DNA from: Sphagnum compactum
Taxonomy: Eukaryota
Direction: 5' to 3'
Length of the DNA stretch: 64,000 nt
Assembly (NCBI GenBank): GCA_965153455.1
Contig: OZ234493.1
Span: forward strand, 31,858,213-31,922,212
This document shows, piece after piece, positions 1 to 64,000 of the stretch. The notes beneath the pieces are model-generated. The model did no database searches. It was not told the DNA's origin and saw only the letters and a list, made by a program, of their open reading frames with translations. The position numbers were made by a program, and so were the translations under genes. Each line of letters starts with the position of its first letter. Positions within the stretch are counted from its first letter, which is position 1.

Positions 1-1164
1 TTAGAATTAATTCAAATAATTCATACAATTGCTTATGATTCTAATGAGATTTCACACATGCTATCAAGCAATTCCTTATTCTCTTGAAATCATTATTGAA
101 ATTATAGTGTTACAAAACTTTTGTCTATTTACCTGCAATTGAAGTTTGGAGCTAAGGTTTAAGTTTTATCAATTATTTGGAATCAACTAATTCTCATTTT
201 ACATTTATTAAACTCAGGCCTTGCGTTTCTACACACTATTAAGGACAATGAAATGATGAAAAAAATGAGTTGATTTTGTGGGATTAAGATCCATTTGAAT
301 TCAAATTTCATTTCCAAGTCCAATTCCATTAAAAGGAAATGAGATACAAATTTGTGCACAAGGCATTGAAAATATGCTCATCACTTCCATCATTTGTGAT
401 TATGATGTTGAAAAACAAAATTAACAAATTCCACATCAAAAGGATGGGACGAATTTTTCATTCCCCATTACAGGCATTAAACAATTTCCCTTGGGATAAT
501 TGGGTGTGTTTTGTTTTATTATATTTTTAGCATCAAATTTCTTTTGATAATGTTAGCATATTTTGGCATTTGCATATTATTTAATAGGCTTTGATTACAT
601 ATTTGCTCCACACACCTAAAGAATTAGGAAATTATATTTTACGTTTCAAATCTGCACCTTATATGATAATTATTGAGGAAATATGTCTATTAACTTAGGA
701 ATTAAAGTCATTATTCATGAGAAGTTTCTTAAAAGTTGGAAAATACATAATAAACACAAAGTTTTGTCTTTTGGTGCTCACAATGGTCTTGTTGCTCCAT
801 TCAATTAACTTTGTGAATCAAAAGGTATGAAACATGTTTTTCACTAATCAATCGTATATTTAAAAACATGATGGTCTATATTGTCAATAATCACCCTTAT
901 GGTGCAAACAACATACCATGTAGTAGTTGAAGCAAGAGAAATCAATTTTTATTAAAAGTTTCACAACTTTTGTAAAATTTGGACTTACTAGGCTCCATAT
1001 TCTTAAACATAGTGCAAAATAATTAAATCAATTATATTCTAACTTCCCCAACACTGTAATTTATGTGAAAATTAATCCACTAAAAGCCATTAGACAATTT
1101 TTTGTGAAATGTATACCTATATCAATTAAGCATAAATTGTAATTTATTTCAAATTCTTCATTTG

Positions 1165-1167
<3 letters not shown>

Positions 1168-1197
<30 letters not shown>
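1168..1197. repeat. (TA)n microsatellite
   Basis: Direct reading. Other microsatellites: (GATA)n(GA)n about 3249-3296, (CA)n about 11705-11728, (GT)n about 50722-50747, (TTA)n about 51581-51605, (CCA)n about 53986-54013, (GA)n about 54353-54379. Confidence 0.95.
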
Positions 1198-1199
<2 letters not shown>

Positions 1200-1744
1200 A
1201 TAATTCATAGATGTATTTCACATGTGATGTAAATAATTTGGTTTTTAAATTATATATTACCAGTGTAGTAATGCCCTTGAAGGGCAAGGTTCCAGATTGA
1301 GCAAAATCCTCCTCTTCTTTTTCTTTTTTTTTCCATGTTATGTGTCCATATGCTTCCCAATAGTTCATCATTATTATGCTTTTTTTCATGTCCATGTAGA
1401 TGCATAGGGGAAGTGGTTACGTAAAGAGGCTTGAAAGAGGTGAGTTTGAATGGGACAAAGAGACAAACATCATTTTAAAATTATATATTATTATTAACAT
1501 CATTACATGTTGACATCAAAGATGTGAAATGCATTTAGATCGTATTCTTGCATTCGACATCATATAAATCTACATTCATTTGTAAATTCACATTTGAATC
1601 TATTTATGCTATAAGTTTTTGAGCTTGGTTTAAAATTAACAATATTTTAAGCCTAACAAGTTGGTTACAATTGGCAAAAATTTGTAAAGATTTTACTAAA
1701 TACATGTTATTGGAAGATTTATTATGATTAATTTTTTCCCTTAA

Positions 1745-1965
1745 GAATGTTTTTATGTAGCCCAAGTGGTAATCATCCATAGGAAGATGTAGACAAAAAT
1801 GATCATCATCCCTAAGAAAAATTTGCCAAATCATGCTATAAACTAGATATGAAGTACATATCTTTTAATCAATCTTTGATATTTATGGCTACATGTTGAA
1901 TTATACATATGGAGAATTCCCCCCCCCTTTTTTTTTTCTACTTATAGTGATTGAAACCTTCCAAT
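1745..1965. repeat. Dispersed repeat family copy (related pieces at about 49560-49610, 50260-50420 and 54660-54880)
   Basis: Shared motifs TGTAGCC(C/A)AA(A)GTGG..ATCATCC...AAGATGTAGA...GCCAAAT, TTTAATCA....TGGCTACA and TGATTGAAA.CTT occur at these places in the window. Confidence 0.6.
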
Positions 1966-2589
1966 ATCAATCAATAAGTAAAATTCTTTTCATACTCCAC
2001 ACATGGAGGTAGTGATCTTAGGCATGATTCATTCTAAGCTTCAATACCTCGAGAAGAAATTAATTCTCAGCTTTGAGTTAGACCTAATTGGAAAAGGTTA
2101 TCTATGCATTTGAATTCGAAATGTGCCACAAAATTAACAAAAAAATTTAGTTCCTTTAGACCTCATGGGATCCTTTTTGTTTATTTTATTTTTAGACCTT
2201 TATTCCTTTAAAAGAAGAAATGGCTTTTTCTTTTCTAAAGTGGATATAGAAGTCCATGTTAAACTTTATTATTTCTCAAAGGAAGAAAGAAAAATAAAAA
2301 AAAGCATGAAAACAAGCCAAAAAAAAGTGAATGACTTTTGTGAATGCACTTCATATATGAGTTGTCAACAACCAACCGAATGGAATTTTCACAAATTCTA
2401 AAGGCTCCAAACTCTGCGCCTTTTTTGCTTTAAAAAAGGGCCCACACAACTGCACAATTAGGATTTGCATCACCATCCATTGCCGAGTACAACATCGATG
2501 AATTTGATCTACAAAATTTGACTACAAAAACCAAAACTTTCAACCTTCACACAACTGATACCCTTTTGAAAAGGTCTAAATGGAGAAAA

Positions 2590-2740
2590 TCTGTGACATA
2601 CACGAAATTGCATACCGAATGAAAAGGTCAAACTGACAAAATTTGTGACATGCATGAAATTAAGGTCAAATTGACCAAAGTTTGTGACATGCATGAAATT
2701 AAGGTCAAATTGACCAAAGTTTGTGACATGCATGAAATTA
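2590..2740. repeat. 39-bp tandem repeat, about 3-4 copies
   Basis: Unit TTTGTGACATGCATGAAATTAAGGTCAAATTGACCAAAG repeats. It also produces the MHVTNFGQFDLNF repeat in the spurious ORF 2509-2733. Confidence 0.85.
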
Positions 2741-3248
2741 TGATACCATATGAAAAGGTCAAATGGCTAAAGTTACGCATCTGTTCCAAGGACAAATGGC
2801 TAAATTTTTTGTAACATGCACAAAATTACCCATGCATTCGAATGTGGAAAACATCAAAAACATCATGGGCCCAAATGAATGAAATAAAAATTATGACTAC
2901 AGTCAACATGCAGGTGAAATTACAAAGCGGATGAAAATGAGATGAAAACAATGACCCGGAAATTTAAGACCAAACATTTGAAGGTAGTAGACATATATGA
3001 ATGCACAAAGATGAGTGGATGAAACTGTGACAATAGTGGTGAATTTCTTGTTGACACAGATGACATTCATACCATGTGGATGAAAATTGTAAGTGACTTC
3101 CAAAATTCCCACATGTAGTGAACAGTCAGTGTAACTGCAACAAGGACTTCAAACAGAGAAAAATGTGACAAAAATTAAGGACCGAATATTCAACTCAAAT
3201 CCTTGCTATGGAAAAGCAAGTTCCGACACAAGAGACACACATGGAGAA

Positions 3249-3299
<51 letters not shown>

Positions 3300-3523
3300 T
3301 GGGTTGTCCTATACTGCAAAAATGCAAACTCAGAAAACAAGAGTCATATAAATGCAAAGCCCCAACAGTGACATTGGTGTACTGATGAGAGTACAAGTAG
3401 TCACCCAGAGCAAAAGTAAAAGAAGGCTGAGCAAGCACCAACAATAATTCTCTTAACAAACCCCTATAGGAGAGAAAACCCTATGTATACCATGATGATC
3501 CTACAATTTTAATTCACTGCCGC

Positions 3524-6500
3524 CTACACGGTGATTGCTGAAACGCTAGTTGTTGCAGCATCTGCAATTCTCTCATGCTCCTTATTCAACATCTGCACCA
3601 ATAAAATTTCACAACAAGGTCCTTGAGCTTCATCACCTTATGAAATGGATTTAGATAATCCAGTGTCCCAATGTGGTTTTCAGTCAGTGATATATGAATG
3701 AATGCATATCTCAAGCTTACATGAAACACACTTGTCTGGATCTGAAACACAACTGAAGAGCTGGTTTTGGGCCTAGTCAGATTCCAGGGTAAAAGCTTAG
3801 AAAATGCTAATTATCTATCTGTATTTCATGTAATCAGTCAAGATTTAAGAGATTAAAACGATGGTATAGCCACTATATGGATGCATAAATGCTTACCTTG
3901 TTGTTGATGAGATTGTGTAGTGCAATGACACTCCGGATGAGTGAGGACAAGTAGATCACCAGCATCATGTCATTTGTTTTCACTGTTGGAAAAGAAACAA
4001 CAGGGTTCATTAATCCACACACAAAGTTTTAAACATAGTGGAAAGTGCTAAACCAGCAAACAACACCCTTCTAGTTGATCATACTTCCTCATCCTTCAGT
4101 ACTTTGATGACCAAAGCTTTGCACAAGAAGATCAATAAACTGTCTTTAACATTTAAGCTAGATGTGAAAAAATAGAGTATTGGAGTGCGAACTAAATTCA
4201 GAAACTTTCAAACACAAGCAGCAGCAGCAATCAGCAATAGAATACTCATCAAGGGCATTCTGCCACTGTACCAATAACCTATTTCAACTGTAAACCAAAG
4301 CTCCTAGAAGAAAGCAAGCAGTTCACAAAGAAGGCAATAATGTGTAATGCCAAGAAAAATGACATCTTCTAGTGATGCCGTGTATCAAGAATTCACCTGC
4401 AAAGGATTTGACAAGCTCATGTACATTGAGATTCGGTAGCAAATTGAACACATCCTGCACAAGACATAAGAAACCCCCTTAACCCCCCATAATGACACAA
4501 TATCTAGGCAGTCCAGTGTTTCACCTCAGTCACCAATTTCAAATATAAAGGATCGTGTATAACATGACTGAAACTAACCCTCAACTCTAGAAAGATGACA
4601 TTTAAAAAAATCTCTGGATGATATTGACTCTGGAAAAGAAAGCAATATCATCCAGAGATTTTTAAAAATGTCAACTTTCTGGCCTATATTCTCCACCAAA
4701 ACAGTTTGAGCACTGAAATTTGGGAAGCTGTTGTACACATGATACCTGCAGATGGTATAGAATCTCATGATTGAGAGGGAGACGTCCTTCTACTACAAGC
4801 TCTAGATAGGCATGAATCTCCTTCAGTCGTGCCTCCAGTCCCTTCAAGGCGACAAGCTTCCCACCAACCTGCCCAGAACTCACACAGAGATTTAGACCTC
4901 CGCTTGATCATCTCAATGCAATTTCAACTCAGGTGCCCACAACTGTGCACTTGTCACATCCTATTTCTCTGATGATTGGTCACACATGCTGCTCAGCCTG
5001 GAACAATATACGATTGAGTTCTAACTAGGGCATTTCTTTTGCTTTCTTGGTTTTCAACTCCAGTGCCAAGAATCTCTTTGAGATTTACACATTTCATAAA
5101 TTTGGCAATCTTATAAGTGAAGTATAGCAACAGAGCTCTTGATTTCAGCTGTAATTGGACCTCTATTGTGAGAAAGCTACTTCTAACACACCATTTTTTG
5201 TTTTTCTTTTGTAGCCAGCAGGTAAAAAAACACCTGAAAAACATAAAAGACTTCCTACAACTGACAAAGTGAAGTAACTTTGGCACATACTGGATACAAA
5301 GATCACTAGACTCTTGTACATCAAACTGCTGCATGCAACACATCATGTGATCACCACTGGTTACCTCGGTGGCAAGAGTGCTAATTGTTGCATCCTTCAC
5401 ATCCCTTAGTAAGTGTTCTACTCCTGCAGTGCCAAAGTCATGATGACCATGAGACCCATTCTCACATGCATACCAATGTCAACAAATCACATACATAGTA
5501 TCAGAAAGACACTAATGCCTAGGAATGAAAATACAACCTTCAATTTCCCATAAATGACACTGCTTGATTTGGACCTCAGTTCATTGTTCAGTAACAGAAT
5601 AAACAAAATGCAGAAGATCCAAACTCCCAGAGAACAATGAGGTTCTTAAGTTGGATTGCAAGGCAACTTTTCTATTCCCAGCTGAATAACTTCAAAGATG
5701 AATGCCTCAAAATTCCTTGCTCTCAGAAGTTTGAAAATGTAACACGATGGTACTGTTCCATATAAGTCCAAAAGAACCAGACTCCACCTTGATTAGTTAG
5801 AGAGTCTTGTTACAATACCATGCATTTCTGGCACACAATGGAGAAGAAAGAATCCAGATTGCTGAATGCACCTCCCTAAGATCCATGATCAACAAAAACT
5901 TACCAATTTCTTCAGCTTCATAAGCCCCGATTTCTGATGGTACATGCACAAACACCTTCTGGCTTTTCTGGGTTGCATCCTGCAATACATGCAACCAGAA
6001 AAGACTGAGTTTTAGGGTCGTGAAGTGAGTCATCTATGAAGCAGATGTGTCCTGTCCAGTCCAAGGTTTGAAGTAATGAACCTCTTTGACTTCCTCCACT
6101 GCATAGTATGCCTTCGTAGGAATGCCAAGCTCCTTTGGTTGTACATCAATTATCACCAGCACCGGATTTGATGCATAACTGCACACAATGTTTTTTTTGG
6201 CCTTGTTGTTAGTTTAGAGACAGACAGACAGAGTTCTCCACCAATTCAAATGGTGAGATGCTTGTTGCCAGATACAGCTTACAGCAACAAGAACATGAGA
6301 CAGAAGAAGAAGAAAAGATGGTATTACTCACTCGCGAAAAAGCTCATGTATGTCAAGGTCATTTGCTCGGAGCTTGGGCCCAGTGCTGTACCACCCTACC
6401 ACATGCTCCTTGGCTGTACACACAGAATCAACAACAGAGAACAAAAGTTGGAGAGAGAGATGGTACAAAAGGGCAGTGTCCAGAACTGCTTCACATCTAA

Positions 6501-7130
6501 TACTACTACTACAACCATCACAGTCAGTCAGTCATTCAGTCAGTCATCTGCTACACAAAACAAAATCTGCAGAATTGGAAAAAAAATGCACATGAAGGTC
6601 GGGGGTTGTTGGTGAAGAAAGATTACATACCGTTGATCCTCTTGAACATGTCAAACATGACTTCGTGATAGTTGTGGTCCAGAAACCAAATGCTTGCATC
6701 CTTGTCCTCTTCCTCGAATGGTACTGTAATCACCAAACACACACCAGTCAGTAGAAAGACAAAGGAAAAAAAAGCTTCTCAAAATGCTTGAAAATCACTC
6801 CCTCCACCAGTAAACAAACCCTAAACACAAAAACCTCCAAGTACTCCACGAAGCGAGCCTGACTCAAGACGAAGAAGTGGTGGAAAACAACAAGCAAAAG
6901 AAAACACACACACACACAGAGCAGTGGAGACTTCTCTTGCCTGCATAGCTGTTGGTGATGTCCACACGACCCCGGAAAGTGGAGCCTAGAAGAACCCCCA
7001 ACACGCGCTTCTGTGTATCTTTGGCAACTCGGTTGTAATTGTCCACAATACTCAACAACACTAACGGATGCACGACCACTTTCTCTATTCCCTGAACTCC
7101 TGCTGCTCCGACACTCGTTATCACATCCAT
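3524..7130 (-). CDS. RPN8: 26S proteasome non-ATPase regulatory subunit 7 / RPN8 (MPN domain), 10 coding exons
   Basis: Exons (minus): 7130-6941, 6723-6631, 6413-6332, 6178-6082, 5979-5904, 5423-5365, 4868-4746, 4454-4397, 3982-3897, 3592-3524. They join in frame to give [22 protein letters not shown]...[24 protein letters not shown]...[12 protein letters not shown]...[28 protein letters not shown]...[27 protein letters not shown], the recognisable RPN8/PSMD7 sequence. Intron 1 is GC-AG and the others are GT-AG. Confidence 0.97.
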
Positions 7131-7822
7131 CTCGTGATATACAAGCCTTCCTCTTCTTAGGTAGCTCTTTTTTTTTCTGTCCACCCGCCGTCCTCCTCCT
7201 TCCTTCCTCTGCTTCCTGAGGCTTGCACTTCTTCTCAACACTGCTACTCTCTCTCTTCTCTCTGTTTCTCGATTGTCTTTCTCCCTCTTCTGTCTAACAC
7301 TCTCCTCTCTGGTATCCTTTCTCTGTCTCTTCTGTCTCGTTCTCGCTGTATGTCGACCTGTGAGATCCGTGCAAACCCGAAACCCTAATCAGGGAAGCGT
7401 GAAAGCGAACGACGAAAGCGACAAACACGGACACCAAACCCTAATTATTATTGTTGTCTTCCCCACGTCCCTCCTCTGGCCTCCCGTCAAAGAACGTCGG
7501 GAACGTCGATGGGAGCTTCGTCGGGAATCGGGAAGAAGACGAAGCGCAGGCACGCGGTATCCGCCTTGAACGAAGAAGCGCGCGCCCGCGAAATTTGCTT
7601 GCGCTGAATAATATAACAAAATTTCGAAGTGCGTTTTGGTGCGTGTGTGTGTTTTGTTCTTGTTGCGAAAGATGCCGAAGAATTGAGTGAAGATGCGTTG
7701 AAGTTATTGTCAAGAGGGAAGGAAATGTGAGGAGGTTTCAAACTCTTTTGTTTTGGTCTCAGTTGGAGTTCAAGATAGGAAGAGATCGAGGTTTGAAGGA
7801 GGAGAAGGAGGAGGAGGTTGCC
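7131..7822. promoter_or_regulatory. Short divergent intergenic region (candidate bidirectional promoter plus 5' UTRs) with two telo-boxes
   Basis: 692 bp between the RPN8 ATG (7130, -) and the capping protein ATG (7823, +). CpG-rich core, AAACCCTAA at 7380-7388 and 7436-7444, and a CT-rich tract at about 7245-7345. Confidence 0.65.
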
Positions 7823-10052
7823 ATGGAGGCAGCCATGGATTTGATGCGTAGAATGCCGCCGGCGGAGTGTCAGCAGGCCTTGGCTTCCTTGCTGGCTTTG
7901 TTGCCTTCTCAGTCACCGGAGCTTCTCTCCCGTGTTGATCAACCTCTTCAGGTTTTGTTTTGGTTTGGCGTTTTGTCTTCTCTCTTGGCTTTTTTGTGGA
8001 TCTTCTTTGCCTTCGTTAGTGACTCGCTATGATCGGCAAAAAATCATGTTCATGCGTTTGAACATTTGTGGTTTGAGAATTGATGGGAGAAATTGCTTCT
8101 TGGGAAGAAGTGCAGGTTGCTTGCGATGAAGAACATGCTAAGCAATATCTTCTGTGCGACTACAATCGAGATGGCGATTCTTACAGGTAAATTAATGCCA
8201 ATCTGGGCCTGCTGCTTCTGGTGGAAAACCTTTAATTATATCACAACCATGTTCCAGCATCACTCACTCGTTGCCTCAGAGCTTGTCTTCATAGAAGGGA
8301 AATCGACTGAGCATTCATTGTTCAAGTGTTGGAAAGCCTCTCTCTTCCTTCTTTGGTCAGACCATGCTGTCAACAACAATGAGTAAACAGATGATGATGA
8401 TTGATGTGGGGGCATGGTCTCTTGAGCAGATCGCCATGGTCCAGCAAGTACAGTCCCCCATTGGAGGATGGGGTACAGCCATCAGCAGAGTTGCGCAAGC
8501 TGGAACAGGAGGCCAATGAGGTCTTCTCTATTTACCGTGACCAGTGAGGTCCTTGACGACCTTTTTCTCTTTTTCCTTTCCATTGTTCATTATCATGTTC
8601 CTCTGCTTTTTTTCTTTCAAGTTTTTTGAGAACTGCAATGTTTTCTTCAATTTCTCCTCCGTAAGTAATTGGAGTTTTGCAAGTTTGGTGATTTACTATC
8701 AATTTCCAACAACTGAAATATGCAAGGCACACACCATGATAGGTACTATGAGGGTGGTATCTCATCTGTGTACCTGTGGGAGCCAGAACACGGGAAGGGC
8801 TTTGTAGCTTGTTTCCTAGTAACAAAAGGTATGTCTTCCTCATGAAGTTTACTAACATTTGCAGTAGTAGAGAAACATTCATAACTGACTGGCTGCACTG
8901 GGCAGTTTGTGAATTCTTTGTTTTTCCTCAGGAGTTACCAAATATGGAATTTCCATTGCAGCATTTGATGGTAGCATTTGTACTTCTGATTGTAATGTTT
9001 GCTTTGGAGGATTGTGTATGCAGATAGATTCTGACAAACATCAGTTATGTTGGATGCTTCAGATGGCTCAGAATCTGCAGATGGCCGACGTGGCCTTCTG
9101 CAGCAGGGACTATGGGATGCTATCCATGTCATTGAGGTCATATCATTGCCATGAATTTCAGATACCAATGAGAGGATTTTAAAGTCAAATTATCAAGTGA
9201 CTGACCCATTGAAGCTGGTTGCTTCAAGGCATTCACAAATGCTCAGTTATGACTTGACATTTGAAACATTGTGGGTTCAACAGGTTGGAGAGGAAGATGA
9301 AGGGTCAGTGCACTACTGTCTGACGAGCACAGTCATGCTTGCCCTTACTACAGCTGACCAGTCTTCTGGTTCCTTCAGTTTGTCTGGCTCAATTACCCGC
9401 CAGGTTCTGTTTGATACCATAGAACCTTTGGATTAAGAGCCTTTCATGACCTGTACATTGTAAAACATGCTAGTGATGTTGCTTGCTATAATTTCATGCA
9501 ATTGACTGGCTAATTTCTTAAGTTAGCTTAGTACAGGTTATTATGGATTTATGACATTGAGTGTAAGTTGCAGATGGAGGCAGATGCATCTATGGCAGAT
9601 GGCCACTTATGCAACATGGGGCGTATGATTGAGGAGATGGAAAGTAAGATGCGAAATGGGCTTGATCAGGTTAACTTCTGCATCTTGAGGATGGATTTGG
9701 AAGGAGCAGCTTTATTCAGGGCTGTCAGCTTTATTTAATTAGATAGAAAACTGTGAGAAGTCTGGAATAGCATCATTTCATTCTCAACTTTTTACTGACT
9801 GTCCTAGATGTAGTGCATTTCAAATCAGGTGCTGTCTTGATAGTATGGAGGCTGGCAGCCCTTGACTCTCAAAATCCCGTGTCCTCTCAGAAGGTTAAAC
9901 ATTAAGAAGTATTGTTTGTGGTGCAGGTGTATTTTGGCAAGACCAAAGAAGTGGTGTTCACCCTGCGTGAACCATTGGGAGTGCTGAATGCCAGTTCCCG
10001 CTCAGGGCAGAGCCTACAGCAATGCATAATCAATGAAATCGGGCGCTTTTGA
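7823..10052 (+). CDS. CPB: F-actin capping protein subunit beta, 8 coding exons
   Basis: Exons: 7823-7951, 8116-8186, 8430-8543, 8743-8828, 9063-9136, 9284-9403, 9574-9669, 9927-10052, all GT-AG. Translation [13 protein letters not shown]...[19 protein letters not shown]...[17 protein letters not shown]...WDAIHVIE...[13 protein letters not shown]...[10 protein letters not shown] matches CapZ-beta motifs. Confidence 0.96.
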
Positions 10053-10600
10053 TAACACCTATTGGTGTGCAAACATGTCCATAATTTTTGAATAATTTAT
10101 TGCATATGCATAATTGTCAATCTGGGGAGCTCAATAGTATAACTTGCCTTTTTATTATTAATTTTTTTGGGCCAGGAACTGGTATTCTGTCTAAGCTTAG
10201 CTCTTCTAAAATATATGCCTTTATGAATAGAGATTAGGCAATGTGGTTTTGATTTGGTTCTTTCTCTTGAGTGCTCTGAGAGAGCAGGAGTGTGTTTTAG
10301 AAATCTGGTCAAAGGATGCAGTATTCTGCGTTTGCCCTAAGTTTGGAGCAGCTTATTCACACCCATGGTTGGGAGATTGTTAGCTCAGTTGAGCACATAT
10401 GAACTTGTGTGGGTACTGATGAGGTTGGTGAGGAATAATGGAAGCTAGTCATTGCCAGTCATGATGATGGGTTGTTGATAGTCTGAGCATATCCTTAGCA
10501 GCATGCCAATGTTGGCAACTTTCGAAAGCATAAATGTTTAATTTGCACACCAACTTATTTTGTTGTTCCTTGTTTGCATGGGGAAACTGGTTGTGTGAAT

Positions 10601-10702
10601 CCTATCTTTTGGATAACTTCTTGTGTGCTTTAATTATGCTAACAAACTACACCTATCTTTTGGATAACTTCTTGTGTGCTTTGATTATGCTAACAAACTA
10701 CA
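10601..10702. repeat. 51-bp direct tandem duplication
   Basis: CCTATCTTTTGGATAACTTCTTGTGTGCTTT(A/G)ATTATGCTAACAAACTACA occurs twice, starting at 10601 and 10652. Confidence 0.92.
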
Positions 10703-10809
10703 GGGGGTTCTTACCTGCCAAACATGGTTGATCTGAAAATAAGAGTATTTGGCATGGACTCTTTAAAATTAATTAATTATTTGACAGATGCCTTGAAGCT
10801 GCCCTGTAC

Positions 10810-11372
10810 TATGTATAAGGGGAGGTTCTTTACAGGAGGTGAGAGAGATGAGGGTGGAGCCCAAGTAGTGTGGAGCCCAAATCTGAGTCATCAGGGGGTG
10901 AGTGAGATGAAGGTGGAGCCCAAGTCTAGAGCCATCACATGCAGGTAACTCCTGCAGGGAAGGGTCTATCCCTAACATTACATGTGCCTGTAGTTGTTAA
11001 TGGAGTACTCTGCTGCAATTCTTTTTCTCCCAGTCTGTCCTTTACCCCATTTTTTTTCACCTTGGCATTTTTAGACATGTTTTGGGCATGTTGCGGGTAC
11101 TAGGCATATGTAACATGCAACAAGACCCTTGGCACATTCTACCTGAAATTTTCTGTGCCCCTTGGTACTTGTAACATGGGAGGTCATTGGGGGTGAAAAT
11201 TTTTAACAAGGTGAAATAAAACAAGGCAAAGGGCAGACTGAGTGGAAGATATTACTGCATTAGTCTTGTACTGACTGCATTAACAACTATGGGCATATGT
11301 AATGTTAGGGTGGAGGCTGAGCCATCATCACAAGGGAAGTAACTCCCGCAGGAAAGTACCTCCTCTTGCATA
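10810..11372 (+). repeat. Long imperfect inverted repeat / fold-back (candidate hairpin-RNA precursor or MITE)
   Basis: 10970 CCCTAACATTACATGTGCCTGTAGTTGTTAATG pairs with CATTAACAACTATGGGCATATGTAATGTTAGGG ending at 11310. Inner stems CAGTCTGTCCTTTACC/GGCAAAGGGCAGACTG, TTTCACCTTG/CAAGGTGAAA and CATGTTGCGGGTACTAGG/CCTTGGTACTTGTAACATG. Outer arms AAGGGGAGGTTCTTT/AAAGTACCTCCTCTT. Confidence 0.85.
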
Positions 11373-12304
11373 AAAGATTTTTGATCAGTAGCATAATTTT
11401 CATTTTTTAGTTACGTGTACATATCACCTTACAAGAAAAAGTCCGTTGTCTTGAGATCTTATGGGTTCTTACATGAACTTCCTTCATAGCTTGAATTATG
11501 TCACATAACCCTCAAGGAAAATAATGAAGCCTTTCAACTTAAAAATCTATATGGTATCAAAATAATTGTAGGTGTTTGAGTTTGTGCTTTCCATATAGTC
11601 TACCCATCTATCAATCCCAAAGGTTCCCATTGCTCATGACAAATAGTATGGTCTAAATGATGGTGCCATTGGGAACATCAATGCAAATGTAAAGATCACA
11701 CGCGCACACACACACACACACACACACAAGCGTGTGCGCCCACGCGCGCACGCGCACATTGATACTTTTGCACATGAGATAACATATGCAGAGTTTTTTC
11801 AAAACAGAAGTTGATTGATGATATGCACTTTTAAAAAAATGTCATTGACTTTTTTGGCTGGCCAATAATGCTAAATATGAAGGTATGTATCGCTCTTCAT
11901 CGAGTGTAAAAGATGACCTTCCTATTCAATTGTGACAAGTTGATGCTTGTGGCCAGATAAGGTTTACGCTTTACAACCACTAATTTTCAGTGGAATTCTA
12001 AGAGATGACCCTCCTATGTAATGGCGAAGAATTGTTGTTTACCTCGAGCCCAAGATATCTAAGAGTTAATGAGACGAGTTCATTTTTTGCCCCTATTTTG
12101 GGGAATGGTGATGTAAATGCAAATGAGAAAGAAAAATACATAAATACTGACATCTTATAGATGTGTTAAATTTTGGAAGCATGGAAACCTGACCTAAAGT
12201 CATGGACAAACTATTGGGTAAGCATTCTACTCCAATTGACAAAATCATTTTGTCACAAAAAATGAGTGACACACTCCTCTAGGCTTACCAACTATCAAAT
12301 GGTA

Positions 12305-12981
12305 TCAATAATAAATATATAAAAGCAAACGTGGTGTCTGTGTGTCCGTCTGTGTGTCACAAGACGTTCTACGTTCTAACATTACGCCGAAACCGGTCCA
12401 TCTTGGGCAGTTGGGAAACATATTTGAAAAGCAAATTCTTAGAAACTGTTTGTCTGTCTGTCGAGGTCTTGAAACCCAGATCCCGTCTGTTCGTCTGTCT
12501 GTCTTCAACCCCTAAACCACATCCCCAAGAAGAAGAAGAAAAACAAGACGAGGTCTTGAAACGAGCGAGGTCCTCAAAACTTTCGAGGTCTTGAAACGAG
12601 CGAGGTCTTCAAAACTTTCGAGGACCTGAACCGAGGTGACCAGAATCCTCGGTAAAGGACCTAAATCGAGATTCTCAGTACTCGGTCCAGACCTCGAGAC
12701 GGACCTGAAACGAGGTTCCCAGAATCCTCGGTAAAGGACCTGAATCGAGATTCTCAGTACCCGGTCCAGACCTCGAGACGGACCTGAAACGAGGTTCCCA
12801 GAAAAAAAACCCGTCGTTGGGGACTTGAAATGAGGTCCTCAGAGAGAAAACCCGTCGTTAGGGTCCTGAAACAAGGTCCTCAAAGAGGCCAAAAAAAACA
12901 ACGACCAGGGTAGCCGCTGCGAGGGGCCGGGCGAGGTGCCACGGGTGGCTGGAGTGACGTAGCCACGGGTCACAACACTCG
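12305..12981 (+). mobile_element. Non-autonomous Helitron-like element (about 680 bp)
   Basis: Starts A|TCAATAATAAATATATAAAAG. Ends with hairpin GTGGCT-N10-AGCCAC (12945-12966) followed by CTCG|T, a variant of CTAG. GC-rich compared with its flanks, with internal tandem repeats including a 79-bp unit at about 12621-12800. Confidence 0.7.
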
Positions 12982-14228
12982 TAATAAATAATTCCCTGAC
13001 ATGATGATGCAACATTATTCCATGCTTCCACACACTTAAGTTTGCCAAAATGGCTTGTGTAGTTGAGCACATATTGTAAGGTAGTTTAAGAAAGTGTATA
13101 CATTTGCGCAAAATCCAATTGCCCTAAAAAACTGATGCTTGATTTGTAATTCAGTACAATTACTCAAAATTCAGTACAAATTTGAGTAATTTTGTACTGA
13201 AAATTCAATAATTATCCTATCATGTGTCCGAAAATTCCAAAACTAACTCAGTGCACCCACACTCATTAAGAGGTTTCCAATGGAATTCCCCTAGAATTAA
13301 AATTTTTGATTCTTATCAGATTTTGAGAATTTCCAGGAATGAAAATACTCAAAATTCGATATCTCCTGCATTTCAGGTCTAAACATTTCAAAAATTTCAC
13401 CTCCCTGCACCCCTACTCATTGAGGACTTTCCCACAGAACCATGAACACAGCCAGGGGCCTCATGGTTTGGGAGATCCCAACATTACAAGACAAAGCAAA
13501 CAAGCTACCTTCCTTTTTAGTAGGATTGGTAATAATTCCTCGAAATGGACATGCAACATGAACTTTTTGAGCTTCAACACACTCCTTAAGCCCTTTCCTT
13601 AGCTCCTTGCAACCAAGAGTTCAAATTTTAAAATTCTAGGGAAATTTGAAGTAACAAGAGTTCTAGGGTACATGAATGGCAGAATGCTTTGACAAGGAAA
13701 AACCCTGAGACCTCCTCATCTCACTAGTTTCAGACAAACAATTATACCAAAATCTATCTTCTAAATTTCTATTGCACTCCTAGAAGCAACAAAAAAAAAC
13801 ATAGTCATAATGTTGATCAAGACCAACAAACCAACAAACCAACAATCAAGAAACTCAGCTAATCCAAGAAAAAGAAAAGAGAAGAAGATGCCATTCAAGC
13901 TGCAACAAACTTGTGACGGTAAACTTCATTTCAATTTAGCTTGCTGTACAAGGAAACATCTTTGCAGTTCATTATCCTATCAACATGAAAATCCAGTATC
14001 TAAAAACCTCAATTAAAAACTTATCCTTTTGGCAACATAATTGCAGACTACATGTTGGACAAGGCGAGACACAGCTTACAAATCATCATCACCACCATGA
14101 TTCCTGAGAACAAATAAGACTTGAACAAGACCTTTTACCTTCAATTTACAAAACACATGCAAGTATACTGGCGGCATTTTAAGAGACCCCTAAATCTCCA
14201 CAATTGAACCGTGCATGAATCTAGTCAA

Positions 14229-14365
14229 TCTGATCTCAGAACTGAAGGCTGAAGGATCCCACCAGAACTAACTTTAGAAACCCCATACAAAACTCAGCAT
14301 ACCGAATCTAATCTGAGAATTGAAGGCTGAAGGATCCCACCAGAACCAACTTCAGAAACCTCATC
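14229..14365. repeat. Approximately 78-bp direct duplication downstream of RabC
   Basis: TCT.ATCT.AGAA.TGAAGGCTGAAGGATCCCACCAGAAC.AACTT.AGAAACC.CA occurs twice. Confidence 0.8.
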
Positions 14366-15095
14366 CAAAACACAATATTAGCATCCTCTCTCTCATTCTA
14401 CTGCCATCCATTTCACTTGCAACCAACAAAAATACGAACCTCATGTCTTTCAATGACATATTTCCAGAGAAACAAACACATTTTAGCTGCAGATGACATA
14501 TTTACAATGATGACCTCAACCAGTGCAACATGTTGTGGTAGAAAACCAATTCAACATATAGAAACAAACAACCACTTTCAAGATATAGCTAGCTACTCCA
14601 GATAGTAGCAGAAACATTCTGTTGAACAAAATTGGTAAAGTACTGGAGGAGCCACAGCGTGGCCACTGCACCTAGGTCTAGAAACCTGATGTGATTCTCT
14701 TCTTCCAATCGATCAACAACTATTCACACTCAACTACAGAAATTCACCAGAGGGACATGAGCAGACAAACTATCAAACTGCAAGATATGCAAGAAACTCC
14801 TACTTGACTTCAGCTTGACAGCACATGTGCAGACAAATCAAGGCAAGCATTAGAGTGAAGGGCTTTCAACCATCACCAGACAAACCTGATCCTCACTCAG
14901 CGAAACACTAGCTCCAACTCGAGAACAAGAGAACCACAACCCAAGCAAGTTTGGGGAATTGTTTTTAGAGAAATCAAAGAGTCATTGGTTGATTGATTTA
15001 CAAAAAGAGGAGAGAGTTTGCAAAAGGAGGAGCTTATCATCAAATGAACAATAGTCACATGGGTATCTAGGGGAGCTTGCAAAAGATAATGCCTA

Positions 15096-15749
15096 TCAAC
15101 AACCACAAGCAGAGGAGGCAGAGAGGTCAGGAGTTTGCTCAGGAGTTTGAGCTGGTCTCAGCAAATTCTTCTTCACCTGTGAGGAGGTATCTGCAGTCAA
15201 GCTGGGAGTATCTAAAATCTTCTGTACAAGTTCATCAAAGCAACGTTGGACATTGATGCTGGTCTTTGCACTGGCCTCAAGAAACAAGCATCCGTGTTGT
15301 CGAGCAAACGCAATCCCTTCTCTCTTTGTCACAACACGCTGGGATTCTTCCAGATCCACTTTGTTGCCGATCAGCATCTTGATACAATCTTGGTTGGTTG
15401 AGTACCGTTCCACTTCCTTGAGCCATATGTCCGACAAGTTCGTGAAAGTCTCCCGTTTTGTCACATCGTAGACTAAGATCACTCCTTGTGCTCCTCTATA
15501 GTACGAGCTAGTCAAAGTTCTGAACCTCTCTTGTCCGGCCGTGTCCCATATGGTGAGCTTCAGCCTCTTCCCTTGCAATGACATCATCTTCAGCTTGAAA
15601 TCGACGCCTATTGTGGGTGAAAGATCGTCAAAAGTGTCGGAAGTGAAGCGGAGAAGCAAACTGCTCTTGCCCACTCCCGAGTCACCAATCAAGAGGACCT
15701 TGAAGAGATGATCAAATTCCCCACTCGCAATATTATTTCTCATCCCCAT
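15096..15749 (-). CDS. RABC1: Ras-related small GTPase RabC (Rab18 family), single coding exon, 217 aa
   Basis: Complete ORF with GDSGVGKS (G1), SPTIGVDF (G2), [22 protein letters not shown] (G3), NKVD (G4), EASAK (G5) and a C-terminal CGC prenylation motif. [22 protein letters not shown] is RabC-type. The paralog number is tentative. Confidence 0.95.
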
Positions 15750-16199
15750 TGCTTAATCTCTCTCTCTCCACCCCTCTTCTTCGCTTATTCTTCCTTCCAC
15801 ACAACAAAAAAGCTTCGAAGTACGTACACTTCTGTTCTGTTCTCTTCAATTCTTCGATCGCCGCTACTCCGATGATTCCTCCAGACGACCAGCGAACTTG
15901 CAAGAAACTTGCAGAAACTCCAACCCTAATTGGTAGGAACACTCTTGCTTCGTGTGTATCTCTCTGCTTCTGAAACCCTAATTGTCGCCCACCGATGGCT
16001 GCAAGCTTTCCTCGAGCGGCGGCGAGCTTTGCGGTCGAGTCCGGCTCCCTTGTGTGCATGCATGCATGCATGAATGTGTGTATGGTATGTGCGCGGACAT
16101 AGACTCGGTTTCTTTTGTGCTACTCTTTTTTTGTTGTCGAATGCAGTTTTCCATTTATAGACAGACAGACAGACAAACAAACAAACAAACAACAACTGA

Positions 16200-17155
16200 A
16201 ATCAGAATTCCTGCGCGAGCTCTTGCATCGACCATATCGTCATTGCAAAAACAATTTTCTACCAAAACACTCGAGAGACTTCTTCTTCAGAGAATTCTTC
16301 TTCTTGTTCTTCTTCCTATAGATTTTCCACCAAAACTTCTTCTTCTTCCTACAGATTCTTGTATCAACAACCCTATTGCAATAGTTACAACAAATTCTAG
16401 TACCAAACACTTCAGAGACTTGCTTCCTACTACAGAGACTTCTTCTTCTTTGCTACAGATCGTGTATCAACCTGCGTGGTAGTGCAACAAGAACAGATTC
16501 TAATACCAAACCACTTCAGAGACTTCTTCTTCTTCTTCTTCCTACACATTCTTGTATCAACCTGCGTAGTGCAACAATTGTTATATACCAAAACAATTCA
16601 GAGACTTCTTCTTGCTACAAATTTCTTGTATCAGTTCCATATTGCAACAATTCTTCTTGTATCAAACACGTCAGAGACAATCCTCTTCCTACAGATGTTG
16701 CTGCATCAACCATGTTGCAACAATTATTATTATACCAAAACACTTCAGAGATTTCTTCTTGCTACCAATTTTTGCATCAACCATCTAAGTGCACCCATAA
16801 TTCTTATACCAAACACTTCAGAGACTTCAATCTGCCTACAGATCTCTTGCATCGACCGCGATATTGCAACAATTCTTATACCCAACAAACAAACACTTAA
16901 AAGCTCGTTCTTGCTACAAAATTCTTGCATCAACCATAGTGCAACAACTTATTATTGTACTCCACACTTCAGACACTTCTTTTCTTCCCTACAAATTCTT
17001 TGTATCAACCTGTATAGTGCAACACCTTGTCATACCAAGTTCAACTTCAAAGACTTTTCCTTCCTACAAATTCTTAAAGCAACCATAGTTGCAACAATTA
17101 ATTAGTTTACCCTTCAACACTTCAGAGACATCTTCTTCCTACAAAATTCTTGAAT
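16200..17155. repeat. Degenerate tandem array, unit about 75 bp, about 11-12 copies, upstream of RabC
   Basis: Recurring ACCAAACACTTCAGAGACTTCTTCTTCCTACA.ATTCTTG(T/C)ATCAACC....TGCAACAA. The anchor ACACTTCAGAGA appears near 16267, 16408, 16512, 16593, 16666, 16740, 16813, 16893, 16964, 17043 and 17118. Confidence 0.85.
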
Positions 17156-18089
17156 AGGCTTTGTAGAAGGGGTGTTACTTTAGGCCAAAAATGTTGACAA
17201 CCAATTTTAGGAGTAGAACTTGCTTGAACATGCACCAAATTAGGAGGGCTCATTTTGTTTTCTTTGAGGGGGATGATAAGAGAACTTGTGCACTTGGTAG
17301 TATGTGTGCATCATCATGAAAACAAGTTTTCAATCCAAGTAAAGTTGCTAAAATGGTAATGAAATACTTTGGTCTCTCATCTTTGAATGTTGGGAGTTGT
17401 TTCAATATAATTCTATGATAATGTGTGTATCTATCTTTGGGGTAAAAGCATTGTAAAATAGAGTCCCCAAAAAAAATGCAATAAAAAAATGGTCCAATTT
17501 TTGGCACAAGTAAAAATAAGTAGATTGAAAATCATTTAAAATAATCCATTATGAAAGCATGAACCTTTTTTTTTGAGATTATAGTAAGTTGATTACAAAA
17601 TTTGACAAACTATAATATTAAAAAAAATAGGTAGCAAGTATGTTTAAAATTGGATGATCAAATTGTGTTAAAACATACTTCTACATTAGAAATAGATAAA
17701 TTATTAAATTTTCTCCATCTCCAACATGATGTACTCATAAAATGTATATGTATCTTTTCAACTTTTATATGCTAATGTTTTGCTCACTTCTACAAATTTG
17801 GACAATTTTAAAAATAAAATAAAAATTACTTATATTTTTGAAAAACCTACTTAAATGCATATTGAACACATGGTTTTTAAACATCATTGTAGTAACATTA
17901 AAGATTATCTTCATATTAATCATTGAATAAAATAATATTCTTACTTTCAATACATTAAAACTAATTTATAGCTACATGTTTATTTTGGTGACAAAGAACC
18001 ATGATTGTTTACTTTGTCATTCTCACAACTTTTGAACATTGCATCATATTCAAGTTGCATTCATGATTCCATCATCTTTAAATTTGGTT

Positions 18090-18420
18090 AATACCCTAGG
18101 TTTGCCTAAATCAACCTAAGTTAGCTTAGGTGGCCTAAGTTAGCCTAGGCCAACCTTGGTCAGCTTAAGGTGGTGTACATGAACTAGGTTAAAACATGTG
18201 AATCTTTATAGTTTTGTGATTATAAAATGTATTACAAATAAAAAGTTATGATCTAATGGTTAAGGCCTTGAAACCCCAATGTGAAGATTGAAAGGTTTAA
18301 TTTCTTACGTTCGCAACCTCAATAATATTTAGGGTTGTTGCCTAGGTGGTTAGCCTAAACTAAACTTGTTTTTTTCTTAGGCAGGTAGGCACCTAGGTCA
18401 AGGTTACTTAAGCATAAAAA
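18090..18420. repeat. Cluster of short CCTAGG/AACCTA-type palindromic repeats (probable TE remnant)
   Basis: Dense CCTAGG, CCTAAG, TTAGG and AACCT motifs in both orientations. Confidence 0.5.
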
Positions 18421-19032
18421 TCCAAAAATCCAAGGCTTAAGCACTTTGGATTCAATGGAGTTAGTGTTCTCATTGGGAATTTACTTGAATTGAAATTGGC
18501 TTGAAATGAATCAAAAGGGATTGAATATCAATTTGGTTTCAATTCAAACCAAATTCAATTGAATGGAATTCTTTTCATAATTTGGTTTAATTGATTAATT
18601 CGACAAAATTATGAAAATTCAATTACAAAAAGGCACATGTTAATTTGACTTTTCATATCCATGTAAGTGGGTTGGTGAAAGGAGTGAGGTAGTTAAATGA
18701 TTATGGAATGCTTTCATAATTGTCATGACAACCATATATAATTGTCAAGTTGATGATCATATTGGACCCTATACTTTGAACCGATTCTAATTATCATTGT
18801 CATTGGAATTATAGAAAAAAAATTAGGTGGATTTAGAATAGTGAAGCAAATCTCAATCTAGACCAAGAATAAAAAGATGATTTGAACTCCATTCAAACAT
18901 ATACAATTGACCTTTGCTTACTTGCATATGGAATTTCAACTAATACTATAATGAACACTAGTTTGAACCCCGTGCCTAATGCACAGGTTTGTGTGCATTT
19001 GACGGTACATATTACAGAATTACAATTACAAA

Positions 19033-22000
19033 CTACAGTTCCAAAACCTCTTTATATACGACATTTCGCATGTATCTATCGGGACCCTGGCCATTGAAAA
19101 TCTTGATGTTTGCACTACTTGTGACCCGTGAAATAGCAACATACAACTGACCATGGGAATAGACCGGAGACGACAAATATACCCCAACGTTGTTGAATGT
19201 CTAACCTTGATTCTTGTTGATTGTGATCGCAAATGCCACTCGAACTGGAAATTGACGACGACGCAAAACAAATGGCCAATCAGTCCCAGAGGGGGACATG
19301 ATGATGCGAGGTATGAACACAAGTTTGCCGACATTGTTTCCTGTGATGATTTTCGCTTCAATGACACGCTGACCTAATCTTTTGACAATCAACCTCGTAC
19401 CATTGCACAATCCTATTGATTGATTGAGATTACGCAACAAAAGGATTGGCACACCCACTTTGAGTTCCAGCTTATGATTTGCGATACCGCTGAATTGCAA
19501 AGTGTTTAGAAATTTCACCGAATACAATGAATCCATTGAAACTCCTGCAACAACACTTGCACCTTCTTCTGTTGGAGTCAAAGAATTTGCGTTCAGGTAC
19601 GTGTGCGATTCTTCAGATAGCGATTCTAAAATTACATTGTTGACTTCATCAACGTTAGTATTTTTGGGGGCTAGAATGCTGCGTTGCATAAGATACATGG
19701 CATCTCTAGAGTGGCACCGGTGATCTAGATAGATGGTTCGGATTAATCCTCTTAAGCTGCAATCTTCTGCTGGCACCCTCATATGGGATGGAATCTTGAT
19801 CCAATCTGGATCGACACTTTCTTCTTCTGCAATGGCAGGAAGATTACCGTCTCCAACATTCAACACCCATTTGGCAAACTCTTGCTGCTCTTCAGAATTG
19901 GTTGCCATGACTCGCATGTTGATATGAAGATGAAAAATTGTAACATGCTGCCAAAGATGCGATCGAGGCAAGGAAGCACTGACAATGTCTTCTCGTCCCC
20001 CCTTGGGAACAACAGGCAAGATCTGTCGAAAATAACCACCAAGGACCACGGTTTTCCCACCAAAGATTTTATCGGTTGCTTGTGCGTCATCCAATTGCAT
20101 CAAATCACGCAGGGTGCGATCAACAGCTTCGAAAGTTCGGCGATGCATCATCGGTGCCTCATCCCAAATGATCATATCAGCTCTACGCACCAACTCGGCC
20201 ACTTTCATCTGTTGTGTGATGTTGCAAGTTGACTCATCGTGCAGATCAGTCGGAATCTTGAATCTTGAATGGGCGGTTCTGTCGCCCAGAAGCAACAAAG
20301 ATGCAACTGATCGTGTGATGTTTCCTGATGAGGCAACTGCAAGCACGATTTTGCCTTGCCCTCGTAGACGGGACAGAAGTGTTGTCCAAACAAATGTTTT
20401 GCCGGTTCCACCACTGCCATACACAAAGAATAGTTTGCCCTTTTTGTTTGTCACGACATTCAAAATAATTTCATATGCGTTGCACTGATCATCATTGAGC
20501 CTATCTTCCGCATTGTCTGCATCTGTGGTCAATGAATGCTGATCATAAGCCAACTCTTCTTCGACCAATCGGTTTCCTCCATGAACAGAAGGGATGTAAT
20601 TAGACTTGGGAAGCGTTGGAAAATCTTCCAGGCGGTGTCCATTGCGCATGAGAACCTGATCGATCTCATACAATGCACGATCCTTTAGCGCATCCTCAGA
20701 AAGGGTAACAATTGGATCAACACGCTCGCAACGTGTCATTGCTTCTATGTCATCGCTCAAAGACTCCCAATGTGCATCCCATAGCTGTCTGGGATTCGTG
20801 ACCTCACAAAACATCAACATGGAGGCAAACATGTCACGCAGCTGTCGTCCTAAGGCCCAAACATCGGCTTCTTCCAAGGTTTGATGCCATTCATTGTTGT
20901 CTACAAGCAAACCCATTGCAATGCATGCATGTTTGAATGTGTCGTGCTCTTTGCCATCCACTGTCCGCAAATGCTCGTAGGATGTGGCACCTTTGACGCA
21001 GTTCAGCAGCATTCGCAAATAATAACGTTCACCTGATGTCGAGTGTGCATAATACATGCGACCAATGGCAAAGCCTCTCTTGCGCATTGTCCATCGCTTC
21101 AACTTCCGATTCCACACCCATTGCTGAGGGAATTGATCGAACGTAAGGCTTCGTGCAACTTCCGATTCTTGGTTTGATTTGAACCATTCTGTGAGCATCG
21201 TTTTGGAAATGGCTGACCGTGTTGCCACTTCCTGCACATCATCGTCATCGTCAAACAACACCATTTGTTGATTGGGCAAATGGTATTGTAGGTGTTCAAC
21301 GGTAGGAAACCGTTCATGCATATCAAACTTGAAGATGCGCCACGCTGCTTCCGATGCAGATACATAGCGACAGTCGAGATATTTTTTAATTTCATCAGTT
21401 TCGACCACATTCCCTTCGGTGGCATTGTCGCTCTAGCGTGAGATTTCAACAGTTGCACGATCATGTCCTTTATATACGTACTTGAATAGATATTTGACTG
21501 CACGAATATTGTTGCAGACCTCAACGTTGATGTGCGCATCGTATTTGGTCGATAAATAGACATTGTGCGGTACCACCCAATGATTGTCCAATTCAATGCC
21601 ATGAACCAAAACTGTGTGCCCCGTATCTCTATGCCGATAAATAGGGTATCCGTTTACATCCGTCACCGTCTCGGATTTGAACTTGCGTGGATATTTTTTT
21701 TGCATTTGCCTTCTTCCATGCACGGGGCATTTGGAAACGCAGCTCCACATGGACCATGCATCATGCATCTGGCAACCGTCTCGTGGGCCAACTTGTTTGT
21801 TTTTGAATTCGGAAGTTCAACACTGATCATGCGGTCTACATCCTCGACTGTGTGTGGCTTGCAATCTTTGATAAAGAAGATGAGAATGTGTGCATGCGGC
21901 AGCGCGCGCTTTTGAAATTCAACGACATAGATTCCCGCAATTGTGTGTCCCAGAATATGCTTCTTGTGAATGTCATTGATCAACTCCTTTAGCTTGATTT

Positions 22001-22765
22001 TGAATATTCGGGTTACCAAATCCGGTCGATCCTGAGGTTGCTATCCGAGTAGCAACGCTCTCTTGATTTCAAGCCATTGGGGATTGCAAGTGAATGTAAC
22101 AAATGCATCCGGGCAGCCGGCCCATCTGCAAATTGCCATGGCATCTTGATAATTCTGAACCATGTGACGTGGACCTACTGTGAAAGAAGATGGCAGAATG
22201 ATCCTCTGTCCGATGGCAGCAGGCAACAGCGTTATTGTCACCTGTAGTGATGGCGTCTTAAAGGCCTTGATAAAAATCCGCGCGAAGTTTTTTTTTATTT
22301 AGGCGCAGATACTTCAAGCGACTTTGTTCGATAGCCGCATAAGCATCCACAATGTATTGATGCCGCAATCGGTCACCCCGAAGCAACGCAATGCCATCAG
22401 TGTCTCGATGTTGAAGTCGATAACCATAAAATTTCGCCATTGTCACATTGCAATGTTTTCTTTGAAGCTCAGATTCTTCCGCATGGTCTTCATCCAAATT
22501 TACATCAGCAACAACACCATTGAGCAGAATATTCGGATGCCATCCATCCTCACCGTAAGGAAATAACAACGGATAATGTAGAGCCATGTATCCCACATGT
22601 AGTTCGGAAATGCGCTGAAACGGGCTAGCTTGCTGAGCAATGACGACGTCACGTCTGTTTACAGCCTCAGAACCATTTCCTACCATCAATGAAGCGACTT
22701 CATCGGCCGTCGGCACATTCTATTGGCGGGCATCCTTTGTTCAAGAGGCAATGAGACGCAATTAG
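19033..22765 (-). pseudogene. Helitron Rep (HUH endonuclease) - Pif1 helicase pseudogene
   Basis: Rep motifs FVTFTCNPQW, VEFQKRALPHAHIL (HUH) and KYLFKYVYKGHDR (Y2). Helicase motifs GSGGTGKT, IIWDEAPM, LGGYFRQILPVV, QFPVRVAFAITINKNQG and HGQLYVAISRV. True stop at 19033-19035. In-frame stops at 19201, 21433, 22041, 22258 and two near 22720-22745. Frameshifts near 21695 (T run) and about 22230. Confidence 0.95.
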
Positions 22766-23243
22766 CCAAAGCACTACCATGTTGCGCAATGAGTCCACGC
22801 AAACGTTCTTGTATATCTTCGGGCATCTTGGGGCGGGGGGTTTCTCCTGCACTCTTCTGTGCTGGTGCTGTGTGTGTGGACATTGTTGAAGTCTAGCTAC
22901 ATCAACTGAAGAATTGTGCAGGCAGCGCTACTGGTGTCAAAATGTGAGCCAAAATCAATCCCCAGTGTGGCGGAGGAAATGAAAGTCCATGGCTTATTAG
23001 TTTGTACTTACTTATTTGCTTGAGGTGTTGTTGATTCCTGCAAAGATCACAATAGAGAAGAAGAGAAAGTGAGAGAGAAAAAAAGAGAGTATTTCAAAGC
23101 AGTATTGTGTGGACTTATCAAAATCCATCTTCTCTCATTTGAATGTGATTAACTTACTGTGTAGTATTGGACTTACTTATTAAATGACAAAGAGGGACTG
23201 GATAGGTGTTTTTGGGTGGGGGGGGGAATTAATTGGTGGTTGG

Positions 23244-23970
23244 TCATTCAAGAGTTGGTGTTGACAGTCGGTGGTTCCCTATGATTCGACCCCACTTCAA
23301 GCCCAGGAACAGTCGACCAATTTCAACACCCTTGAGCCTAACATCTGTAGTTAGCTCTTCCTCTTGCAATACTTTTGTCAACGTCATTGCACATGTCCCC
23401 ATGAAGTCCTGTGGTCAATCCTAATACAATTGTTTAGAGCTTGTTTGGGGAAAATGATCACTGGAAGGAGTGGGCAGGCATTTCAGGTTCACAGGTTTTC
23501 CTTGCCAGAATTTTGGCAAGCATGTAAGGTTTTGGAGACAGGTAGCTTGGTGCATCAACTGTGCCTTCACTTCCCACCTTCTGAGGTGAAATCCTATTGT
23601 TGCAAGTTCAGGAACACAATCTTTGGATTGGAATCATGAAATGCCATTTATGTTGTCAAGTACATCTCTCCATGTGGCTGGATTTATTCTCCATCAAGCC
23701 AAAGAAAAGCAGTTACCAAAAACTCTATATTCATCTACTGCTACTTCTTGATCATTATTAAATTGATGTGTCACATTGCAGTAAATGAACTGCAAACTAA
23801 GTTTCTTGTTGTGTTTACAACAGGTAATGAAATTTGTGGTGAAGGAAAGGAAGAACCTTGCCAAATGTGTCTTTGTCCCACACCTCCACTATAAGCATAT
23901 CTTGAACAACATTTGCCACAAAGAAGTGAAATGTTTGGTTCCACATAGGATTCAAATTCTTTGGAATTAC
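23244..23970 (-). pseudogene. Captured fragment of a plant synaptotagmin (SYT4/SYT5 type): last two exons of the C-terminal C2 domain with their intron
   Basis: Exon 23970-23857 (cag|...|gt) reads VIPKNLNPMWNQTFHFFVANVVQDMLIVEVWDKDTFGK. Exon 23408-23244 (cag|...TGA) reads DFMGTCAMTLTKVLQEEELTTDVRLKGVEIGRLFLGLKWGRIIGNHRLSTPTLE*. These join in phase 0 and parallel the recalled SYT5 C-terminus (LNPVWNQTFDFVV...DML.LEVWDHDTFGKD..G.C..TLT.V..EEE...L.LKW). Absent from the ORF track. Confidence 0.85.
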
Positions 23971-26724
23971 CTGCAGAACAAATAATCAGACTGTAAATAA
24001 GGAGTGAAATGGGTAATTAATGATCCATGTAGTAACTTTGAAGTGGATGTCATTGGCATCCTGTTGGTTGCCTTCGAATTTGGAGCATCTGCTATTTGTA
24101 CAGGTATTTTGGGTGCATGCAACTATCCCAAACTATTACCAGAAGTAAGGTGCTATCCACAAATGTTCTGTATCATTTCCCTTTGTGTGTATGACATTCA
24201 AAAAGTCTTTAGAAAATATGTTAGAACCACAAAGGGTGGAATCCAAGGTGGTGTGTGTGCTCCCACCCGGGCCATTGTTTAGGCTCCAGATGAGACATGG
24301 AAATACCACATACATCCATGAAAATGACTTGGTATCTGCTTTGGAGCTTGGCTGGTTAGGTAGAATAGGGCTATAATGCATGTTACCTCCTGTAATTATT
24401 CACAGGCTCCCTCCTGCCACATCTTTTTCTATGGAGAAAGTGACTAGTTGATTATATCAATTGAAGGATTTGGTCAGTAGCAACCAATGACGATTCTATT
24501 ATATTGTGTTGCCGCTCCTTTAAGTTACAATTTGGATTGTATCTGCAGGGATAAGAATTTGAAGAACAGTCCCAAAAAAAGTTTTAAAAACACCATGTTC
24601 TTTCCAATATAGCCCCAAATCCCAATAGAATATAGCCAACAACTTCCCTTGCTACTGGTCTTATTGATAAAGAAGTATTTAATTCGGTGACCTTTAGACC
24701 GAGAACCGAAGTTTGCAAAGCGCACTACCTACATATTCCTTTATAACTACTGACAACAGGAACCAATACTATACACTGCACATGTACTAATAATTAAAAA
24801 ACAAAATTTGCATTAAGGAAAGTAGAAGATTTTACCTGGCCATAAAATCAGATGTGGTTGGGATTGAACAAAACCAACCCAAGGACGACACGTTCTGGTG
24901 GCTTGCATGAATCGATGGTCATCGATCTCCTTTGTCTAGCAACAGGAAGACACAGGTTTCAAGGCAGAAGCTTGAGCAGCATAGATATCATAAAGATTGT
25001 AATAATCATCAAGGACCTGAGAGAGAAACCTTATTAAGATAAGTGGGCCCCAACCTTGCTTGAGGTGTCGTTGATACTAAAGAAGGAGCAGAAGCAGCAG
25101 CAGCAGCATCTAACCACCGAGTGATCATGGAGCTCGAGCACGCGCACGCGATTTTGCGAAAGCTGGGAGCAGATGGCCCGGATGGATTCCTGAGGGAAGA
25201 AGCGTCTGCTGCGCGGGAGCTCGCGAGGGTGGTAGCAGCAGTTGCGACACCCTTCGTGCAGTGTGAATGTGTCCGCGTGCACGCGGGTGCGAGATGGCTT
25301 CTCAACCGCCCGCTCGCAGCCGGTTGGGCCAATCGGCCTAGTCAATACTTACGTGGAGCTTTTGCATTGGTGGAGAGAATTGGCACATCCAATCAATACG
25401 AAGGAAGACAGAGTTGGACGGATGACGGGACGAATTAAGGGGAAGCTTCTGATGTCCTTTAATATATATAATTGTCTAGTTGGATAAAGCGTGGGCAATG
25501 GAAGTAATGAAGCACTTTGTGATGGCCATCAAAGGGATATCAACCAAGCAAAATATATTGGAAGACTTGAAAAAACAATTAAAAATCAATGAAGTGGTGG
25601 TTGAAGCTCGCAAACATGCCCAAAAATCCTAGGTAACAAATTTAAAACAATTCTTCCAAAGAATCATGCAATTGAAGCTAGCAAACAATTTTAGGATTGG
25701 GACAAAAACATGTCAATAATTCTTGAAGCTATCATTGACCAAAGCTTGCATTATAACAACAATGTCCTCTTTTGTTCTTGAATTGCTAAGATGTCAAGCT
25801 ATACACATGAATTTCATTGTTAATAGCAACTCTTGCTCAAAATTTAACCTACCAGTTGATGGAATCTAAAATACAAACATTTATCCATGAATGATATGAT
25901 GGAAATAAAAAATGTTTTGCAAAATTCAAAGAAAAACAAAAAAAAAAAGAACACAAAACAATGTTTCAAGATGTTGTGGGCATCTTTTACTAGCACCCCA
26001 AATACATGTAAAGCAATGGTACATGCACATAGAGTGAGTGCAAGATAAGGTGGCCCAAAAAAACAACATTTGAATACATTAACCAAAGTCTATTTCTTTT
26101 GAATCTTTTTGAGTCTAGAAGGACTAAGTAGTTAAGCAACAACAATCCACCAATTACGAGCAAAAATAAACCCACCTACAAATAATTGTTTTATATTTGT
26201 GTGCACAAACCCAACATAAGATGAATATTTTTCCATCAGTGATATGGATTTTTGAAAAGATCAATATTTTTAACACTCACAAAAAAAGATTTAAAAAAAT
26301 TCATTTTGGATAACTTACAAATTTTCAAATGCTTCAAAATTCTCAAAATTGGATTTAAATAATATATTGCTTAATTAAAATGACAACAATAATATCAATC
26401 ATTGAACCATTTTGAAACCTAAATATTCACATGCTTTTTCATAAACTATTTGCTCATCTAGTATAGTGAATAATGCCATATCTTTTCTTTTCTTCCACGA
26501 TTGCAGCCTTTTTGAGCCTCTCAACTACCATATCTACATGTTGTCCTGAGCTTGAGCTTGCATTGTTGATCCTTTTCATGTTTGATGATTTTTGTTCTTA
26601 TCAGTTGTCTCAGATCCATGTCGCCTCCTCAAGCTAAACCTTGCTTCAAAATTTGGTGGGTGATTAATTTCCACTCACCAGAAGAATCTGCACTACAAAA
26701 AGTAGTTCTCTTAATTGGCATTGT

Positions 26725-27670
26725 CTTCTGATCTGTGTGCAAAATGCTACTGTATTTAGTCCTTGATTTGTGGCCTCATATGTGGGGATGTCTTCACTTG
26801 CTCATGAGGATCAGACCATTGAAAAACGTCCTTTGAAAGCAACCAACAATGTGCTTGGCCATGTATAGTAGTTCTAAGCCTTCTGTGCAACAAGTGTTCA
26901 AAAGACACCCTAAACTCCCATTAAAGAGTGCCTACATCTCTGTACTTGCCTACAACATTGGCTACATCATTGTGCTTGTTACACTGCATTTCCTTTGAAG
27001 AGTCCTTTCCATCTTCTAGCTCCAGAGGCAGGTGAGTAAAGGTTGTAGCTGAATCATGCTTGGTTGTACGCCATTTTCTTTGAAGAGACCTCACTCGTCA
27101 TTTAGCTCCAGTTCCAGAGGTGGGTGAGTAAAGGCTGTAGTGCTCATGTCCACAATCCCCAAAAGTTGATCTCTGCCCATTTCTGATTGTTGGATCTTGG
27201 GAGATCATGTTGAGAGAATAGAAACTGCTCTTCTGCATAAAAAATTCTTCCCCTTGTTGCTCCTCTGAACAACAACAGTTTTCTCAATTAACAAAGACAT
27301 CTTCACTTCTGGGTGAGCTTCCAAAGCCCTATGTTAAGTGCATAAGCTACAGGTAGCTTTAAAGTGCAGGTGAACATTGATGTAGAGGGCTATTTCTGCC
27401 TACTGGTGCGTCACTAGGGCAAGGCAAATATCAGGCCTAACAACTCATCAGAGAACCAGCAATATGCTTGGCTATATACTTCCCGATTGAACCACCTCAA
27501 AAACATACCAATTTTTCTTTGAACAAACAGGTAACCACCCACATTTACCACCACTTTTTTTATACAACTCACTTGCAAGACATTGGCCAAATTTGAGACA
27601 AAGAAGACATCCCCACATACGAGGCCACAAATCAAGGACTAAATACAGTAGCATTCACACAGATCAGAAG
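26725..27670. repeat. Approximately 70-bp inverted repeat pair separated by about 800 bp
   Basis: 26725-26795 CTTCTGATCTGTGTG(CAA)AATGCTACTGTATTTAGTCCTTGATTTGTGGCCTCATATGTGGGGATGTCTTC is the reverse complement of 27603-27670, apart from one substitution and a 3-nt indel. Confidence 0.9.
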
Positions 27671-28605
27671 CCAAGATAAAAGAGCCAAGCAGAAGGTTGC
27701 AGGAGTCAAGTAGAAGACAGAGAGCTGCTTGTCAGTGCAAAACAAAAGAAACATGTCTGAAGTCCAAATCGCCAAACCCACTATTGTAACCAACGTTGAA
27801 TCTGCAACTACTGAGAAGTATACTAAATGCAAGCACTATTTTGTGGCAGGGAAGATTCACTAGCTTGTGTCTGGATGGAACCCCTTTGCCTTAATTGCAG
27901 GGCGCAGCATCAGAGACCGAATGGCTGATCTTTTCAGATAGCAACATGGCCGCCTGGCTCACATTTAAAGGTCATTATAACTACTTAAGAGGGCAGCCAA
28001 CTAGAAGACAAATCTAGGTCAAGGAAAGCATACTAAAGGAAAGATGGTGCTGTACAAGGGTGGTTTTCATCCTACCACCCTTCCTCACACCATAAGGACA
28101 GGAAGCTATATCCCCAAACATATTTGAAACAAAACAAGAAATTACAGAGAGACAACAACTGATGTACAGAGGCCAAAACAATCAAGAACTGCCAATAACC
28201 CTACTACAGAACATTAAGCAGTGAACATCCTGTCAAAGGCAACTGCACAAGCTGCACTAGCAGGCCAAGAATGACTAGTCCATTACCAAAAGCAACCTCC
28301 GAGGTCATTGGGTGCTAACTTCTGGCATGTCAGATGCTTCCATTTGTAGAGGTGGAAGATTCCCTTCACTAAGTTGACCATGTTGATCTCAGAAAGTAGT
28401 GTGGAACTACCCAGCACATCACACAATGCAAATAAAAAATCACTAAAAATGCTGTTTAGAATTACAAGAGAGTGATCCTAATTTGTGTGTGCTGATCCCA
28501 CCAATGGCTCCAACAGCTCCCTCTTTTGTCACAGAATCAGTGTAAATATGTGGACATATTGTCAAGAAGCCATAAATAAATAACCAGCTATAAAACAGGG
28601 TCAGT

Positions 28606-31600
28606 TCAGTCGTCTTCCACCTCTTCCAGCTGTGCCCGCCTTGCAGCTGCCTGCTTGCGAACAAATATTCCCCAACGCAACGCAGCCTTCAGTTTTAACC
28701 ACCCAACACCAGCCTTGCCATTTGCACGGGTTTCCTGGGTCCTTAAAGTGGGAACCCCAACTTGAGGGCCAGAAAAGTCATAATCTTCCCCTGCCAAAGT
28801 TCCCTCCCCTGTATTAAACATCCGCAACAGCTGCTGGATCTGTGAGTGCATATCCTCATTTTCAAGGAGCTCCAAGCTCCTAGCCCGGAGCTCCTCTTCA
28901 CTTGGCAATTCTTCAAGTGTAAGACCTGGCACATAGGTCTCCTGGACATGAGCCTGCCATTCAATTCCTCCAGATGAAGTATTCATCATGCCAGAAGGCA
29001 TACCAGGATCCAAAGCTAAAAACTCTGCATTTGAGGCAGTTAGGCCACTTTGTGGAGGCCCCAAGGCTAACCCAGTCATTCTGCTGTTGCCCACATAGTT
29101 TTGTTGAGAGGAGCTCAAAACAGCAGGTTGGTGCCTTGACTCCATATTGCTGTTCATTTGAAGTACAGAACCCATCAGGCTGTTCTGCTTGGGACCTGGT
29201 GGATGAGTTGATTGACCATATGCTCGGGTGACTATTGAATTTGGATCATATTGAGGCATTGCTGCTCCATTGCCTGCATGATGATGGATATGTGACGAAT
29301 CAGCTTGAAGTTCCTACAATGCTACATCCTACATGGATCACCACATGTATGGGGAAGTTTGATAAACAGGTGAAAAAGGTCATGTAAACTTCAACCAAAT
29401 GATTTCAGCAACTTATTGCAATTTAGAGTAGTCTTGATATTAAACTTATAATTCCCGGACATCCCATATAAACAGTGGAACTAATTAATAGTTTGGATTG
29501 GGATAAAGCATTTCACTGTAGAGGGCACAGACCAGCTGATGAAGTGGAAGGCCGGTGCTGTAGGGGAGCCAATGGTGGTTGCTGAATTTGATTAAGTGTT
29601 GATTGCTGGTTAGACTTGTGAGATTGTGTTGGAGGGGGATTTGCAATTGGAGTGATTGGATCTTCTGTATGGGTATCTATCCCCTTAGCTACTGGGTAGG
29701 GTGAAACCCCAACCAGAGCCTCTCCATCATACTCCACTACATTTTCCCAGTTTTCATAAGCTACTTTCACCAGCTTGTCCACATATACCTGTACAAAAGA
29801 GAGAGAGGATTTAATAAACAACTAAATATTCCCAAAACGACAGAAACATGGGAAAAGTTGAACTTCCACAACTGGACAAAGGTAGAAAGACAAATTTAAA
29901 AAAAAACACTCCTGAGAATTGATACTTACCTTCTCACTATCTGAAAGAGAGTCAACTGACATATATGAGCCATCAGCAATGAGACCCATCAGTTGGAAGA
30001 TGTTGTTGAAGATGACACCAATGTTTTGCTTTTCATCAGCATAGTAAACATGTAGCTTGCCACTTAGCACACATGTCTTAGCATGCTCCACAGTTCCCTC
30101 CCACATCTTGTTTGACATTCCATTCCCCAATGTCTATTCCCACCACCCCCTTGCATCAGCCTTCTGCATCATGAAATACATGCGAAAACAATGTACACTA
30201 CTAACGCCAAAGAATGAGCCCTGTGCCACAAACAAGATCCATGGCCAACAAGCAAGCCAAAGAGAGTTTGCAGGTATCATTACATTGCGCAGCCTTTGAG
30301 GATCCATGACGACCAGACGCAGGAAGTCCTCAACTGTTATAATGTTAGCTTGGTTAAGGCGCTTATGAAAAGCACCATCCTTCCCAATCTTATCCAAACG
30401 CCACACCTCATCATGCAATGCTGGTGGATAGTGCTTCTTGTATACTGGAACCACAAACATGTCAGAAACAAGATTAGCCCTCACCAATGTCAAGACCTAT
30501 GTCACCTCTCACACCAGAAGTTGCCTCACCCTACATGCCTCTTATGAGTGATTCAGTTGCACAACACACATACAAGGTCTAAAAGTTTCTCAGAAACTAT
30601 TTGTGTTGAGCCAGCTAAAGTTTTTCTTACACTTTGAATTGAGATGCAGCTAATTCCTCTAATCTTAGTCCTTACAGTTATGTTTCAAGGCTTTGCTAAT
30701 AGACACTGATTCAAACCTAGTCTGTAATTACAAAATTCCCATAACAGCTCCAGAATGAATGATACAACAGTTCATCTGACAAGGCTCAGTAGTGGGTCTC
30801 TGGAATTCATTTAAGTCTGCTACACAGAGAAACATACTGTAGATCCCTTGGGTCCATAGAGTTCCACAGGAAAAAAGATAAGAGACTCTATCAACCATGA
30901 GTACACTTACATTCGCCACGATGATCTTTCACAGTAAATGCCTCAGTCTTGGCTTCTCTAATTCGCAAGCCCTCACAAAATCCTGAAGAGATTTTAACCC
31001 CCAAGCGGAACTTACGACTACGGATCCAACTGGAATTGTCTGTGAATGTTAACTCTCCAAGTGTTCCCACCCCATCTTTCAATGTGACAGAAAGTTCTCC
31101 AGTAAGCAATGGCCTTTTGCCATCTCTTTCCCTGACCTCAGCATTCTCAAATTCTGTCTGTATCCAGTTCTCTTCATCATCAACTGCAAAGTCACCCTCC
31201 AAGACGACTATATCCAATTTGGCAGATGATTCTGGACCTGCAGTTACAACCTGGCCCGTGCTGGCATCCAGCAACACAACATGAATTGCAGTTCCTTGTT
31301 CTCCCTCTACTTTGCCTCCTGTGAATAGAGGGAGAGCTAACTTGTTCCTGAACTGCAGCCGCAGATCTCGTTGGTTGGGCCCCTGTATCCTTTTTGGAGA
31401 TGACCTGCAAAATTATGCAGTCACTACTAGAGTTGTCAAAACAATCCACCAGTGTTCAGATTTACCATCTTATTTTTCCCTCTACTATGGACAAGATCAC
31501 AAAAAACAGATCGGCTCACGGAAGGAATGATTTTCACACAAGGAAGAGACAGTAATTTATCAACTATCATCAATCTATTCAACTGCATATATAGGGGATG

Positions 31601-32317
31601 ACTCATGGTTTTAACATTACCGGATCCCTGCTCTAGGAGGAGCAAACTTTGCTAGTGCACGTTCAACCTCCTCTCCCACCTGGGTGTTGTCAAACACATG
31701 AGTAACTGTCAACCATATGACTACCCATTTAATGAAACGACTACTCCTATGCATGAGAATTGTTGAAATTGTCAAAAGTGATAATGGGGAGAGGACTAAT
31801 TTTTCCTTTAAATTGGACAAAAAAGTTTGCAAAAGCTGCAGGGCTGCAGAAATGTACCACACGTCGCAGTAGAGGTTCAAGTGTTGAGCACAGTTTCTGA
31901 AGACTGTCCATCTTCACAGCTTCAACAATCACACTGCACGAATGGAACCCAGAATCAATCACATGATAGTGCAAACTCTTCTGTCATACATTTCAGAACC
32001 CAATTCCTACAGAAGCTCATCAGCAGACATCACTGCAGCAGCCACGAAATCTCTGTCTCCACCATGCACTTAACCTAAGGAAAAAACAGAGGCCCCAAAC
32101 TAAGTCACCTAGCTAGGTCCTGAAATTTTCAAGTGCGCAAAACACAAGGAGTTATCATGACTAGAGTGAGGAAATGCTTTATAATGAGCTGGTCAAGATA
32201 CCTGGCAAGTGCGGGGCGCTGCCTTTTCTCTTCCGGCATGCCATCTCTCTGATCCAAAGGCCGCTTCTCCCTCGCCATGACATCTCTAGAAGCCGAAGTT
32301 TTAGCTAAGAAAGCCAT
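28606..32317 (-). CDS. CBP60: Calmodulin-binding protein 60 (CBP60 family transcription factor, CBP60b-like), 8 coding exons
   Basis: Exons (minus): 32317 (or 32278)-32202, 31933-31858, 31679-31621, 31404-30911, 30444-30284, 30133-29930, 29788-29533, 29273-28606. Motifs [78 protein letters not shown] and the C-terminal CaM-binding [17 protein letters not shown]. Confidence 0.96.
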
Positions 32318-33534
32318 GTTGAAAAGCTGCCAAACTCGACCTCCCCCTTCCTTGACAACCGTCAATCTAGTACCGGCTTAGAAAGTACTAAACCGAGAAA
32401 AGCTCTTGTCTCCTGCGGAAAAGCACTTGCAACCCTAGAGCTGCTGTATGCTCCAGGAAAAAAAAGAGGGGTTGATCTCTAGACACCGCGAGACGCTGCT
32501 GCCTCTGGTATCTACCTAGGGCAATGGCTTTTTCTCAAACCCCTGCTCCAGCAGCATAATTCCTTAACAAACGAAATTCCTTTAACGGCTAAACTCGCGA
32601 TGGCTTTTCTATCACCGCAAAATGTCTAGTAGCAGAAAACGTGCACCATTCTCACTAGATATCAACAAACTCCGAAAGACAAACATCTTACAGCTGCTAT
32701 TCAGGTCAGATATCTTTAGTTTTTTAGTTTTTTTTTTTCCAAAGCTGATTTTCTACCTCCTCCACCTTCACTTCACTTCTGAAAACTACAAGGAAAGAAA
32801 CGGCCTGTCAATCAATCAACGTTCTTCAAGAGTTCATCAGACATCCAGTAAAGAAGTTACACTAGACTACTGCCGCTGCTAGGGACACAGATAGATGTCA
32901 ACTAGAAAAAGAAAAGAGAAGTCTGGAATATATCCGATAAGAAGAAAATCCAGTGAGACTTTTTTGTTCGAGTTTTTATTCTTCTTCTCCGAGACTAATT
33001 CCTAGGAAAAGCGAATATTACAAAGACGGAAGCTGCGACTACAAGACCGACCGATTTCTAGGAAAGCGACGACAATAGGGGGAATACCGAAGGCGTAGGA
33101 GCAAAGTTTTACGTAAGAAAGCAAACAAACAAAGCAAGAAAAGAAAACAGAGAGACTTTTATAAAAATCCCGTCCCGTGTGTCATGAGTGAGGAAGGACG
33201 GAGGGAGGGAGGGAGGGAGATTCAAGAGTTTGAGGAAAAACAACAAACGGTAGGCTAAAGTATTTGTTAGTGTGAAATTCAACTTGCGCACGATCAGGAG
33301 TCTTCCTCCTCCTCCTTCACGACGACGATTGGGGTTACAAAACACAACGTACGAAAAACAACGTTGCAACAAACAAACAAACAAACGCTGCTGCGCTCGC
33401 GTAGGCTACTTTTTCCCAAAAAACTAACCAAAGTTCCCCGACCCACCCGCCGTCTCCTCCCGTTCGTGTGGAGAAACAAAGAAACGAGGAAGACGACGAT
33501 CATGACTTTACGACCAGTGGATGAACGTGTAGCA

Positions 33535-33925
33535 CCATCCATCCATCCATCCATATGGTCCCTCCTAAAAGTCCCTCCTTCTCATCCAGCCTCGAGGAGA
33601 GGCTTTTTTCTCATCCATTCTAGCTTTCATCAATTTATCATCCATCCAGAACTGAGTTTCTCATCCATTTCCAGATTTCGTTCTCATCCATCTTGGAGGA
33701 TTGACTTTTCTCATCCATTCTAGGTGAAGCCTTTTTCTCATCCATCCCCGATTATCTTCCTCTTCTTCTCATCCATCCTAGATTAAAACATTTTATCATC
33801 CATCTTTGGAGGAACCCAGCTTTTCTCATCCATCCTAGCTGAAAAACATTTTTCTCATCCTGGAGGGAGGGAGCAGCTTTTGTCAACCATCCTAAATTAA
33901 AACATTTTTCATCCATCCATCATGC
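33535..33925. repeat. Degenerate tandem array of TTTTCTCATCCAT(C/T)C units upstream of CBP60
   Basis: More than 12 copies of (TTTT)CTCATCCAT spaced about 20-35 bp apart. Confidence 0.8.
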
Positions 33926-34237
33926 CCCATGGCCCACGAACCAAGTATGAAAGTGAATATTTTTTGGAGTCAAGTAGTCTTTGTCCGAGAGTGGAAATCC
34001 CGTTGTAATCTTGTGGAAATAATTCGGTTGTAATCTTGTTGTAAGCAAATCTTGTTAACAACTCAAACAACCAACCGAAACATTAGGAAGTTAGGTTTTG
34101 AGCTCTAAGCCAATGCACTCTTGCTAGGGTCAAAGCACCAAACGATGTGCTACTATGGCAGGATCTTCGGTTGGTTGTAAGATCCTGTGGGAGGTCGTGG
34201 CAAAAGGAGTAACTTAAACAACTCCCTTTTATTTCTA

Positions 34238-34465
34238 CTAGTTTGAACCCCGTGCCTAATGCACAGGTGTGTTATTTCAAGAATGTGAAGGATGCGCTAT
34301 TTCAACCTTAGGTGTCTATTGTAGAAGGATGCGCTACTACATGCTGAGGCGGGCGGAGAGAGAAGATGGAACTAGTCTTAGTAGGGGGAATAATCTAACA
34401 TTGCGGTGTTGTTTTTGTAGCATTTTGTTGTTCAATCTTGTTGGTCATTTAATTATATAGTTCAT
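34238..34465 (-). mobile_element. Mini Helitron or Helitron 3'-end copy of the same family as 18958-25484
   Basis: 34237-34268 ACTAGTTTGAACCCCGTGCCTAATGCACAGGT is identical over 32 nt to 18957-18988 (3' hairpin + CTAG|T on the minus strand). A 5'-end-like AACTATATAATTAAA (minus) lies at about 34448-34462 but lacks a clean TC, so that boundary is tentative. Confidence 0.72.
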
Positions 34466-37400
34466 GCCACTGCTCTTTAGCAATAACAAGGGTTTTGTGT
34501 GTCACAATAACTGTGGCCTTGCCGTTTTACACTAAAAAGTAGCTTAAGGCAAAAGAAGAATTTATGGAAAATCCTCTGAAAGAAACCAAAATCTTTCAAG
34601 GTATCATAACTCTAGAATAACTAATCTCAAGTTTCAACACAAGCCAAAATATTATCTTTCAGAAATCCTCATATAGTAAAAATAGACCTAATATTTATTA
34701 CCTAGGGGCCAAAATCCCTTGAGCTAGTATATTCTATAATGAGTCTAAACACAACAAATTGTCATGGTTTTGCTTCTACCTTTTGCAAGGTGGTGAAAAT
34801 ATCCTTGACTTCTGGTGTTGGCCAATAGTGACCAAGAGTAGTAGTAGTAGTTTGGGGATGTCATGAAAACTCATAGGTCATTTGTCCTCGTCCAATAGCT
34901 GAAAGGGAGACACACACATGTTGGGGGCACCAGAAGGTCGCAAGACACCGGGAGTGCTATTGTTGACATAACCCACTACTTCTTCCAAGAGCTTCTGAGC
35001 AAAAAGGATGTTGTTTCAAGCACAACTTATAGGTTGAAAGGAAGTCTAAGCACGTGAAAGGGAGGTATATGAGCTAAAATCCTTTTTGAGCTGTCAAAGG
35101 ACCTCCACCTAAAAGATACCCAAAAACTTTGAAAATAAAAGAAGTAGAAGGCCGACTTTAGAAGAGGGTCCACGGTCCAAGCAATCTTATTGGCTGAAAG
35201 CTTTAAATTGGTTCCAAGGCTTTGACGAGGGTCCGAGACCAAAAAGTGGCAAATTGAGGCTCAACCTACATGGCACCTGTTTTGGAGGGAAAATCAATTG
35301 GTTCGGACCAAAGAACAGTGCTAAAAGGAGAGCTCCCTGATTTGGAGAACCAAGAATCAGGCTTGGGACCAAGGTACAGTCCAACTCAAGGATTCAATTT
35401 GCTTCAAATCAATCCAAATTGGTTCCTAGGAAATTGGACCCTGGACCCTCAGCTAAAGTGGGCCTAACTAAGCATGTGAAAGGGGGGTAAACAACAAGTA
35501 CATGAATTTTCAGGCCTAATGGGTTTGAATATGCTCAAACCCCTAAAGACGAAGAAAAGAACCCATACCTATTACCCCAACAGTGCCTTGCAGCTCATGT
35601 GTTTTCTGTTCCTAGAGTTCTGTTCTAGGGTTTGGTAATAAGGATGAATGTGATCAGACCAGATGAAGTAAACTTCCAGGAATGAAAGTCAAAACATCAA
35701 ATGAATTAAATTTGAACCAATTGACGTTTTTGAGTTGATAGGATGAACTTTAGTGAAATGGAAATGAAACTTCAATTGCATATGGTAATTTCCAATTGGA
35801 TGGGATGCGTTTTTGGTGGATGATATATGTCCAAAAGAAATGTGACAAAATAGATGGGTGAAACTGATAGAATAGATAAAATGTTTTATGGAAGAATTTG
35901 GTTGGAAATGTTGTAGTTAACCTCAAATGGATGTGTACGGCCATCAAATGATGAAAGAATTTTCTACAGATGAATGAAAAAAATGAAATGAAGGTCGATT
36001 GTTTTAATGAACTTTAAACAGTAGAGCTAACCCACCATCTGAATTACACATGGATGAAATGAGTTGATGAATGTAGATAAGGAATTTTGTACATTTTTGG
36101 GCCAATTTCATACTTTGATGGTTGGAATCAGCCCAACCAAATGAAATAAGATGAATGGGCCCGACCGATCAAATGAAAATGAGTGTTGATGGATGAATTG
36201 CATGGAAATGGCTCTGATAAAATTTTGATGGATTCAACTACCTAATACAACAAGATGAAATTGCATGTTTTGTGATGGACCCATTCGATACAAAATCAAA
36301 GCAATGGAAAAGTTAAACCCAATGGATGAAAAATTGAGCCTAGATGATGATGATGGATGACTTTCATCCATTATGGATTAGATGTTGAGTGGCGGACAAA
36401 TAATTTTGGACACCCAAACCCAAGAAGATTTTCTTTAAAAATTGCAAATCTGGCAATGACTCTGATCTGATGAAAACCATTTGTTGGGCAGAATTCTAAG
36501 TTATACATGTGATGTGGCCAGCCCAACCGTTGGGAATGTCAGTGCTCAGGGATGTGGGTGTGGTGGTGATGGTGGTGGTTTCATCCCTCTTCACCTTCCT
36601 TCTTCCCCCTCCAGACCCACCCTCCCTCCCTCCCTCCTCCCCCTCAAACACCCTTTCTTCCCCTCCTTTTGCTTTTATGTAACTTCATAGTTTTTATACT
36701 CTTCCCAGTTTCAAGAGGAAACATACATACATACATACATACGTAAATGCATCAAATGAGAAGAAGAAAGTCACCTGTGCAATTGTTGATGTGTTGATGA
36801 GTGGTGGTGCTTTTAGTGCTTTTTGCTGGCTCTGCGTTCTTGCACATTTTGGTTACTCTGAATTATTCTGCATGACATTGTGGTTGCTCTGCATTTTGGG
36901 ACGTGTTGTGCAGGAGTTGGCTTTGATCTTGTTGGAGATGCTCTGATGATGCCTTTGCCTTCGAACTTTTCTTTTGTATGAGGGAGAAGTGAATTTAATC
37001 TGACTAGATGTTTTCAGATATTTTATCTCTTCAGGGGTTGGTTCTTGTGTAAATTGTTTTGGAATTTCAGCTGTGCTTGCCATCTACTGGTGAGATCTTC
37101 AAGAGTGTATGTGTATTGATTTCTACTTGGCAATCAATTCAATTTGTCTTTTCAAGGTTTCTAGAGGAATGTAAAAATTGGTGTTTTGTTGGGTGTCTTA
37201 TCTTCGTTTGTTGATATGTAGTTCGCATTGTAAAGCGATGCTCGTAACACATGTGGTTGGAGGATTACACCAGCTTCACCTGTATGTGGCACGCAAAATT
37301 CGTGCATTTGTAAATCTTTAGCTTCGTATTCTACACAACTGACAAGCTTCACAAATCCTCTGTTATAGCCCAAAAAAACCTGGCAATTAAATTTCCAGGA

Positions 37401-37717
37401 AGCTGAGAGAATCATTTCATATACATCACCAACAATCTTCACATATCCTCTTTTGAAGCAAGCAAAACAAAACTGGCAATTCAAATCTCCACAAGAGAGA
37501 GAGAGAGCGTCAACTAAGCTTCAGATTCACAAGCAAGTCAGCCACCGCCTTCCATCACACAAATGACATACAAACTCAAACATGCATCTGACCCTATCTT
37601 AGAAGGTTCAGAGTTTGGAAGGTATCTACTTGGTAGAAATTCTTGAAGTTCCATTCCAGCAATGGTTGTGAAATCGTGCTGGTGGTGCTACAGAATTAGC
37701 TTTGAGAAAATTCCAGG

Positions 37718-40700
37718 ATGTCTGTGGAAGAAAGGTCTCCTGGAGAAGATTCAGAAATGAAAGCAAAGCAGCAGAAGTTGCTGAAAAGCTTGGAACCAAA
37801 CTTGTGGATGTGTGAGCAACGAAGCCCTTCTTCAAGAGGCAATCAAGGTCACAATGTGCTTGAGCAGGCCACAACAGTGGAGACAAGAGCTGCATTTGAA
37901 TCTCAAAGAAACCTACAAGAGGTGTCATCAACCTCATCATCATCTTTGGAGCTCCAAACTGGGGCTCAAAAGATTGAAAAGGAAATGGACATGAGTGTGG
38001 ACAACAATCCAGGGAGAGATGCAATTGGAACATATATATCAAAGGGTGTACAAGGAGTGAAGGAAGATTGTCAAAGATTCCGGCTTCAGATGCAGATGTT
38101 GAAAGAGAAAGCTGAGGACACCAAGAAGAGAGAAGTGGAAGTTGAAGGAATGGCAAATAGTATGAATAGGCAACTGGATGTGGTTCCAACAAACAGTTTA
38201 GCTCTGGACGTAGTTCCAACACAGCTGCCAACAAGCCAGACAACACAGTCCAGCACATTAACAGACAGAGAGGAGTTACGGCATTTATTGGAAGGTGGTC
38301 CAGGTGATGGTAGTGGTGAGGATAAAAATATTGGAGCTTCCTCCTCTTTCAAATTTGCTGCAAGATTAAGAAGAGGAAATAGATGTTGTCCCCATAGCAG
38401 ACATTTTCTTTGGGAGGAAGCCATAGGAAGAAAAAGTCGACACAAGAAGTTGAAGACTTGCAGGATCATTTTAACCTCAGCTTCAGATTCATTTGCATGC
38501 ACTCCTCTATCCTCTCTCCCTTCTTCTCCTTCCATGGACAGCAGCCAGAATTTGCACAAAGAAGCAACAACAACTCTCACTGCAGCAGAGCATTGCACTC
38601 CTCTGTACCCTCTCCTCCATCATCACCCTCTACAGGGAATTAGTTCCTTATGTACTTCAACAAAGTTTGACAGTAAACAGTCAAAGGACCATGAGTTTGC
38701 TGATCTTTCTTCTCCGAATTCCACTGTGATCATATTGCCCACACCACCACCACATATACTAAACTACAATCCTCAGCAAATTTCTCCTCCACTAGGTCCT
38801 CAATGCAACAGTCAGTTCAAGGTTTATTGCAATCAATATGTTGCCAGAGCTCCTCTACCAGAATCAACTATTAAACGTGATCTGGCCGATATAGATAATC
38901 AGCGATTAGGTGTGATTCCAGGAGGAGGAGCTTGTGCTGCTGCTGTGGTTGTTGGGCATCCACAAGAAAAAGAAGAAGAAGAAGAAGAAGAAGAAAACGA
39001 GAAGGAAGTCAATCGAACCAGAAAAGCTTGCCAGAAGTTCCTTCTCTCAACACATGATCGTCAGAGCCGACACAGTTTGAACAATTGGAAGATTGGGGCA
39101 AGCACTACACTCTTGAAAGCTTTTCCTCAATTTCTTCACGCTTCTTGATATGGAATCATAAGAAATGAATGTATGTGTTGTCAATCAAGGTGAGGAGAAG
39201 GTGAGAGAGACACATGGATCGATCTTCTGATGTTCATCTCATGATGTCAATGATTCTAACAACATCAAGTTGTAGAGTTGCATCAAGGATGCCTATGATG
39301 AGAAGATAGCGCACACACAGAGACTGATGGGTGAACTCAAAGGTTCAGTGGAAGGATTCAAGATCAGAATTGAAGTGGAGAGTGAGGGTTGGCGAACTCA
39401 CATGGAAGTATTGAAGAATGAGTTGGAAAGCTTGAGAAGGGAACAAGAGTATGCAATTGCAGATGCAAAACACAGCATTCGCAGCGAATTCGAAGGCAGG
39501 CTTGGGGGTTTGATGGATGCAGCAGAGAGAGCAAGTGAAGAGAAGGAACAGGTTTAAGCTTATTTCCTTGTCAAAGCATTTTGGTTGTTCACCACATGAC
39601 AACAAGGCATCAAGTCTCTGGGTGGGCTCTACAGACAGGAATCTCATGTTTTGCAGTATGTAGAATCATGTTTCTAGAATGCAGTCTAGCTTAGGTTAAA
39701 CCAATTCATAAGTCATCAGGTAGAGGCACTGGTGGACGAGAGGATAGAGAAAAGACTGAACAAGAAGGACATTGTCATGTCTGAGATGAAGAGCAACATG
39801 CGCCTTTTGTGGACTGAGGTAGAATCTCTGACTAAAGGCAGAGACCATTTGCAAGAACATGTGAATCACCTGACCAAAGTTGCCAAGATAGCAAAGGAGA
39901 ATGCTAACCGTGAGCAAGACATTCTCAAATCAGAAAATGGATTTCTGCGCAGGCAGCTGCAATGTTTCAAAGGCAATGACAATCAGGTAGGTCTGCTCAT
40001 GACCAATCTCACTTCTACACAATCATACCCTTGTTCTGATGCAAATGCCAAAGCTTTGGCTGGATTGCATGATCAGATCCATTGCATGTGAAAGGTGATC
40101 TGCCCTGCAGATGAAGTCTGAATTAGAGAGGGAAAATTTATGGCAGGCAGTGGAGAAGCTCAAATATGAAGGCACTGATTTGAAGCTTGATGTAAAAGAT
40201 TTCAAGAAAGTTGAAAAGGCAGTGAAGGTAAGGATGCATGAAGCTCACATTGCTATTACATCCTTGTGAATTGCACTCCTGGATGTAGAGTCTAAACCTG
40301 CAACCTGATCATGTATTTTGCAGAGGGGATTCAGAGAATAAGTAATTTTTTGGCTGTGTGATTGAAATCTCGTTTGCTCTTCTCAGATGGAACTTGAGAA
40401 TGTAAGAAAGCTTGCAGAAATGATGCAAGAGGACACTGAAGAACTGGAGAGGGAAAGAGGCATGTCACATGTACTCGGTGTCCAGGAGAGACTTCTAAGA
40501 ATGGAGAACGTTGAGAGTCTTTCACACCTCTATCCAGGAGGATTGGAGGAGGTTCATGCTGATCTATTCAATGTGAAGCTTAGTTGCCATGACCACATAG
40601 ACAAACTGGAAGAGCAATGGAAACAAGTTCAGCAGCATGAGCACCAAGAGAAGGATTCCTCAAGAGAGGAACTTGGATCATCTGTTCCACCACAAGTAAG

Positions 40701-43700
40701 TTGCATCACATACTTCCCTTTTCAGCTTCAACCCCATAACAAAGTCTTCAGGTTGGACAATGCAAGAAGAAGAAGAAGGATTTAAGCCCTCAATAGTCTA
40801 TTCATGATACCGTTCTACACACTTCTTGAGATCTGATTTTTTTTTCCTGCAAGTTTGGTGGGATGTTTCAGGTGCTTTTGGACAATCTCATGGAGAATAT
40901 GAGAAGTGAGATGGCAGAAATAGTGGAGACAGAACGACATATTCTTCAACAGACACTTGAGAGGGAGAGTGGATCCATTCATTGCCAACTGAAAGAAGCC
41001 TGCACCAACAACAGATGTGAAATGAGAAGCATGGTCAAAGCAGAGGTGCAGAAGTGCTTGAAAAATTCACAAGAGAAAATGTTGGCAATGACACATTCAA
41101 TCAAGCAAGAAGTGAAAGACTTGAAGACTGAACTAGGTGTTGCAGAGGTACACAACAACAACAAAACCCCTTGTCAAACTTTGGATTTTCTCTTGTGCAT
41201 CATCCCATAAAGCCATGACCTGATGATGATTGCTCAAGATTGTGAAATTTGCATGCATCACATAATTTATTCTCATGTCAAATAGAATAGTTCGATTGTT
41301 GGTGATGAGCAGGAAGGTCTAGATGATCTGGCAAGAGCTTTGTCAGTTGTAGAAAAACATAAGGAAGTGGCAGCAATGGCAGCTGCAGAAGCCACTATGT
41401 CATCAAGAAAAGCAAGCAACATGCTTAATGAAATGCTTGGATCTTTCAGTATTGAGATGGCAAATGCACGTTCAAACAGCCTGCAGCTGCAGGTTAGATT
41501 CCACATGATTATGTTCCTCAGATTAAAGGTGTTCCATTTATTGATATATTAGAATTATGGGTACAAAGTACATGCCTTCTGACTGTGAAACCACACTTGC
41601 ACTATTGTGATCCAGAAGAATCTGGCAATTGAGAGAGACATGGCAGCAGCTGCTGCTGCTGAGGCCATCAAAGTGAGCAAGGAGCTTACCAAGGTGAAAG
41701 AATGCTCACAGATTGCTATTGCAGAAGCACAAAACAAAAACCACAAGTTGCAACAGTTTCTAGAGAGAGAGAGCTCAAAGATCATGACTGCAATGTCTGT
41801 TGTTCACAAAGAAAAACATGTGGCGTCAATTGCTGCATCAGAGGCTGCTGCATCTGCAAATCAGGCTGGACAAGTATTGGCTGACATTCTCGGCTCCTTC
41901 AACTCAGAAATGGCAAAAGCTCAGAGGCTGAGTTTGCAGCTGCAGGTACCATTCATCTTCATCACATGAATTTTGTCACTTGAATCATCTGAAGAAAACC
42001 ATCCTTGAGTAACTGTAAGCAAGAAGATCATGTGTGCAACACTGATGATGTGTGCAGGAGCGTTTGGAGAGAGAGAAGGATGGCATGGTGTGTGAGAGAC
42101 AATTGGCAATACAACACAGCCAGGAAGCCAGAAACCGCTTCAGCAATGAACTTGAGCTTGCCATTGCTGGCTGGCAATCGGCAATGAATGCTGAGGTTGC
42201 CAAAGCCAAAGAAATCAGTCATAATCTTCAGGAAGTAAAGAGCCAATTGTCTTCCACACTCATGCAGCAATCTCTTGCAGGTCCTAATCTGATGACTGCA
42301 AGTCATCAAATCCATGAGCACAAGAAGTCTTGCAACATCTCCAAGGTAAAAAACCATCACCATCTATGCCAAGAAATGAAAGATGTTCTGCACACTTTAA
42401 GAATTGCAAGCTTTTCTAAAATTTGTAACAAAATGGAGGACATACAGATGGAGGACAGCCTCAACACTCTCTCACAAACAGTGGAACAAATACAAGAATC
42501 ACAAAATCATTTGAATATAGAGAAGAAGCAGCACCTGATTGCTATGCAGCAAGAGCTTGAACGGCAAGAGAGAGAATGGAAGGTTGAGCTCAACCAGCTC
42601 AATCAGGTCAGCACTGGTTCTTTCTCATCTAAGAAATCTAAGACATCACAATACAAGGAAATTTTCTGATTTAGTTTGTAGATCATCATCACTTCATATC
42701 CAGACAGTTTGCATAAAGTTTGAGATTAAAGATAAGTTGAACACTCATCAAAACTTGCTTCTTGAAGGTGATGCACATGCTGGAGAAAAGTATAAATGAC
42801 TCAGTGGTTGATCAATCAGACATTGTGAGGAGAATGAAGAAGTTGGAAGGCATGCAGATTGACTTGGTTCATTCATGTGATGAAGTGCGTACCAGCACTT
42901 GTGAGCTTGCAAATACGGCTGCCATTTGGTTTCCAAAGTACGAAGCAGCTGCATGTATCATCAGCGATCTCTCTTTTAAATTGGAGCAAACTGATGAGAA
43001 GATCCGAGCAATCTATTGTGATGAAAACCTAATGCAGCAGATGGCACAGGTTGCAGAGTTGAAGGTGCAAGGGCTCAAAGATTTGATGGCAAGCTCTGTC
43101 TTAGCACAATTTGGACCAGAGCTCCACAACATTCTCAAGCAGGTTGAGAATGATAACCTTGCTCATTGCCAGGTAGTCTTCAAGCACATATTTGTTGCAA
43201 ATATTTGTTACAATGCTTGATGGATTTGTTGATCTCCTTGTTGAATCAACCTTTTGTGTCCTTCAATCTTTGCTACAACTTGTTGAGATTCAATTGATCA
43301 CCTCTGATTTGTGCAGGCACAAGAAGTTTTGTCAAATCGCATGAACAGGCTTGAGATGGTTGTGGGGTGTGCCAACTGGAGCTCTAGTGTTGATTTGAAG
43401 CATGGTAATGAAATTCCTGCAAATGAAACCAAAGACAGCAATGTGGAATTTGTGGGAAACTTGAGCCAAACTGTTGAGGCTTTGCAAAGGTCTACAACTT
43501 TGCCCCATCTACAACTCTGCATTTCCTTGAAAATCCTCAACTTCAAAGAAGATGACAAACATCTTTTTTTCTCATATCACCATGCACCTCACCACTACCA
43601 CCATCTGAAGCATCAGTGCTTTCATCATCATCAATGCGAACTGTTAGCATTTGCAGGTCATTCCTCTGCTAACAAACACAAAAGTGAATGACAAGTAATA

Positions 43701-45292
43701 ATTACATTGCAGACAAGTGGAATTTTTGGCATCGGAGAAGCACAATGATGTGTCAGTAGCAAGCACAGATCTTCCTACAACAGAGTCCAAATTTGATTCC
43801 AAAGTTGTTATACTAGAGAGCCGGATTGAGCATGTGGCATCTGCAACCTTTTCAAATTTCCGGTATGATCTTTGTATCCTACAATGCCATCCAATCAAAG
43901 AATGAGTTCAAATACAGCTTCAGATATGATAAGAGTTGATACCATATGATCGATTATGAAGAATTTACAAACAGCCCGGTAGTGAATCTTCTACTTTGGA
44001 ACAATCCCTTGCAGAGAGGTCACTCCTTGTATTTATTGGGTGCCCTCTACGTTCAGAGGGTATTATTTCACTGCCTAATTATAAATGGGATGAATGTCAA
44101 TATCTAACTTCATACATTGCAAAATCTGGTAAATTTTGGCAATTGATAAATCCAAAAACTTACTTATTAATGAAAAAAACATCTTTAGTCATGTATTTTC
44201 CGATGCCTTCTTCTTTATGAACATATTAAAGCTTTCTCATGGGTCTAATTTACCTCCAAACTAGTGAACATATATGCCTTCTTTGAGCTGATGGCTGGAT
44301 ATATTTTTGTAGAGATATAAGTGGTGACCTCCTTGTGAACAAACAAACAGGCTGTGACTCTTACATTTGAGATGCTTGTGGTTTTGGACAGTCTGTTGGA
44401 CAAGAAAATTGTGCAGATCATGCTGGGATTGCAGTCTGCAATATCTGGAGCAGCTATGGCAGACAGCAAGTGTGGTGCTCTTGGTGTGGAGCTTGTCAAG
44501 GTCTTTCGAATGCTGGCTTGCTGTAGATCACAAACAAGTCCAGTGCAAAAGATCAAAGATTCAAGCCCGGCTCCTTGTGGTCATACTGGAGACCATGTAG
44601 GAAGACATTACTCACCCACTTCCAGCAGAAACTGCAAGGATCATCATCATGACCACATTTCTTGCACCCATTCTTCTTCCTCTATTTGCAGAAGTGGTGG
44701 TGAGCGTGTATCCCCATCAAGGACAAGCAATGGAAACAAGCAATTGCCGCCGCCGCCGCCACCACCACCACCACCACCCATGGGCTTGAATGTAGGAAAT
44801 GCAGCATCAGTGGCACAAGCTATTGATAGAAGAGGGATAAGAGCAGGTGGCCAATGCAAACTTCATGCTACTCTAACAAGAAGAACTGAGTCTTTTGACA
44901 TAGGTAAGACCCTCACGTTGCAACAAGAGAGAGCAGGAACAGATGAAGAGCCATCCAGTGCATCAGAACAAGGAGAGAGCCCCACAAAACAAAGGTGGAC
45001 TTTTTCTGAACAGTTTCTTGAAGAGATTGAGAATGAAAAGTCTCGTCAACTACAAGGTAGTCACGAGTTCAGTTTCATTGAAAAGTATAGGCAAGGTGCT
45101 GCTCATGAATCTGGCTTGAACAGCCATCTCACAATTGAGAAAACACAGGACTTAGGTAGCTCAGGAATTGACTGTCGTCAAAGAACAAATATTCACTTGG
45201 AAGCCGGCAATGTACATGTGAATGTGAGTCACCATTCAGCTATTGGACATCAGTTGGAGAAGAGGGGAGACTTGATTGCAGTGCAATCATAG
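37718..45292 (+). CDS. Large multi-exon coiled-coil protein of unknown function
   Basis: Frame-consistent GT-AG exon chain: 39276-39551, 39720-39986, 40111-40227, 40387-40695, 40872-41147, 41313-41492, 41616-41945, 42058-42606 (possible internal intron about 42346-42447), 42768-43172, 43317-43489, 43713-43862, 44392-45292. Composition is E/K/Q/L/M-rich and heptad-like, with poly-Pro in the last exon. Low-complexity ORF 37718-39148 probably supplies the N-terminus, but its splice junction is unresolved. Confidence 0.8.
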
Positions 45293-48200
45293 AGATATTT
45301 GAGACAACTTTGACACCTTTGAAGAGATTTTACAATCCTTGAAGCATATTATGCATTGTAGAGGGAAAGAGTGTCTCACTCACTTGCTGGAGAGGAGGAG
45401 AAAGTTCAGATGTGAAACTAAATCATGAGAAGCAAATTCTGACAGAGGTATTTACTTAAGCCCTAGATCCTACATTGTATGCATAGTCCACATATGAGAT
45501 ATACAATTACATTACATCATGAGATGCTCTAGCAGAGATGGATCTAGCAATTCTTATGCTACTGCAATGGTGGTGCTTGCTAAGTTTGTCTGAACACAGA
45601 GAGAAACACTGGAGAAGCTATATGGAAACTTTGCCATCCACTCACTTTCATTTTTGTCTGCAGATGGAATGTTTGACTTCAACTCGACAAAATCAAAAGT
45701 CTAGCTGATGTTCAGGTACTTATGAATTGACAACAGTGTCAGGGATGAAACTGATTTAATTAGCAAGGAATATTCATTTGGCTGGAACCAAATAGCCAGA
45801 AAGATGAAGAATATTTGATGGAGTATGCAAGAAAAATACTCAAATGGAACCAAAAGGAGATGACTTAGGCAGAGTGATGTACATGAAGAAATTGATCACA
45901 ACCAGTTTTGATAGACATTCAGACAGCATGGAGCATTCTGGAAATTTTACTTGCATAGTACCTCAGCCACAGACAAACCGCAGGTAGTTTGGCACACTGG
46001 CATTCGAAGCAGAGATGATAGACCACACTGATATGATTGCTCAGGAAGAGAAATTGTGAGTATCTTATAGTTCCAAAGGATTATTGCTACACATCCAAGT
46101 GGACTTATAATCTACAATGGATGAGACCTTGTGAATATCAAGTCATTCACACAAAACATGACATGCAGGATGTGCAGAAAGTCTTTTTTTGCTTTGCTAT
46201 TGTATTCTGACACAAACTAAAAACATTGAAATGATGCTAAAGTTGTCAGCTTGGAAAGCCTAGTCCCCAATCAATGTAAATGGCCTTTTTTGATGGATGC
46301 CATCACCACTTGAAAACACCTTGAGCAATAGGGCGGCAGGCAAAAACTGAGTCATGAATCAAGAAAGTTATGTATGTGGTTAGATTCAGATATCATAGCT
46401 TTTTACACCATCCATTATGTACAATTCCAAGCATATCTGATGGTGAGAAACCCCCTCTTAAGCATGCGTTGAGTGCAAGGAAGAAAACAGTGCTCATAAA
46501 CTAGCACAAGAACAATAGTGAGGCTGATATGACTTGTGCTTTCTTGACTGGTTTGTAATGTGCTACTGGACCAGTGCCCAGTCGGTATTGAACAAAGTCA
46601 CACACATCAAAGCATGCACATAAAATTGTGTTCTTTCAAATCTCATAACACCAAAGATAAGACTCTAGAGACGCTCTTTGAAAATAAACTCCCAAAACCT
46701 TGAAAAAGCTAAACCCTTGTTCACTCTGAACAAGTTTCCAACAACAAATAACAATTACAAAAAAAAGTAATACTCTACTACAAAATAAATACTAAACCCA
46801 TGACACATTTGTTGGAAATTTAAGCTATCAGTGTCTTCTTAAATTGCCTGTCTTTGACATCTCTTGTAGCAAGCCTTTGTATTCCACACAACAAAAACCA
46901 GCACAAGGTTGTAACTGTTAAACAGATAGCTTGCAATCAACAGAATAATTGTCACAATTAGTTGAATTTCACATCTGAATGCCTGGTTTTTCCCTCCCTG
47001 AGAGCTGTTTTTGTTGCTGCATTTGTTGTAAGATCTCCAGCTCAAGGTCATTGACTTAAATCCAGTTCAATTTGTCGAAACGTCTCTCATTACGATTTTT
47101 AGATTATTTCCCAAATTCAGATCCTTAGAAACACACACAAATCCAACCACCGCAACATCCCTTAAACCTCACTTCCCATTAGATAACTGCTCTCTATACA
47201 CTCCACATAACTAGGTGATAACTAGACTAGGTTGCCCAAATTTTCAACCCAAAATCTTCATTGGTGAACCAATCGTGAACGACCAGATATTGGCTTAAAA
47301 ACTTGAAAATTTTGGGCTGATTTTTTTTGGGGGAGAAATCTGAGGAATAAAACATGGTCTAAAGAGAGAAATCTAGTGTGAACAAAACCAATCTTGCAAC
47401 AAGATAACAACAAACAACAAAATTGCAACAAGATCCACCCCTTCCCCCAAAAATGATTTGGAAGGAGGACAAAAATCTCCATCCATTCTTGCAACACCAA
47501 CCAACCCATTATGGCCTTCATTACAAATCATCTACTGATGGCAATGATGATCATTTCCCAGACACTGACTCCTGAGTACTGAATTGTTTACTGGGGACAA
47601 GAATCAGCACAAGCCATCAACTCATAATGCTGCAGTCCATTATGATTTTGGCCCACCTTGGGGAAAGGCTATGTAGTGTTGTTGTACCATGCTGGGCCAA
47701 GAAGAAGATTCTTCAGCACATTGGCTTTGTCCCCACCATCACATGTATATCTATAGCACTTGGAGAAATTTCCTATGTGGATTTGGTGGGCAACATAAAT
47801 CCATGAATATCCCTCCTAAATGAGTTTTTCCAAGGTTGAAACAATGGAATGGAAAAGGAAAATAGTATCAAACTTTTTAAATATAATTTCCAAACCCTTG
47901 TTTGTACTTTGTAAACCCACATGAAGAAAGAACTCCACATTTAGATAACCAAAAATGAATTTAAAAAGAAGGTAAATTTCTTTGCCCAAAATAAGATGTC
48001 ATCCCCCATGCCAGCCTCCTTCATCTAGATACCACCATACTAGGAACAATTCAATTGTAAGAATTTTTTCCAATATCTTTACAATAAAATGAACAGCTTG
48101 TAACCAAAAGCATCATAAAGAACTATCTGAAATTCCGTATACATTGACATTGTGTATTGAGAATTTTCATCCATGTTGACCTAATTTCATCCATTGACAT

Positions 48201-50717
48201 TGGCATCCAAAAAACCTACTAAAAATTGTACCTTGATATTTCACACCAATTTTATTACAAGTTTGCAACAATTGATGATTGCTGAATATTGTTCATACCC
48301 TTAACAGAGGCATATTTGAAGGTTAAAGTAACTTGCAAATTTGAGCTCGAAGTGTATTTAAATGGTTCATATTTGTCAGATCTTATTTCAGGTAAAGAAA
48401 ATGCTTCAGAGAATATCAATGTGTTACAATTGATGTTTACTTGCTATTTCAAGGTCACATGACAACTTGCAAAAATATGAACCTTTAAACACACATACAT
48501 GTACTTTGCTACAAATATGTCAATTTTAATTGAAAGAACAAGAGGTTTGGAAATTGGTACCTATTTGAAATTATAAAGAACCCATGTAATTACAAGAATC
48601 GTATGATAGGTCAACACTAAGACGATGTGGTTAGTTTTGATTGGATGATCAAAATATGAAATATTCTACAAATTTGAGTTTTCCAACAACCCAAATTAGA
48701 ATTAATTTTCAAAAAACCTCACATCCCACCTATGAAAATTCAATTTTTTTTTCCCAATGATGAAATTAGATATTCTCTTTTATCTTGAGTTGTGGATATC
48801 AACAGTACTTTTACAATTCAACATATGTATTGCAATGAAATTTAAGATATGAAATTGTACAAGAAGGTAGAGTGAGTGAGATGTGCCAGCTTTAGGATCA
48901 AAATGCTGGAAAATGTCAAGCTGGTCGAAAATTCCTTTTAAACAATGAACAACATTGCAAGTTCTTGTTGGTTCCTGAAGGCCCCTTAATCTCTCGAGAA
49001 GGAGCCCTTTATTGAACTATATACAATCAATTCTCAAATTCTTTAGCAATGTCTAGATAGTTGTGGGTTATACATCAGTTTACATGTGTATTCATGTGTG
49101 ATTTATACGTGAAGTTTTAGTCCATGAGATGTTGGTACTTGGTCCTTAACATGGTAAAGGAGAATCCCCTAAGATTGTATATATATCATTAAATCATATT
49201 TGTTAGAATCAATTTTTTATAAAAAATTAAGAACGGAGAGCTAGGCAACAAATGAAACATCACTTTACCTTTAGAATCATTGTTTCTCTCAAGTACTTCA
49301 ATTGTTTCCTATGAGTTTTCCTTTGCCCAAACTATGCTGAATACATTTAAGCATGTCACCAAAGCAAATATTAATTCCAAACATTTTCAAAGCTTGATTT
49401 GCAACAACAAACTCAATAAGAAAAATTGTTGGAAAATAACTGTACAATTTTGGACCTCTGGAGTTAATTAGACATCAACTCAAGTGTGTAACCAAGTGTA
49501 TAATTTCCTCTGCTGATTTTTCAGCTACCTAATTATTAATAGTGTTTTTCTTGAGAATTTTTGTTTGTAGCCAAAGTGGCTATCATCCCTAAAAAGATGT
49601 AGAAATAATGATGATCTAAAAGACTTTGTTGAGGTACTTTAACAAAGTGGCATATTGTGACTATTAAATGGGTGTGAGAACCCCCCAAAGTGTGTTTTTT
49701 TTTAAAAAGTTTTGTTTTGGGATGGGCATTTTTGATTGGCCCATCAATATGGAGACAAAGTGAAGAGATATTAGGAACACATTGGGAACTTGGGGACACA
49801 TGTTGAGAATCTAATGGGAACACAATGAGAACAACAAAAATCTGGTGCCCCCATTGCCCCCAAAAGAAAAAGAACCTAGCCCCTTGGTACATGTTGCCTC
49901 ACCTCCTTGCTACAAGAATTCTTTTTGCCTACATGTGTTCTTTGCCATTTTTGGCTTAGGCCAATGGTAGGGTCATGAACTATGGATGGATATTACAATG
50001 CCCTTAACCAAGAGTGACATTTTACATCAATCATAGGTTTTTGTACTCACGATTTAATAGACTTGGCACGAAGCATGTTAAACCATGAGACATTATCCAA
50101 AATGCATATAATGAGCATTTTTCATCCATTCACATTGCATGATCCCTTAGGCTTACAACCTTCATGTAAAGTGGACTTGTACTTTAATAAAGGTTTTTGA
50201 ATTTCAATGGTCATGGGCTTTTAGCCCTAGAGTAAAGAGGACGGCATATGAAACACAAAACTTTAATCATCCTTCAATATCTTTGGCTACACACTCAAAA
50301 CAAAATATTGACATTTGTTGATTTTTGATAGTTTTCCCCCACTCACTTCTACTGATTGAAATCTTTCAAAGTCAATTCATTTTTTAATTTTGAATTTTGA
50401 AAAAAATTGCCAATAAAAAAAGGCTGCTAATTATCATACCGAATGGATATCAGTCCTTTATTAGAATGAAATTACAACTCACCATATATAATTTGTAATT
50501 AATATAACCCCCCCCTTCCCCCCCCCACCCGAAGAGACTTCCAAGTCCAATATGGGCACATAATAATTAGTCAATGTAAAATCAAAATCAAAATCTGCGA
50601 GAGAGACTTAAGTATTATTGAAAACTTGGAAAAAAAAATTGTACAAAGATGTGAGATTATCAGTCAAGCAGGCTGCTAAATAATTTGTGTGCTAATTTGT
50701 GCATTGATGTGAGCTTA

Positions 50718-50748
<31 letters not shown>

Positions 50749-51361
50749 TGAGAAGATTAAAGCTCTAAAATAAATTAAGCTAATTAGACTTTTGGGTATG
50801 GCAAAAAAAATAAAAAATTGTCATAACTCACAAATGGAGTTTTAAGACTCCCATGATTTTGAGAGCCCAGTTACTACAGAAACTTTTCTGATGTTGTGGC
50901 CGACTTTTGAGCCATCACTTTGAGCTTCATCGCACCACCAGTACTATTATTTTGAAAAAAAATAATTATTGTGAAACAAAACACTGCACGGATGACAAAG
51001 ATTTTTCTCAGGTATACATATTATGTAAAAAAATCCTTTACTGATCTCAAGGGGGTGAACAAATCACACCTGCAAAGACACAAACATCCCAACACAATTT
51101 TCCCTCAATCAAAATTCAAATTCATGCAAGTGAGAGAGAGTCTAGATTTACTTACTCCACATAGATAGGTTGTTGTCAAGTTTCTAATTTTCTTAACTAT
51201 CTGAAATCATGCTGAGTTCAACCATAACTGAGACTGATGTTAAATAATTCTCAAGAGGGTGTATGCAAGAAGAAAAAAAACCAAAACAAAAATAAACAAA
51301 AATAAACCTAGTACTGACCAGAAGGAGTACCTATATGAAGAACTTTGTCCACTCTGCATAT

Positions 51362-51412
51362 CTAAGGGGAAGCTTCATTTAACATCCCGACGTCTTTTAC
51401 TATATATAATTA
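51362..51412 (-). mobile_element. Isolated copy of the Helitron 5'-subterminal motif
   Basis: TAAGGGGAAGCTTC...GACGTCTTTTACTATATATAATT resembles TAAGGGGAAGCTTCTGATGTCCTTTAATATATATAATT at 25436-25473. Confidence 0.5.
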
Positions 51413-51914
51413 GTTAACTGCACTGGGTTACCCACATGAGTAAAATTCAAATTGTAATGGCTCAGACATTGCCTAATTATACTTAACTGTTGAAATTCTC
51501 AAATATGTTGCAGGACCCATGTTTTTGAAACAAAATAGATGCTTGGGGGAAAAAATGAATAAATAAAAATCGGTGCACGGATTATTATTATTATTATTAT
51601 TATTATCGGCAATGGGTAATTCCAAAGGAAACGATATAAAAACTAGTTCCAGAAAAAATGTGGCATTTAGAGAAGAAGATTCACATGAGGTTTTCTAAGA
51701 TATGGCAGCCTGTCTAGTACACTTGTTTGTCTATGATGAGCCTGCACTACTAAAAAAAAAAAAAAAGTTAATTTTCAATTTATTCAAATTAGATGGAAAT
51801 ATTTCAATAGTGAACTTATTGAAATTAAAACAAATCAAGTTTAATAAGCCATCTGATGTTAATTAGGATAATTAGGATCCAAGGATCAATTAGGATAATT
51901 TTTCTAGGCATAGA

Positions 51915-52366
51915 GTGGATTAGGTACTACTTGAGGAGAGTTCTTTATGTGTGTGTGTGTGTTATGAGAAAGTCTAGTGAGAGAGAGAGAGAGAGAAAAA
52001 AAAAAAGAGGAGATTAATTAAGATAGATGATGATCACACAACTGCAGATCCATTCCTTGTAATGTCTATGCACTATTAGCACTACTCTAGAGAATGTCTA
52101 GAACTGGATGGATCATTATGTATTAAGAAGATTTCCTTGTGTTGTGTTGTGTTGTGTTGTGTTGGCGTGTGTGTGTGTGTGTTATGCGAGAGTCTAGAGA
52201 GAGAGAAAGGAGATAAATTAGGATCCATGTCCAACTTAGGTGATCAGAAAGCTTTTAGATCTCCAGTTCTTGTAGTAATGTCTATGTCCTTTTAGTACTA
52301 CTAGAGATTAAAATTATGTCTAGAAGTGGATGGATTAGGTACTCAGGATTTTTCTTTGTTGTGGAT

Positions 52367-52399
<33 letters not shown>

Positions 52400-52570
52400 C
52401 GTGTGTGTTAGTTATGAGAGAGTCTAAAGAGAGAGAGAGAGAGAGAGAATGGAGATTAGAACTAGGATCAATGGAGTAGCTGGTAACAACGAGACAGACA
52501 GACAGCGCTTGCAGATCCATTCCTTGTAATGTGTATGCAGTATTAGCTACTTCTACTAGAGAATGTGGTT
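51915..52570. repeat. Three diverged tandem copies (about 200-250 bp) each containing (GT)n and (GA)n microsatellites
   Basis: Recurring order GGATTAGGTACT..(GT)n-GTTATG.GA.AGTCTA-(GA)n-GGAGAT...GATCCAT..TTGTAATGT.TATG...CTAGAGAATGT. Confidence 0.8.
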
Positions 52571-52763
52571 GGATAATTCAGTAGGCATAATTTCACTGCC
52601 ATTTGTGTGAAATTGGGACACACTTTGCATCAGTTACAGAGTTGTAGTAATATTGTAGACTGGTTATTATGAGTAGCAGACAAGAAAAAGAAAAGAAGAG
52701 AAGTGCTAGTTACATATTGATGATGAGATTAAAGAGTGCACGTGCATTAATGGGGCGGGTTGG

Positions 52764-53048
52764 TTAGGTCTTACGGTTTGCAGCAGTGTGTTGGGTGGCA
52801 GTACTCATGCCGTTGATCAAGGCGGAGGCTACACTCCTGCGAATGGGATTCAGTAGCTCTTCTGGCACGTTTAAGCCGGCCATCATGTACTTGAAGATGA
52901 GCGCTTGGTGCTCCAATTCAGCCCACTGGCCGGAGGTGAAGGGAGAGACGACGTGAGCTGGTGCTTCGGTGGCGCTTTGCACGCCGCCGTTGGCGCGGGA
53001 ACTCTTGTGCCGACACGACGACGGCGTCGATTGATCCGTCTCTTTCAT
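52764..53048 (-). CDS. GRF: Growth-regulating factor (GRF)-type QLQ-domain exon; downstream WRC exon not found (truncated gene or QLQ-only protein)
   Basis: SPFTSGQWAELEHQALIFKYMMAGLNVPEELLNPIRRS is a canonical GRF QLQ domain. ATG at 53048 is preceded by an in-frame TAA. Strong phase-1 donor C|GTAAGA at 52775/52774. Without splicing, the stop is at 52764. Confidence 0.82.
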   Translation of the reverse strand: MKETDQSTPSSCRHKSSRANGGVQSATEAPAHVVSPFTSGQWAELEHQALIFKYMMAGLNVPEELLNPIRRSVASALINGMSTATQHTAANRKT

Positions 53049-54348
53049 GGCTTAATATTTTGCTGATCTTCACCCCTGCTCTGGTGCTACTGTACAAGTG
53101 ATGCGAGTACTAGTGCTGCTGCAACCAGTCAGTCACAAAGAACCCCCTCTCCCGTCAGCCTTCATATAACATGAACCTTCTCTTTGCCTCTGCACAAGCT
53201 TTCTCCAGTTGGACTGTCCTCCGCTTTCTCCAACACTAACCGTCCGGTAACTCCAGATCTCAAACAACAAAGTGCTAGCTAGAATGATCCAGGAAGCTCT
53301 ATATACGATATAAATCAATCCTGCATGCAACCTCTTTGACTGAAGGTTTAGTAGTTGTAATGGCACTTATAGCCTCAGTTATACTCTTCAGTACGCATGA
53401 TCAGATGATGAAGCTAAGCAGCACCAGTACTGAACATCCAAAACAGTTCTAGTGATCACGACAGCTCTAGCAATATGCGACGACATTGTTGCACCTTCTT
53501 CAGACACATGCTCATCAGCTAGAACATTGTTGACACAAAACGAAGACAAAACAAAACCCATGAGTAAGGAATGAGTCCATGACATTTACGACATGACTTA
53601 TATACCTTAAAAAATATATAATAGGCGGGCCAGGAAAGCTAGTCTAGTAACCAGATCCCAAATCCAGGTGCAAAATCCAATCCGGGTTGCTGATCCCACA
53701 CCGCCACGTTACTGCAACACAGATGCGGAGCTACTAGCAGACCAAAAACAAAACAAAACAAAACCACCCCGAAAGCCGCACTCACACATCCGATGTTAAC
53801 CCGCCAGCAGCTGCAGCAATATTATTCACACTATAACTTTGATCTAGACTCGTTGCTTGAATCACATTGTGCAAGTAGCGGAACTATCTCGTACACAAGC
53901 TGTGCACAAAGCAAGACAAGATGACTATACATAACAATTGTTCACGCGGGGCTAACTAACTAACTAGCTAGCTAGCTGCAGCTACACCACCACCACCACC
54001 ACCACCACCACCACAGCACCGTAGCCTTGCTTGCTGGCTTTCTTGCTTGCTTGCTTGCTTGCATGCAGGAGTTGTGCAAAACAAACCTGGAACGCTCTAG
54101 TATGATCCTCGAGCACTCAGGCTTGTAGATTGCTACAAAACCACAGAAGCTCTAAATCACATCTGTCCAGACAAAACAGACAAGGGACACTCCACGATCC
54201 ACCTACCCAGCTCAGTCCTGCTGTCTCCAGAGCTCTGGACTGGACGGCGGCAGCAGCAACCCACCCACACAAACAACAACTACTGCTTGTGCTGTAGCAC
54301 ATTCTGGCACATAATTCTGCAATAATGGGGTGGGTAATTTGTTGGGAA

Positions 54349-54379
<31 letters not shown>

Positions 54380-54459
54380 CCACCTTTCCACACGCCAGAA
54401 AAAATCAAGGCTCTTGATAAAAAAGGACAAACTTACCAGCTAGCCATTTTGGGCATAAT

Positions 54460-55000
54460 GTTTCTTGCAACCCCAGATGATGATGATGATGAGGATGACC
54501 AACAATTTAACCCCCAATTTGGGCATTCCTTGTACAACCCCATGATGATGATGATGATGATGATGATGGATGACCAGCAATTTGGGTATGTCTTGCAACC
54601 AACATACATGACTCTGGCCAACAATAACACCTAATTTGGTCCAGGGTGTTTGGCAATTAATTTTGTGATGTAGCCAAACTGGCGAAATCATGTACAAGAA
54701 TATTTTAGCCAAATTTGGATATAGAGCACATACGAAAGTAAAAATATTTTAAAGAATTCCTCACATTGTATGCTTCATACTAGAACCCGATAGAAACTCT
54801 GGCAATTTCTTTAAATGTTTGGTTACATCTGGCAACTAGAAAACTTTTTTTTGTTTAATTGGCCATTTCGCCAAAAAAATAGCCAAATTATGACTTTAAA
54901 CTTAGCCAGAAAAAAGGTGTACACTGATTTGGGCAATTTTTGCAACCCCATGATGATGGCCAACAATAACACCCAATTTGGGCAACCCCATGATCACCAA
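54460..55000. repeat. (GAT)n-containing tandem units interrupted by a dispersed-repeat copy
   Basis: GCAACCCCA(TGA)n...CAATTTGGGCA units at about 54466-54640 and 54930-55000 flank the dispersed repeat at about 54660-54880. Confidence 0.65.
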
Positions 55001-58000
55001 TAATATCAGGTGGCTCATCCTAAATGGGCTCATACTCTTTAAGAAAGCAATGACATCCCCCATGCTGTTGGGTTGATGTCAGGTGTTACTCCCACTAGAA
55101 CCATAACTGGGATTTTATTGGAGATGAAAGTGTCTTACATATGTGGGAAATTTAATATCAAGGTACTCCTGAAAACCTTTAAATGTTTTCTAAGGGAGAA
55201 TTTTAATAGTAGTAGCCTAGCCCTAAAAAGCTTTGGCAGTGTGTCCTATTTTAATTTTGTTTTGGGAAACAAGTACTTAAGCTTATGCAGGTGTCTGATC
55301 ATATGCATATGTTTTTGGTTGGTATATTATGCCTCCTTTTTCCTAATCAGGCAGGCTCTAGAAAACATCCCTCAAGGGGAGGTGGGAAATTCCCAACGTG
55401 GTGGAAAAGAGCCTAAACAGGCCCAATTGTTGTGACATTAGCATGATGTTGAGCTGATGTCATCTGAAACAACTGTTACAGATTTTTAAGAATGGAATAA
55501 AGCTTAATACAAACTTGGCAATGTGAGTGGCAAAATCCTTGTAACTTTGTTTAATAGTGTAGAAAGACTTTTTTGTAAGCAAGTTTGACTCATACCATTT
55601 TAGACATGTCATAGGTTCCCACCTCAAAAGACCATCCAAACCATGACATTTCAAAAGGGTGGTTCTTAATTTTAATATCATTTCTTTAAACTTTGCTATT
55701 GGTTGGCCCAATGGGGCTATCATCTATGACTTTTGGTGGTTGTTGGTGGCCCCAGTATATCCCATATATAAGAGTTGGACCTTTTTGATGGGTAATCATA
55801 CATGATCATAAGATCTCGAGCCACACCGAAAGTGGTCCACCCTAATTGGGGGAGTTGGTAAATAATGGGAACTAGTGCTTTTTTGTTTGTTGTGAAGAGA
55901 TAGATGTATGAACTTTTTTTTTGTATTTGGGCCACAAGCATAGCAATGAACTCCATTGTCAAAAGCACTAGAGGGTAGACAACCACCAAAGTCCAAATAG
56001 ACCACCCAACTTTGCAAGTCAACCAAGGAGGAAACCTCTGGCAGGTAATAATGCAATCATGAAAAGAAGGATAGCACCATCTACTAACAGGGAGATCCAT
56101 CAGTAGAGCACAAAGTAGTGTTGGGCTCCCCATTCTTTATCAAACATCTCTACAAGCAAATCAACCTTGGAGAATGGAACTAAGTTGTTCATTTATATGA
56201 AAGTGCTTTTCCAATCTATTGGAAAAATTATATGCCAAGTACAAGGTAATCACCAACACATGTCCTTTCATCATTTTAACATGTTTAGGGTTTAGGGTTT
56301 AACTTTACACCTACATGAGATGTAAAACCATTTGTGGTTCTTATTTATCCACATGGTGATCCACAAAAGGACACCTGTAAGTCCTATCCAAACATCATTG
56401 AACTTCTGGAATCTCCTTGCCAACTTTTGCCCTGGTGCATAATGTTCCATGGAATTGCTTTCCCAACATCATTTGAAATTCCTGGAGATCCTTGGCAACT
56501 TTCCTAGTAGATGGGTTTTATGGTGAAGTTGTTCCATGGAATATTTCAGAGGTAGATGGCAAGGGAGTTAGTTCATGATTGTGATCACCCAACTCCACAC
56601 CAATATGGCCTCCTTTTTATCACTAAAATGTTTGCACTAGTTTTTTTTTCAATTTTTAGTTCATAACATGGGCAAAGTCTAGAATTGATATCCTGATTGA
56701 CTTTCAGGCTCCACATCTCTACCAGAGTTGGGTGGTTCTCATGTTGTTAGGCTAGGCTCCAGTTCTCAGTCTACAACCAAACAGCCAAAGGGTTTGGTTA
56801 TGGTTGGGTTTTTTGAAAAATTCAAAATTAGGTCAGGTCTGGTTTCAGTTGTGCAAATCCAACTAGGGATTGGTTGTGGTTGGATTATTTGAAGAAATCA
56901 ACCAATTCAAATTTAGGTTTTCAATCACCAAACGGGTAATTTTAATAAATTCTTTTTGAATATTTAGCTTATGACCAACTCCCACTTAGTGGTTTACATA
57001 AGATATGTCAATTAGCAGTAAGGGTTGTGTAGGTTCCCATTATACTTTGAATGAAAGCACACTTAGGTGTAACACTTTTAGGCACATGTGTAAGTTCATA
57101 ATTACATAAATTAACATTGTGAAGGTAGTGTGAAAGCAAAATACCTTGAATCACACAAGTCATTTTACAAGTTATCATTAAAATTTTATTATAAAAAAAG
57201 TTTCAACCCTAATTTGTGTTATGGAGAACTTAAATTTGACTTAATAATAAAAAACCATAATTCAAAGTACATAGAAAATTTCGATCATCAAAATCTTTCC
57301 AAATTTTTTTTTTTAATATCAATGTTATTACATCATATTACCATTGAGTCCTTACTCGTTAAAAAATAATATATGAAGGTGCATGAAGCCCATACTCATT
57401 AATTATGAATTGTTACAGGTTTTTAAGTATTCCTTTGAAAGTCCATTATGTTATGGCTATTTAAAAACCATCCATGAATTTCATACAATATGATTATATT
57501 ACATATATCATTGTAGTGTTGAGTCTTATTTCATTCTAATTGATTATATTTAATCACATGGCCAGGTACAAATCTCAAAATCTTGCAAAAACTACATTGT
57601 GACAACATTTTATGAACAATGTAATGTGATTTCACCCCTTTGGTTAGGTTCCAATGCTATTAAAATTGAGTTCATTTATAATAAAATATGTACAAAATAT
57701 TTGTACATATTTAAACAATGTAATTCTTAGTTCAAAATAATTTCTATACTAATAATTACAAATCATTTACATAAAAATTGTTTACAAAATTGTTGACCAT
57801 AGGAAACTAATTGGCAACAACTAGGACGAATTTACAAATAGGAGTAAATCTTGTAACATACAATTCATAAGCAAACTTGCACTAACTATAATTTAAAAAA
57901 CAACAAGTAATTTGAACCACCAATTCAAGACTTTGAAAATTTCAATGTTCATAAAGTTCTCAATTTAAACAAACAACAATATGAATCAAAGTTTGTACAA

Positions 58001-59117
58001 AAGTCCAAATAAAAGTATGAATTATCATGCTACACATCTATCTAGTTTACATCTAAATTTAAATCAAATGAAATAAATCCAAAAAAAAAAATCAAAATCA
58101 TTTACAAGATCCTAATCTAAATAATTTTCAAGAGCAAAAGACAAACATTTTCAAATTTTGAATTTGAATCAACATCCAACAACTCCACCAACAACTCTAC
58201 AAGATATATAATGGGTAACAACACCTCCAAGAGTAAATTGTGAAATAATAAGATCTTAATGAACAAAATCATTGTTCACCAACATTTTTTAGGGTCCAAA
58301 CAACAAACCCATTGAACCCGAACACTTAGCATGACACACAACACTTGTAATAGCTTGAAGGAGAAAGGGAAAAAGTGACAAGGGAAGAGAGAGACTAGAA
58401 ACAAAGACATTGCCAAAATAAAAATAGTAAAAATAAACAACAAAAGGTGCATGCCTAACCTTAAGGAAAATTGCAACTAAAGACTAGAGATAGTTCTTGA
58501 TCAACTTTGGATCTAGAATTGCATTTGGAACTAGATATTCCACACTTTAGTAATGTCAAGTTGGAATCAGTGGGGTGATTTCACTCCTAGTTCTTCCATA
58601 CCTTCCGACCAATAGTTCAAGTATATATATTACCCTCCTTTCTACGAGATGGTTTATGAATAACCAAATTTTTGGTTCTAAAAAGTATACTATAACAATC
58701 TTAGTTTTGATTTTGGATTCACACATAAATGAATTTAGGAATTTAATTCCAAGTCAAGTTCTTCAAAACCTAGTAAACCTAGTAAAACCCCTTTCTACAC
58801 AATGGTCTTCCTAGCTCATTTTGGTCCTCCTGATATATTCATTAGATCATAAAATGGTATTTAAAAGAAGTTTTACTTTTTAATGACCTTATTCGATCTT
58901 GCTAATATAGTTAGAATATGCCAAAGGTTTTTTCATTTTTACTACCTAATGAAAGGCTTCACCTCTGTATGCCCATCTTTTATAGTTTGAAAGAATGTAA
59001 GGTTTAATTTCATTACATGTAAAAGTTCACAATATTAAATACATTTTTTAAAATGCAAATCCATCCATAACTTAGATCGAATAAGGTTCAATTAATTATT
59101 TTCAACCCTTTCCATAT

Positions 59118-60997
59118 CACTATCAGAAATTGTGTCCGCCAAAATCACACTGCCCTGCAACTAGAATTTTAAAAAAAACTCATATACAACTATTGTGTAA
59201 CCACCCCTTAAGTATTACAACTAGTATGCAACTATTCCTTTGGAAATACGGAGAACTAATAAATAGATTGCCACATTAGAACATTAGTTGGTTGTATTAT
59301 AATTGTAAGTGAGTTGAAAATGGGTCTTTTATATGATAATTTGTACATAACATATATACATCCATAGTCAACCATGTTTGATTTTTGAAGGAATTGCACT
59401 ATAGTTGCATGTGACAACTGTTTTAGAACTGCTGTAAATGTGCCACTCACATAATAACTATGTTGCAACTAGTTGTCCTTTCCATTTTGAGTGATTTATA
59501 ATGTTATAGAAACGTCTTTTCAAGCTTTACAAATCATCTTTGAAATGCAAAGCCAAGGGAACAACCAAAAAAACATTGTATATAAAATATGTCTTACAAA
59601 TTGCAAAATGTGTTTTTTTTCATTTTTTAAATTTTGACCCCTCCTACTTTCAAACCTCATAACTTTCTTACTTCTTATTTCGTTTGAATGATTTAAATTG
59701 TTATAGGAATGCCACCTAAAGTTCTACAAATCATCTTTGAAATGCAAAGTTAAGGGACCAACCAAAAGAAAGCTATGAAGAGAATACATTTCTTCAAATT
59801 GTAAACTGTTTCATTTTTCTTCATTTTGACCCCTCCTACTTTCAATCCTCATAATTTTCTTATTTCTTATTCATTTTAAATGATTTAAAGTGTTATAAGA
59901 CTGCCACCTAAAGTCTTACAACTCATCTTTCAACTCTAATAGTAACAAAACACCATACAAGGAATTTTTGGGTGTTCAAGAACCGGCCTTTGTAGCATTC
60001 AGTGGTTTGTTTTTTTGAAGTTCTTGACCCCCTCTACTTTGGGGGGCCATAACTTTCTTAATGTTATTTCGTTTTTTATGATTTTTAGTGCAACATATGT
60101 GCCAATAGGAGGGGTTCAAGTTTTGTTTGGACTTCAAAAACAACATAATTTTCCCCTTGGATCTTGCTTGCATTGAACGTTTAAGTGTCCAGTCATTTGC
60201 CTATGTTGCAATTCAATTTGCAACTAAAAGGCAACTAAAGGATTTAACACATATGCCTTGTCTTTCAATCCCATGTCACAAACTATATAAAATAGGTGTC
60301 CTCTTTTATGTTTACACACTAAAATACACATGCCATTTTGGGATGAGCTCAAACAAGCTTAACCCGAAAACCAAGATAAAAAATAAAAAATAAATATTTA
60401 CAAGATTTTTTTTAATTCATTAGTCTTGTACTTTCCTACCTACTTGCCTACCTACGTAAATAAATAGGTCTTTTTTCCTACCTAAGAAGGTATGTAATGT
60501 AGGTACGTAGGTCTAGGACCTACCAACCTACCTACCTATGGTAATCTATGGACCTACCTAATTATTAAAATGCATTATTTTTAATTTTATTTTTCAGATT
60601 TTAATTAATATGCCATGTGGCAATTTTTTATTAGGCCACATGTCATAATATCGGACCATCAATAGACAATGGAGATCATATACTTTTTAATTATTTTTAA
60701 TATCTTCATAATACCACATGTCAAGTTTTAATGGATGGATGAAAATTACTAACGTCAACATGACGTTATGGATGTAGTTGCAGTGGAATTGCATAATAGT
60801 TGAAAATGAGTGGTTTTAGTAGAGTTGCAATTGAGTTGCAATGAATTGCACCATATGTATGGTGAGTTGCAACTCTACAACTCATGTAACTTGTCCGATA
60901 GCACTCATAATGTAGAAATACAGTGTGTTGCAAGTGGTCATTGCGACTCAAAAATTGAATTGCAAGGCCAAGTGCAAAACACCCTTTATCCATAGTG
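59118..60997. mobile_element. Non-autonomous CACTA (En/Spm) element with 3-bp TSD
   Basis: TAT|CACTATCAGAAA ... TTTATCCATAGTG|TAT gives CACTA/TAGTG termini with an identical TAT flank on each side. Many GCAACT/AGTTGC subterminal repeats occur at both ends, plus an internal ~200-bp duplication (about 59525-59935). No transposase ORF. Confidence 0.85.
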
Positions 60998-61065
60998 TAT
61001 ATAAGGTCATGAATCAACCAATTAAAGTGTATTCACATTATAAGAAGCAAAATGGGTGTTAATGT

Positions 61066-61218
61066 TAGTCCCTGTTATTCCCTATTATTCAGTATATGAG
61101 TCCTTATATATCCCTGTATATCCCTATTATTTAGTATATGAATCCCTGTATATCCCTGTTATTCAGTATATGAGTCCCTATATATCCCTGTTATGTTTAC
61201 TGAATAACAGGGATATTG
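61066..61218. repeat. Short tandem/inverted repeat cluster (TE-subterminal-like)
   Basis: Three copies of CCCT(G/A)TTATT(C/T)AGTATATGA(G/A)TCC, followed by an inverted copy forming ATATCCCTGTTAT...ATAACAGGGATAT. Confidence 0.7.
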
Positions 61219-64000
61219 AAAAAATTTAAATGAGTCCAAAAAAAAATCAATATCAAAGTTTGGTTTGAACAAAAGATGTTTAACAACTTCATTCAATAAC
61301 ATTACTTTCATAAAAGGCCCTTTAGTTTTCATAATATAATTTATTTCATCCTCGATTTTTTTGCAATAATAAGGTACTATTAGACACATCTAAAAAACAC
61401 TCAAATTTTCATTTTTTTTCAATTTTTTTTAATCAAAATTTAAGGTTGTTAAGAAGTTCATGAGTCCTTTATGACATGTAAATGTGATGCGATGTATATT
61501 TTTTTAAAAGAAAAGTTGTAGCTTATAATATAAAAAATTAAACTTGAAAATGTTAACATGTTTTGGTATGATTTGAAACTATGGCAATTTTTTAAAACGA
61601 AACACAAAATCTGGCAAAATTTGTGCATTTTAAAAAATTCGCATTTATTCAAATTTGATAGTAAATAAACATATGACATATTGGGGCAACTATAAATATA
61701 ATACATAAAAAGTTGAAAAAGATTTCATTTGAAAATTCCTCTTTATGAAAACATGTTTTTTAGCAAAAGGACCCTGAAAAGTCCTAAATGTAAAGTAAAC
61801 ACGTTGGCTTGTTATATGTCATTTGCACCCCATAATCACTTGAATTCTTCTAATTTATTTGTAATGTATAGGATATTGTCATACTCAAATGGAAAAAATT
61901 TGAAGTCAAATCCATGCTAAATTTTTCATACTTGTATATAGGTCAAATAATTTTTTTACTCACTTCTGATAAAATCCCTTCATTTTTTCATTTATGCATC
62001 AAGTCAACATAATGATCAATTTAATTATTTAAAAATTATTTGAATGAACCAAAAAAAACCCTTTCCATGTTAAATTTTATTAAGTTAAAACTGGATATCC
62101 ATGATTTGGATAATTTTTAAATTAAATATTTGAAATTTAATTGTGTAGTCATGTGCCCCATTTAGTTATGCATAATGTAGTATAAAGACAATTTCAACAC
62201 ATGTCTATCAAATATTAATTAATTCGTTTCAAAGATTCCATGTTGAAAATAAAATACAGCTAAATATTTAAAAAGACTTTCTATTTTCTCTCGCAATTTC
62301 TTTCTTTAAAGTTTTATAATCAAAATTCCTACAAATAATAAAATTAGTGTTGAAGTTGTCAAGGCACTATCGTAGTTCGGTAGTCCTAGTCTTCATTATG
62401 ACTAGGATACATTTTCAACCTTATCAATTTAAATATGTTGTCATATTGACCATTTCCAATTTTGGTATTTAAAAACCAATACACAAAGTCCTATTCAATA
62501 TATGAATTAATTATAATTAAAACTAAAACTTAAATAGATAAAATAGAATTATATTGACATATTTTAAATGTGAAATAAAATCGTAACAGAATTTTAAATA
62601 GTTATAAATATCTATAATGTTATCCATGTATTTTTATACTTGTCTATTTTGTTCATATAACTACCTATTTCAAGCCTAACTAACTAATACCCACATACCA
62701 ATATGGACATGAAAAGGCAATGTTTTGTTTCTTTTCATGTTCTGAAGTATGTGTTTATGTTTTGCATGTGACAATTGAAATAACAATTGAATGTGATCAT
62801 GAGGAATTGAAAAAAGTCAATATGGTGATGAGAAAAGTGAAATGACAAAACAAATTTGGGTATAAACTTGATCAAACATCTAGAATCATCATGCATGCAC
62901 ATGATGATGCTTTTCTCCTTTTTTTAATTGTAGCATCCATGGGAACCATAGGCATCCCAACTAATAAAATACACAAAAAAATAATCTATGGTTCAAAACT
63001 CAAATCAAGATATTTAAAAATCTAATGTAATGTTTTTTACATTGGAAATTACAATTTAGTTTTATAAATTAAATTATTTTATTTGAAGTAAATATACAAA
63101 AAAAAGTGACTTTACATTTTATATTAAAGACATTACAAATTTCAAACATGATTCTATCGTGTTAATGTTGTCATATATTTTAAGTAAAAGTGATGGGTCT
63201 TCATTGAATATGAAGTCATGTATGTCATGTATGTCATGTATGTAACATATTGTCATAAATCTAATCATGTATGTAATCACAAATGCTAGGTTTTGGTGTA
63301 GTGATTGTAAGGTTGTCTTTCGTGATTTTATTTTTTGATTAATATTTTGAACTCAAAAAACCATGTAAAGTAGTTTAGGCAACAACCTATGAACTTGACA
63401 ATGATGAATGATGGTAATTATTTTTTTTGCACAACATCCTTCTCAATTGGATGTGCAAATTTCTTCTTTCAAATCACCTTCTAATAATTATATAGTAATC
63501 TCCAAGAAGAACATTCCCATTAGTAAGCCTAAACATATCAACATTGGAGGCTTTTCCATCAAAAGATGATTTCAACATTTTTAAATTTAAAATGGTGGGA
63601 TATACACCAATATATATTTCATGAAATAGATATTAATTGATGAAAATACTTTGAAAATTACACAATGTGAACACCATTTCTAGTTTCTTGATCAAATAAC
63701 ATGTAAAATCCAATATTTTGTAAAAAGAAAATTTGAAATTCCACATAATATAAAATTAACCAATTTGTATTGCATGTAAATACATCCAAGCATTTGGTAA
63801 TGGGATCTATCCTCCCACAAATTCCCCATGGCATTATTTTTTTTCTATTTGGACATTTTATTTTTATGTAACTTTAATTTATAGATTGTTTTTGGGAACT
63901 TTGGGAATAATGAACTCCCTTTTTTAAACATCACCCATACAACATGTATTAGTAATAACTTCATTGATGTATAGATTGAAAATGCTTAGATATTACAATT

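Follow-up and report, generated by a model that had tools for sequence, protein, structure and literature searches.

A Helitron of the moss Sphagnum compactum carries the last two exons of a synaptotagmin 4/5 (SYT4/5)-like gene, acquired by transduplication at the DNA level as the initial annotation of this DNA had proposed. This conclusion follows from an intact, unlinked parent gene on another contig, from the retention of both introns in the captured stretch, and from the amplification of that stretch in eight element copies. Maize offers well-known examples of gene-fragment capture by Helitrons, and the case described here is a real yet ordinary capture in which the SYT piece gives no sign of retention by selection. 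Its value lies in its resolution: the parent, the copies, the nested order of the captured pieces, and the junctions can all be read.

Helitron and captured exons

The window analyzed is a stretch of 64 kb (G000:C1:31858213-31922212) from an assembly of 382 Mb, and coordinates given without a contig name refer to it. An HLE1-type Helitron of 6,514 bp occupies positions 18958..25471 on the minus strand, between an A at 25472 and a T at 18957, and its flanks contain no target duplication. Its 3' end (18958..18987, minus strand) is a subterminal hairpin with a CTAG terminus followed by T (CTAG|T), which agrees with the CTRR consensus and is identical in copies with other flanks. At the 5' terminus (25420..25471, minus strand), the first bases are TT rather than TC. 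An A|TTATATATA-like start is common to 11 of 17 complete 5' ends with unrelated sequence upstream, and the terminus also matches two relatives with different cargo (L162 and L167). Flank divergence among the copies places the end of the element at 25471, 13 nt further in than the position first proposed (25484), where the TC belongs to the flank. Helitron 5' ends are permitted to begin with T(C/T). In L031, the locus of copy C15, the terminal bases of the 3' end are swapped for ∼15 nt that repeat the element's own 5' flank in the manner of a target duplication.

The Rep/Hel transposase (19033..22883, minus strand) matches Pfam Helitron_like_N (E = 5.9e-17), REP_ORF2-G2P, and PIF1 (E = 2.3e-80), and no match to RPA was found in the open reading frames scanned. 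It is decayed, with six stops, two frameshifts, and one deletion that removed ∼775 to 796 nt of Rep at 22763/22764. Ten of 16 copies were taken into a transposase alignment, the anchor motif not having been found in the other six, and all 10 are broken, at 2.2 to 2.3 lesions per kb overall and 2.1 per kb in the window copy. In L163 and L162, a large part of the transposase region is inverted.

The captured exons lie inside the Helitron, upstream of Rep/Hel and in the same orientation, as had been annotated. Exon n-1 (23857..23970, minus strand; 114 nt, 38 codons) and the last exon (23244..23408, minus strand; 165 nt, 54 codons plus TGA) flank a 448-nt GT..AG intron (23409..23856, minus strand). 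We confirmed that the AG, GT, and AG signals of the two exons are intact and that they join in phase 0 to give 92 codons without a stop. Exon n-1 encodes the middle of the second C2 domain and matches positions 41 to 78 of the 104 in the Pfam C2 profile (E = 9.3e-10), so that the proposed kinship with C2/SYT proteins holds in a profile search. The last exon by itself has no Pfam match and only three weak matches among 1.84 billion representative sequences, and it is 96% identical to the end of a public gene model, P0011. Plant SYT4 and SYT5 have the architecture TM-SMP-C2A-C2B. Since the cargo encodes no more than the latter half of C2B plus the tail, it is no synaptotagmin.

An intact parent gene on another contig

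The parent SYT4/5-like gene, whose presence elsewhere in the genome had been predicted, is intact on another contig (G000:C3:8909936-8916357), where its exons span P0011 end to end and its two corresponding introns are 96 to 97% identical to those of the cargo. Exon n-1 is matched at 94% by a Sphagnum protein that contains SMP and C2 domains, and all exons of this protein map to C3 when it is used as a genome query. The gene was recognized only via a second gene model, P0001; a search of the genome with the SMP_LBD family missed it and returned one unrelated match. With exon n-1 as the query, nothing was found beyond element copies, the corresponding exon of the parent, and other C2 genes. Like plant SYT4 and SYT5, the parent protein has an SMP match and two C2 matches, and its nearest named relatives, judged from best matches and source names rather than from a tree, are synaptotagmin-5 and -4. 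It differs from them in its low identity, which is at most 43% among these relatives and 43% to Physcomitrium synaptotagmin-5.

These data bear on whether the exons could belong to a SYT gene resident at the window locus or could be a chance resemblance to C2. A tblastn search with P0011 found no further SYT exon in the 64-kb window, including the region beyond 25484 in which upstream exons of a resident gene would be expected, and the complete gene lies on C3. The same stretch also occurs in dispersed elements with unrelated flanks. The parent on C3 and the dispersed copies rule out both ideas, to which we assign next to no probability.

Three host sequences make up the cargo

The proposed capture of the last two exons stands, and the cargo is larger than these exons. 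It comprises 25058-24996 and 24467-23052 and begins at the donor of the preceding exon. Part A (24996..25058, minus strand) takes in the final 4 nt of exon n-2, the adjoining GT donor at 25054-25053, and the start of the intron, and it is 96.8% identical over 63 nt to G000:C3:8911222-8911160. Part B (23052..24467, minus strand) contains the rest of that intron, exon n-1, the next intron, the last exon, and ∼190 nt of 3' flank. It is 95.9% identical over 1,418 nt to G000:C3:8911155-8909739, with a further 20-nt match that extends to 23052; in parent coordinates, the cargo ends ∼235 nt beyond the stop. Altogether, ∼1.5 kb of the parent is present with both introns at 96% identity, and the introns (96 to 97%) are as similar to the parent as the exons are.

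Between the two parts, within the SYT intron, lies a 528-bp piece of other host DNA (24468..24995, minus strand) that is 92.7% identical over 536 nt to G000:C2:24403344-24403851. This source locus has no other match to the element and sits ∼780 nt downstream of a MazG-like open reading frame (E = 9.7e-11). The piece is missing from copies C13, C6, C9b, and C15 and from the parent. The fact that some copies have this insert in the SYT intron and others do not indicates that it was acquired after the SYT capture.

The third piece is a GC-rich module (25075..25419, minus strand) captured from G000:C5:19979570-19979916, with 94.5% identity over 347 nt and no other element match in 10 kb at that locus. 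The GC-rich 5' end from which a chimeric transcript had been suggested to start is therefore present, but it is itself captured host DNA. A counterpart of the source locus occurs in RNA contigs of related mosses, in which the loose end of the contig at 25075 continues as the source locus. No convincing Pfam match for a gene at this locus was found in the 53 open reading frames scanned. Part of the module is inverted in a subfamily (window 25311-25188; L089-L096), and the reads of one RNA run, X24, show the strand switch at 25226/25311.

The SYT cargo is bordered on both sides by remnants of a 48-bp repeat. The remnant on the 5' side (25055..25074, minus strand) ends in a CAAG that is common to the SYT parent. 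On the 3' side, the remnant (23010..23051, minus strand) marks the cargo junction, has a TCT-like overlap with the parent, matches array units of L167, and is followed by the Rep leader. L167, a relative without SYT sequence, has 9.9 units of the 48-bp repeat in the region homologous to the cargo site, and copy C6 has two units before the donor and keeps extra units on both sides of the cargo. A 20-bp direct repeat that flanks the cargo was considered as a target-site duplication and rejected, as it consists of two units of the 48-bp array. The repeats of L167 (L167:9091-9565; G000:C6, ∼16.727 Mb) lie near its 5' end, where the 9.9 48-bp units are accompanied by 5.9 units of a 42-bp repeat; the 48-bp units are similar in sequence to splice donors and acceptors.

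Copies and relatives

Exon sequence was found in eight dispersed elements with unrelated flanks. Both exons are present in six of these (the window copy, C2, C17, C13, C9a, and C6), while C9b has exon n-1 in duplicate and C15 has part of it. Four of the six two-exon copies keep the frame and the splice sites; C9a has a stop and C17 lacks the second acceptor. The exon copy in C9b has a 1-nt deletion. The copies differ from the parent by 2.1 to 3.6% (96 to 98% identity) and from each other by 2.9 to 5.2%, and their tree is star-like with support values of 39 to 75, which gives no reliable branching order.

The family has at least 40 members, counted from the matches listed for the Rep leader. 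Among 33 family loci examined, 5 contain the exons, 12 contain only the SYT 3' flank (∼120 to 200 nt), and 16 contain no SYT sequence. Other DNA occupies the former exon position in the 12 flank-only relatives, one of which carries a piece of a CRAL-TRIO (Sec14-like) exon (L157:7338-7607, E = 2.1e-6) co-oriented with Rep/Hel. A Pfam scan of 104 cargo open reading frames from eight loci gave three matches, one of them below the cutoff and likely due to chance. Behind the 5' end of a relative without SYT sequence lies a co-oriented piece that resembles an aldo/keto reductase (L162:1548-1988; E = 2.5e-4, below the cutoff). Two family members, L080 and L087, lie ∼9 kb apart (G000:C13, 11.78-11.79 Mb), and L087 keeps only ∼310 nt of SYT intron.

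Substitutions in the captured exons

The initial annotation set the open frame of the captured exons against the decay of the transposase. Both halves of that statement are true, but the contrast is accounted for by the small size of the target (276 nt); the nonsynonymous and synonymous changes are neutral in proportion, and two of the six two-exon copies are broken. At the lesion rate of the transposase, a stretch of 276 nt is lesion-free with a probability of 0.53 to 0.54, which upholds an earlier caveat that the lack of stops may be chance. The window copy differs from the parent by three substitutions in exon n-1 and four in the last exon, and seven substitutions produce no nonsense codon with a probability of 0.62.

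The suggested comparison of substitution rates with the parent gave no evidence of selection on the exons. Over the eight copies, 8 synonymous, 14 missense, and 1 stop change were counted, with two changes fixed in all copies set aside, against a neutral expectation of 0.311/0.623/0.066 taken from the spectrum of the non-coding cargo (omega of ∼0.85, P = 0.43). The changes in the transposase over 10 copies are split in the same proportions (312/622/59). There is a mild overall deficit of changes in the exons. Private substitutions number 20/1857 in the exons and 133/7864 in the non-coding cargo (Fisher P = 0.06), and 20 were observed versus 29.7 expected after correction for sequence context (P = 0.04). 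Frame lesions number 2 versus ∼4.2 expected (P = 0.21). The private exon changes are 7 synonymous and 13 nonsynonymous, so that the deficit affects both classes alike and bears no clear mark of protein constraint; weak constraint would be compatible with these counts, which comprise only 23 events. The open frame thus looks like no more than chance, and function cannot be read from an open captured exon next to a dead transposase.

Private changes in the non-coding cargo were found at 49/703 CHG, 54/2459 CHH, and 29/4646 A/T sites. Their density at CHG sites is ∼11 times that at A/T sites, a spectrum that suggests long methylation of the cargo.

Such a spectrum, together with at least eight copies that are 96 to 98% identical to the parent, raises the question of whether the copies give rise to 24-nt siRNAs through which the parent SYT gene is methylated or dampened, an epigenetic conflict of the kind described for maize Helitrons and their donor genes (PMC13317346). 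The 12 fixed differences between the parent and all copies include no excess of CHG transitions on the parent side, although this set is small and unpolarized. In addition, the compared exons of the parent have an intact frame, and related mosses express a counterpart of the gene. On balance, we regard an effect of this kind on the parent as unlikely.

Transcripts

Expression was examined in four of 24 listed runs, all four from related mosses, as judged from the 3' flank of the contigs, which departs from the parent of this genome. Three of the runs are contig sets (X1, X2, and X3), and one (X24) consists of raw reads; the contigs of X1 and X2 are nearly identical, and the two are probably one data set. 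The proposed RNA junction 23857/23408 does occur, with the 448-nt intron spliced out in the three contig sets, but only in transcripts with parent-type letters, and X24 has no reads on the exons. At position 23332, all six covering copies differ from the parent, and the element base appears in none of the three contig sets. The contig from X3 extends into the upstream exon of the parent. Two public gene models, P0001 and P0011, count 10 codons from within the last intron (window 23750-23709) as coding, which may be a model error, since the RNA contigs skip the whole intron.

The initial annotation had also suggested a chimeric transcript from the 5' end of the element, and no joint between 25055 and 23970 was found in the four related-moss runs. 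This is weak evidence of silence, since related mosses were sampled and contigs drop rare forms. In its strongest form, the suggestion is that splicing at the inherited donor (25055|25054) joins the captured GC-rich leader to the SYT exons and that the resulting C2 fragment or regulatory RNA is under selection. The inherited donor is GT in all eight copies that cover it, four of six two-exon copies keep the frame and splice sites, exon substitutions are mildly depleted, and the source locus of the leader occurs in RNA contigs. In phase 0, the frame that leads up to the donor is free of stops for at least 95 codons in 8 of 11 copies (98 codons in the window copy). However, this frame lacks an ATG in the window copy, and a Met occurs in just 5 of 11 copies, where its position is not constant. 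A second upstream frame is as open as the first, and the source locus likewise has both frames open, for which reason we rejected the long frame as a sign of a designed fusion. The exons cover only part of a C2 domain, have neutral nonsynonymous and synonymous proportions, and were overwritten in 12 relatives, and the RNA at 23332 and in the X3 contig is that of the parent. Taken together, these observations make a selected chimeric product very improbable.

Capture mechanism

The short overlaps between the cargo pieces and their sources, the position of the cargo inside the element, and its nesting fit a filler-DNA model with stepwise capture. Filler-DNA acquisition has been described for insect Hel1 Helitrons (PMC6544945), and stepwise capture for maize RepHel Helitrons (PMC3288121). 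Three of the six junctions have overlaps of 4 nt and the other three have overlaps of 1 to 3 nt, lengths that can arise by chance. The SYT cargo has CAAG on its 5' side and the TCT-like overlap on its 3' side; the 528-bp piece overlaps by CCTT at its 3' end, and the GC-rich piece by GTCC at its 5' end.

We propose that, in an ancestral active Helitron, a tandem 48-bp array separated the 5' end from Rep. Breakage within this array or close to it may have been repaired by copying ∼1.5 kb from the 3' end of the SYT4/5-like gene, with synthesis primed on the few bases shared on each side, as in the formation of filler DNA by synthesis-dependent repair. The element would then have spread, and its descendants would have gained more host pieces in the same region, one of them nested in the SYT intron and others overwriting the exons. 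All copies would subsequently have decayed as silenced DNA, and the exons of the window copy would be open because 276 nt with seven substitutions often stay open. No exact precapture element was found among the relatives examined. We hold break repair in the 48-bp array, followed by spread and neutral decay, to be very probably the best explanation of the data.

The other routes of capture considered start from the ends of the element. Read-through at the 3' end does not produce cargo that is internal and lies 5' of Rep, as it does here. Alternatively, a Helitron that once adjoined the SYT gene could have taken up the sequence by end bypass or composite transposition. End bypass is a documented route (PMC4224331), and the 5' ends of some members of the family are extended or nested. 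However, no Helitron sequence was found in the 14 kb that surround the parent, units of the same internal 48-bp repeat lie on both sides of the cargo, and a motif scan of the cargo junctions showed no hairpin-CTAG end inside the element. The junctions and the nesting favor internal filler-type capture, and we consider an origin from the element's ends improbable.

A bolder extension of internal capture is that the 48-bp array is a capture hotspot at which repair primed on AG|GT places host introns and exons in a splice-ready register downstream of a transcribed leader that was itself captured, so that a leader-SYT RNA would arise by exon trapping. At one junction, the CAAG of the element meets the CAAG|GT donor of the parent exactly, and the other coding cargo in the family (CRAL-TRIO and aldo-keto reductase) is likewise co-oriented. 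We regard this extension as a long shot. If splice-donor junctions in the 48-bp array recur family-wide, they would provide a testable sequence rule for the sites of cargo uptake in Helitrons.

Comparison with known Helitrons

Among the systems compared, the maize ZmhelA1-type RepHel Helitrons (Dong et al. 2011, PMC3288121) are alike in having gained several unlinked fragments stepwise and in internal loss from some copies. The element described here differs in its moss host, in the lack of an RPA match in the scanned open reading frames, and in its TT 5' end; in addition, three sources were traced with their junctions, and 10 of 10 aligned transposases are broken. Insect Hel1 elements (PMC6544945) are alike in their internal stepwise gains and in junctions at which the ends share 2 to 13 bp with the sources. 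They are small and non-autonomous, whereas the element described here was once autonomous and contains exon-intron pieces whose junctions fall within a 48-bp tandem array, one of them exactly at a splice donor. The HELIANO report (PMC11417382) describes HLE1 families with stably captured domains and includes a Sphagnum HLE2 with GIY-YIG. Those HLE1 families are alike in having an extra domain upstream of RepHel in an autonomous-type element, but the C2 piece here is unstable (exons in 5 of 33 loci examined) and apparently unconstrained. No account of a moss SYT-carrying Helitron family was found in the literature searched, which comprised main texts and few subscription papers.

Other genes in the window

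An intronless open reading frame of 218 amino acids at 15096-15752 (minus strand), which we take to encode a Rab-like small GTPase, could be a retrocopy. About 3 kb upstream of the Helitron, the exons at 28606-31412 (minus strand) presumably belong to a CBP60-like calmodulin-binding protein gene. Open reading frames at 6864-7388 (minus strand) and 7691-8032 (plus strand) are arranged head to head and appear to us to resemble a proteasome lid MPN subunit and actin capping protein beta, respectively.
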